Assembly: GCA_950097015.1 (NCBI GenBank)
Contig: CATNEN010000008.1
Span: 2,542,001 to 2,606,000, forward strand
Direction: 5' to 3'
Source of the DNA: Macrostomum hystrix
Taxonomy: Eukaryota > Animalia > Platyhelminthes
DNA length: 64,000 bases
The position numbers and the translations under genes are program-made. The notes under the pieces are model-generated. The model was given only the letters and a program-made list of their open reading frames with translations. It ran no database searches and was not told the DNA's origin. Below are positions 1 to 64,000 of this stretch, one piece after another (the first letter of the stretch is position 1; every line of letters begins with the position of its first letter).

Positions 1-239
1 TAACAGTGAAGTAGCAGTAGTATAAAACCCGAAAATATCTATCTATCACGATATGGTAGTGTGCTGTAGCTTGAGTGTGAATAAATATTTTGCCGATTTA
101 TCACAAAATTCTCACTCTGAACTCAACACAAAATCTCATGATCTCATATCTGATATCTCTTTTAACTCATATTTAACCCTCCTAGTCTCTGAGATCTGTC
201 CTAATCACTGGGATTCTTCCTGATCGCTAAGAGTCTCTA

Positions 240-700
240 CTTATCTAACTGAGAATCTCCACTTATCTCACAGAGAATCTCTCCTTATCTCACAAAGAAT
301 ATCCCCTTGTCTCACAGAGAATCTCTCCTAATCTCACAAAGAATCTCCCTTGTCTCACAGAGAATCTCCCCTTATTTCACAGAGAATCTCCCCTTGTCTC
401 ACAGAGAATCTCTCCTAATCTCACAGAGAATCTCTCCTCATCTTACAGAGAATCTCCCCTTGTCTCACAGAGAATCTCCCCTTATTTTACAGAGAATCTC
501 CCCTTGTCTCACAGAGAACCTCCCCTTATTTCACAGAGAATCTCCCCTTGTCTCACAGAGAATCTCCCCTTGTCTCACAGAGAATCTTGCCTCATCTCAC
601 AGAGAATCTCTCCTTATCTCACAGAGAATCTCTCATTATCTCACAGAGAGTCTCTCATTATCTCACAGAGAATCTCTCATTATCTCACAGAGATCTTTGC
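240..700. repeat. Minisatellite, about 22-bp unit TCTCACAGAGAATCTCYCCYTR
   Basis: Direct tandem repeats; explains the ORFs at 307-790. Confidence 0.9.
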
Positions 701-1379
701 TTATCTTATAGTTATATCTTCCAGAGAGTGTCACAGACGATTGTGTCGGTGAATCATTGTGTTCTTGTCATAAAATGTAGCATCAATTAGTTAAAGTAAC
801 GTTTGAAAAAAATGATAAATAAACGTTTGTTTCTAACAAACTCCACAGAATGTATTGGGACTATAAGAACTTATAACCAAAAACTTTGAGTATTTTTCTG
901 CTGATTAGACCCGCGACAATAACGAATATCTCAAGAAGACAAACAACAGCGCTTCAAATTAATTTCAGGCATTCAGAAAGCTCAGAAAAAAAATTAACAC
1001 GAGGAGTGAAGCATCGGGACAATGTCCACGGACTGGATTTATCAAAAAGAAAAATATATAAAAAACTAGGCATAGCCTGTGCTTATACAACGCATGAAGT
1101 ATAAAGTAAACCAATAGACCGGATGGCATTGTGAACAATTGGGGGAATTGTCTGTTTCGTAACAGCGAATCTATGAGCAGGTGAGAAAAACTGGATAATG
1201 CAACTGAATAACTAATAGCAAACTAAGCGAAATTTTCCGCAAAAAACTGATGCAATAAAGTCTGCCAATGCCAGTTCTTGCTTGCTGATCATTGCCAGGC
1301 AACAAAAAACACTTTGAATTAATTCTTAAGATGAATCCTAGCTTAAGTAACTAAGGTCACGAGAAGAAACTGTTAGCAT

Positions 1380-1600
1380 AGAAATTGCCATAGAAATATA
1401 GTTGCTAACGGGAGTTCCCATAGAAATACAGTTAGTAACGGGAGTTCCCATAGAAATACAGTTAGTAAGGGGAATTCCCATAGAAATACAGTTAGTAACG
1501 GGAGTTCCCATAGAAATACAGTTAGTAAGGGGAATTCCCATAGAAATACAGTTAGTAAGGGGAGTTCCCATAGAAATATAGTTGATAAAGTATTCCTAAA
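1380..1600. repeat. Minisatellite, 30-bp unit GGGARTTCCCATAGAAATACAGTTAGTAAS
   Basis: About 7 tandem copies with degenerate flanks. Confidence 0.9.
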
Positions 1601-2040
1601 TAAGTATAGTTTCTAAGGGGAATCCCAATTGCAATACAGTTTCTCAGGGAAATTTCAATAGAAACACAGTTGCCAAGTGGATATAAATAGACATGTAGTT
1701 GCTACGGGGAATTCCCAAGCAAAGTTGTTAGCCAAGGTGAATTCCCAAATAAATATAGTTGGCTGACTGGCTAAGGGTAATTCCTATAGTAGTCTAGTTG
1801 ATTAGGGAAAATTACGACAGAAAATAGTTGTTAAAGGGGAACAACATCGAAACCGAGTTGCCAAAAGAATCCCAGTTGCTGTAAGAAATTTTACTTAAAA
1901 CAACTTTACGGCCAAAATGAAGCCCCCAGCGAAATTATTGTTAGCAAAAGAAAATGCTTTACGATAACAAGCAGACAGAGAAACAAAAAATTAGTTTTTC
2001 AAGCGTACAACTAGTCTAAACATGGAAAAATCCGTTTTTT

Positions 2041-5000
2041 TCATTCGGCCAGCGATGCTGATGTAGCAGCGGCGGCGCCAGAAGTGCCAGCCTTGGCTGT
2101 CGGGGTCGGCAGGCCTAGCAGTTCGCACAGGCGATTGCGCACTGGCCGGACCTTCTCGAGGCTGTCCTCCCAGCTGGTCTCGAGCAGAAGGCTGCTCACC
2201 TGCGAATTGAGGAGTGGGTGGTTTTCACGTTAGACAGGGAAACCCCAACTAAACTATTTATAGACAGGGAAATCCCAACCGAACTATTTATATACAGGGA
2301 AATCCCAACCGAACTATTTACAGACAGGGAAATCCCGAATTTAGATATCAGATAGGGAAATCCCAGGGGTGAGTAACCGAGCAGACTGTCGCACAAAATT
2401 TATTGAGCTCGAATCCACTGCAAGATTACATTTATTTGGATGGAGAGAAGGCGTGGAAAGAAGGCTTGGTGGCTTGTCACCAATGGCTAACCTCCATTGG
2501 GGGTCAGAGCACACCTGTATGAGGGCATGCTTGCGTAATGTATCAGTGGGCTTGTGAGTGCTAATGGGTCACTGGAATGAACGTACAAATTTTCCTCCTC
2601 GCCAGCTGTGGGTTTATTATCACCATATAATGCGCGCTCAAAGCCGGGGCTAAAAATCACTGCATCATTTTTGTGTTTAGATTTGCTGACTACTCGTACA
2701 CTAGTTAGTCAGCAAATCTAATAGTAAAACTAAACAAAGAAATCTCTTTGCTAAAATTGCTAAAGGTAGGGGAAACCTGACGCTAAAATTTTACAGGAGG
2801 ATCCAAATGAGAAGTATAGACTGGGAATTTGCAATGCTAAAAATGGAGAGGAGAATCCCAATGATAAAAATACGGAAGAACCCAGATGAAAAAACTTAAA
2901 TAAATGAATCCCCAAAAAAATAATGCTGGGCAGGGGAATCCTTATGCTAAAATTAGAGAGGGAATCCCCAGGCTAAAATTAGACGGAATCCTCAGACTCA
3001 AGTTCGACAAGAAATCCCACTAACAAATTAGGAGAATTCAAGTGCTAACACAAAAATCGAATCTCAATAATAAATCTTGGTTTTTTATTATAAAAATTTC
3101 GCCGACCTGATCCACAACATCGGCTGGCACCACGGAGTCAAACAGCAGCACGGCTTCGTAGAGCTTCGAAGCTGCGTTGCGCCGAACAACCGGATATTTA
3201 TGGCCCAGATGTAGCATCAGAGGCTTGAGCGCACGTCCCGCAGACGGGAACTGCAGAACGGCAGTTAGAGTGTCCTGAGCAGTGAGCAGTTTGCTCCAAT
3301 TGGTACTCCCGGCTACTTCAGTTTTCACCAGATCCACCAGTCTATCTAGCAGACTCTGCGAGTCGGACTCCTGGATCGCTAGCAATCGGTCGGAGACGAA
3401 AGCATCGCGCAGTAGGCAGGTGAGGCTGCGCATCGCTGGCACCGTGAGCCGGTCCTGCCTGGCTCGCTCCTCCATCAGGCGAGCGTGCAAGCGAAGCACC
3501 TCCAGCGGGAAGTCCGGCTCGGTCTGGGACAAATCAGGATTTCAATTTATAAAAATGCGAGGAATATTAGGGAGTGGGCTAGGAGAAATCTAAGAGAGAT
3601 AATGTCCATATGAGAAATTTGTGCCAGGATTGAACTGGGCTAAGATTCTTATCCAGTGGAACACCCGCAGCGAATGCACGGCGTATCCAAAATGTCCATG
3701 GACCGGGGGCCACCACACAAATTCCTACCCCAGCTAATTAATGCTTGAATTCTGTTTTCAGCTCACCTGAGCTCTGTTGGTAACCACGGCCAGCAGAGCA
3801 TCGCTAGCCGCTCGCTCGGTGCTCTCTGTGAGGCCGCCAACGCTGACGACAAGCCCGGTGAGCAGGGCGTACCGGAACCGGGCATTCTGGACGCTGCCCA
3901 GCAGCGGCGTCAAAACTGGAAAGGCGTCGCCCGGCTTGGCCCAATTGAAGGCGCCGATTTTTTCCGGACTTTTCCCTTCGCCGTCGCCTTCGCCGTCGCC
4001 GGTGCAGCCGACGCTGGCCGACTCGCTGGAAGGCAGGCCGGCCAGCACGTGGCGCAGTGGCTCTGGCGTCAGTCGGGCAGGCAGGGAAGCCACAGTGCGA
4101 CTCAAAGCTTCGCCTGCCACGCGACGCATCCGGTCGATCTTCTCGGCCGCCTGTTGAATCAAGCCGCAGAGCAGATCTTCGGCTAGGCCCGGCGACACCC
4201 GGCTGCCAATGTCGGACAGGGACACCAGATCGGCGATGCCACAGAGGGCCGCTTCGCGAGTCAAACTGCCAACGTCGCCGCGCTGGTCGACTGTGTAATC
4301 GGACAGGCCAGCTAGAAGGCAGTGGGCGGCTCGGTCGAACACGCTTAATAGGCGCTTCTCATCCGCTGCTGCGGGACAGCGCAGGACAGCCATGTGGACA
4401 GCGTTAAAGCTCCGATTTCATTCCATTCAGATGCTATTTCACGTCTTCTCTCACGCCTTTAATCCCTTTCCTCTTGTCTATCAACCTTTCTCCTCTCGCC
4501 TATCTCTCGCCTTCAATCTTTCTCTCTCGCCCGTCTCTCACCTTCAATCTTTCTCCTCTTGCCCATCTCTCGCCTTTAATCTTTCTCTCTCGCCCATCTC
4601 TCGCCTTCAATCTTTCTCCTCTTGCCCATCTCTTGCCTTCAATCTTTCTCTCTCGCCCATCTCTCGCCTTCAATCTTTCTCCTCTTGCCCATCTCTTGCC
4701 TTCAATCTTTCTCTCTCGCCCATCTCTCGCCTTCAATCTTTCTCCTCTTGCCCATCTCTTGCCTTCAATCTTTCTCTCTCGCCCATCTCTCGCCTTCAAT
4801 CTTTCTCCTCTCGTTAATCTCTCTCGCCTTTTATCTTTCTCTCTCGCCCATCTCTCGCCTTCAATCGCCCTGACTTTCTCATCTTCAGGTAGTGTATACT
4901 CTCACTGTGCCTTGGAGGTTGGCCCTCCAGCGCGTAAATTGTACAACAAACTCACACGCTCCAAATGAATGTGGTCTCGCCGCGGAATCGAGCTCAGGGA

Positions 5001-8000
5001 TTTTGGTGCGAGAGGAAAACGCGATATACCCCTCTGCCACTGACCCCCTCCTATAATCTCCCCCTCTTGCCCATCTCTCGTCTAAAATCTTTCTCCTCTC
5101 GCTCACTCCTCGTTTCACACAGAAGCTCACCATTGGAAGCGGCCAGTTTGCTAGCTAATCGATTCTTGTCAGCGGCAGCGTAAGCCAGACAGGCTGAAAC
5201 CAGAGCCCTCAGAGCTGCCCGCCTAGCGTAGGCCCAGGTGCGAGTGTCCACACCTGTTAGGTTACCAGCGGCTGCGTCAACTCCTTGACAAATTGAGCAC
5301 TCGGCTAAACAGGTGAAAACTCGCTCGATTAACGGCGCATTGTCACCAGGCGGGGAAGCTGGACAGTAGCAGTAGTATGCGCCCGGCAGTCGGCCAAGAG
5401 CTGAGCAGTGACCAGCTCTGTGAGACTCCTGTGTTGCTGATAGGGCTTCTGAGCAGTACCTAAGGTGACCGAAGAAGGTGAATCATACCTGTCTATTTCT
5501 TTAACAAACAACCATCAGTAGATTCCTAAACAAATCCTATAATGCTTTCACTTCCAAATCCCATCAACGAATTCCCTCACAAATCCCATCAACGAATTCC
5601 CTCACCTCACGAATCCTATTAATACACTCCATTACAAATCCCATCCATGCATTTCCCGAGTTCCCAAAAAAATCCCAAAACTATATTCCTTACAAAATTT
5701 ACTTAATTCGAACCTTTAAAATCCTATTAACACTCGGCATAAAATTTGTTATAGAACAAACAAGAGTTCAATTTTATCACGGAAAATACGCTACCACCCT
5801 GGATTCGATCTCGCGACGCTCTTACAACTTACTTCTTAACTAGACTCGCGTCAACAGGCTGGTCATCGAGAAATGGCGCCAATGCTTCGGCAGCCGCCTC
5901 CTGTACGGCCGCCTCCCGATGGCGCAGGCAGTCGTCAAGAAAGTCGCGCCAGACGGACCGGACTTCAATCGGCACCGGAAAGGGGCGCGCCCGGCACAGC
6001 CGGTCAATCAAGGTGCAGCAGGCCCGCCGCATCAGCTCGCCAGCCAGGCCGCGCATGTAGCCGGCGTTGCTAAGGACGCCGACTAGGCTTAGGACACCAT
6101 TGACCAGATTAGAGTCGATTTTTGAGCGCGCTTGCTCACCGGCTGAGGTTAATGTTTTGGAGAGAATCAGTTCTGAGTTCAATAACACGACTGAACGCCT
6201 TGACTTAAGGTGGGGCATTTTGGGATAGGTATCTGGGATCTGTGATGGACTGTTTATCTGGGATCTGTGATGCACTGTTTATCTGGGATCTGTGACGGAC
6301 TGTCTATCTGGGATCTGTGATGGACTGTCTATCTGGGATCTGTGATGGACTGTCTATCTGGGATCTGTGATGGACTGTCTATCTGGGATCTGTGATGGAC
6401 TGTTTATATGGGATCTGTGATGGACTGTCTATCTGGGATCTGTGATGGACTGTCTATCTGGGATCTGTGATGGACTGTCTATCTGGGATCTGTAACGGAC
6501 TGTCTATCTGGGATATGTGATGGACTGTCTATCCGGGATCTGTGATGGACTGTCTATCTGGGATCTGTGATGGACTGTCTATCTGGGATCTGTGATGGAC
6601 TGTCTATCTGGGATCTGTGATGGACTGTCTATCTGGGATCTGTGACGGACTGTCTATCTGGGATCTGTGATGGACTGTCTATCTGGGATCTGTGATGAAC
6701 TGTCTATCTGGGATCTGTGATGGACTGTCTATCTGGGATCTGTGATGGACTGTCTATCTGGGATCTGTGATGAACTGTCTATCTGGGATCTGTGATGGAC
6801 TGTCTATCTGGGATCTGTGATGCACTGTTTATCTGGGATCTGTGACGGACTGTCTATCTGGGATCTGTGATGGACTGTCTATCCGGGATCTGTGATGGAC
6901 TGTCTATCTGGGATCTGTGATGGACTGTCTATCTGGGATCTGTGATGGACTGTCTATCTGGGATCTGTGACGGACTGTCTATCTGGGATCTGTGATGGAC
7001 TGTCTATCTGGGATCTGTGATGAACTGTCTATCTGGGATCTGTGATGGACTGTCTATTTGGGATCTGTGATGAACTGTCTATCTGGGATCTGTGATGGAC
7101 TGTCTATCTGGGATCTGTGATGGACTGTCTATCTGGGATCTGTGAAGGGCAGCGTTGATCCCGTTGTTATTGATCGAAATGAGCTGACTCGAGATGTCTA
7201 CAAACGCTGGCCTAATTACCTTCACCGAGGGCGTAGAAGCTGTGGGCTAGAGCTAGCACCGCACCGTGCCTGAGGCACAGATCCAGTCCCTGAGCAGACA
7301 AGACTAACTGTGGCAGTTGACTAGCTAGACATTGCTCAGCATCTAGCGGCACTAGGCTACCAAACGTTTCGGCGGCCAGTTCCCTCATAGCCGGATCCCA
7401 ATGGCCCAGCTTGTGCTCAACCAGATGAGCTAGCATTGGTCTGAGATAGGTGACACCGAATTTGGCAACGAACTGGCTGAGGCGCAAGTAGGCGTGGATG
7501 CGATTCCCAACGGCGAAGAAGTCGCAATTAGTGACAATGTCTATGCCGTTTGGAAAGTTGCCCTGCCGACCGACGTGCTCCTGAAAGGCGGCGGCGGCGG
7601 CGCGCCGCACGTTAATCTCCCTGTCAAATAGCGAGGTGACAACCAGAACGGTTGCTATGGAGACGACATGCGGCTGCAGGACGGCAGGATGGTAGGCGCG
7701 AGCGAATGACCAAAGCACGTAGCAGGCGGAGTCGCGCACATTTGAGCCATGATTGCTCTCGCCTGAGCGCTCGTCGTACACCTGCAGATTGCAAGTAGCC
7801 TTAGATGTAGCTACTCATGGTACATGTACTCTGGTTAACAGTAGAAAGACAGAGTGCAATTGATTATACTGTATTGATTATACTGTTAATTTAAACGTCT
7901 CCAAAGAGGTTTATACAGAGCAGTGCTATTTGTCCTTGTCAACTTTTGAAAGTTAGTTTACCGTAAAGGCGGAACATTTTGATTCAGATGGTGGACTTTC

Positions 8001-11000
8001 ACGAAAATCGGTCATTTGTTTAGGTTCGTGGTCTGTCCCCAAAGGGAAAAATAGCGTGGTCTACTCTTAATAACTTTAGAGGCTCATCAGATATTTGTAA
8101 GCGAAAACTCACCAGCGACTCTTTAACAACAGCCAAAACAGCAGGCAGGCGATCTGGCAGCAGTAGGCCTCGCCTAGACAGTTCAGCGGTGGCGAGACAG
8201 GCCCCGTGCCAAGTCTCGTAGCTCTCAAGTTTGTTGAATTTCGACAGCAAAGCATCAACAACCTGATCGGCAAGGGCGCGATTGAGCCTACCGGCTACCC
8301 GGCCGATGCCCTTCGCGGCCGACCAGCGGACAATGCTGTCACGATTGCTCAGGGCGCCTAGCAGATGATCCAGCACAATCTCCACTTCAGGGGCAACTTC
8401 GTACTGCGAATTGTTAAACAAAAATTAGCAATTTACCTCAAAAAGGGAGACTTTAAACAAAGAAAACTGTGGTCCAGATTGACGCCACATAATTGGCTCT
8501 GTATCGTTCACCTTCTGCAATAGCGCTCACTGCACTCTACCTTTCACGGTTAATAAGTGAAGTATCATGACTTTCTGTGCCTCTTCTCCAGTTCTCAACA
8601 CCAACACAATAAATCAGCACAGTTTGCGTCTCTACTATCAGTCAGGCGACCGAGAACGACGTCAGCAGAAGTTCAAACAGTTAAGCCCGAAGCCATCAAG
8701 ATCTGCTCCTTTAAGATGAGCTTCATTGGAAAGGGCATTCCACACACCTGCAAGGAACCACGACGATGGAGAACGCGAAGGCTTTGGTTAAAACTGTTTA
8801 TCCAAGCAGGCCATGTTCTCTTTCTTTATACCTTCGAGCAGGTACACAGTCAAAGCAAACAGCCTGGTCTCATTGTTTTGAGAGTCAGAAATGTGTCGAA
8901 AAACAAAAAGCGACTAAAGAAGGTCTGAAGCCATCAAATAACGATCAAAAGGACACATGCTAATAAGACATCGGTGAGGCTGGCTGTTTTCCGAAGTACG
9001 TATTCTGGGCAGGAGCAGTATTTCCAGCCGCAGACCAGGGCCACAGACGCTTGCTTGCATGCAGGCAACCAATTCTGCGAAAATCGCGTCTGTGATTCGG
9101 TAAGAAGCGTAGCGTCCTCTATGACCCTGCTGAGCTAAATCAGAAAATGCTAAATGAGAAAAGTCATATGCTGCTAGGATGTGTAGATATCCTTGCCTCG
9201 ATGTGCACCACAAGGTCGTTGTCATTAGAAATGCGCGGCTCTCGGACAGGTAGCGTTGTCAGCGCTTTTTCTCTCTCTCCAACCGACAACGTGAATCACA
9301 CTGTAAACGACCAAAATACATTATCTAACTGCCAAGACTCTTTTCGGACAACCTGTCAACTCGTGACAAAGATAAATATATATTGCCAGCCAGGCACGCC
9401 ATCCGAACCCGAGATGCAGACTCGCTTTAGTAAGTTGCCGCTTTGTCTTGCTTATAATGGGTGCCATGGCTGGGCGGACAGTCCGCGGGTCCTGAGCGCC
9501 GAGCCTGGGAATCAGAAAAAAGGGGTGCCGCGTACTGTATTGCTGCTGAACGCAAACAGCAGCCGGGGTGTCCAGATGCCTTGCTGAAGGTGACTGACAT
9601 CGCAGCGTTCCTACACGGGTGCTGGCCACGTGGCGGTGTCCTGAGCCCTGACGCTCCAGATTTGAGAACTTTGTCAGCACTCGTGTATTAGTACCGAGTC
9701 TACTATCGTCTAGGGTGCACCCCTACAACAGCTACTGTTCAGGCCTACAACAGACCAATCCTCACATTATCATCCTGGTCTTCTTCGTCTTCTTCTTTTT
9801 CGTCAGCCGCTCCGCCTGTGGTCGGTTGACTAGGCGCCAGATTAGCAACCAACGATCGATGCCCACGCTTGTAACGCCAAGTGGCTAATTTTTGGGGTAA
9901 AAATATTGCGCCGAGTCGTTGTATGAGCTTAGCGCGCAGCTTATTGAGCAGGGCTTCCGTGTGGCGCGGTAGGCGCTGACAGTGGCGCATAGCGCCAGCC
10001 AGCAAGGATTCAGCGTGGGGCAGAAGATCCTCACGGCGGCCCAGTTTGCACAGCAAGCCGAGACTGCGCAACAGTCCGCAGTGCCTGTACGTGTCCGAAT
10101 AGCTGTCTAGAGGCCAGTTGTCCAGCTGGCCGATAGACCAGGATAGGAAGTCGGCTAGGGGCGCGCCTGGGCGGGTGTGGAACCTGCGGCGAAAATGTTA
10201 AATTGAGATTAAGGTGCTGGTAAAGTCATGATTACTTTATTTCTAATATCCCTGATCCATCAGCTGCTGTTCCCCTGATCCTTCAGCTGCTGTTCCACTG
10301 ATCCTTCAGCTGCTGTTCCACTGATCCTTCAGCTGCTGTTCCACTGATCCATCAGCTGCTGTTCCACTGATCCTTCAGCTGCTGTTCCACTGATCCATCA
10401 GCTGCTGTTCCACTGATCCTTCAGCTGCTGTTCCGCTGATCCTTCAGCTGCTGTTCCCCTGATCCTTCAGCTGCTGTTCCACTGATCCTTCAGCTGCTGT
10501 TCCACTGATCCTTCATCTGCTGTTCCCCTGATCCTTCAGCTGCTGTTCCCCTGATCCTTCAGCTGCTGTTCCCCTGATCCTTCAGCTGCTGTTCCCCTGA
10601 TCCATCAGCTGCTGTTCCCCTGATCCTTCAGCTGCTGTTCCACTGATCCATCAGCTGCTGTTCCCCTGATCCTTCAGCTGCTGTTCCCCTGATCCTTCAG
10701 CTGCTGTTCCACTGATCCATCAGCTGCTGTTCTACAGATTCTTCAGCTTCTATTTCATGAATCCTCTAGTTTTATTTCCTTATCAAACCCTGTTTCACCT
10801 GGCCAGCAGAAAACAGGCCGCTTCCTGCTGCATTCCGCCCTTACAGGCGCATTCCTTAGCTAGGCTAGCAATCTTGTGTGCCACAGGAGTCCTGGGCCCT
10901 GCAGGATCTGGGCCATCAGGTTCAGCAGCGTCAAACCTGGCCAGATCGAACGGTATGAGCACCACATTAGACAGCCATAGAAGCAGGCAGCACATGGCGT

Positions 11001-11430
11001 GCTCAGTCAGCCTGCCCGCTCGTTCGTCAATTAGTTGAAGAATTCTAAGCAAATCCGACGCCTCGTGTGGCATCTTTCTAGCCGATGATTTATAGCCTCG
11101 AGTCTTCAATACCAGATGCATGCAGTGCGCGTTACCGGCTAGCAGGCTGTCCGAAGCTTCCGGCCCGAGTTTGAACCTGAATAAACAGTCGCCTAGCAAC
11201 CGGTCCAGGGCCGGGTCTAGCATGTGGGGCTGCTCCTGGAACTGGTCCAGTGTGTACTTTAGCCGATCCAGTAGCACCTCCATTGCGTGCTCATCGGCGT
11301 GGGCGCGATCTAACCCGACGCCTATTAGTTCCTGAGCTTCGGCGAGCAGCTGGCTGGCGTCCAGTAGACAGCCGGTGTGTACATCGCCGAAGACTTCGTC
11401 GCCGGCTTTGACAGCCGCCGAAGATTTCGC
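2041..11430 (-). CDS. TBCD: Tubulin-specific chaperone D (tubulin-folding cofactor D), 9 exons; no initiator ATG visible
   Basis: Hand-spliced GT-AG exons with consistent phases: 11430-10799, 10183-9766, 8403-8113, 7781-7220, 6142-5833, 5459-5131, 4368-3767, 3523-3107, 2199-2041 (TGA). TBCD motifs: QFQEQPHMLDP, WRYKRGHRSLVANL, DSIVRWSAAKGIGR, NVRDSACYVLWSFARAY, SLFDREINVRRAAAAAFQEHVGRQGNFPNGIDI, DYTVDQRGDVG, LGHKYPVVRRNAASKLYE, VRNRLCELLG. Confidence 0.96.
4480..4870. repeat. Pyrimidine-rich minisatellite, 31/32-bp alternating units, in a TBCD intron
   Basis: TCGCCCATCTCTCGCCTTCAATCTTTCTC repeated. Confidence 0.9.
4888..5050 (-). mobile_element. Short tRNA-derived SINE, family A copy 1
   Basis: A-box-like TGGCAGAGGGG and B-box-like GCTCGATTCC. 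Aligns by eye with 29755-29925 (CTCGATTxCGCGGCGAG.C.CATTCATTT.GAGC and AAGGCACAGTGA). Confidence 0.6.
6225..7145. repeat. Minisatellite, 25-bp unit TCTATCTGGGATCTGTGATGGACTG, in a TBCD intron
   Basis: About 36 tandem copies. Confidence 0.97.
8600..9680 (-). mobile_element. Degenerate 3' portion of a CR1/L2-type LINE in a TBCD intron
   Basis: Frameshifted remnants on the minus strand: LV..RLE/YCS (about 9050-9010) and FAFS/VWNALSNEAHL..DLDGF (about 8790-8700). These resemble the LEYxSxVW and FFSxRVVxxWNxLP motifs of the LINE ORF2 C-terminus. Confidence 0.5.
10250..10745. repeat. Minisatellite, 23-bp unit CTGATCCWTCAGCTGCTGTTCCM, in a TBCD intron
   Basis: About 21 tandem copies. Confidence 0.95.
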
Positions 11431-12313
11431 CTGAAATTAGTTGCGAAGGGATGGATACAGTCTATGTACATTGGGGGTAGAGATTGGATGCGGTGAATGT
11501 ACGTTGAGGGGTAGAGATGGGATACGGTCAATGTACATTGAGGGGACAGATTGGATAGTCTTATGTACATTGGGGGTAGAGATCGAATGCGGTCAATGTA
11601 CGAGTACGTTGTGGGGTAGAGATTCGATACAGCCAGTTTACGGTCAGGGGTGAAGATTGGATATTCCATGTAGATGGAGCGGTAATAGAATCGAGGGGAA
11701 CGAAGCTAATTAATATGCAGAACTAGAATACAAACTACCTACACTAAGACTTAGGAATTTAAGTGTACTATTTGAGTAAGGGACAAAGTCTAATGGGTGT
11801 AATTAACAATAAAGCGAGATCATTGATATTAGTCAATAGTTCGAGAAAGAAGGAGAGAGCACAAAGTTCTAAATTGTAGCTGTAAACTGCTTTAGCCAAT
11901 ATTTTTATTGGCACTTCATTTTTGGGATTAACTAAGTTAGCGCATGCGATCATTTAACTTTTTGATATACCGCTGAATGATGTGTAGAACGTATTTAAAA
12001 AAGATACATATTTCATTTGCCTGACAATGTACTATTTAACTGACGCCAAAACAGCAGAAATAAATAGAATAAACTAACTGCTAATAGAAAAAAAGCAATA
12101 AAACACTATAATTTGAGATTGCTATCCAGATGTTTTCGAATTAAAAAGATATGGCACTGATTATGTCTAGCAAGGTTGGACAACAGCAGCAAGAAAATAA
12201 GAAACGTTGAAAAATGGAGTTTGATTTGTAATTTTTTTATTTTTGAAAAGAAAATTCCTTTTGTGCTTGCACTAGAACTGCGCAACATTGCTTCCTAAAT
12301 AATGATCTGTAAA

Positions 12314-12828
12314 TCAGTGCTTCAATCGTCCAAGAAACTTGTCAATAGCCGATAGTGCTTCGGCTTCGTCCTTATACAGCCTTGTCTGCACCTCCGGGCA
12401 GCCAGCTACCATAGACGACAGGTGCTTGCCGTGCGCCGGCTCGCCATTGTCACCCAATCGGAATAGGCAAAGCGTCGGCTTATTCATAGCAACAGCCTGG
12501 CCAATCTCGTAGCCCACACCCAGCGATGGAATAGTGACTTCGGCAACTAGACAGTCGCACTCGGTTAGCCAGGCCATGTCCTGGCCATAGATTTCAGCAT
12601 CCGATTTCAGCGCCATGTGGGCCATTTTATCCTCCCTGGCCACGTGTTCCGTGAGCACCCGGCCGTGCTGGCACAAGTGCTGCACTAGGCGCTCGTAGAG
12701 ACACGCGTCACCGCGGCCAGCTGCCATGGCGCCGGCAAAATAAATCTTTACCTGTTGTTGCGACTGTAAATTGACAATTGTGATAATGAGAATCTTACTT
12801 CAAATAATAACTGCTGTGTCTTTACCAT
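12314..12828 (-). CDS. DNPH1: 2'-deoxynucleoside 5'-phosphate N-hydrolase 1 (Rcl; nucleoside deoxyribosyltransferase fold)
   Basis: ATG at 12828-12826, a 62-nt intron (12825-12764, GTAAAG...TTTACAG), then exon 12763-12314. This gives MSQQQVKIYFAGAMAAGRGDACLYERLV...GRVLTEHV...IYGQDMAWLTECDCLVAEVTIPSLGVGYEIGQAVAMNKPTLCLFR, which carries the family motifs VLTEHV and AEVTxPSLGVGYE. Confidence 0.9.
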
Positions 12829-14889
12829 GAGCAGTTCTTACTATTTTAAATCATTTGAACTTGAGACACATAACAAATGTTAAATAAATACACAATAATT
12901 AAAAATGGGTCACTTGATAACCTTGGTACTTATGGGAATAATCTATGCAAAAAAACACCAGTGCTTAGGAAAAACAATGATTATTCAGTAAAAATGGAGC
13001 TGCAAACTCAATCCATTGGTCACTTTGCTCAATGTCAAAGGTCAAAATATAACCACTACTTAGCAACAATTGAATGGGGTCAATCATCCATAGCATCTTG
13101 ATAGTCCTCAGGCCTAGCCTGCAAGACTGCAAGCCAAAGCCTGCTTGCAAATAGCTTGAGGATAATACAATCTCACAGTGCTTTGTCAGCAATGTAATGT
13201 CAATGGCTCAGTAGGAATCCAGAGCTCTATTCTAAATTTTATGCTAAACTGCTCTGCTGTCAAGAAAATGCAGTACAATCCCAATGCTTAAATGAACACA
13301 ATAGTTACTAATGAGTGGTTTTCAGCTTCACTAAAGCAAAAAATGTAGTCACAAGCCATTCTTGAATACTTTAATTTGATGATTAACTTTCAACTTTCAA
13401 CAGCAGCAAGAGGGACAGTACAGTATTAGGGTCTTTTCCACCTAAGGTCCTGCTGTACTCCTGAGGAATTGTTATTAATTTACAGCATCTATAGCTTTTA
13501 TTAGTTATTTTTCCTTTTGTATCAGTATGCTGTAATTAACAATGAATGGCATTTTGTTCTACTTCTTTTTATAAAACCTGACACCAGTATATAGGCATAT
13601 TATTACATAATTCTTAGGAAAACGATTTTACAGTGATAAGGCCTTGGCTTGGTAAAAAAAGTTTAGAGTATACAGCAATGCAACTATAAAAATGCAAAAA
13701 ATTCCTGTGTAAGTTTTATATGGCATGCACTATGATCACATTTTAGTGCACTGAGGCATTGTCTATCTATATTTAGAAATATATATGATGGCCTATAAGC
13801 AGATTCATTTGCAATTGAAAATTTGTGAGGATATTAACTATTTCTTGTTTTGATAAATATGTGTCATAACTAGTAACACCTTTAAAGAAAGCAACTGATA
13901 AGCTTTTTTCTAAGCTAGGCCCCTAATCAATTTTTATAATTTGTATTATATTAAGTCTATTTCATTGCACTAATAATAAAACTATTTTTCTGTTAAAAAA
14001 AACAATTTAATTAGGGTTTTAGATTGATATGTTTCTTTAGTTTGATAGAAATATACTTGGAATTGGAATAGGCTTGGCTTGGTATTGGACTTTGTAGATG
14101 TGATGCACATCACTTGTGTATCATTAACTATAAACAAATCATGAAATTGTCCTGTCTCAATATATTAATGACAGCTATAGCTTAGAACCCACAGCTACAC
14201 AGCAAATATTAGGCCTAATATTTAAAATATATCTTGTCAAAACACAACACAAAATATCAACAAGTGAAATCGATTTCTTTAACAATAAAAAGTCCGAACT
14301 TATTAGGTACCAGATATTACCTAATGATCTCATTTAAACATCAATATTAAGTCTTATAGCAAGTCAAAAATTGTTAGGCCTAAGGTATTGTCATTGACAT
14401 GATAGACATCTTAAACTGACAGGAATGACTGACTAGACCAATTAAACTGACAGGAATGACTGACTAGACCAATTAAACAGAAAAGAATGACTGACTAGAC
14501 CTACTAAGAAAGTTGCACAGACAATCAAAACCAAACCCAAGGCAAAATGCAAAATGAGTTAGGCCTATATCCATATTTGAATTAGTGTTGCTAGGCCTAT
14601 AGTAAATTGATTTAGATAACTAGGCCTAGGCTAATTTAAAAGTTTTAATACATTGTGACATTTTGAGGAATGCAATGGCTTTAACTGGCTGTAACCCTCT
14701 TCAAAGTCACACTTGGTTTTGGAGAATGTGTACCTGTGTGACCAGCTCTTAGCTCTGCAGGGCTTTTAGCCGCATACCACTTTCAATCCAAGTCCCACAG
14801 ACTCCGACTACATGAGATGAGAGTCTTCAGTTATTGTTATTATAAACTTTAAAATTCCTTTTGCTGGCTTTTCTTTTTGTGTTAAATTC

Positions 14890-15060
14890 GAAAACTGGTA
14901 AAAATGATACACAACGACCGAATTTTTATTAATAAACGAATCTAAGCCTGTATAGAAATGGCTGCCGTGATTGTAGCGAAACGGGGAAGGACGAACAGTT
15001 ACATTAGGCCTAGGCGCGCCGCGCCGCGCTTAGAGGCGTTCAACAATAGATCTCAGGACA
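14890..15060. promoter_or_regulatory. Candidate promoter region upstream of DNPH1
   Basis: YY1-like AAATGGCTGCC at about 14955 and a local CG-rich patch (GGCGCGCCGCGCCGCGC) in AT-rich DNA; no transcript evidence. Confidence 0.25.
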
Positions 15061-15249
15061 AGTTTAAATATAAAAATAATTGTCATGTCGTAAAGCAAAC
15101 AAACTTATTTAAAACTCGCATGCGTATAACTCTTATTTTTTACAATTGACTTATTATTAATCATGCTTTTTAAGCAATAGCAATCTTTTTATATCTTGGT
15201 TAAACCGGTGTCTTTCTTCTACAATCCTCAGGTGGTTCTCTTATTCTGT

Positions 15250-15850
15250 TATCTCTACGAGTATCTCTTATTCTAATTCTGTTAGATTACCGTTTCAATT
15301 ACTGACTCTGTGAGAAAGAGTTGCCAGGATCAATACAATCGGTTCGATACAGTGTCTTAACAATTTATTAGAATTTTATTGTTTCTAATCGGCCTTATTA
15401 TTGCTAATTATAATTTTACCTATGCTTAGCTAGATATGAATGGTTGGCATATCTATAGTTATAAACAGACATGTCTCAGACCATAGTAGAAAGATACCTT
15501 GCATAGCTAGCTTCTAGCAAAAATCTAGCTAAAAGGCATGTTCTGTTAGACATTCGCTAGAATCGGCTTCAGATTTTCGTCCTTAACTCTATACTATAGG
15601 CGAACTCAATACTCTGGTCTTCGGCTATGCCTCCCCCATGTAGCCCAAATTGCTCGCAGTTTTTACCTAATTGATTCTGTCTTCTATGGTACATCCCATA
15701 CCGCTGCCATACTGCTGACAGCCAAGCACAAATTTGAACGCATAAAAAACCAAATATAGGACTCTAAAAACTATATTATCGAGCAAGAACAAGAGAGAAC
15801 AAGAAAGAACAAGTGCAGACAAATTAACTAGCAGCATCACAACATGGTCC
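15250..15850 (-). mobile_element. Degenerate LINE 3' fragment
   Basis: Minus-strand remnants LYLVF...QQYGSGMG..EDRIN*VK and NSFSQRVSN, resembling LINE ORF2 C-terminal motifs; many stops. Confidence 0.35.
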
Positions 15851-16125
15851 AAATAAAGCAGATTGTGCCAATTATCACTGAGGAACTTCTAGAAGGTTTG
15901 ATGTCCGAAAACTGCTTCACTAAGTGAAGGCGAGCTTCATTTAGATCATCGTCAGCCTTTTATTTGATTCGTAGTGAACAGTGTTACTCTCTGGATCATC
16001 AAATCATATCACAGGTGCCGATTCATTCAAATTAAGGATATCAGTGAATCAGCTTTCATTTCTGGGTTGATTTCAGCAGAAAAATATTTACTGATTTCAA
16101 GATTCTAAAATTGGCCAAGTCCACT

Positions 16126-19100
16126 ATGCTTCTACTGCTCCTAGCACTGCCTATTTCCATAGCAACTGCAGCCTTTGAGTTGCCGATTCGCAGGAGCCGA
16201 GTGCTCAGCTCCTGGCAGTCATCCTTCGATGACGGACCGACTTGCTTCAGCAACAGAAGCCTCGCTGATGAGGAAAACGTTGTAAAGAACAAAGCTTACA
16301 GCTACAGGTTCTTCCACAGCAAAAACAAAGACCATGCAGACGGAGGATTTCATTGGTTCGCAGTGCAGCTGAATGAGTCAGTGCTCATCAGATCGGTCAC
16401 TGTGAAGGGCAGAGAGGGTGAGTCACTGCTCAATTTGTTCCATGCACTTTAGATTCCACTGCTTAGTCGTGAAGTTCTCACTTTTAGATAGCGCTGCCTT
16501 TGTCCAATCGAGAGCCAGAGACATCGAGATCTGGACATCGAGCAGCAGCAGTCAGCTGTTCTCAGGTGATCACTGCAGCTCAAGAAGCATGAGCAGCCAG
16601 TTCAACAAGTCTCAGCAGCTCTGGAGACTGTGCGGCCTGACGGTGAGCAAGCACAAGGATATCCAGCCTCATGGTGAGATCTTCACCGTGAACTGCTCAG
16701 CGGAGGTGAGACCTGCTCTGTGCCTTGATTTGTGCTCTGTTGAGTTCTGGATCCCACTGAGATTTCATCTGAACTCCAGGTCAGACACTTGCTGCTGCGA
16801 AAGAACATCACTGTGTCATATTATTCTGAGGACATCATGAGCTTCGCAGATCTCAGGCTTCAGACTGTGCAGCTGAGTGAGTTCGGGTCTATTACTATGG
16901 ACACATTGGTGTCAAAGGGACCTATCGTTGTCTTTTTTGAAATTCCGAAATTCCGCTAATTAAGCAATGTCGATTAGATGATTTAAACAACTCCAGAGTC
17001 CTCAGCGCCTCAGCTGGTGTCTCAGAGCTCAAAGTTTAGCGTGAGCTGCTGGCTGGAATGCGATGGAGCAGAACTCAACTCGAGCTCAAGCGAGCTGCAG
17101 CTGTGCTCTCCCAACGACAACTGCATAAACGGCCATGAGCTGCACATTGGCAGTGCTCAGCCTGAGCACTCAGGTGACTACAGGTGCAGATTCGGCTCGG
17201 TTGCGAACACATCCAGTGTCAGTGTGCTGAGTGAGTTTAATATTAAAGTAATTTCTCAAATAGGAAGTTCGAGTTCGAAATTTCAATGGTAACTTATATT
17301 TTTCAGCGGCCTCCGTGGATCAGGTGGTGGCCATCAACTCGAATTTCACTGTGAGATGCGAGCTGCACTGCAACAGCTCACAGCTGTGCTCAAACTCTAG
17401 CGGACTCCAGCTCTGCCTTCCGAACGGTACCTGTATTGCAGAACACAAGACAGCAGTGGCTCAAGCTCTGCCTGATCACTCTGGAAAGTACTCTTGCAGA
17501 CTTGGCTCTGTCAGCAAGCAGACCTCAGTCACCGTGCTCTGTGAGCAGATTTTCTACTTTTTTATGCTCGTAACTTTTAAAGAATAATAAGGGCCTGAAA
17601 GCGGGACATTTTGCGCTTCAGATCGTCGCTTGGACCAATTAGTGAAACAATGAAAACAATAAAGCAGAAACTGGTCAGGGGAAAATTCATCCAATGACGA
17701 TGGTCGAAAGCTGAATGCAAAAACAATAATAAATTATAAGAGAAAGAAACATAACTAATGACACAAGCAAAGGTGTCAATGGTGTAATAACACCAAAAAT
17801 GATTGTTTATTGAACTACAATATAAGTTGAAATTGGTCAAAAGTAAAAAGCATACAGCACAAAACCTCAACTGACACAATGTCCACAGCACAAAACCTCA
17901 GCTGACACAATGCCCACAGCACAAAACCTCAGCTGACACAATGCCCACAGCACAAAACCTCAACTGACACAATGTCCACAGCACAAAACCTCAACTGACA
18001 CAATGTCCACAGCACAAAACCTCAACTGACACAATGTCCACAGCACAAAACCTCAACCGATACAATGTCCACATCACAAAACCTCAACTGACACAATGTC
18101 CACATCACAAAACCTCAACTGACACAATGTCCACATCACAATACCTCAACTGACACAATGTCCACAGCACAAAACCTCACCTGACACAATGTCCACAGCA
18201 CAAAACCTCAACCGATACAATGTCCACATCACAAAACCTCAACTGACACAATGCCCACGGGCATGGTGGCAAAACCCCAAGTCAATTGAAACACCAATGG
18301 CCAATTTGACCATCAACTATGGCTCATGGAATTCATGACTCGTTGATAAACTCACTCCACATAGATACTAGATTCCAATGCCTTTGAGTGCATCCGTACC
18401 ATTTACTCGTCACAGAGACTTCAGTCACATAAAATGCATTCGATCGCTATTAGTTTATCTGTTTATCATACAAGCTGGTCAAAATATTTTTTCAGCGGCC
18501 TCCGCGGATCAGGTTGTGGCCGTCAACTCGAATTTCACTGTGAGATGCGAGCTGCACTGCAACAGCTCACAGCTGTGCTCAAACTCAAGCGGACTCCAGC
18601 TCTGCCTTCCGAACGGTACCTGTATTGCAGAACACAAGACAGCAGTGGCTCAAGCTCTGCCTGATCACTCTGGAAAGTACTCTTGCAGACTTGGCTCTGT
18701 CAGCAAGCAGACCTCAGTCACCGTGCTCTGTGAGCAGATTTTCTACTTTTTTATGCTCGTAACTTTTAAAGAATAATAAGGGCCTGAAAGCGGGACATTT
18801 TGCGCTTCAAATCGTCGCTTGGACCAATTAGTGAAACAATGAAAACAATAAAGCAGAAACTGGTCAGGGGAAAATTCATCCAATGACGAAGGTTATAAGT
18901 TGAAATTGGTCAAAAGTCAAAGTCAAAAGGCAGTGACGTTGATTTTGGAAACAGACGAGCATTGAGCAGCAGCTCCCAAAAACCTCGCAGAGAATTTCAG
19001 CCCAGCAAGACAAGCTTCATCCGGTTGCTCTCAAGAATGGCACCATGGATGCAGAGCAGCTAATTTAGAAGAACTGCACCTGCGATTGCCATGAAGCACT

Positions 19101-22100
19101 GCTTACGATTCACCTCAGTCCACGAAACAGGGACACCAAGAGGGTGCTTCGTGATGTCTATCACGCTAAAAGAGTGAAATTTGCGACACCAATGTCCACA
19201 GCACAAAACCTCAACTGACAATGCTCACAGCACAAAACCTCAACTGACAATGTCCACAGCACAAAACCTCAACTGACAATGTCCACAGCACAAAACCTCA
19301 ACTGACAAAGCTCACAGCACAAAACCTCAACTGACAATGTCCACAGCACAAAACCTCAACTGACACAATGCCTACGGCATGGTGGCAGAAACCCAAGTCA
19401 ATTGAAACGCAAATGGCCAATTTGACCATCAACTATGGCTCATGCAATTCATGAACTCGTTGATAAACTCACTCCACATAGATACTAGATTCCAATGCCT
19501 CTGAGTGCATCCGTACCAATAAAATGCATTCGATCGCTATTCGTTTATCTGACTATCATACAAGCTGGTCAAAAATTTTTTTCAGCGGCCTCCGCGGATC
19601 AGGTGGTGGCCGTCAACTCGAGTTTCACTGTGAGCTGCGAGCTGCACTGCAACAGCTCACAGCTGTGCTCAAACTCAAGCGGACTCCAGCTCTGCCTTCC
19701 GAACGGTACCTGTATTGCAGAACACAAGACAGCAGTGGCTCAAGCTCTGCCTGATCACTCTGGAAATTACTCTTGCATCCTTGGCTCTCTGCAGACGCAG
19801 ATCCCAGTCACCGTGCAGTGTGAGTGAGCATCCAGAATTTTTCAATTATTTGTTCTCATAACAAATATTTCAGCTGCAATTTATAACAGCATCTCAAATT
19901 CCCGCCAGACCCGCCATCGAGTCTATCGATAAAATTCCTGGAAAGCTGCAAAAGCATGGCAAGAATAACGGTACAGTTCAGATCATCTGCTTCTCACCCA
20001 CTGCCTGAGCACACGTGCAACTTTCAAGCTGGCGAACTCAATGAAAAAAATGTCTCTCTGCTTTCACAGGTGAGTTGCATTCCGTATGACTCTCGAAACA
20101 CACTGTTGCACAACACTCGCAACGCATCACACTGTACTATATGAAACTGCAGGTGTCAGACAACAGGGGCCTCCTTAGCACGTGGTCGCTCGACAGCGGT
20201 GTCGAGCATGACATGAGCAAGAGCGATGTCCTTGTCAACTGCAGTGCGGCACAGAACCTCCCTGGGAACATGACTTTCGGCTCACCTGTTTACGCCACGG
20301 CTCGACTCGACTGCCCTGGGGCTGGGCTCGCGACTTTCACGATTGCTGTCTCAGCCACCATCGTTTTCGTTGTTGTGTCAGTAATCTGCGCTGCATGCTT
20401 TCTGCTCATCTCGAAGGTCAGTGCAGGAAAATGTGGCGATCGTGCCCTTCAGCAGCTGAACCTTCTGAACCTTTCCATTGCAGCTCCGAGTGCCGTCAAC
20501 TGAGCCTTCAGCAGCCGAGCTTAACCTGAGCTCAGGCACTCAGGACAAATCTAAAGTGTCACCTGAGGTGGTTCATCCGTCTAATTAGGTAAGTCAACGA
20601 GCCACTTAGACTTCAGCGAACAAACAGGGGCAGTCCTGTCCAAGAAATGCCACTTTTCTTATCCATAAAACTCGTTATTTGACAACAATGGCTACTTGGC
20701 TACAGTGGCTACTTGGCTACAGTGGCTATACTTGGCTACAGTGGCTACTTGGCTACAGTGGCTACTTGGCTACAGTGGCTACTTGGCTACAGTGGCTACT
20801 TGGCTACAGTGGCTACTCGGCTACAGTGGCTACTTGGCTACAGTGGCTACTTGGCTACAGTGGCTACTTGGCTACAGTGGCTACTTGGCTACAGTGGCTA
20901 CTTGGCTACAGTGGCTACTTGGCTACAGTGGCTACTTGGCTACAGTGGCTACTTGGCTACAGTGGCTACTTGGCTACAGTGGCTATACTTGGCTACAGTG
21001 GCTACTTGGCTACAGTGGCTACTTGGCTACAGTGGCTACTTGGCTACAGTGGCTACTTGGCTACAGTGGCTATACTTGGCTACAGTGGCTACTTGGCTAC
21101 AGTGGCTACTTGGCTACAGTGGCTACTTGGCTACAGTGGCTACTTGGCTACAGTGGCTACTTGGCTACAGTGGCTATACTTGGCTACAGTGGCTACTTGG
21201 CTACAGTGGCTACTTGGCTACAGTGGCTACTTGGCTACAGTGGCTACTTGGCTACAGTGGCTATACTTGGCTACAGTGGCTACTTGGCTACAGTGGCTAC
21301 TTGGCTACAGTGGCTACTTGGCTACAGTGGCTACTTGGCTACAGTGGCTACTCGGCTACAGTGGCTACTTGGCTACAGTGGCTACTTGGCTACAGTGGCT
21401 ACTTGGCTACAGTGGCTACTTGGCTACAGTGGCTATACTTGGCTACAGTGGCTACTTGGCTACAGTGGCTACTTGGCTACAGTGGCTACTTGGCTACAGT
21501 GGCTACTTGGCTACAGTGGCTACTCGGCTACAGTGGCTACTTGGCTACAGTGGCTACTTGGCTACAGTGGCTACTTGGCTACAGTGGCTACTTGGCTACA
21601 GTGGCTACTTGGCTACAGTGGCTACTTGGCTACAGTGGCTACTTGGCTACAGTGGCTACTTGGCTACAGTGGCTACTCGGCTACAGTGGCTACTTGGCTA
21701 CAGTGGCTACTTGGCTACAGTGGCTACTTGGCTACAGTGGCTACTTGGTTACAGTGGCTACTTGGCTACAGTGGCTACTTGGCTACAGTGGCTATACTTG
21801 GCTACAGTGGCTACTTGGCTACAGTGGCTACTTGGCTACAGTGGCTACTTGGCTACAGTGGCTACTTGGCTACAGTGGCTATACTTGGCTACAGTGGCTA
21901 CTTGGCTACAGTGGCTACTTGGCTACAGTGGCTACTTGGCTACAGTGGCTACTTGGTTACAGTGGCTACTTGGCTACAGTGGCTACTTGGCTACAGTGGC
22001 TATACTTGGCTACAGTGGCTACTTGGCTACAGTGGCTACTTGGCTACAGTGGCTACTTGGCTACAGTGGCTACTTGGCTACAGTGGCTATACTTGGCTAC

Positions 22101-23000
22101 AGTGGCTACTTGGCTACAGTGGCTACTTGGCTACAGTGGCTACTTGGCTACAGTGGCTATACTTGGCTACAGTGGCTACTTGGCTACAGTGGCTACTTGG
22201 CTACAGTGGCTACTTGGCTACAGTGGCTACTTGGCTACAGTGGCTATACTTGGCTACAGTGGCTACTTGGCTACAGTGGCTACTTGGCTACAGTGGCTAC
22301 TTGGCTACAGTGGCTACTTGGCTACAGTGGCTATACTTGGCTACAGTGGCTACTTGGCTACAGTGGCTACTTGGCTACAGTGGCTACTTGGCTACAGTGG
22401 CTACTTGGCTACAGTGGCTACTCGGCTACAGTGGCTACTTGGCTACAGTGGCTACTTGGCTACAGTGGCTACTTGGCTACAGTGGCTACTTGGCTACAGT
22501 GGCTACTTGGCTACAGTGGCTACTTGGCTACAGTGGCTACTTGGCTACAGTGGCTATACTTGGCTACAGTGGCTACTTGGCTACAGTGGCTACTTGGCTA
22601 CAGTGGCTACTTGGCTACAGTGGCTACTTGGCTACAGTGGCTATACTTGGCTACAGTGGCTACTTGGCTACAGTGGCTACTTGGCTACAGTGGCTACTTG
22701 GCTACAGTGGCTACTTGGCTACAGTGGCTACTTGGCTACAGTGGCTACTTGGCTACAGTGGCTACTTGTCAGTAGTGTTTCCATTTCATTTCCGAAACTA
22801 AATGAGTGCTCAAGGCTGCTCTGATTTCAGACAACCAACGGCTTCGATTCCGAATGCTGCTACTTGACTGTGTGTAGCATACCAGCGACTGATGCCGCTG
22901 CTGCTGCTGGTGCTGCTTTGGAGGGGCAGGACACAGACAGCGACTGCTGCACTGACTACATTGAGATTGTTGCTGTTGGCGACCTCAGCCATAGATTAAT
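16126..23000 (+). CDS. Type-I membrane receptor: signal peptide, F-type-lectin/discoidin-like domain, 4 Cys-rich Ig-like modules, FN3-like region, TM helix, cytoplasmic tail
   Basis: Exons 16126-16417, 16488-16705, 16780-16876, 16997-17230, 17307-17540, 18496-18729, 19586-19819, 19874-20069 (needs +1 nt), 20153-20416 (TM: FTIAVSATIVFVVVSVICAACFLLI), 20484-20567 or 20588, and a probable exon from 22831. The modules are phase-1 234-nt exons ending in [ED]HSG[DKN]YxC. The lectin-like part has FFHS..HWFAVQL..VLIRSVTV.GRED. The 3' end is uncertain. Confidence 0.7.
17860..18260. repeat. Minisatellite, 31-bp unit CACAGCACAAAACCTCAACTGACACAATGTC; a shorter-unit variant array lies at 19190-19372
   Basis: Tandem copies lying between the duplicated Ig exons. 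Confidence 0.92.
20689..22768. repeat. Minisatellite, 17-bp unit GGCTACAGTGGCTACTT (about 120 copies, with a 19-bp variant)
   Basis: Near-perfect tandem array in a receptor intron; gives three spurious 700-aa ORFs. Confidence 0.98.
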
Positions 23001-23061
23001 CACAACTGCACATTTTGGAGTGATTTTAGAGCTCGAAATTCTTGCATACCTTTGCAATACT

Positions 23062-23219
23062 GATTGTACCATGACTACGTGGCTATCGGGCGGGCTGATA
23101 TTCGATTATTGCCATAGACGATGTCATTTTGGCCCGAAAAGTTGGGCCGATAATGGATTATTTTTGTGTATTTTAACGTATAGCCACATACTATAAGCCA
23201 CATAGTCTATGGTACAATC
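23062..23219. mobile_element. MITE-like element with about 24-bp terminal inverted repeats
   Basis: Left GATTGTACCAT-GACTACGTGGCT; the reverse complement of the right end reads GATTGTACCATAGACTATGTGGCT. Confidence 0.6.
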
Positions 23220-23223
23220 ACAG

Positions 23224-23318
23224 TATTACCCAGGCTTTGCGGGCGATAATGAGAAATCCCTCGGGCGCCTTCGGCGCCCTCTGGCTTTCCCATTATCGCC
23301 CTGAAAGCCTGGGTAATA
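23224..23318. repeat. Long imperfect palindrome with an inner cTTCGg-loop hairpin
   Basis: TATTACCCAGGCTTT.. GGGCGATAATG pairs with CATTATCGCCC ..AAAGCCTGGGTAATA; centre GGGCGCC TTCG GCGCCC. Confidence 0.8.
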
Positions 23319-24127
23319 ATATACTATTATTAAGCTCGAGTAGTTGAATTTTAATTTCATTTTCTATGAAGCAATTTATCATAACAAAAAATCAAAAGAA
23401 ACTGTTCGTTCATTAGTTTTTTCTCTCACTAGCGGCTGATCAATTATTTATGCAGAATATGTTCAAGACACAAATATGTCTATCTGGTTGTCACCTCAGC
23501 CAATTTATTACATTAGCTGGGCAGACAGTCCCAAAAATGTACTTTTTTTAAATCATAGCTCGTAGAATCCAAGTTTCCTTCGACGATTCTCTCTGAATTT
23601 TCTCTGCTTTTTCCAACCAGACTGGCATTCAAGCATGCAAAATGCGTCAAAACTGTTCTTAAGTGTTACTTAATAAATATATAAAAATACAGTCTAACCA
23701 AAAGCATGAGACTCAATTTGATTTTTCCGTAATGCCTGAGGCGAATGTAGCAGCTGAGATCGAACTCTAAACCTATTTTGACTGTCACTCCTCATCAAAT
23801 AAAGAAATGTAAAACGGAACGGACGACAAAACCAACCTCATTCAAGTACCCACCTCACCTCTACCATCACCTGCTCGACAATCTACAAAACTGCGCTGAC
23901 TGTTGGGCAAATAAGATTTCTTGTGCAGTTCTCGCGATTTCAATTTTTTCAAAAGCACTCATTCCTATTTAACTGTACCAGTCAAAATATGTAACCAAAA
24001 TTACTTAACAGCACCAAATGATTTATAGGTGTATTAGTCGCTTATTTTACTCGTAGTTTTTGCCCTTCTATACACACATACCTAAAAAGTAAATTGCTAT
24101 AAGTATAGCTATAGTCTTCGTGACCAT

Positions 24128-24465
24128 CCTGCACGATGGGGATCAGGACCCGGCAGCTGATGGATTTGTGGCAAGCATCCACGATGGGGATCAGGACCCG
24201 GCAGCTGATGGATGTGTGGCAAACATCCACGATGGGGATCAGGACCCGGCAGCTGATGGATGTGTGGCAAACATCCACGATGGGGATCAGGACCCGGCAG
24301 CTGATGGATGTGTGGCAAACATCTACGATGGGGATCAGGACCCGGCAGCTGATGGATGTGTGGCAAACATCCACGATGGGGATCAGGACCCGGCAGCTGA
24401 TGGATGTGTGGCAAACATCCACGATGGGGATCAGGACCCGGCAGCTGATGGATGTGTGGCAAACA
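24128..24465. repeat. Minisatellite, 48-bp unit ACGATGGGGATCAGGACCCGGCAGCTGATGGATGTGTGGCAAACATCC
   Basis: 7 tandem copies. Confidence 0.95.
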
Positions 24466-26200
24466 TGTGTCAAGGATGACAGGGGGATGCCAAGGAAGAT
24501 GGGGGAGGGGACTGTCAAGGATGGCAGGGGGATGCCAAGGAGGATGGGGAGGGGACTGTCAAGGATGGCAGGAGGATGCCAAGGAGGATGGGGGAGGGGA
24601 CTGTCAAGGATGGCAGGGGGATGCCAAGGAGGATGGGGAGGGGACTGTCAAGGATGCAAGGGATGCCAAGGAGGATGGGGGAGGGGACTGTCAAGGATGG
24701 CAGGGGGATGCCAAGGAGGATGGGGGAGGGGACTGTCAAGGATGGCAGGGGGATGCCAAGGAGGATGGGGAGGGGACTGTCAAGGATGGCAGGGGGATGC
24801 CAAGGAGGATGGGGGAGGGGACTGTCAAGGATGGCAGGTGGATGCCAAGGAGGATGGGGGAGGGGACTGTCAAGGATGGCAGGGGGATGCCAAGGAGGAT
24901 GGGGAGGGGACTGTCAAGGATGCCAAGGATGCCAAGGAGGATGGGGAGGGGACTGTCAAGGATGGCAGGGGGATGCCAAGGAGGATGGGGGAGGGGACTG
25001 TCAAGGATGGCAGGGGTATGCCAAGGAGGATGGGGGAGGGGACTGTCAAGGATGGCAGGGGGATGCCAAGGAGGATGGGGGAGGGGACTGTCAAGGATGG
25101 CAGGTGGATGCCAAGGAAGATGGGGGGAGGGGACTGTCAAGGATGGCAGGAGGATGCCAAGGAGGATGGGGGAGGGGACTGTCAAGGATGGCTAGGGGGA
25201 TGCCAAGGAGGATGGGGAGGGGACTGTCAAGGATGGCAGGGGGATGCCAAGGAGGATGGGGAGGGGACTGCCAAGGATGGCGGGTGGATGCCAAGGAAGA
25301 TGGGGGGAGGGGAGTGTCAAGGATAGCAGGGGGGATGCCAAGGAGGATGGGGAGGGGACTGTCAAGGATGGCAGGGGGATGCCAAGGAGGATGGGGAGGG
25401 GACTGTCAAGGATGGCGGGTGGATGCCAAGGAGGATGGGGGGAGGGGACTGTCAAGGATGGCAGGGGGATGCCAAGGAGGATGGGGGAGGGGACTGTCAA
25501 GGATGGCAGGGGGATGCCAAGGAGGATGGGGAGGGGACTGTCAAGGATGCCAAGGATGCCAAGGAGGATGGGGAGGGGACTGTCAAGGATGGCAGGGGGA
25601 TGCCAAGGAGGATGGGGGAGGGGACTGTCAAGGATGGCAGGGGGATGCCAAGGAGGATGGGGGAGGGGACTGTCAAGGATGGCAGGGGGATGCCAAGGAG
25701 GATGGGGAGGGGACTGTCAAGGATGGCAGGTGGATGCCAAGGAAGATGGGGGGAGGGGACTGTCAAGGATGGCAGGAGGATGCCAAGGAGGATGGGGGAG
25801 GGGACTGTCAAGGATGGCTGGGGGATGCCAAGGAGGATGGGGAGGGGACTGTCAAGGATGGCAGGGGGATGCCAAGGAGGATGGGGAGGGGACTGTCAAG
25901 GATGGCAGGTGGATGCCAAGGAAGATGGGGGAGGGGACTGTCAAGGATGGCAGGGGGATGCCAAGGAGGATGGGGGAGGGGACTGTCAAGGATGGCAGGA
26001 GGATGCCAAGGAAGATGGGGGAGGGGACTGTCAAGGATGGCAGGGGGATGCCAAGGAGGATGGGGAGGGGACTGTCAAGGATGGCAGGGGGATGCCAAGG
26101 AGGATGGGGAGGGGACTGTCAAGGATGGCAGGTGGATGCCAAGGAAGATGGGGGAGGGGACTGTCAAGGATGGCAGGGGGATGCCAAGGAGGATGGGGAT
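24466..26200. repeat. G-rich minisatellite, about 44-46-bp unit GGGGGATGCCAAGGAGGATGGGGGAGGGGACTGTCAAGGATGGCA
   Basis: About 38 tandem copies. Confidence 0.97.
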
Positions 26201-26744
26201 TGAATATTTGAGTTTGCGAGTACATATTTATCATTTTTGTACTCACCTATGATCGGATGCACAGTCACAGGAGTAGGTTCAACTCTAAGTAGATCTCACC
26301 TACTTTAAGGTATCTTTAAGGTGTCTTTAATGTACATTGGGCAGTGTAATGTATGACAAAATCTGAACGTACTATTTAGAAGAAAACTTTTCCAAGTTAT
26401 ATATAACCAGCTTGAAAATCAATTTAACAGATTTACTAATCCAACTGGTGGGTTTGCCTTCAATCCGCGAGCAGTATCAGCGACGAGAGCTGCATCGATA
26501 GATATAAAATATCTTTATGAACGTCCCAAACTGCTACTTATAGGTAAAAACATTGCGACTTCCCCAGAAGTCTGCAGTCTGCAGGCGAATGAAGAGCAAA
26601 AAATTGCAGATAAAAGATTTTCGTGCAATCTGCTAAATTACTCTCAGGATTTCAATAGTGGGTCAACCATAGGGCATCTGCGAGATAGACTGAGGAAAGG
26701 CTTAAAAAGTTTGGAGCGTAGAATCAAAAGGATGCCAGCTGTTC

Positions 26745-27235
26745 GACAGCAGCCTCACCTGTAAGCCAGTAGCCTCACCTGTTTGACAGTAGCCTCACCT
26801 GTAAGACAGTAGCCTCACCTGTTTGACAGTAGCCTCACCTGTAAGACAGTAGCCTCACCTGTTTGACAGGTAGCCTCACCTGTAAGACAGTAGCCTCACC
26901 TGTTTGACAGTAGCCTCACCTGTTTGACAGTAGCCTCACTTGTTAGACGGTAGCCTCACCTGTAAGACAGTAGCCTCACCTGTTAGACAGCAGCCTCACT
27001 TATTAGACAGTAGCGTCACCTGTTTGACAGTATAGACTCACCTGTTTGACAGTAGTCTCACCTGTTTGACAGGAGCCTTACCTGTTAGACAGTAGCCTCA
27101 CCTGTTAGACAGTAGCCTCACCTGTTTGACAGTAGCCTCACCTGTTTGACAGCAGCCTCACCTATTTGACAGTAGCCTCGCCTGTTTGACAGTAGCCTCA
27201 CCTGTTAGACAGTAGCCTCACCTGTTTGACAGTTA
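26745..27235. repeat. Minisatellite, 20-bp unit GACAGTAGCCTCACCTGTWW
   Basis: About 24 copies. Confidence 0.95.
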
Positions 27236-28587
27236 ATTGTTCACCCGCTAGACTCATTAGTCCTCAGCCATTAAGACTCGGACAGGTATGTCGTTTTGTC
27301 TGTATTGTTGACCCAAAAGGTTCACCCTTTGGGAACGAGGCCTCAATTTATTAGTGACACCAATCGAATAATACGACAAGGAATTAAAAGTCGGTCAATC
27401 GGTTTGCTTATTTGCAGTTTAAGTATTAAACTGATGCTGTAAGCAGTAAGCAGTTTTCCTATTTTAGCCTTTAGTAGGCCCCCTTATTAAATAAAGCGAG
27501 TCAGGAAGCATCTCATGAATATGCATCAAACGGTGCACCAAAATACACACTCAGAGTACAGACTCTCTAACACCTGTATTTCAGCTTTAAACGTTTGCGA
27601 ATGACATTCAATTTTAATGCGATGCGATGGGACAAAAATTTACAAATATCCTGTTCGGATTTCGTGCGATACAGTTTTAATGGAATGCTCGAGAATGAGT
27701 GAATTCGGCAGAGTGTGTCGCACATGAGCACTAGAAAAGGGGAATGACACTTTGTGACTCATGCCGGCTATTCACTTATTCACAACTAATTAACACAACT
27801 GCCAATCTTTTCGATATAAAAATCTAAAAAAATCTACGAGTATTAAAAAAATTGCGACATTTTTTTGCGAAATCAAAACGTGCGACAAAAAAAAACAACG
27901 ACAAGAGGTTCCTTCCGAGAAAAATAAGTCAACAGAAAACTGCATCGCCAACAAGTGAAATGGAGGAGATGACTCACTCATCCACGCTTCCGTTCGTGGG
28001 AACATCACTGCGAGTCAAGTCGCGTTTCCGACAAGTCAATCCGGAATTAATGTCTCAAACGCGTAACATTTTCAGAGATGTCAAGCGTACACGCACAGAT
28101 ACGTAGGCAGGTACACACACAGGTGCGTAATCTGCCCTGACTTTCTCGTCGTTCCGCAAGCCTCCTCTCCGCGTTTGCGCCCTAAATTATTGTGGAAATG
28201 TCGAGAAAACTCGAGAAACAAGAACAACAAACGCTTCCATTGAGTAAAATTTGATTGAGTGAAAAGTTCGAAATTGTTAAATTTGAAAGGTAGCAACAAC
28301 AAGAACAACGTTTGGTACTATTATCGAGCTAACATCCAGTTCTAGTACCACCGACCAAAAATGTCAAAAAGAGGACTTGAGTGTTGAAGCCAATAGGAAA
28401 AATAGGAAAGAAGTAGAGAGGTTTCTCTATATGGTTATGGCTTGTAGCTCGGAGGTAGGTCGGAATAAAGACCTGAGCCTTCACAATGATTGCAACTCTA
28501 AAATGGTTTCAGCCTATTGCTGAACATATTGCCTGATATGTTCAGAACATATTGCCTGAACATATTATATATGTACAGGCGCATTTT

Positions 28588-31500
28588 TTATTCATCCTCG
28601 AGATCAGCTTCAGAGGACGACGCAGCGTCCGATTCCACAACGATTGGAGCCATTGGCACGGCCGAGTCAGCAGCAGCAGCAGCAGCAGCATCCGGGTTCT
28701 TTGAAAACTCGGACGCACCCACCAGACGCAACGGAACTTCCACCGGGCCTCCGCCGTTTCCGTCGCCTCCCTCGCCGCCGCGGCTGCGACTGCTCGACCG
28801 GCGCATCTTGGCTCCTCCGCTGCCTGCAGCTCTGCCGTTGTCGAAGCCTTCGCGACCGACGCCGCCGAGGCGTCCGCGACTGACGCACCCAAGAAGAGCC
28901 CGGAAGACGGCCAGGTAGCCGGCACTGAACTCACGATTGGACACTCCGTAGACTAGAAAATTGACAGTGGAATTGAAGTGAGCCAACAGCAGGCAGTAGG
29001 CGTGCAGCTGGATGGGCAGCTGGTCGTTCGGGTCCGACACAATCACCACAGCGTAAGGCGTCCAGGTGAACACGAGCACCGTGAACACCATGAACAGCGT
29101 GCGGGCCAGGCGAAACGAAGATGAAGAACTACTGGAGCTGCCGCCGCTGCCGCCGCCAACTCCGCCGCCACCTCCTCCTCGAGCGCCGCTGTTGCCGCCG
29201 GCTCCGCTGACATCGGCAGCGTTGCGTTTAGAAATATTTTTGTTGGAGGTTTTGCCCCTCAGACGGCGCCTAGACGAGCGAAAGTGCAGAAATATTCTGG
29301 CGTAGCAGAACGCGATCACCAGGCAGGGCGACAGCACGGCGCACACAGAAAAGAAGATGGTGTAGGCTCGGGAGGCCAGGCGGTCCCACAGACAGGCGAA
29401 GCCCTTTCGATCGTAGGAGTGGCCGCGCCAGCCGACGAAATTCGGCGACTCCATCAGGAAGCTGATGATCCAAAGGGCCAGGCAGGCGCAGCGGGTGCTC
29501 CGTCGGGTGTAGATCCGGTCGTAATGCCTGGAGTGGCAGATGTGAACGTAACGGTTGACGGCGATGGCGCCGATGCTTAGTAGCGAACAGTAGCAGGAGG
29601 TCAGGCAGACTGCGGCCACGAATTCGCACAGGATTGGTCGACGCTCAAAATAGATTTCGCCGTGTAGGATGCCTGCCAAGTGTAATTGCAGGTATTTGGC
29701 TTTGAAATTCGTCTTTTTTATTGTATCGAGCACTGCTTTGAGGCTGAAGCTAGGAGTTCGGTGACAGAGTGGTCTAACGCGTTCGCATATCGCATCGTAC
29801 CAAGGTCCCTGGTGCTCGATTACGCGGCGAGGCCGCATTCATTTAGAGCACAGTCGTGGAGAGCAGGCTTGGGGACTTGTCGTGCAATCTACGCCCTTGA
29901 AGGCACAGTGAAATTGTACACTGGCTGACGATGAGAAAGTCAGCTTGATAGTGTGCCTGCGTACGTTTCTGTGTGCGTGTGTGCTCAGGAGTCAGCGAAA
30001 TGGGCTGACTTGCCTCCTCGCTGGCTGCAGGTCTATACTCACCAAATGATGTGTCATTGCCAGCAGCCCTCCTGCAGTTTATTTTAATTATTGATGCTGA
30101 AGCTTAGCTGCTAGAGCTTCAGACTAATAACAAAGAGGTCAGGAGTTCGAGCTGGGGTAGAAATTTTTGTGGGTTCAGCAGCCGCCACAGTCCATGGACT
30201 GAACTGCTGTACGCAGCTTTGGCAGCGACGCTGTAGCTGGTGTACCATAGCGGCTGTACAATAGCTGGTGTACCATAGCAGGCTGTACAATAGCAGGCTG
30301 TACAATAGCAGGCTGTACAATAGCAGGCTGTGCAATAGCAGGCTGTACAATAGCTGGTGTACCATAGCAGGCTGTACAATAGCAGGCTGTACAATAGCTG
30401 GTGTACCATAGCAGGCTGTACAATAGCAGGCTGTACAATAGCTGGTGTACCATAGCAGGCTGTACAATAGCAGGCTGTACAATAGCAGGCTGTACAATAG
30501 CAGGCTGTACAATAGCTGGTATACCATCTATCTATCTATTTGCAGGGGGGCCCGGGGCACTTGTCGCACAAGCGACGGAGCGGCACGCCCCCAGACCGGC
30601 GAACTAGGCGCTTTTGCGCCCATCGCGCCGCCTCCCCTGAGCAGGCACCACACACAGCAGCACAGACCAGCCGGGGAGGGCAGGAGGCACCCAGAATAGG
30701 CAGCAGTGTCCCCCACCCCAGCCTCACACGCACATAGCAGACCAAGCCGGGGCGGAAGGCTGATAAGAAATCAGTCCTCAGGGAGGGCCGGGTGATGAGT
30801 GTACACTTATCCAATCTCGCTGACGGAAATCCAGAAAGCGCGCGGCGGTGTACACCCGCCCCCCAGCCACCCCCCGCAAGGCCTCACGCCCCAGCGCCAA
30901 CGCCAACGCACACAACTCACACAACTCAGAACAGGCACACAGAAGGTAGGAGCGAAGCTATTATTTCAAGCTTTGATTGCACGAAATATGGTGCACCTTC
31001 GCCGGTCGCTACTGTCCAAACCCCCCAACAAGTCCCGAAATTAATCGTGACTTGAAGGGAGAATCGAACTAGCGTCCATTGGAGTGCGAGGCAGCGACGC
31101 TAGCCGCTGACCCACTCGCCCCCTGCTGGTATACCATAGCAGGCTGTACAATAGCAGGCTGTACAATAGCAGGCTGTACAATAGCTGGTATACCATAGCA
31201 GGCTGTACAATAGCAGGCTGTACAATAGCAGGCTGTACAATAGCTGGTATACCATAGCAGGCTGTACAATAGCAGGCTGTACAATAGCAGGCTGTACAAT
31301 TGGGCTAGGTTTCATTTTTATTAATGTATCTTTTTTAGTCCAGAATGACTATTAGGAGATTGATTGATTGTTACTTTATCCCGATCATAGAGCGAATCTC
31401 TTGAGATTTACTGTTGCCAAGCAGCTCAAATAGAGTGCTCGGAAATTGATTGAGATGTTTGTCTTTGTCAAAGTTCTTTTAGTTTGAGCAGAAAGGCTCA

Positions 31501-33058
31501 ATAACCCACGGTTAAGGGTGGTCAAAAGAGTCCCAGTTACCTGTATTGGTGTGTGTCAGAGCCTGATTGAACTGAGTGAGTGAACGCGAAGGGCTCTTAA
31601 ATGTACATAGAGATTGCCAGCTAAACCAATTTCCCTTTCTTAGAAACAGTGGCTGAGTGAAGAGACCCTGTGACTATAAGTAGGCCTTCTACGCAGGTGA
31701 AAATGAGAGAAAACACGGACTGGCTAGAGAGGTCCTAGGGTTCAAAGGAGTTAAGCGACGCGAAAAGGCACAATACGAAATTTAGAAGGCAAAAGCCGAT
31801 TTCCTTACAGTTTAAGCCCTGATTAGAATGCTAAAATATGAATAAGGTGCTCCGAACGCCTGTGTGCGCATGTATTTATGTAGACATGAGGTCGGCACCT
31901 AACTCAGGCTTGGGGACTTACCTACGATGCCAAAGGGATCAACGAACAGTGTAATGCACAGATCAGCGACTGCCAGGTTAACTATGAAATAGTTGCCAAT
32001 CTGTTGAAGCGGCTGAAGTGTGTGCGTTTGGCGAAATCGATACTTTAGACTTGACATACAACGTCCTAGTATTGTGTCATCTTGTCCTAGTATTGTGTCA
32101 TCTTGTCCTAGTATTGTGTCATCTTGTCCTAGTACTGTGTCATCTTGTCCTAGTATTGTGTCATCTTGTCCTAGTATTGTGTCATCTTGTCCTAGTATTG
32201 TGTCATCTTGTCCTAGTATTGTGTCATATTGTCCTAGTATTGTGTCATCTTGTCCTAGTATTGTGTCATCTTGTCCTAGTATTGTGTCATCTTGTCCTAG
32301 TATTGTGTCATATTGTCCTAGTATTGTGTCATATTGTCCTAGTATTGTGTCATCTTGTCTTTGTATTTCATCATCTTGCTCTAGCATTGTCTTCTCTGGT
32401 ATTAGGAAGTCATTGTGTAATCTCATCCCAGTAGTTTTGTAATCTTATCGCAGTAGTTGTGTAATCTTATCCCAGTAGTTTTGTAATCTTATCCCAGTAG
32501 TTGTGTAATCTTATCCCAGTAGTTGTGTAATCTTATCCCAGTAGTTGTGTAATCTTATCCCAGTAGTTGTGTAATCTTATCCCAGTAGTTGTGTAATCTT
32601 ATCCCAGTAGTTGTGTAATCTTATCCCAGTAGTTGTGTAATCTTATCCCAGCAGACCTTGCGCAGCAGAACTGTCAGAATGAGCAAAACATTTCCAATGC
32701 TGCCCAGAGTAGATCCGGTGAAGAGAATTATCAAGGCAGGATAAGTGACCTCTGCAACATCAGGAATAATAGTTCATTTTCAATCTTAGCTGACAACAAT
32801 TTTTAAGTAATTTTAAGTAATATAAGTAGTATAAGCACAAATCCTGGCTGTTTATGAAGGATAAAATCCTAAACAGAATAAATTTCGATACGGATTCATT
32901 ATGCTTTCGTAATTCGTCAGTCCATTAATAATGCACTATTCTAGAACAAATCCCTTCAAGTTAATGGCAGCCGGATTCCCTAGAGACACACCTGGCATGA
33001 TGTGCAGCAGACTATCTTTAGTGTAGTTGTACTCAACCGATAAGCCAGCAATGTCCAT
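28588..33058 (-). CDS. Class A GPCR, melatonin-receptor-like
   Basis: Exons 33058-32992 (MDIAGLSVEYNYTK), 32751-32657 (TM1 ...GSIGNVLLILTV), 32012-31922 (TM2 GNYFIVNLAVADL) and 29672-28588, with consistent phases. TM3 ends NRYVHICH (NRY is typical of melatonin receptors); also CLW in ECL2, FTWTPY in TM6 and NFLVYG in TM7. Confidence 0.88.
29755..29925 (+). mobile_element. Short tRNA-derived SINE, family A copy 2
   Basis: TGACAGAGTGG ... GTGCTCGATTAC; homologous to the 4888-5050 copy. Confidence 0.6.
30235..31300. repeat. Minisatellite TACAATAGCAGGCTG (15 bp) with CTGGTGTACCAT variants, split by the SINE
   Basis: Arrays at 30235-30527 and 31125-31300. Confidence 0.9.
30528..31124 (-). mobile_element. 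tRNA-derived SINE (about 600 bp) inserted in a minisatellite
   Basis: Minus-strand head AGGGGGCGAGTGGGTCAGCGG (A box) and AGTTCGATTC (B box, 31070-31061), an (ATAG)3 tail, and a 13-bp target-site duplication GCTGGTATACCAT at 30515-30527 and 31125-31137. Confidence 0.8.
32060..32650. repeat. Two adjacent minisatellites filling GPCR intron 2: 21-bp TTGTCCTAGTATTGTGTCATC and 23-bp TAGTTGTGTAATCTTATCCCAG-like
   Basis: Arrays at about 32060-32360 and 32410-32650. Confidence 0.92.
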
Positions 33059-33159
33059 TCTGAAATCAGTTGGGCAAGTTTCATTAACCTTTAGAGTGCT
33101 TGCTTTGCCTAACTTTTCATAATGCCGAGCTATATTTTAATACAACTGATAGAGTCTGC

Positions 33160-33540
33160 TCAGTTAGAGTCCCTAGCAACTGAAATCTACTCTACAGATA
33201 GAGTCCCTAGCAACTGAAATACACTCCACAGTTAGAGTCCCTAGCAACTGAAATACACTACACAGCTAGAGTCCCTAGCAACTGAAATCCACTCCACAGT
33301 TAGAGTCCCTAGGAGCTGAAATCTACTCTACAGATAGAGTCCCTAGCAACTGAAATACACTCCACAGTTAGAGGTCCTAGCAACTGAAATCCACATTACA
33401 GTTAGAGTCCCTAGCAACTGAAATCCACATTACAGTTAGAGTCCCTAGCAACTGAAATCCACATTACAGTTAGAGTCCCTAGCAACTGAAATCTACTTTA
33501 CAGTTAGAGTCCATAGCAACTGAAATACACTCCACAGTCG
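33160..33540. repeat. Minisatellite, about 37-bp unit GTTAGAGTCCCTAGCAACTGAAAT...ACA
   Basis: About 10 copies. Confidence 0.9.
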
Positions 33541-33929
33541 TGAAAAGAGTGATGAGATTAGAAAATTCGAAGTTTAATCTGAGTTTAATCTGAGTTTAAT
33601 CTTAGTTTACCTGAGTCGGAATTAACACTGGCTTTGTGTGAACCATGTTTTCCTACTTTCAAAATTAAGTACAGCGAATAATTAAGCTCACGCCATCACC
33701 CGTTTCGCAATGAGATAAATGCTTCGACAAAGTTTTCAACATAATATTTTTTTGCGGCAAATAACGAGTATTAACTTAAAATTTACTTTAAATTATACTA
33801 TTACTTAAGTAATCCGAGTCTTACCTTTCACTCCTGTGTGAGAAAGTCTAATTATGATAGTGAAGTTTAAGGGTACTGTTAATTGAGAGTCGAAATCAGA
33901 GTTAAAGCCTTCCTTTCTGACGAAATCAG

Positions 33930-34976
33930 GCTGTGAGAGTGAATCATGCTGTGAGAGTGAGTCATGCTGTGAGAGTGAATCATGCTGTGAGAGTGAATCA
34001 TGCTGTGAGAGTGAATCATGCTGTGAGAGTGAATCATGCGGTGAGAGCGAATCATGCGGCGAGAGTGAATCATGCGGCGAGAGCGAATCATGCTGTGAGA
34101 GTGAATCATGCTGTGAGAGTGAATCATGCTGTGAGAGTGAATCATGAGGCGAGAGCGAATCATGCGGCGAGAGCGAATCATGCTGTGAGAGTGAATCATG
34201 CTGTGAGAGTGAATCATGCGGCGAGAGTGAATCATGCGGCGAGAGCGAATCATGCTGTGAGAGCGAATCATGCGGTGAGAGTGAATCATGCTGTGAGAGT
34301 GAATCATGCTGTGAGAGTGAATCATGCTGTGAGAGTGAATCATGCGGTGAGAGTGAATCATGCTGTGAGAGTGAATCATGCTGTGAGAGTGAATCATGCG
34401 GTGAGAGTGAATCATGCTGTGAGAGTGAATCATGCTGTGAGAGTGAGTCATGCTGTGAGAGTGAATCATGCTGTGAGAGTGAATCATGCTGTGAGAGTGA
34501 ATCATGCTGTGAGAGTGAATCATGCTGTGAGAGTGAATCATACTGTGAGAGTGAATCATGCGGTGAGAGTGAATCATGCGGTGAGAGTGAATCATGCTGT
34601 GAGAGTGAGTCATGCTGTGAGAGTGAATCATGCTGTGAGAGTGAATCATGCTGTGAGAGTGAATCATGCTGTGAGAGTGAATCATGCTGTGAGAGTGAAT
34701 CATGCTGTGAGAGTGAATCATGCTGTGAGAGTGAATCATGCTGTGAGAGTGAATCATGCTGTGAGAGTGAATCATGCTGTGAGAGTGAATCATGCTGTGA
34801 GAGTGAATCATGCTGTGAGAGTGAATCATGCTGTGAGAGTGAATCATGCTGTGAGAGTGAATCATGCTGTGAGAGTGAATCATGCTGTGAGAGTGAATCA
34901 TGCTGTGAGAGTGAATCATGCTGTGAGAGTGAATCATGCTGTGAGAGTGAATCATGCTGTGAGAGTGAATCATGCC
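33930..34976. repeat. Minisatellite, 18-bp unit GCTGTGAGAGTGAATCAT
   Basis: About 58 copies; gives the MIHSHS and VRVNHA pseudo-ORFs. Confidence 0.98.
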
Positions 34977-35599
34977 GTAAACAAGTCCAGAAAGAAATAC
35001 AAATCGATATATAAAAAAAAGTCCTAAAACTTGACTAAAAGTTCAATGCGCCAACTCTCTGCTCACCCAGAATTGATGATAATCCACAAAGCCTATTTTG
35101 GTGTTCTCAATCGCCCGGATTGTTGCTCTGATTTAGAAGAATAATTATTGCACTTCTGTTGCATAAATATCTGCCCAACTTGACGCGGTTCTGTCCAATC
35201 AAACTTCATCGCAAACTGTGTCGGCCTAGCCAAGATTCCATTGGACATGAAATTCACAGCTAGCGACTTCCCATTTATCCTCAACCTTTTTGTCGCCTAG
35301 AACCGAATCGTCCTTTGTTAAAATCCGGCAGGTAAATATATCCATTAGCCTGTCCATTAGCCTGTTAACTGGCTCAGGTGTGGCGGCCCACTCATTGTAA
35401 AAGAATTGCTCCTTTGAAGGAGAAAAATAACAGGAAATTTCAGGTGCATACATAAATATTTTCTGAGCTGGCAAGACAAGAATTTTCACGTCGAAATATG
35501 CGGTTTGTGAATGCATTTTAGTTTTTCCTAAAAATATTCTTTCCTGTTGACTAAAATGAACACCTGTATGTTCACTCTGTCACATCCTAAGTGCAGAAT

Positions 35600-37665
35600 C
35601 GTCACATCCCAAGTACCCTCTCAGATCCCCAGTTCCCTCTCACATCCCCAGTACCCTCTCACATCCCCAGTTCCCTCTCACATCCCCAGTACCCTCTCAC
35701 ATCCCCAGTACCCTCTCACATCCCCAGTTCCCTCTCACATCCCCAGTACCCTCTCACATCCCCAGTTCCCTCTCACATCCCCAGTACCCTCTCACATCCC
35801 CAGTACCCTCTCACATCCCCAGTTCCCTCTCACATCCCCAGTTCCCTCTCACATCCCCAGTTCCCTCTCACATCCCCAGTTCCCTCTCACATCCCCAGTA
35901 CCCTCTCAGATCCCCAGTTCCCTCTCACATCCCCAGTACCCTCTCACATCCCCAGTTCCCTCTCACATCCCCAGTACCCTCTCACATCCCCAGTACCCTC
36001 TCACATCCCCAGTTCCCTCTCACATCCCCAGTACCCTCTCACATCCCCAGTTCCCTCTCACATCCCCAGTACCCTCTCACATCCCCAGTACCCTCTCACA
36101 TCCCCAGTTCCCTCTCACATCCCCAGTTCCCTCTCACATCCCCAGTTCCCTCTCACACCCCCAGTTCCCTCTCACATCCCCAGTACCCTCTCACATCCCC
36201 AGTTCCCTCTCACATCCCCAGTTCCCTCTCACATCCCCAGTTCCCTCTCACATCCCCAGTACCCTCTCACATCCCCAGTTCCCTCTCACATCCCCAGTAC
36301 CCTCTCACATCCCCAGTTCCCTCTCACATCCCCAGTACCCTCTCACATCCCCAGTTCCCTCTCACATCCCCAGTACCCTCTCACATCCCCAGTACCCTCT
36401 CACATCCCCAGTTCCCTCTCACATCCCCAGTTCCCTCTCACATCCCCAGTTCCCTCTCACATCCCCAGTTCCCTCTCACATCCCCAGTACCCTCTCACAT
36501 CCCCAGTTCCCTCTCACATCCCCAGTTCCCTCTCACATCCCCAGTTCCCTCTCACATCCCCAGTACCCTCTCACATCCCCAGTTCCCTCTCACATCCCCA
36601 GTACCCTCTCACATCCCCAGTTCCCTCTCACATCCCCAGTACCCTCTCACATCCCCAGTTCCCTCTCACATCCCCAGTACCCTCTCACATCCCCAGTTCC
36701 CTCTCACATCCCCAGTTCCCTCTCACATCCCCAGTACCCTCTCACATCCCCAGTACCCTCTCACATCCCCAGTTCCCTCTCACATCCCCAGTACCCTCTC
36801 ACATCCCCAGTACCCTCTCACATCCCCAGTACCCTCTCACATCCCCAGTACCCTCTCACATCCCCAGTTCCCTCTCACATCCCCAGTTCCCTCTCACATC
36901 CCCAGTTCCCTCTCACATCCCCAGTTCCCTCTCACATCCCCAGTACCCTCTCACATCCCAAGTTCCCTCTCACATCCCCAGTTCCCTCTCACATCCCCAG
37001 TTCCCTCTCACATCCCCAGTACCCTCTCACATCCCCAGTTCCCTCTCACATCCCCAGTACCCTCTCACATCCCCAGTTCCCTCTCACATCCCCAGTACCC
37101 TCTCACATCCCCAGTTCCCTCTCACATCCCCAGTACCCTCTCACATCCCCAGTTCCCTCTCACATCCCCAGTTCCCTCTCACATCCCTAGTACCCTCTCA
37201 CATCCCCAGTTCCCTCTCACATCCCTAGTACCCTCTCACATCCCCAGTTCCCTCTCACATCCCCAGTACCCTCTCACATCCCCAGTTCCCTCTCACATCC
37301 CTAGTACCCTCTCACATCCCTAGTACCCTCTCACATCCCCAGTACCCTCTCACATCCCCAGTACCCTCTCACATCCCCAGTTCCCTCTCACATCCCTAGT
37401 ACCCTCTCACATCCCCAGTTCCCTCTCACATCCCTAGTACCCTCTCACATCCCCAGTTCTCTCTCACATCCCTAGTACCCTCTCACATCCCCAGTTCCCT
37501 CTCACATCCCTAGTTCCCTCTCACATCCCCAGTTCCCTCTCACATCCCCAGTTCCCTCTCACATCCCCAGTTCCCTCTCACATCCCCAGTTCCCTCTCAC
37601 ATCCCTAGTACCCTCTCACATCCCCAGTTCCCTCTCACATGCCCAGTACCCTCTCACATGCCCAC
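35600..37665. repeat. Minisatellite, 19-bp unit CACATCCCCAGTWCCCTCT
   Basis: About 108 copies with an A/T dimorphic position. Confidence 0.98.
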
Positions 37666-38867
37666 TATCTTCACAAGTCCCTAGAAATATAAAAAACTAT
37701 AAACAAAGATGGTGAGCCACAAAAGCGAAATCTGCTTTCAGATGCTAGGAAAAGCTTTATCAATTGCACATGTTTTTATCATCCATATATGTATATTTAT
37801 GTTTAGTAATTTGTTAGAGACAACGCGAACACAATGTAGTTTTATGTTCGTTCGATGTGACTTTCAGCTGGGTAGCTCATAGACATTTCGCGACTTATCG
37901 CCGAAAGCTGACGAACCAATCCGGGCTGATGTGGTCTGAAAATGTGTGTAATCGTATCGATAGAGACTTACTTCTCTACTTAAAGTAGAGTAGTTGAAAT
38001 AAGCGCTCTATTTAATAAACAGAGCCCTAAATAAAGTTAAGATAACTCATTCCTATCAGCTGCCTTCACTCGTGTGAGCACTGTGCGAACCGGCAAGGAG
38101 TGTAGAATTTCATGTGCAAACATATAAATATCTACTTTGAATTTAGATGCTAATAACTTAACTCATCGAGCTTCATTTCAATCTGAAAATTTCTCTTTGA
38201 AATGTGAGCCGATTGAAATTAAAAGCTGACGAACTCATTAAGCAATGAAAATAGTTTGCTAGCTTCAAGAGACAAAGAGAACCTGTATCAGGTGTGCTTA
38301 TATTCACCTTACTCATCCTATTAAGAAGAGAAGAGAACAAGCATATTGCCTGAACTTGATTTGGCAATAGACATATGTAAGGCGGCTGTAGAAACTAGGG
38401 TGGGTGTGGTGATCCCCACAGTCCATGGACTGAAAACTGCATGGGTTGGGTGTCATATCTATATTCTCACTATTAAATATTGATCAACAAACAGATAGAC
38501 CTCAGTTGTTGAAGACTGAATCAGTTAAGAATTACAGCTAGGCGACACTAAAAACACCTGCAAAACTCCGCGCAGTCCTTCACTAAGATAATGATTTGAG
38601 AGCGGCCAACTCACGGCCCGCTTATCAGCTCTGCTCCTTGGCCTTTCAATTAGTGACCGACCCCCAATCACGTACGTAGCAACAACGTTTTGCTGTTGTT
38701 AGATCGCTGAGCATTGGACTGATCCAAACGGCGGAGATGATAAGGCTGACGCTGATAACAAATTGGCTACAAATAAGGCCGCCCAGCTGAGCAGTTGATC
38801 GCTCCGCTCCGCTGACTCCCCTCATCAACTGTCGCCATTTCCAATCCGATTCTACCAAAGCCGCGCC

Positions 38868-39482
38868 ATGTCCGAGAGCAAGCCGAAGCTGTACTATTTC
38901 AACGCCCGCGGCCGTGCCGAACTCATTCGCCTGGCCCTCACAGCCGCAGATGTGGACTTCGAGGACATTCGGTTCACCCGCGAGGAGTGGCCAGAGAAGA
39001 AGAAGACTTCTCCAACTGGCGTGGCTCCCTGGCTGGAGACGCCGAAGGGCAACCTGGTGCAGAGCGGTGCCGTGGCCAGGTTGATTGCTAAGAAGCACGG
39101 CCTGTTTGGCGAGGGCGAGTGGGACTACTACCTGGTCGAACGCGCCCTGTCCCAGATTGACGACATCGGCTCGGAGCTGATGCGCCTGTACTTCGCCCCG
39201 GAGGACAAGAAGGCCGACCTCATCAAGGAGTTCCAGGCTGAGAAGGGCGCCAAGCTGATCGAGGTGCTGGTGAGGTTCCTGGAGGAGGGCGGCAGCGGCT
39301 TCTTCGCCAGCAAGTCCGTGACCATCGCCGACCTGGCCACGTTGAACATTGTGGACCAGCTGGCTCACCTGCCAGAGCTGCTGGCCAAGTTCCCCCAGCT
39401 TGAGGAGCACAAGAAGCGCGTGCTGGAAGCCAAGCCGAAGGTGGCCGAGTGGCTCAAGAACCGGCCCCAGACTCAGTTCTGA
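38868..39482 (+). CDS. Glutathione S-transferase, sigma-like class, single exon, 204 aa
   Basis: KLYYFNARGRAELIRL with the N-terminal catalytic Tyr, plus QSGAVAR and TIADL motifs. Very GC3-rich codons. AATAAA signals at about 39595-39661. Confidence 0.95.
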   Translation: MSESKPKLYYFNARGRAELIRLALTAADVDFEDIRFTREEWPEKKKTSPTGVAPWLETPKGNLVQSGAVARLIAKKHGLFGEGEWDYYLVERALSQIDDIGSELMRLYFAPEDKKADLIKEFQAEKGAKLIEVLVRFLEEGGSGFFASKSVTIADLATLNIVDQLAHLPELLAKFPQLEEHKKRVLEAKPKVAEWLKNRPQTQF

Positions 39483-39899
39483 GGCGACTGTAACCCGACT
39501 CTCCCGACTAGCCCGACGATTATCATAGAAGCCCCTTTATCCTGTTTATCCTGGCTATTATTTAATCCCAAAAGCCGCATGAGCTACATGTAGCAATAAA
39601 TCAATTCTAAATATAACTAAATATTGCGCGGATTGACTGTTTTTAACAATAAATCAATAAAGCTCTGAAATCAGTTTTTTTCAATAATTTTCTGTTTACT
39701 GTTTCGTTGTGCAGCCCATTGTTCCATGGGTGAACCTTATTTTAACTTCTCATCTGTTCGCGCCGTAACTGTTAGCAAAGTGACTGATAAGCCAGGGATT
39801 GTGACTGAGATTACCGCATCAAAAATACTTTCATATTTTTGGGATTATTACTGCATGGAATTACGATCCCCATGGGATTATCACGTTCTTTTGGATGAC

Positions 39900-41075
39900 C
39901 ACATTCTTGGGATGACCACATTGCTTAGGGTTATCGAGTTTCTTGGGATTACCGCATTCCTTGGGATTCTCACATTCCTTGGTAATATCGCATTCCTTGG
40001 GATTATCGCATTCCTTGGGATTATCGCATTCCTTGGGATCATCGCATTCCATGGGATTATCGCATTCCTTGGGATTATCACATTCCATGGGATTATCGCA
40101 TTCCATGGGATTATCGCATTCCATGGGATTATCGCATTCCTTGGGATTATCGCATTCCTTGGGATTATCGCATTCCTTGGGATTATCGCATTCCTTGGGT
40201 TATCACATTCCTTGGGATTATCACATTCCATGGGATTAACGCATTCCATGGGATTATCGCATTCCATGGGATTATCGCATTCCATGGGATTATCGCATTC
40301 CATGGGATTATCGCATTCCTTGGGATCATCGCATTCCATGGGATTATCGCATTCCTTGGGTTATCACATTCCTTGGGATTATCACATTCCATTGGATTAT
40401 CGCATTCCATGGGATTATCGCATTCCTTGGGTTATCACATTCCTTGGGATTATCACATTCCATGGGATTATCGCATTCCATGGGATTATCGCATTCCATG
40501 GGATTATCGCATTCCTTGGGATTATCGCATTCCTTGGGATTATCGCATTCCTTGGGATTATCGCATTCCTTGGGTTATCACATTCCTTGGGATTATCACA
40601 TTCCATGGGATTAACGCATTCCATGGGATTATCGCATTCCATGGGATTATCGCATTCCATGGGATTATCGCATTCCATGGGATTATCGCATTCCTTGGGA
40701 TCATCGCATTCCATGGGATTATCGCATTCCTTGGGTTATCACATTCCTTGGGATTATCACATTCCATTGGATTATCGCATTCCATGGGATTATCGCATTC
40801 CTTGGGTTATCACATTCCTTGGGATTATCACATTCCATGGGATTATCGCATTCCATGGGATTATCGCATTCCATGGGATTATCGCATTCCTTGGGATTAT
40901 CGCATTCCTTGGGATTATCGCATTCCATGGGATTATCGCATTCCATGGGATTATCGCATTCCATGGGATTATCGCATTCCTTGGGATTATCGCATTCCTT
41001 GGGATTATCGCATTCCTTGGGATTATTGAGTTTCTTGGGATTATCGCATTCCTTGGGATTATCACATTCCTTGGG
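39900..41075. repeat. Minisatellite, 18-bp unit GGGATTATCGCATTCCWT with higher-order blocks
   Basis: About 63 copies. Confidence 0.96.
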
Positions 41076-41421
41076 TAAGTAATTTTCCTTATGATTATCA
41101 CCTACTCCGGGATTATCACTATACTGTAGGAGTTTCATATTCCATGGAATTATCTAATTGTCATTGTTGACCCTTCGCAGGATTATCAAGCTCCGTGAAT
41201 TAAAACCTTAAAAGAGATTACCGTTAGAGATCTCACTTCCAAGCCAAGTATCAGTTTTAGGCTTACGTTTTAATTAGAGATTTTCTATCAAATTAGTTCA
41301 ATTCATCGTATATCAGCCAGGTGAATTTCATTCTCGATCTTGAAGTTTTTGTTCCAAAGAGGTACTTTCTGTGAACAGTTCTGTTTGAAGTCCCGCTGAC
41401 GCAAACCTACCCCAGTGCGGG

Positions 41422-42359
41422 TCACAACTGCTGACTTGTCAAATAGTAGGTCTCTGAAGCTAGATCTCAGCCGTGCTCAACTTTCTTTACCGCCCACGTG
41501 CTTAATGAATGGGTTTTGAGATCGGAAAGCTTTTGCTCAGCGGAATATCAAAGGTTGCTTCGCTTTTGATACGCTACAACATAAACTACTCTTAGCCCTT
41601 TGAATGGGACAATTGTGTTTCCTCGACAACGTACTGTTCTTTTACAGAATGCGTGTTATTGAATTATTTATGTAAGAATACTGAAGTTGATTCGAAACTC
41701 ACTCTGCTAGTCTCTGTCACTCACTCAGTCACTCCGCCAGTCTGTCACTCACTCAGTCACTCCGCCAGTCTGTCACTCACTCTCTCACTCCTCCAGTCTG
41801 TCACTCACTCCGCCAGTCTGTCACTAACTCCGCCAGTCTGTCACTCACCTCCGCCAGTCTGTCACTCACTCCGCCAGTCTGTCACTCAGTCACTCCGCCG
41901 GTCTGTCACTCACTCCGCCAGTCTGTCACTCACTCCGCCAGTCTGTCACTCACTCCGCCAGTCTGTCACTCACTCCGCCAGTCTGTCACTCACCTCCGCC
42001 AGTCTGGCACTCACCTCCGCCAGTCTGTCACTCACTCCTCCAGTCTGTCACTCACCTCCGCCAGTCTATCACTCACCTCCGCCATTCCGCTTTCGCCGCA
42101 GCCGCTCCGCTCTAGCCAGCAAGTCGAAAAGCTCCCGAATCTCGGCGTCATCTTCTAGACTGCCGCCGCCGCCGCCACTGCTGCCGCGGTAGTCAAGAAA
42201 GCCGACGTCCCGCCACTGACGTCTAGCTCGACTGCCACCCAAGGCGGCGAGGACGGTCTTTGTGACCGGTCCGTTTGCCTGCTGATGATGCGGCAGCGCT
42301 TCGGCTACTAGAAGCAGCAACAGCATGGAGGCCACAACAGGCAGGACTAGCTTTGCCAT
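41422..42359 (-). CDS. Secreted prohormone/neuropeptide-precursor-like small protein; second exon uncertain
   Basis: Exon 42359-42077 has a signal peptide (MAKLVLPVVASMLLLLLVAEA) and basic sites RARR and RRKR. Donor GGAG|GTGAGT. A candidate phase-1 exon 2 at 41453-41422 (ETYYLTSQQL*) is weak; unspliced, the ORF stops at 42069. Confidence 0.55.
41705..42082. repeat. Minisatellite, 20/21-bp unit ACTCA(C)CTCCGCCAGTCTGTC
   Basis: About 18 copies, contiguous with the prohormone exon donor site. Confidence 0.93.
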
Positions 42360-43069
42360 TGCGTCCGAATTTTTCCTATTGATTTATTTTCTTTCTTCTT
42401 AAATCGGAGCAAGATATTTTCAGTGTGGAGAAAGTGAAAACTAACGGCCAAATGCTTGCTTTTGAACTTGCCGACAAAGGCGTGAGGTGATGAAAATCCT
42501 GTCTGGGAGTTCTTAGATTGGACAGACGCTCAAAGATGGGAAAGATTTTTGATTGGCTGCAGGGGTTCAGCCTCGAGCCGTAGTTTGCTCACAAGTGTCA
42601 CGAGCATTGTGAGACAATGGCCATACCCAATACAAAAGAATACAACTTCGCTAACTGGTTATTAAATATTTTTGGTGCTTCAAACTTGAAGCTGGTCTGA
42701 ATTGGATCAGCTTCATTAATCTATTCAATGTTGTTTGAAACGCAGTTGCTAAACGGTACACATTTTCTTAGAAATGTGGATTCCTAATCTAGATTCAAGT
42801 TTGTTTGTGGATTGGTAATATATTAATTTTTTGTTAAAACTAGGATTGCTGAACTTACAAGTTTCCAAGAAATAAAGGATTGCCAATCTATTAGAGTTCC
42901 TCCTGTGTTAGAAATGCTGATTGCTAATCTATAAAAATTTCCGTGAAATTTTGATTGCTCATCTATTCGTTTTTTAAGAAATGCAGATTGTCAATCAATT
43001 TGATTTAGTTCGAAATGTAGACTGATAATCTATTCCATTTTACACGAAATTTGGACTGCGAATCTGTTT

Positions 43070-43645
43070 GATGTTTCCAAGAAATGTGGATTGCAAATCT
43101 ACTTGATGTTTCCAAGAAATGTGGATTGCTAATCTACTTGATGTTTCCAAGAAATGTGGATTGCTAATCTACTTGATGTTTCCAAGAAATGTAGATTGCT
43201 AATCTACTTGATGTTTCCAAGAAATGTGGATTGCTCATCTACTTGATGTTTCCAAGAAATGTGGATTGCTAATCTACTTGATGTTTCCAAGAAATGTGGA
43301 TTGCTCATCTACTTGATGTTTCCAAGAAATGTGGATTGCTCATCTACTTGATGTTTCCAAGAAATGTGGATTGCTCATCTACTTGATGTTTCCAAGAAAT
43401 GTGGATTGCTCATCTACTTGATGTTTCCAAGAAATGTGGATTGCTCATCTACTTGATGTTTCCTAGAAATGTGGATTGCTAATCTACTTGATGTTTCCTA
43501 GAAATGTGGATTGCTAATCTACTTGATGTTTCCTAGAAATGTGGATTGCTAATCTACTTGATGTTTCCTAGAAATGTGGATTGCTAATCTACTTGATGTT
43601 TCCTAGAAATGTGGATTGCTCATCTACTCGATGTTTCCTAGAAAC
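43070..43645. repeat. Minisatellite, 35-bp unit TTCCWAGAAATGTGGATTGCTMATCTACTTGATGT
   Basis: About 16 copies, with degenerate copies in the flanks (42770-43900). Confidence 0.95.
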
Positions 43646-44519
43646 GTGTAACACTAATCAGTTCGACTTTCTTAGGAAATTTACCGGTAGATTGCTAAAT
43701 CTATTAGTTTTTTAATTGGGTTGCTAATTTATTTGATTACTTTTAGAAATATGGACTGTAAATCTGTAAAACTTTCCTAGAAATTAGGATTGCTAATCTA
43801 TTAGAGTTCTGTTAGAAGTGTGGATTGCTAATATATTAAAAGTTCCTAGAAAAGTGGATTGCTAATCTATTCGATTTTCAAAGAAATGCGGATTGCGAAT
43901 CAATTATATTTCTTTTACAAATGCGCAGCGCTAATCCCAAAAAATATTTTAAAGTTTATTGCTAACTAAAAATGCTTACTTTTTTAGAAACTAGAATTGG
44001 TAATGATTACACTAGGAAAAATGAATAACTAATGTAGCTCGTAGAATAAAAAACAGGAAAAACTTTGAACAAAAATGACAGACAAAAGCTGTTTACAAAT
44101 CTAATAATTTAATTGTCCTCGCGAGGAAAACAGGACCTGGGTTTCCAGAGCAACAACCTAAATTTGGTAAGCAGAGATAAGCGAAATGGGATTATCGTGG
44201 GCGCCTGAATAAATTTTCTAGCGAAATGCCAACCGAGATAATCCGACCCATTAAAGGACGGATAAAGCCTTAGTCAATATTTTGAATGTGTGCTCAATGC
44301 ATAACTTTATTAAACATGTATTATACATAGATAATTGTGCAGTAGATAATAATTTAGACACACCAAATTGTGAGATATTTTGTGAGATATTGTGCCGTAT
44401 TTTGTATTCAAAACTCAATTCTGCTACTGCAATACTTTTGCGGTTGCAGCAAAACTTTCAGTGATGAATTGGAAAGAAATTTATTAGAGCCATTTTGCAA
44501 AAATTTCCGCAAGGTAAGA

Positions 44520-45235
44520 GGAGAGGCAGACAGAGAGAGGTGAGTGGGGAGAGGGAAGACAGAGGGGAGACAGAGGGGATACAGAGGGGAGACAGAGGAG
44601 AGACAGAGGGGAGACAGAGGGGAGACAGAGGGGAGACAGAGGGGAGACAGAGGGAAGACAGAGGGGAGACAGAGGGGAGACAGAGGGGATACAGAGGGGA
44701 GACAGAGGGATACAGAGGAGAGACAGAGCGGATACAGAGGGGATACAGAGGGGAGACAGAGGGGAGACAGAAGGGGAGATAGAGGGGAGACAGAGGGGAG
44801 ACAGAGGGGAGACAGAGGGGACACAGAGGGGAGACAGAGGGGAGACAGAGGGGAGACAGAGGGGAGACAGAGGGAAGACAGAGGGGAGACAGAGGGGAGA
44901 CAGAGGGGATACAGAGGGGAGACAGAGGGATACAGAGGAGAGACAGAGCGGATACAGAGGGGAGACAGAGGGGAGACAGAGGGGATACAGAGGGGAGACA
45001 GAGGGATACAGAGGAGAGACAGAGCGGATACAGAGGGGATACAGAGGGGAGACAGAGGGGAGACAGAAGGGGAGATAGAGGGGAGACAGAGGGGAGACAG
45101 AGGGGAGACAGAGGGGACACAGAGGGGAGACAGAGGGTAGACAGAGGGTAGACAGAGGGGATACAGAGAGGAGACAGAGGGGAGACAGAGGGTAGACAGA
45201 GGGGAGACAGAGGGGATACAGAGGGGAGATACAAG
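44520..45235. repeat. Purine-rich minisatellite, about 11-bp unit GAGACAGAGGG
   Basis: Tandem array with internal block duplications. Confidence 0.95.
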
Positions 45236-46679
45236 AGATCACTAAAGCACTAAAAGCAAAACAGACAGCCCAATCTACTTAGCATAATTGAACTTAAACA
45301 AAAAAATCATAGAAATCAATCAAAGTTAGGGAAGAGCTGAAGACACGGCTTTCATTAGGTGCTTTAGGCGAGGCTACACAATGTAATTATCGTATTTATC
45401 TTGCTATAGATGCTTCTATATAAATAAGTATGTGTATATATTAACGAATAAAAATTTAACGATTAAAGCACAAGTTAAATAAAGAGGTTCGCATTACAAA
45501 GACAATAAATTAACGAGTGGATAAAGTGCGCGTCACCGAAGCAGCATGTCAAACTCAAGCCTGCAGAGCGACCACACATAAAATGCTGGTTTGCTTAAAG
45601 AAAGTTTACTTTGAAAATCAACACCGCAGCAGGGAACAGGGAATCGCGTTGTTAAGCAGAGGTGGTATTTTTAGAATCAACAGCTATTTTTTCCCACTTT
45701 CCCCACTTTTCCTGTTCGGTAGAAAATATTTTTTCAGGACAAAAAAGGATGGACGAAGACAATTTTTAAGCATTCTATAAACACAGTTGAGCTCGAGCAG
45801 GCTTGAGTTGACGGACAGGTGGGTTGGTGGATTTGGGATTTAGACCCTGGCGCATTACAAGTTATACAGATGGCGCGTGTTGTGAAAATTGCGAAAAGAC
45901 ACTGTCTTAGATGAGTGCTGTCACACTGCAGTCACAGCCGGGTGTCAAATGATAGCCTGTCAATCAAACTTGGTTCCATGAATTGTGTCATGAAATATCG
46001 ATCTATCTATGATCAGCATTTTTTCTAACGCATTGAATGATGCCGCACTACTTGTGTATCAAGAAGGCCGAATAAGAATATAATACAATTATAAATAGTA
46101 ATATTAAATAAAATAATAGCAGAAAGCATGAACAACACGAGCTCCCAAATCTGGAAAGCTGTTGCTAGGCAAAGATCCGTGAATGTCAGCCGTGTTAGTG
46201 TCAGTAATTTGCGCATTGCTGGCCTAGGGCTCTTCTTAAAAAACCAAGAAGATTAATTAAAAAGATAAAAAACACCCAGCAAGGAGATACTGTTTGTTTT
46301 GTTTGCTTTTTTAAAATTACTTTCAGGAGAAAGAGAAATAGAGAGAGAGACAGTAAACAGTAAAGGTCGACACTAAACAACAGAAAGTTTATTAAGGCTT
46401 AATAGGCTAATATTTACGTTTTTACCTTTTTGTGCGTGAATTCCGATCAATTGACTGCTACTATTTTGCACTATTAATAGGTGCATTAACTACTCAAACC
46501 ACGATCGTACAGTTTCTGTTTAAAAACCACTTGGCGCCAGTTCAAATCGCTCCAAGGCCCGCCGAATGCCGTCGCGAAGCTCGGGAGTTTCCCAGTGAGC
46601 GCCGCTGTCGTAGGCAGCCAGCTTGTTTAGCACCGAGTACAGCCGCAGGATTCTGGTCAGCGCTGGAACGACAACAGAA

Positions 46680-47220
46680 GTGGGTGTTGGAGAGAGGTGG
46701 GTGCTTGGATGGGGAGGGTCTTGGAGTGAGGTCGCTCTTGGAGGGGGGTGGATGTGGAGGGTGGATGTGGGAGTGAGGTGGGTGCTAGGGTGGGGGGGTC
46801 TTGGAGTGAGGTGGGTGCTGGAGTGAGGTGGGTGGGATGGGGAGGGTGGATGTGGGAGTGAGGTGGGTGCTGGAGTGAGGTGGGTGGGATGGGGAGGGTC
46901 TTGTAGTGAGGTCGCTCTTGGAGTGGGGTGGATGTGGAGGGTGGATGTGGGAGTGAGGTGGGTGCTAGGGTGGGGAGGGTCTTGGAGTGAGGTGGGTGCT
47001 GGATTGAGGTGGGTGCTGGAGTGAGGTGGGTGCTGGAGTGAGGTGGGTGCTGGAGTGAGGTGGGTGCTGGAGTGAGGTGGGTGCTGGAGTGAGGTGGGTG
47101 CTGGAGTGAGGTGGGTGCTGGAGTGAGGTGGGTGCTGGGATGGGGAGGGTCTTGGAGTGAGGTCGCTCTTGAAGTGGGGTAAATGTGGGAATGAGGTTGG
47201 TGTTGGTGTGAGGTGGGAGT
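46680..47220. repeat. G-rich minisatellite, 17-bp core GGAGTGAGGTGGGTGCT
   Basis: Tandem or compound array. Confidence 0.9.
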
Positions 47221-48156
47221 TTAAGTGTAGTTAGGTGTTAAAGTGAGTCGCTGCTTCAGCGTGGATCGTGAATCTACGAGCGTATGGCCTTATTATGAAG
47301 GGCGTAAACGAAACAATTTGATGCTTGCTGTTTGGCTTCTTACAAAAATACAATACAATTTCTTTTTCGGTCTAAGCATGCTCTTCAGGACAGAGTATTT
47401 CACTAAATTATGTTCTCTATAATTATTTCCTGCCTAATTTTCCAGTTGACAAAGAAAAGGAAATAATCCAGGGAAGTCTCTCGGCCTGGCCGCCCTGCAG
47501 AGAGGCTGATTTCAATTCTTGCCCGCCTCATCCACCCAGCAGGCCCCGCCCAGCTGCCCATCGCTCGCAGGCTGCTAGAAGTTACAAAAGCAACTCAGAA
47601 AAACCGGAGCTGGAAAAAAACACTCGATGGGAGTTTTCCCGCTCTTGCCAAATTACAATTTTCCCTTTTCCCACCGGCAACATATAGCGCCGGCGCCACA
47701 GAGGACGGCCCTGGTAATGCTATGAGACACGGCGGACTGGACTGCGATTCAAGATTGATGAGATGGAGCAAGCTGTCACCGTTGGCGAGCTGTTTGGCGG
47801 ATCATTTGTCAGAATCAGGCGGGTTTATCTTTACAGTGCAAGGCGTTTTCTGTTAGCTTTGAAACACTTTGAATTTATTGTTTCCATTAGTAGATAGAAG
47901 TAAAAAGTGACGTATATTCGAGTGTGCACACATCAAATGTACATTAGTATGTGTACACAAGATATGTACATTCGGAGGTGTTCGTACGAATTTGGGTGCA
48001 CGCAAATTCCTCGGTTTGGGTCCGGGGTGGGTGTGGGTGGGGAGTCACCCCGGCCAATCCGGAGCGAGGGCGGTAGAGAAAGCTACTTTCCTACCACTGA
48101 TAAGTACATTTGGGCACATGTACATTAGAGAAGTACACATGAAGTCGCGGCCTTAC

Positions 48157-51100
48157 CGGACAGCCTTACGGCGGCATTCAGTTCCGGCTCCAGCAGCAGC
48201 CGATCGCCAGTTAAGCCGCTCCTTCGCATCTCCTCAGAGCGCAGGTAGCACCAGAACAGGCCAATTATGGACATGTGTACACTGGCCACGGAGTCCGCGT
48301 CCTCGAATGTCGCCACAGGATCCTGAATGCCTAGGACTGCAAATATTAGTAAAGGATTTCTTATCGGCCTATCATAGATGCAAATATAAATGAGCACTGC
48401 TTGCTTACATGGCGAGGTGAGGCAGAGGGCCGACATAAAGGCCAGCTCCGCCTCCGTAATCTGAAGCGAATCCCATTCCACCGACAAGTCCTCGAGAAGG
48501 CCAAGGAACAGGTGGCGAAGTAGCGGGTGGCTGGAGTACTGCAGGAAGCTTCTGGAAATCATATGGATTTACTAATGTTATTTAATGCTGTCAGTCATGA
48601 ATCCAGATGCTCTGATGAGATTTCAAAGGGTAAGCTGATCTTTTATGCATCTGTCCACTCTCATGTACCATGAGCGTAAATAATCGATTAAACTTTATCT
48701 ACACTCCTAACAGCCAATGAGCGTAAATAATCTATTTAATTTTATCTACACTCGCAGCAGCCAATGAGCGTCAAGTATCGTTTAAAATCTGTCAACAGTT
48801 TAAGCAGCGAGAGAGCGTTGAGTATCGATAAAAAATCTCTAACCTCTAAATAACCGATGAGCGTTAAGATTAAACTTTATCTACACTCCTAACAGCCAAT
48901 GAGCGTCAAGAATCGATAAATTTTATCTACACTCGCAGCAGCCAATAAGCGTTGAGTATCGATAAAAAATCTCTAACCTCTAAATAACCGATGAGCGTTA
49001 AGATTAAACTTTATCTACACTCCTAACAGCCAATGAGCGTCAAGAATCGATAAATTTTATCTACACTCGCAGCAGCCAATAAGCGTTGAGTATCGATAAA
49101 AAATCTCTAACCTCTAAATAACCAATGAGCGTTAAGATTAAATTTTATCTACACCCCAAACAGCCAATGGGCGTCAAGTATCGATCCAAAACTGCCAACC
49201 AATCAGCGAACCTTGTTAGCCTGTAGGAGCCGCAGGGATCGACCACGCAGTCGTCGGGCCGCCTGACCAGGGAGGCGCAGCAGTGCAGGGCGATGACCCG
49301 CGGGCTGTGCCGCGCCATCAGCTGGCGCTTGTCAGGTAGAGTCAGCGCCTCGGCGCAGCTAACAGTCGCCGAGTCATCCTCCGATCCGCCAGACGTTGGT
49401 GCGTCCGACGGCCTGCCGAAGATGCAGGAGCCAAAGGCGAGGACCCGAGCGACCAATCGCGGCATGATGGCGGCCAGACTAGACAAAATCTCGGGCTCCT
49501 GGTACCACTGCGGCTCGTGCAGTTGCTGAGTGAGCGACGGGATTGCGGTAAGCATTGAGATTTATAGCTTTTTTATTGCAAAGGTAAAAAAAAATTTTTG
49601 CATTCTAAAACTTAGCTTCTCTATACATACTACTTAATAAGTAGGACCAGTAACAAGTAATAGAAGTCTGCTTTTGAAATCGTCAATTTGTTCCAAAATT
49701 CTAAAATTCTACACTCAATGTCAAATGACAGTCGGAAATTCCAATTGGGCTTTGGAAGCTCAGGTAGATGCCTAGATACCAAATAGTCGACTAAAATTAT
49801 TTGCGCCTCAGTAACAAAGACAATACAATCTCAAAAATAGATTTCTGATTTGAAAATCACAGCCATCAGATTTGAATTAGCACACAGATCTGCCTGCTCG
49901 AGCGAAGCAGAGAGTAACGCTTGAGCGAATATTTCAAAATATTAAACCGGTCTCACAATCACAGTCTGGTACAGGACTGGAAAACTGAAATCTACGAGTA
50001 TAAGCTTAATTCCAGCCTAGGGGCAATTACAGAGACACAAGAGCGCAAATGAAACTCAACAGACGAGTAATGCGAAAAGCAGAACTATCCACACTTAAAG
50101 AGACTAGCAATCCATTCTGTTCCTTCACCCATGGGATAGACTAGCAATCCATTCTGTTCCTTCACTGATGGGATAGACTAGCAATCCATTCTGTTCCTTC
50201 ACCCATGGGATAGACTAGCAATCCATTCTGTTCCTTCACCCAAGGGATAGACTAGCAATCCATTCTGTTCCTTCACCCATGGGATAGACTAGCAATCCAT
50301 TCTGTTCCTTCACCCAAGGGATAGACTAGCAATCCATTCTGTTTCTTCACCCATTGGATAGACTAGCAATCCTTTCTGTTTCTTCACCCATGGGATAGAC
50401 TAGCAATCCATTCTGTTCCTTCACCCAAGGGATAGACTAGCAATCCATTCTGTTTCTTCACCCAAGGGATAGACTAGCAATCCATTCTGTTCCTTCACCC
50501 ATGGGATAGACTAGCAATCCATTCTGTTCCTTCACCCAAGGGATAGACTAGCAATCCATTCTGTTCCTTCACCCAAGGGATAGACTAGCAATCCATTCTG
50601 TTCCTTCAGCCAAGAGATAGACTAGCAATCCATTCTGTTCCTTCACCCATGGGATAGACTAGCAATCCATTCTGTTCCTTCACCCATGGGATAGACTAGC
50701 AATCCATTCTGTTCCTTCACCCATGGGATAGACTAGCAATCCATTCTGTTCCTTCAGCCAAGAGATAGACTAGCAATCCATTCTGTTCCTTCACCCATGG
50801 GATAGACTAGCAATCCATTCTGTTCCTTCACTGATGGGATAGACTAGCAATCCATTCTGTTCCTTCACCCATGGGATAGACTAGCAATCCATTCTGTTCC
50901 TTCACCCAAGGGATAGACTAGCAATCCATTCTGTTCCTTCACCCATGGGATAGACTAGCAATCCATTCTGTTTCTTGACCCATGGGATAGACTAGCAATC
51001 CATTCTGTTTCTTGACCCATGGGATAGACTAGCAATCCATTCTGTTTCTTGACCCATGGGATAGACTAGCAATCCATTCTGTTCCTTCACCCATGGGATA

Positions 51101-52863
51101 GACTAGCAATCCATTCTGTTCCTTCACCCAAGGGATAGACTAGCAATCCATTCTGTTCCTTCACCCATGGGATAGACTAGCAATCCATTCTGTTCCTTCA
51201 CCCAAGGGATAGACTAGCAATCCATTCTGTTCCTTCACCCATGGGATAGACTAGCAATTCATTCTGTTCCTTCACTGATGGGATAGACTAGCAATCCATT
51301 CTGTTCCTTCACCCATGGGATAGACTAGCAATCCATTCTGTTCCTTCACCCATGGGATAGACTAGCAATCCATTCTGTTCCTTCAGCCAAGAGATAGACT
51401 AGCAATCCATTCTGTTCCTTCACCCATGGGATAGATTAGCAATCCCTCCCATTCAGCATCCCAGCCGCTCACCTCCATGGCGGAAGCCTGGTCGTTGCCA
51501 AAAGCGAAGCGGGGCAGCGGCCGACAGCGCCAGTGGCAGCGCAGCAGAAGGCTGGCGTCTTCAGTCAGCGGCGCAGTAGCCGCAGCCGCCGCAGTCACCG
51601 CCGGCAGGTTGTCCGTCCGAATCGCCGACGCCAGATTGAGGTCGACCTCCCAGGCTGCGGCGAATTCGTCAACGGCGGCCAGGGTCAGCTGGGTGGCGGG
51701 CAGGCAACCGGCGGTCTCGGCGGCCAGTCGGTCGGCCAGCGGGCCGGCCAGGCGCAGCAGCAGCTGCTGGGCGCCGCTGGACGCAGCCGGCAGGTCCCAC
51801 AGCAGCCAGCCGGGTCGGCGGCACTTTTTAGGCGGCTGCGACTGACGGAGCTGCTGAAGCCGCCGATGCCGGCTGAGCAGGCGAAGGCCGCGCTGAGGCG
51901 GCGGCGGCGGGGGCGGAGGCGGAGGCGGTGGCGGCGGCGGCGGTGTCAGCGGAGGTGGCGGTGTTGGTAGCGCCTGTGGCGGCGGCTGCTGAGGCGGAGG
52001 CAGTGCCAGCTTGTCAGCCCGCCTGTAGCAGCTCCGCTTGATGCGAATAGTTTCAAAGTCACGCCGACCTTCAGCCAGGTAAGTCAACAGCTGCTGGTCG
52101 CTAATGTCGGCTACGGTGTTTGCCGTCTCGTCCCTCAGCGGAATCGACTTGACGCTGTCGTTGACTGCACCAGGGCTGTCGCCTACGCCGCCGCCGCCGC
52201 GTTTCGAGCGTCGACCGAGCTTGGAGCGGCGCCGGCCCATGTTGACAGCGCAGCACTTTTTCAGCCGGCACCACTGGCAGGCGTTGCGCGTGGCCGGCGA
52301 CATCGCCAGCGGCGACATCGAATGGCCGCAGGGCACGCCGGCGAAACCGGAGACAACGACGCGACGGAAGAAGCCCTGGAGAGACGGGTGAGTGGCTTCT
52401 ATAGACAAATTTAGTCCAGTAAGATTGGCCAATTAGCCAGATTACCTGTCAGGAACAATTACCCCATAAATACAATTATCCCATAAATACAATTATCCCA
52501 TAGATACAATTATCCCATAAAAAAAATTATCCCATAAATAAAATTATCCCATAAATACAATTATCCCACAACTACAATTATCCTAAAACTACAATTTTTT
52601 TAACACTACAATCCTTTTATTAGTACAATTCTGAATAACTACAATAGTTCATAGTTATATTGATTATCTTATCAGTACAATTATCCCAAGACAGCAATTC
52701 TCATATCAGTACAGAACCACCCTAGCAACCACAGACCACCCGCCTACCTTGCAGCCCTCGCAGGCGGGCACACCGTAGTGCACCCCACTGGCCGTATCGC
52801 AGCAAACGGCGCATATTTCTGCAGCCTTAAAGTTGCCAAGGCCTAGCTTGAAATAGAGCGGAG

Positions 52864-52900
<37 letters not shown>

Positions 52901-53070
52901 TAGCGGCGGCACAGGGGACGTTGGCTCGGATGAGATCATGCTGTTTTCATCGGGCAAGTCTAGAATAGCCAACAGCTCGCTAGCTCCACTTTCATTGCTG
53001 TTGCAACCGCCGTCGCCGCCTGTAGCGCAGTTCGCCCTGCAGACAGCCACTGCCGCGGGATGAGTGTCAG
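48157..53070 (-). CDS. Nuclear hormone receptor, NR1-like (P-box CEGCKG), divergent LBD; 5' and 3' ends not resolved
   Basis: Exons 53070-52748 (CAVCCDTASGVHYGVPACEGCK), 52375-51473 (GFFRR...RNACQWCRLKKC..KLGRRSK plus a Pro-rich hinge), 49525-49212 (H3-H5-like), 48551-48409 (ELAFMSALCLTSP, H8-like) and 48336-48157/48170, with compatible phases. Confidence 0.85.
48690..49190. repeat. Tandem repeat with a compound unit of about 120 bp in a nuclear receptor intron
   Basis: TTTATCTACACTC...CAGCCAATGAGCG...TATCGATAAA repeated several times. Confidence 0.85.
50101..51444. repeat. Minisatellite, 37-bp unit GGGATAGACTAGCAATCCATTCTGTTCCTTCACCCAW (array 1)
   Basis: About 36 copies. Confidence 0.98.
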
Positions 53071-53774
53071 CTGGTTGGAAAGGAATGCACGATTGATAAA
53101 AATAACTTGAACGCCAGTTTTTTTCGCAATCAAATCACTGCTGTGTGGATCTAACTGTGATCTGGTCCTAAAAGAACATTTGATGTAACTCGCTTTGAGA
53201 TAAGAGGATTAGGACTTACTGGTTGGGATTTTTGGAGGGCGGAACTCCCAGTCAATATGATGAAGCCAAGGCCGCCGCGGGGGTACATGTGAATGCTAAA
53301 TCGGGACTGGTTAATAGTGCACGGCACCGGGGTGGGGAGAGGAAGGAGACAGTGCAGTGCCTAAGAGGACGCGATAAACTAGTTTGAACCAACCGCCCCG
53401 CGAAAACACACACAGCCCGCTAAGGGAAGAAAGAGAGATAGGGAGAAACGGCGGAGGGCAGGAGGAGAAATGGGCTGGGGATGGGATCAGAGAGTGAGGC
53501 AGAGGAGGGTGCAACTGGGGGGAGCTTCATTGCCATGGAGAGTGCATGACAGCCCACGCCATCAGCATCAAGAGAATCAAGAGACGCTGAAAGCATGTTT
53601 GAGCATTAAATAACTTTCTGCCAAGCCGGGCAAAAGTCAAAAGTTTCTATTTTGTTAATTGCTTGCTAAAAAGCTCCTCGGCGGTTGCTATGGCAACGTT
53701 TGAATGGACTCAAAGTGCAAAAGTCTTCGGTCAGAAAACTATACGCAGTACTGACAACTGAGAGCTCACCCAGT

Positions 53775-53860
53775 TTTTAGGCTTTCCGGATTCGAGCCAG
53801 GGACCACACAGATAAAGTCAGTCCGAAGTCGCCAAGTCGCTCCAGCCAATGCGATTGGGA
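53775..53860 (-). mobile_element. tRNA-like SINE head or tRNA pseudogene
   Basis: Minus strand TGGCTGGAGCG ... GGCTCGAATCC, resembling A and B boxes; no clear cloverleaf. Confidence 0.35.
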
Positions 53861-54583
53861 ATTAACGGATTATCGCGAAAAAACGAATCACTTAAAAACT
53901 GCAAAGTTGCCGTGGTGGGGAGCGAAGGCGCGCAGACAAGGGGTTAAAAAATCCCAAAATATAGAGCTAGCGAGCCAGGAGCACAGCAATTGACGGAGGA
54001 GGAGTTGGAGACGGCTGGGGTGGGGGAGATTTTTCCCAGCCCAACCCCAGAGCCATCCAGGACCAACCAGGAAAATGCGGTCCGGGCAGGTCTGCACTAG
54101 GAACCAGTTGGCACCGGACAGAACCGAAACCGGATTCCCCAGAGCCCGCTAGCAGCCCGATTCTCCCCTTTGCCCTCCTTTGCCCCCACTAGCCTTTATA
54201 ATACTTTCGTATTACTGGAAGCCTAGTTTTTTCTAGTTTTTCACCCACCCCCACCGTTCTCAGTCAAATCAAACTCAGCCGAGTGCTTGCACTCCTACTA
54301 ATTCCTATCCCACTGCTCGTTGAGCACACCTACCTTCTTTTTGGAGCCGATAATATTATTGACTGAACACAGCTTTGGGTACAACATATTTTAACTGTCA
54401 GGGAGCTCGTATTGCTGAATTGTACACAGAGGCAACTTCTATGCAGCTGAAACTAGCAGTTAGGAAATTACTATTCAGTAGCGAAAGCTCATAACAGCTC
54501 ATAATAGCCCATAACAGCCAAACCTCCCATAACAGTTTGGCATCCTTGAAACACGGCGTGATTTAAACCGACAGATTGAGTAA

Positions 54584-56136
54584 CCATGGGATAGACTAGC
54601 AATCCATTCTGTTCCTTCAGCCAAGAGATAGACTAGCAATCCATTCTGTTCCTTCACCCAAGGGATAGACTAGCAATCCATTCTGTTTCTTCACCCAAGG
54701 GATAGACTAGCAATCCATTCTGTTCCTTCAGCCAAGAGATAGACTAGCAATCCATTCTGTTCCTTCACCCATGGGATAGACTAGCAATCCATTCTGTTCC
54801 TTCACCCATGGGATAGACTAGCAATCCATTCTGTTCCTTCACCCATGGGATAGACTAGCAATCCATTCTGTTCCTTCAGCCAAGAGATAGACTAGCAATC
54901 CATTCTGTTCCTTCACCCATGGGATAGACTAGCAATCCATTCTGTTCCTTCACTGATGGGATAGACTAGCAATCCATTCTGTTCCTTCACCCATGGGATA
55001 GACTAGCAATCCATTCTGTTCCTTCACCCAAGGGATAGACTAGCAATCCATTCTGTTCCTTCACCCATGGGATAGACTAGCAATCCATTCTGTTCCTTCA
55101 CCCAAGGGATAGACTAGCAATCCATTCTGTTCCTTCAGCCATGGGGTAGACTAGCAATCCATTCTGTTCCTTCACCCAAGGGGTAGACTAGCAATCCATT
55201 CTGTTCCTTCACCCAAGGGGTAGACTAGCAATCCATTCTGTTCCTTCAGCCATGGGGTAGACTAGCAATCCATTCTGTTCCTTCACCCAAGGGGTAGACT
55301 AGCAATCCATTCTGTTCCTTCACCCAAGGGGTAGACTAGCAATCCATTCTGTTCCTTCAGCCATGGGATAGACTAGCAATCCATTCTGTTCCTTCAGCCA
55401 TGGGATAGACTAGCAATCCATTCTGTTCCTTCACCCATGGGATAGACTAGCAATCCATTCTGTTCCTTTAGCCATGGGATAGATTAGCAATCCATTCTGT
55501 TCCTTCACTGATGGGATAGACTAGCAATCCATTCTGTTCCTTCACCCATGGGATAGACTAGCAATCCATTCTGTTCCTTCACCCATGGGATAGACTAGCA
55601 ATTCATTCTGTTCCTTCACTGATGGGATAGACTAGCAATCCATTCTGTTCCTTCACCCATGGGATAGACTAGCAATCCATTCTGTTCCTTCACCCATGGG
55701 ATAGACTAGCAATCCATTCTGTTTCTTGACCCATGGGATAGACTAGCAATCCATTCTGTTTCTTGACCCATGGGATAGACTAGCAATCCATTCTGTTTCT
55801 TGACCCATGGGATAGACTAGCAATCCATTCTGTTCCTTCACCCATGGGATAGACTAGCAATCCATTCTGTTCCTTCACCCATGGGATAGACTAGCAATCC
55901 ATTCTGTTCCTTCACCCAAGGGATAGACTAGCAATCCATTCTGTTCCTTCACCCATGGGATAGACTAGCAATCCATTCTGTTCCTTCACCCATGGGATAG
56001 ACTAGCAATTCATTCTGTTCCTTCACTGATGGGATAGACTAGCAATCCATTCTGTTCCTTCACCCATGGGATAGACTAGCAATCCATTCTGTTCCTTGAC
56101 CCATGGGATAGACTAGCAATCCATTCTGTTTCTTGC
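54584..56136. repeat. Same 37-bp minisatellite (array 2)
   Basis: About 42 copies, same orientation and shared variant units as array 1. Confidence 0.98.
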
Positions 56137-56589
56137 CCAACATTCAGCGCACAATGCAGCGTGCTGAGTGTGAATTAGGAAATTGGGAAAAATGAAAATC
56201 TAATATAACGGAAAGCAGTAGGTTTCAAAATTGCGGAACACAGGCGATAAGGAGAAAAATATGTGAAACCAATCAAGTGCGAAATCCCAAGAATGAGGAA
56301 ATTGACTGCATTTTATGAGCAGGCGCAGGAAAAGGTGCAGCGACAGAGCGCACGCTGAAAGTGAGTTACAAGCAATGGAAATCGACTAAAAAAGAAATGC
56401 GTGAAGATTGAAGAACAGAAAGGAAAAAATCGGACCCCATTCCTGCCATTTGGGTGACTGGTCGGTTACTGCTTAACATATGCTTCCTTTTCAGCAAACA
56501 AACTTTGACTGGGCCGAGAGAAAATTTCAAAACCTGGAAAAAACTTTTTGTTAAAAAAAATACTTCGCAAAGAGTTTACCGATCAAAAT

Positions 56590-56700
56590 CAACAGACAGA
56601 CAGGCGGACAGACAGACAGGCGGACAGACAGACAGACAGGCGGACAGACAGACATACAGACAGACAGACAGAGGGCCAGACAGATAGACAGACAGACATA
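56590..56700. repeat. (GACA)n microsatellite
   Basis: Imperfect tetranucleotide run. Confidence 0.9.
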
Positions 56701-57449
56701 GCACAATGATTTGAACTAACGCAGAATGAGTTGCTGAACAGCAGTAATTAGCTGTTGAGCATGCAAAGCTGAATAAAATTAGCAGAGCTACTGCTCATTC
56801 GCCATGTTTATTGTTTCATTTTGAAAAAAAACAGATTAACAATTTGTGCTTGCAGCAAGCGAAAACACCAATAGAGCGATTAAAAACCGTCGAAAACTTG
56901 ACTGCGATGAAATTTCAAGCCTATCCAATCAATTGGATGCAATATAGGCCCCTAAAAAACTAGGCAGCTAAAAATGAAACTGACTAAGACATGCGGAGGG
57001 CACTTTGAAAGCATTAATAATGAGCCTAAGCGTAGGTGGAAATAGTGCAAATAGTGCAAAGGGGAGGAATATAGGGAGGGGAGAGGAAGAGGAGAGGGGA
57101 ATGAGACTGAAGCAAATCAAACAAAGACTGGTGGTACACTCCTATATTTTCCCTGCATCGAAAAATTGCCGTATCTTGTATATCTAATCTTTTAATCTGT
57201 CAATAAGTCGGGGACTCAGAAAACATCCAGTGCAGATATGAAAAACAAATACTGAATATTGTAAAAACGGCAGAAAAAAACTAAAAGCTAGTTTTGTTCA
57301 CTAGATAGATAAAAAACTAGAGTAAACAGAAAAACTAAGGACCTTAGAACAGGTCGGCAACACTTTCACTAACAAAACAACTTGGTCTCAAATCCCACTC
57401 CCAATGGGAATAATTTGGAACTCTAGTGCATTCAAATCCCACTCCCTAT

Positions 57450-57740
57450 AGGAATAAGTGGGAAATCCAGTGAGCTCAAACCCCAGTGGGAGGTATTGAG
57501 AACTCCAGTGAGCTCAAATCCCAATGAGAAGTATTGAGAACTCCAGTGAGCTCAAATCCCAATGAGAAGTATTGAGAACTCCCAGTGTGCTCAAATCCCA
57601 GTGGGAGGTATTGAGAACTCCAGTGAGCTCAAATCCCAGTGGGAGATATTGAGAACTCCAGTGAGCTCAAATCCCAATGGGAGGTATTGAGAACTCCAGT
57701 GAGCTCAAATCCCAATGGGAGGTATTGAGAACTCCAGTGA
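57450..57740. repeat. Minisatellite, 38-bp unit GAACTCCAGTGAGCTCAAATCCCARTGGGAGGTATTGA
   Basis: About 7 copies. Confidence 0.9.
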
Positions 57741-58159
57741 CCAGTGTAATAATGTGTAAAAGAAGCAAAACTATTAGAACTGAGGAATCAAGAACACAAA
57801 GACCACCAGGACATATTTGATAAAAGACAGAAAGTCAACTATCTGTCGACACACCAAGCAACAAAATAGTGGTTTGTACTTTTTCGCTGAAAAAAATAAT
57901 GTAAAAAACCCTGCACTTATAATATTGACTATAAAAAATACGACTGCCGTAATAAATGTCGATTAGCTAAAAAATGATCACAAAGGTCATTATAAAATTA
58001 AAAAAGAGCAGAATTCTCGAAAGAAAAGCGAAACACACAAGCTTACTTTCAAACTAACGGCACAAAGAATGGGATACGAATCTCCGTTTTAAAAGTAAGG
58101 TCTTAAGCCAGCTCTAATTCCAAGATGAAAAAAATTATTACTTTGAGTCGGCTTCAACC

Positions 58160-58670
58160 TTAAATCCAATTATGGAAGGATTTGGTCTAAAATCTACCCA
58201 AATCCCATTATGGGAAGGATTTGGTCTACAACCTACCCAAATCCCATTATGGGAAGGATTTGGTCTACAGTCTACCCAAATCCCATTATGGGAAGGATTT
58301 GGTCTACAATCTACCCAAATCCCATTTTTGGAAGGATTTGGTCTACAATCTACCCAAATCCCATTATGGGAAGGATTTGGTCTACAATCTACCCAAATCC
58401 CATTATGGGAAGGATTTGGTCTACAACCTACCCAAATCCCATTATGGGAAGGATTTGGTCTACAGTCTACCCAAATCCCATTATGGGAAGGATTTGGTCT
58501 ACAGTCTACCCAAATCCCATTATGGGAAGGATTTGGTCTACAATCTACCCAAATCCCATTTTTGGAAGGATTTGGTCTACAATCTACCCAAATCCCATTA
58601 TGGGAAGGATTCGGTCTACAGTCTACCCAAATCCCATTATGGGAAGGATTCGGTCTACAACCGATTGAAA
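58160..58670. repeat. Minisatellite, 39-bp unit CCCATTATGGGAAGGATTTGGTCTACARTCTACCCAAAT
   Basis: 13 copies. Confidence 0.95.
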
Positions 58671-59564
58671 TCCCCAGCTAAGCAAACATTCTCCTCAAAA
58701 CCCATTTTGGGAAGAACAAAGTCAACGGAAAGCTCGAATCCCAAAACGGGAAAGCGTCATCAGCAGTCCGTCTCTCGCACAGGCATAGCCAGTGCCAAAG
58801 TCTGTTGGATTACTCGGTCCTCCCGGCGTCGAAGCGGCCTTTTGGATTCGAAAAACGGCGCCGTCGCATTAAATCACCTGGATAGGGAAAACAGGTCATT
58901 TTATGCATCAGATTCACATTCCCAAAGTATGCTAGACCCTAAGCATTACTAAAAAACATTTCTAAGAAATTACGTTACCTAGAAATTACATTTCCTAGAA
59001 ACTTTTAAATTATACCTGCCCCAATTGGTCCAGATGTGCAGCCGACAGCACACACATCAGCTATTGCGTGACGCATCTGAAGGCTTCATAAAGCTGTTCA
59101 GTCCATGGACTGGGGGGCGCCACACCCACCCTAGGAAATTACGTTTCCTAAAAGTTTACAGGAGCAATGGACGCCCTTTATCAGCGTACAGATGGGTAGA
59201 GTGGAGGAAGTGGGCGATGAAACTATTAATGAGGCGAAAAAATTGCTCAGCAAAAAATGTAATGCGGAAAAATCCGGTTACGCGGCAAGGCCTCCCTTAA
59301 ACAAAACGCGTTAATTATGCAACACAAGGGGTACATTTAAGGTAAGAAAAACGTGACAGAGCAGGGATAAATATATATCTAGTCTGGGTTGCCACCCGGG
59401 TGAGGGAGAAAAGCGGGAGACGGAAAACAGGAGCAGTCAAGCAGGTAAAATGGAAAGAAAGAGAATGGGAAAATCAACCGGGTGGAAATGGCAAACAGCG
59501 CAACAAAGGTTAAGGTTGCAGAGCTGAACTGGGAAGCATTGAAACTCAACTCGTACAGATCCTC

Positions 59565-60226
59565 CCTGTACTGACCCATCCTCTGTTGACGCCTTCCCTC
59601 CCCTACTGACCCATCCTTCCACTATTGACTTATCCTTCCTGTACTGACCCATCCTCCCTGTACTGACACATCCTTCCACTACTGACCCATCCTTCCTGTA
59701 CTGACCCATCCTCCCTGTACTGACCCATCCTCCCTGTACTGACACATCCTTCCTGTACTGACCCATCCTTCCTGTACTGACACATCCTTCCACTACTGAC
59801 ACATCCTTCCTGTACTGACCCATCCTTCCTGCACTGACACATCCTTCCTGTACTGACCCATCCTCCCTGTACTGACGCATCCTTCCTGTACTGACCCATC
59901 CTCCCTGTACTGACACATCCTTCCTGTACTGACCCATCCTTCCTGTACTGACACATCCTTCCACTACTGACACATCCTTCCTGTACTGACCCATCCTTCC
60001 TGCACTGACACATCCTTCCTGTACTGACCCATCTTTCCTGTACTGACCCATCCTTCCACTACTGACCCATCCTTCCACTACTGACCCATCCTTCCACTAC
60101 TGACCCATCCTTCCAATACTGACCCATCCTTCCTGCACTGACCCATCCTTCCTGTACTGACCCATCCTTCCTGCACTGACCCATCCTTCCTGTACTGACC
60201 CATCCTTCCTGTACTGACCCATCCTC
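59565..60226. repeat. Minisatellite, 19-20-bp unit TACTGACCCATCCTTCCTG
   Basis: About 33 copies. Confidence 0.94.
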
Positions 60227-60634
60227 AATGTGACAGATATTCCGCATTAGAATGCGAGCAGGTACGCCTAAGTGCTACAGTCTATTTTCTTCTGACTGTA
60301 GAAGAAAGTCTAAAATGTATTCATGCTAATTCAAGCTCAGCAGTACTAAAATGCAAATATGTACTAATGTTTTAGTTTCTACGCAGGACAAGTCTCACTT
60401 GCAAAGTACTTCTGCCACTGCACCTGAGACATAACCAAATATAAAATACATTATAGACGGAAACTAAAACAGATAGGAAACAAAATCGATTTGAGAATAG
60501 GAGAAATATAAGCATGTTTGCTGAAGCAGTTCTGCTTTTAAAATTAAGGCGTTTGTTTTTTAAGACTGCCGACCTTTTAGTTCTAATTTATTGACAGTAA
60601 GGACAAGCATGGAACTCAAGCAGCAATGAAACAG

Positions 60635-61100
60635 TTGTCTTGACTAGATAATGTGATGCTTTGGGAATGTCTTGACTAGATGATCTGATGCTTAGGGAAT
60701 GTCTTGACTAGATGATCTGATGCTTAGGGAATGTCTTGACTAGATAATCTGATGCTTAGGGAATGTCTTGACTAGATGATCTGATGCTTAGGGAATGTCT
60801 TGACTAGATAATCTGATGCTTAGGGAATGTCTTGACTAGATGATCTGATGCTTAGGGAATGTCTTGACTAGATGATCTGATGCTTAGGGAATGTCTTGAC
60901 TAGATGATCTGATGCTTAGGGAATGTCTTGACTAGATGATCTGATGCTTAGGGAATGTCTTGACTAGATGATCTGATGCTTAGGGAATGTCTTGACTAGA
61001 TGATCTGATGCTTAGGGAATGTCTTGACTAGATAATCTGATGCTTAGGGAATGTCTTGACTAGATGATCTGATGCTTTGGGAATGTCTTGACTTTAGGGA
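60635..61100. repeat. Minisatellite, 32-bp unit GGGAATGTCTTGACTAGATGATCTGATGCTTA
   Basis: About 14 copies. Confidence 0.96.
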
Positions 61101-61589
61101 ATGTAATTTCTATATCTAGCGAATTATATATTAGAAAATATGATATTTAATAAATGGAGAATGAGGTTTGTAAAACAATACAAAAAATTAATAAAATCAC
61201 AATAGTTTCTTACATGCAAATTCAGCTCATGCGTATAACTGAAGGATCAATGATGGCTGGCATTTTGCACCTTTCAATCCAACCGCTGTTGCATCGCGAT
61301 GATTACAACGGATCAAGGATGCCGGGTTGAACGCCATGCCAAATCAGACAGGGGAAGCTGGATCAAGCGGATAACGCCAACTATATTGTGGCGAACTATA
61401 GATACGAATGAACGAATGCAACGAATAGAAGACATGCTGAAGACAATGTCAGAGAAAGACATCTAATGCAGGATCGAAAAAACACCAAGAAGCCAATCAG
61501 TATAGTGCAACAACATGCTGAATGCTGAATACTGAATATATATTAAGGAGGTATGCAAAAATATTCACCTCTCTACCGACCGTTCAAAC

Positions 61590-61790
61590 TCACTCTCCCA
61601 CTCTCACTCTCAACTCACTCTCCCACTGTCTACTCACTCTCCCACTGTCTACTCACTCTCCCCTGTCTACTCACTCTCCCACTGTCTACTCACTCTCCCC
61701 TGTCTACTCACTCTTCCACTGTCTACTTACTCTCCCTGCTATCTAATCACTGTCCCTGTCTACTCACTCTCCATCACCTACTCTCTCCCC
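61590..61790. repeat. Minisatellite, about 20-bp unit TCTACTCACTCTCCCACTG
   Basis: About 9 degenerate copies. Confidence 0.85.
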
Positions 61791-61926
61791 CTACTCAATC
61801 TGGAGATGCACCCTGAACACTCTGAGCTCAGAAGCACAAAGGGCAATGAGGATGCGGGTGGGTGCGTCTAGAATCTAGGCACGCGAATCATGCCGCCAGC
61901 CTGGCAATGCAGAAACGATGTTGATA

Positions 61927-63389
61927 TCACGGCAGGAACACGGCAGGTCCGGGCAGCGGAGATGTACCGGAAACTCCGCCATGGCAGCCGTGCGACAGAG
62001 ATCGGTTGTAGCCGCTGCATCCGCCGCCGCCGCCTCCACTGGAGTGCCGATGCTGCTGATGATGGTGATGCGACGAAGACAGGGAGCCGCTTCCGCTGTG
62101 ATGACTATGGTGGTGATGGTATGGATGATGGCATGGCGGCGCGGTGACCAGGTCGAGTTCGTGCAGCAGGGTCTCGTGGCGGAAGGCTACCCGGATGCTG
62201 GGCAGATTGGTTTGACGAATGTCGTTGCCCGGAACGCCCTCGAGCTGGTAGCCGGGTCCCAGCCAGCGCTGCTTGACATCGTGCGGAAAGCCGGACATGA
62301 GCACCGAGTTCCGAGCTAGCTCGCACATGTCAGTGTTGCTGAGCTTCCAAACCTGGGCAGCGATGGAATACTCCTCCATTAGGGGCTCCTTGGTGAAGTG
62401 GAACATCAGCGGATCGTCGGTGCTCAGCGTGACGCTGAGGCCGCGGGCCAGAAAGTCGGGCAGTGGACTACGGCTGTATGGCAGGAATAGGCTATTGTTT
62501 GATAGCGGCGACATCGCAATTGGCACCTGGGCCAGGTAGTACAGGTACTGCAGCACCGGCGCCTAAATGATGAACGCAAAGGTGGAGATAAGATAAGATC
62601 TGGTCAGGGTTAAATCGAACAAACCTTAAATTATTTATTTGGATCAAAGCCAAAGTAATAAGAGGTGATTTGCTCACGTGAGCCGGGTCAGTTAAACACA
62701 CCACTCCAAAAAAGGCGATTTTTACACCTTAACGAGCTAGGTCAATTAAACCCACCTCCTCAAAATGATAACAGGGGATGGGATGTTCACACTTAAACAA
62801 GCCAGGTGAATAAAACCCACCTCCTCAAAATGATAAGAGGCGATGCTCACACCTGGCTTAGCCAGATCAATTAACCGCCCCCAAATACTTGAATCATACG
62901 AGTCAGGTCAATTAAACTCACTATCCAAACACTCACAGTTCCACCTCCCAAATTAAGAATCGATTTGCTCAGTTTTTCACACAATTTTCACAGTTGAATA
63001 TTTACCTATTGAAGAAGCACAATTTAAAACCACTCACCTTTCGGAGTAGCAGGCCGTGATTGATATTGTCAGCCAGCAGATAGGCCGTAGCCAGGTGATG
63101 CACAGGGCCAGCCTCACCGCAGTGCGGCCTCAGTGTGATTGGCTGCAGGCCGCGCTCCCTGCGAAGAGCATTCAGCGGCACCAGGTTGGCGTACATGTAG
63201 TACAGGTAGTAGGCGTAGGGCGGGTTCTTGTCAGCGTCTGTCCAGTCTGCTGGGTCAGGCGAGTCGCGGTCGAAGACTACCGGCTCCGGCTTGGATTCGT
63301 CATCGACAGAGTCGAGGCCAACGACAGACTGGAGGAAGGCGGCCAGACGCGGATGACCGGACGGATTGATGGTGGCTTCGAACAGGGGC
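61927..63389 (-). CDS. AMPD: AMP deaminase, last two exons; gene continues beyond the window end
   Basis: Exons 63389-63038 ([38 protein letters not shown]) and 62562-61927 ([31 protein letters not shown]-like [31 protein letters not shown]). Confidence 0.96.
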
Positions 63390-63459
63390 CTGAGGTGCAT
63401 GAAGGAGAAGGTAGCAATAGATTTGCATCTCGGTCCTAAGCTGCGAGTATCGTTCACAT

Positions 63460-63860
63460 TTCGGTTTCAGGCAGTGTACAGGACGGGTTCAAGGTTTCAG
63501 GCAGTGTACAGGACGGGTTCAAGGATTCAGGCAGTGTACAGGACGGGTTCAAGGATTCAGGCAGTGTACAGGACGGGTTCAAGGATTCAGGTATTGTACA
63601 GGACGGGTTCAAGGTTTCAGGTAGTGTACAGGACGGGTTCAAGGTTTTAGGTAGTGTACAGGACGGGTTTAAGGTTTCAGGTAGTGTTCAGGATGGGTTC
63701 AAGGTTTCAGGTAGTGTTCAGGATGGGTTCAAGGTTTCAGGTAGTGTTCAGGATGGGTTCAAGGTTTCAGGTAGTGTTCAGGATGGGTTCAAGGTTTCAG
63801 GTAGTGTTCAGGTCGGATTTTAGGATTCAGGTCATGTTTAGGACTGGTTTAAAGGTTAAG
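63460..63860. repeat. Minisatellite, 30-bp unit TTCAGGYAGTGTWCAGGAYGGGTTCAAGGW in an AMPD intron
   Basis: About 13 copies. Confidence 0.94.
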
Positions 63861-64000
63861 TAAGTTTTCAGATCGGATTGTATGTTGAATAAAATAGTGT
63901 TTTTAGGTTGATTTGTTGTACAGTATTTTAACTGTATTTAACTTTACCTAAATGTAAGGTAAATTAAAAAACCGCAGCACCAAAATTTATGGCCCCACTA

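Follow-up and report, generated by a model that had tools for sequence, protein, structure and literature searches.

Gene organization and transcript evidence

The window, which is the whole 64,000 bp stretch of Macrostomum hystrix DNA analysed here, carries a real gene of 11 exons on the + strand, extending from 16126 to about 23000 (Table 1). All 10 coding exons have an open frame and canonical splice sites, and contigs of the public run X1 show seven introns spliced out. The library type of X1 is not recorded, and the run is treated as RNA on account of its splice joints. GT..AG joints link exons 1 and 2, 5 and 6, 6 and 8, and 9 and 10. Slightly offset contig alignments at exons 2-3 and 8-9 are compatible with the predicted joints; the first of these runs from 16710 to 16787 with two letters between, and fits 16705/16780. 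A contig ending at 20588 runs on with the first letters of exon 11. Exon 4 has zero depth in X1, and its inclusion in the mRNA is a prediction from splice sites and frame. Exon 7 is left out of an exact-match contig (joint 18729 to 19909) in a region where reads map to several modules. The ectodomain is without a break, and its mRNA is present and spliced in X1.

The ATG is followed by a hydrophobic leader with a 19-residue Kyte-Doolittle mean of 2.15, and exon 9 encodes a membrane helix with a mean of 2.98 over 19 aa. The gene product is supported as a type I membrane protein whose lectin-like beta-sandwich head is carried on an Ig stalk. A sequence-only reading had proposed the signal peptide, the transmembrane helix and a downstream exon encoding the motifs CCYLTV and TDYIEI, and had taken the exons to be joined in transcripts; all four proposals hold, the downstream exon beginning at 22831 and the joining being seen in the X1 contigs. 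Overall its observation is partly confirmed and its interpretation partly supported.

Table 1. Exons and repeat of the gene, in window coordinates.
Feature	Position	Strand	Evidence
Exon 1: ATG, signal peptide, first 77 aa of head	16126..16417	+	Joint 16417/16488, GT..AG, in contig
Exon 2: mid-part of head	16488..16705	+	Contig 16487-16710 with 1 mismatch; aligns with M. lignano paralogues
Exon 3: final head strands, phase 1 at end	16780..16876	+	Offset joint; paralogue alignment
Exon 4: Ig-like module 1, five Cys	16997..17230	+	Splice sites, frame; Pfam Ig_3/ig/Ig_2 E 0.004-0.02
Exon 5: Ig-like module 2, six Cys	17307..17540	+	Joint 17540/18496, GT..AG, in contig; Ig_2 E 4e-4
Exon 6: Ig-like module 3	18496..18729	+	Exact-match contig over exon 5-6 joint; joint 18729/19909 to exon 8
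Exon 7: Ig-like module 4	19586..19819	+	Splice sites, frame, module alignment
Exon 8: first half of predicted membrane-proximal Ig-like domain, starts Y-P-P-S-S	19909..20069	+	Acceptor 19909 used in two contigs
Exon 9: second half of predicted membrane-proximal Ig-like domain, membrane helix	20153..20416	+	Joints to exon 8 (offset) and exon 10 (two contigs, GT..AG)
Exon 10: Tyr-free run of 34 cytoplasmic codons, closed by TAG	20484..20588	+	Contig matches 20488-20588 exactly, continues into exon 11
17-nt satellite, about 121 copies, fills last intron	20685..22768		Tandem Repeats Finder
Exon 11: homologue of family tyrosine-motif tail; 3' UTR in observed transcript	22831..23196	+	Loose contig end, BLASTP, tail alignment

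The long open reading frames over the 17-nt satellite are repeat artefacts.

The lectin-like head

The N-terminal head domain is about 180 aa long, is encoded by three exons, and holds FHWFAVQL followed by R-E-D and then x7-R, with the Asp codon split over the exon 1/2 joint. No Pfam model is above cut-off for any part of the protein. The best match of the F-type lectin models PF22633 and PF00754 is to paralogue P0004 (E 0.0084, 16.7 bits vs a cut-off of 28.2), and Pfam F5_F8_type_C on window exon 1 likewise stays under cut-off (E 0.11). The Atlas feature search, which uses a language model, returns F5_F8_type_C_2 clusters at 0.95 for exon 1.

The fold was computed on residues 18-208 of paralogue P0018, which are 54-61% identical to the three head exons of the window, giving an AlphaFold model with a pLDDT of 75.7 and a pTM of 0.80. 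Foldseek against the PDB matches this model to galactose-binding-type domains at E about 1e-4, and the 10 Atlas rows listed are all of that type (10/10; F5/8 type C or BgaA-like CBM). In VIA-align the eel lectin AAA (1K12) ranks first (Z 11.7, rmsd 2.7 over 136/158 residues, 18% identity), with striped bass MsaFBP32 (3CQO) at Z 11.0 and lectinolysin at 10.7; IFT25 and CBM32 modules are level with these F-type lectins within 1 Z unit. A family head profile searched against PDB sequences has 1K12 as its sole match, at a non-significant E of 0.88. The head is thus modelled as a galactose-binding-type beta-sandwich nearest to the F-type (fucose) lectins, a fold class shown on the paralogue only.

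F-type lectins are the best predicted structural match at 17-18% identity, and their W-(W/F)-x-V-x-L core and the R-x-D of their sugar motif are retained. The Macrostomum head differs from them in exceeding their domain length of roughly 140 aa by about 40 aa, in falling under the Pfam cut-offs, and in its binding residues. The fucose motif of F-type lectins is H-x24(26)-R-x-D-x4-(R/K) (PMC5712786). In the 1K12 alignment the fucose-binding His52 is not conserved and lies opposite an Asp in the window copy, where a His stands at +1 that other family members do not conserve; the spacing to the third basic residue is 7 residues instead of 4. There is no calcium motif h2DGx, the A-I-D-G of 1K12 facing a non-matching stretch of the family profile. 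Because the fucose triad and the calcium motif are incomplete, sugar binding is unproven. The F-type-lectin-like domain of the sequence-only reading therefore survives in its residue pattern and, on the P0018 model, in its expected galactose-binding sandwich, and not in its binding motifs; the glycan sensor built upon it goes beyond these results, and glycan binding by the head is a property that we infer.

Such a head may alternatively be no lectin at all, recognizing a non-glycan partner in cell adhesion or in gamete or mate recognition rather than in immunity. Factor V/VIII C2 domains bind lipid, neuropilin b1 binds peptide and IFT25 binds protein, and IFT25, FVIII C2 and neuropilin b1 are all among the structural matches of the P0018 head; the incomplete motifs also favor this explanation. 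We nevertheless consider it rather unlikely, given that the top Z scores and sequence identities go to fucose-binding F-type lectins, that the window copy keeps the R-x-D of the fucose motif, and that the 10 Atlas rows listed are all carbohydrate-binding-type modules. Even with a head that binds no sugar, these surface proteins would still form an undescribed group restricted to one genus.

The Ig-like stalk

Modules 1-4 are encoded by four 234-nt exons with AG/GT sites, each phase 1 in and out. The sequence-only reading had described four phase-1 modules with six Cys; the exon structure is as described in 4/4, and the Cys count in 3/4, with five in module 1. The (D/E)-H-S-G-x-Y-x-C strand is present in all four window modules without the canonical Trp, as had also been noted, and C17 and C63 are invariant. 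Including the M. lignano modules, C17, G59, Y61 and C63 are invariant in 7/7, and the alignments contain no invariant strand-C Trp. A profile of the modules matches 207 PDB sequences at E<=1, and the 60 matches listed are all IgSF members (60/60), with Dpr4 (E 4.5e-6) and Fc gamma RI (2.7e-5) the best; Pfam Ig_2 reaches E 4e-4 at best, under cut-off. The stalk modules are true IgSF domains. A tandem-Ig paralogue model matches the two-Ig structures of IgLON5 (E 1e-6), NEGR1, PD-L1 and the DIPs.

The membrane-proximal domain (exons 8-9) is predicted to be a fifth Ig-like domain, its fold class shown only on a paralogue model of a module plus this domain (pLDDT 67.5). An FN3 domain had been proposed here from a PPDPP start, and is rejected: PPDPP is partly intron, the acceptor being at 19909 and the protein reading Y-P-P-S-S, there is no Pfam match to FN3 in exons 8-9, and the paralogue model matches Ig proteins throughout.

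Module 1 is older and divergent, with about 48% identity to modules 2-4, and its nearest match, at 55%, is the first module in an M. lignano paralogue. Exon 6 is a recent copy of exon 5: the two differ at 4/231 nt, and a 300-nt unit is 99% identical. Between exons 7 and 6 there are 16 nt differences, mostly non-synonymous (12.7 vs 3.3; dN/dS about 1.2, on small counts). The stalk grew when an exon-plus-intron unit of about 1.1-1.2 kb was recently duplicated in tandem, and the locus is a clear case of such growth by very recent tandem duplication of an Ig exon. The variable-length stalk of the sequence-only reading is borne out, with 0, 2 or more, or 3 modules per gene in M. lignano paralogues, 4 in the window, and exon 7 skipped in one contig.

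The cytoplasmic tail and the in-frame stop codon

An in-frame TAG (20586-20588) is the last codon of exon 10 and is carried by the observed transcript, whereas in M. lignano gene A the homologous exon, 105 nt long, has AAG as its last codon and is part of the coding path. Exon 11 encodes E-C-C-Y-L-T-V and T-D-Y-I-E-I-V-A and is a homologue of tail sequence that is translated in paralogues (BLASTP to the P0004 tail, E 3e-4; four-way tail alignment), and in P0019 and P0004 the tyrosine motifs are within the translated tail. T-D-Y-I-E-I fits the ITSM T-x-Y-x-x-(V/I); C-C-Y-L-T-V has Cys at -2 and is thus no canonical ITIM, (S/I/V/L)-x-Y-x-x-(I/V/L). In complete members C-x-Y-L-x-V and T-x-Y-x-E-I are conserved about 27-32 residues apart, and in one paralogue, M. 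lignano gene B, the Tyr of the second motif is Phe. As the TAG ends exon 10, the predicted window protein lacks both motifs and has a tail of 34 residues with no tyrosine; nor does its membrane helix contain a charged residue of the kind that points to an adaptor partner. The phosphatase-recruiting tail of the sequence-only reading thus fails for this copy, in which both motifs lie behind the TAG. For the family, we infer signalling through the tail motifs, and likewise a biological role. The family stop after I-V-A-D is also lost in the window copy, where the frame continues for about 70 codons; with that stop missing, the exon 11 frame is open to 23196, a limit that marks the end of the open frame and not a mapped transcript end.

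The copy may be decaying rather than a decoy, as the TAG and the lost family stop suggest: the nonsense codon would have removed a functional tail, selection would be relaxed, and the transcript would be leftover expression. The AAG of gene A at the position of the TAG, the further open codons, the mostly non-synonymous changes in exon 7 and its skipping in a contig all fit a pseudogene. This is an improbable explanation, however, for a gene with open frames and canonical splice sites preserved in all ten coding exons, an unbroken ectodomain and a spliced mRNA. The tail motifs are still recognizable and the stop is therefore recent. A stop at the last exon junction escapes nonsense-mediated decay by the usual 50-nt rule, so the truncated protein should be made.

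A full-length signalling isoform, formed by skipping exon 10 or by use of an upstream donor (GAG/GTGGTT at 20567/20568), would be in frame by both routes, exons 9 and 11 both being phase 0 and the exon 11 frame staying open for 121 codons with both motifs kept, but it is very unlikely, as two X1 contigs join exons 9 and 10 and one joins 20588 to exon 11, no bypass joint is seen in X1 contigs, the alternative donor has neither the +4 A nor the +5 G common to 10/10 inferred donors, and the homologous exon 10 is coding in gene A.

Family membership and taxonomic range

The gene belongs to a family with 9 real matches among 1.84 billion representatives, all from M. lignano except one JGI metagenome fragment, and a profile word search gives the same taxonomic picture. 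Family genes lie in tandem at M. lignano locus L001. Two reviews list CTLD, HTLD, pentraxin, CCP, TM and FA58C as partners of F-type lectin domains, with no Ig (PMC5712786, PMC12221842). A literature search found no described family with the head-Ig-TM architecture of this Macrostomum group, in agreement with the sequence-only reading, to which the architecture was unfamiliar from flatworms. We conclude, with a probability of about 0.68, that the gene is expressed and belongs to a family of type I membrane proteins, restricted to Macrostomum, with an F-lectin-like head and an Ig stalk, represented here by a tail-less copy.

Comparison with other receptors

CD33-related and other Siglecs of vertebrates have a glycan-binding tip, a variable Ig stalk, one membrane span, an ITIM-like proximal motif and a distal T-x-Y-x-x-(I/V) motif; they form multigene tandem clusters with tail variants, and their sugar-binding domain is a V-set Ig. 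The design logic matches that of complete Macrostomum members in tip, Ig stalk, span, two tail motifs and tandem gene clusters with tail variants. The sequences are unrelated, however, the Macrostomum head being a predicted galactose-binding-type sandwich and not a V-set Ig, and the tail of the window copy is cut off. Molluscan FREPs, CREPs and GREPs are secreted proteins with Ig domains and a C-terminal lectin domain (fibrinogen, C-type or galectin). They share the joining of Ig to a lectin-type domain; in Macrostomum the protein is anchored in the membrane and its lectin-like domain, which differs in fold, is N-terminal.

Among invertebrate receptors, the available excerpts on Hydractinia Alr (PMC9546547) and Botryllus fester/uncle fester (PMC12582321) describe lineage-specific IgSF receptors with ITIM- or ITAM-like tails, and those on oyster NCAM1 report ITIMs (PMC11841013). 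As far as these excerpts go, the resemblance lies in clustered, fast-diverging, taxon-restricted IgSF genes with tail tyrosine motifs and, for Alr, in Ig domains without a canonical residue, as in the Macrostomum modules; the difference is that they mention no F-lectin-like head. Macrostomum is solitary, so the family would not be expected to act in colony allorecognition. Drosophila furrowed and CG9095 are membrane proteins with an F-type lectin domain (PMC5712786), but its partners are a CTLD and CCP repeats, not Ig, and the family search of 1.84 billion representatives found no detectable sequence link between them and the Macrostomum family.

Proposed mode of action

In our model the head would sit at the tip, held off the cell by 2-4 short Ig-like modules and one longer Ig-like domain, with one membrane helix after the stalk. 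The most likely function of the head is to bind a ligand, which would probably be a glycan. The tail tyrosines of complete members could be phosphorylated and dock SH2 proteins, or the motifs could instead be Y-x-x-hydrophobic sorting signals. The window copy would bind yet send no signal by way of these motifs, acting as a tail-less or decoy-like variant or simply as an adhesion molecule, and would be a natural tail-less variant arising from one nonsense codon at the last exon junction.

Little is known about the recognition receptors of flatworm innate immunity; Macrostomum, a genetic model, allows transgenesis and RNAi. A lectin-type head, Ig stalk and tyrosine-motif tails would amount to an independent invention of a Siglec-like design. 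It is doubtful that the family is a flatworm equivalent of the paired lectin receptors of vertebrates, for example the Siglecs, with tail-less copies acting as decoys or counterweights in recognition of self and non-self, microbes or mates. Paired receptors on this pattern would be encoded by clustered genes that have a fast-changing F-lectin-like head in common, with variation in stalk length and in the class of tail.

Gene organization and transcripts

The window contains a multi-exon gene on the + strand, as defined by reading of the sequence and by a script translating the exons one by one. Its spliced mRNA encodes a membrane protein of type I whose stalk is built of Ig-like modules; for paralogues, models predict a head of the galactose-binding type and a membrane-proximal domain that is Ig-like. 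All of the inferred introns have an AG acceptor and a GT donor of the GT(G/A/C)AG type, and each of the four exons E4-E7 is 234 nt long with phase 1 at both borders.

Exons and intron repeats of the gene with the lectin-like head (window coordinates)
Feature	Position	Strand	Description
E1	16126-16417	+	signal peptide, first part of head
E2	16488-16705	+	mid-head
E3	16780-16876	+	head, final part
E4	16997-17230	+	Ig-like module 1
E5	17307-17540	+	Ig-like module 2
E6	18496-18729	+	Ig-like module 3
E7	19586-19819	+	Ig-like module 4
E8	19909-20069	+	membrane-proximal domain, first half
E9	20153-20416	+	membrane-proximal domain, second half, and membrane helix
E10	20484-20588	+	short cytoplasmic segment; TAG at end
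E11	from 22831	+	family-tail homologue
Tandem repeat, intron	17854-18258		31-mer x13
Tandem repeat, intron	19190-19365		29-mer x6
Tandem repeat, last intron	20685-22768		17-mer satellite, ~121 copies, 96% matches

Support for splicing comes from the Logan contigs of one small public sequencing run (X1), which contains 22% of the sampled words from 16100-20680. Exact GT..AG joints are present for E1-E2 (16417/16488), E5-E6 (17540/18496), E6-E8 (18729/19909) and, in two contigs, E9-E10 (20416/20484); alignments at the E2-E3 and E8-E9 joints are slightly offset and compatible with the predicted borders. E10 is spliced to E11, as shown by a contig with zero differences over 20488-20588 that continues with sequence starting at 22831. 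These joints identify X1 as cDNA-like and establish that transcripts join the exons, one of the points on which the sequence-only reading had itself staked its model.

Mutually exclusive use of the Ig exons is rejected, as E5 and E6 are joined within one contig. E4 has no depth in X1 and E7 is skipped in an exact-match contig passing from E6 to E8; the modules are so alike that reads align to more than one of them, and E4 and E7 are candidates for inclusion in the mRNA. Several X1 contigs with mismatches and different joints derive from paralogues. One contig has letters resembling the 17-mer satellite immediately before 20045, inside E8, pointing to a template with the satellite in another place, either a paralogue or a copy that is unspliced or rearranged.

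A candidate receptor family in Macrostomum

Relatives were sought with single exons as queries, and it is these paralogues that provide the fold evidence described below. phmmer, queried with the mature E1 segment, retrieved 11 proteins out of 1.84 billion representatives. Nine of the 11 are real relatives: eight UniProt entries of Macrostomum lignano and one JGI metagenome fragment. A profile word search based on the alignment of heads recovered the same set together with BOX15_Mlig012084g1. The protein encoded in the window is itself absent from the protein collections, where the best 50%-identity cluster representative reaches 78% over E1. The metagenome fragment (P0009; JGI sample 3300040801, a 1598-nt contig) is the only relative of the head outside M. 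lignano; it has an uninterrupted ORF with 36% identity to the E1 query, and could be a transcript from some other small flatworm.

The M. lignano locus holding BOX15_Mlig012084g1 (L001, NIVC01002544.1:89160-111382) contains a tandem array of three genes of the family, together with a fragment. The Ig modules number 0 in one of these genes, 3 in another and at least 2 in the third. The arrangement of head, n Ig modules, membrane-proximal domain, TM and tail is therefore a family trait in which stalk length varies from gene to gene. No family paralogues of the gene are present elsewhere inside the 64-kb window. The window locus contributes a copy lacking family neighbours within the window, with the most modules among the genes compared (four Ig exons), a recent exon duplication, and a nonsense codon ahead of the tail exon.

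The UniProt entry P0001 (A0A1I8JLC6) is chimeric, joining the tail of one family gene to exon 1 of the gene after it, and P0002-type models run from head exon 1 directly to an Ig module. The automatic UniProt names (Sushi, CUB, MATH, fibrinogen, coatomer zeta, ricin B) have no Pfam support in the members scanned. The L001 fragment lies on the opposite strand (~1689-2196), a gene for a protein kinase has its end at position 1137 of the locus, and gene B, one of the family members there, has a simple repeat in the intron following exon 8.

The lectin-like head

The head was modelled on a natural paralogue (P0018, residues 18-208) that is 54-61% identical to the three head exons of the window, using the family alignment as input (pLDDT 75.7, pTM 0.80). 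Foldseek against the PDB matches this model to galactose-binding-type sandwiches only (E ~1e-4), including the EndoS carbohydrate module, chitobiase F5/8-C domains, 1K12, 3CQO, CBM32 modules, FVIII C2 and neuropilin b1. In VIA-align the eel F-type lectin 1K12 is the top match (Z 11.7, rmsd 2.7 over 136 aa, 18% identity), with 3CQO at Z 11.0 and the lectinolysin lectin domain at Z 10.7; IFT25 and CBM32 are level with the F-type lectins to within one Z unit. Ten of the ten rows listed in an Atlas shape search are galactose-binding-type modules (F5/8-type-C or BgaA-like CBM), and a language-model search with E1 returned F5_F8_type_C_2 clusters (0.95). The galactose-binding/discoidin-type beta-sandwich proposed from the sequence is borne out by both Foldseek and VIA-align on the paralogue model.

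Searched against PDB sequences, the family profile matches 1K12 alone, and not significantly (E 0.88); Pfam searches of the single exons and the M. lignano relatives give F5/8-type-C matches below threshold only. In the profile alignment with 1K12, the R-E-D of the window pairs with R79 and D81 of the lectin; Asp takes the place of His52, with a His at +1 that the family does not conserve, R-E-D is followed by another Arg after seven residues rather than the four of the fucose motif, and the A-I-D-G calcium motif of 1K12 has no counterpart in the family alignment. By the motifs that define F-type lectins (PMC5712786), this alignment does not place the head in that family. Sugar binding is a putative property of the head.

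Ig-like modules and growth of the stalk

The four modules align without gaps, with C17, C21, C36, C42, C63 and H-S-G-x-Y-x-C invariant and no canonical Ig Trp in the alignment. Six Cys had been attributed to each; modules 2-4 have the sixth, but module 1 has five. Pfam gives sub-threshold Ig matches only, and a profile of the window modules and three from M. lignano matches 207 PDB sequences at E<=1. The matches listed are all IgSF (60/60), the top ones being Dpr4 (4.5e-6) and Fc gamma RI (2.7e-5).

Between E5 and E6 there are 4 differences in 231 nt, and both exons belong to a 300-nt unit with 99% identity; 16 nt separate E7 from E6. The stalk therefore grew when a unit of ~1.1-1.2 kb, exon plus intron, was recently duplicated in tandem. 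Module 1 is old, with dS ~1.2 against the others. The counts of differences between E6 and E7 are too small to bear on positive selection.

Membrane-proximal domain and cytoplasmic tail

The domain preceding the membrane helix had been read as FN3-like with a PPDPP start. Ten bases of this start belong to the intron; splicing takes place at the acceptor 19909 and the protein has Y-P-P-S-S here, matching the paralogues (Y-P-P-L-S in P0002). The fold was modelled on P0002 residues 106-300, comprising one module and this domain (pLDDT 67.5), and the matches are two-Ig-domain structures throughout (IgLON5 at 1e-6, NEGR1, PD-L1, neuroplastin and DIPs). The FN3 assignment is accordingly rejected, and the model points to a fifth Ig-like domain, a longer one, divided between E8 and E9. 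The membrane helix has no charged residue, and therefore does not suggest an adaptor-coupled activating form.

Over its first 48 residues, E11 is alignable to the C-terminal end of the paralogues P0004/P0019 (E 3e-4). A four-way tail alignment has conserved C-x-Y-L-x-V and S-D-C-T-x-(Y/F)-x-x-I-V-A, the Tyr of the second motif being Phe in M. lignano gene B. M. lignano gene A has the same exon structure, with a TM exon (phase 0) followed by a 105-nt exon and the tail exon; the 105-nt exon ends ...CGC AAG/GTGAGA in gene A and ...AAT TAG/GTAAGT in E10 of the window, whose stop thus sits at the codon homologous to a Lys codon of gene A. The TAG is present in the X1 transcript contig, and the predicted tail of the window copy has 34 residues and zero tyrosine. 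The ITSM/ITIM-like tail noted in the sequence-only reading is thus homologous to the paralogue tails, but it lies behind a stop that the spliced contig carries. The family stop after I-V-A-D-x-x is absent in the window, where the frame is open to 23196.

Two in-frame routes could bypass the stop on paper, skipping of E10 or use of a donor GAG/GTGGTT at 20567/20568. Neither joint occurs in the X1 contigs, and this donor lacks the +4 A and +5 G that 10/10 inferred donors of the gene have. A stop this near the last exon junction should escape nonsense-mediated decay, which the presence of the mRNA fits.

Relationship to known receptors

The closest known kinds are F-type lectins in fold, as judged on the paralogue head, Siglecs in logic, and lineage-specific invertebrate IgSF receptor families. 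Siglecs and PECAM-1 have pairs of ITIM-like and ITSM motifs in their tails, which the two-motif tail of the paralogues would resemble. In the mechanism we propose, the head would bind a ligand, most likely a glycan, and the number of modules would set its distance from the membrane. The two tyrosine motifs of complete paralogues, ~27-32 residues apart, could dock SH2 proteins; alternatively they may be Y-x-x-hydrophobic sorting signals. The window copy would bind without them.

Hydractinia Alr, among the last of these, is a clustered family with non-canonical Ig domains and tyrosine-motif tails (PMC9546547). Membership among the FREP/CREP/GREP proteins is excluded by domain order, fold and membrane anchoring. 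In two reviews, the partner domains listed for F-type lectins are CTLD, HTLD, pentraxin, CCP, TM and FA58C, with Ig absent (PMC5712786, PMC12221842). The literature searched yielded nothing on a Macrostomum F-type lectin, no mention of the six UniProt accessions and no description of the family, and the portion covering Macrostomum with immunoglobulin and lectin holds titles on other subjects only. No described family in this literature has the architecture.

Repeats within and downstream of the gene

The 17-nt satellite fills the gene's last intron, and the ~700-codon ORFs that run through it in all three forward frames are false proteins, artefacts of the repeat. The 31-nt and 29-nt minisatellites are related, and are placed in the introns behind E5 and E6 as part of the duplicated exon-plus-intron unit, with copy number unequal between units. 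G-rich satellites of 48 nt and 45 nt with a strong GC skew (+0.54) lie downstream of the gene, as does a 20-nt array (24132-26198 and 26739-26999), and the skew is extreme (-0.71) at 36001-38000 of the window.
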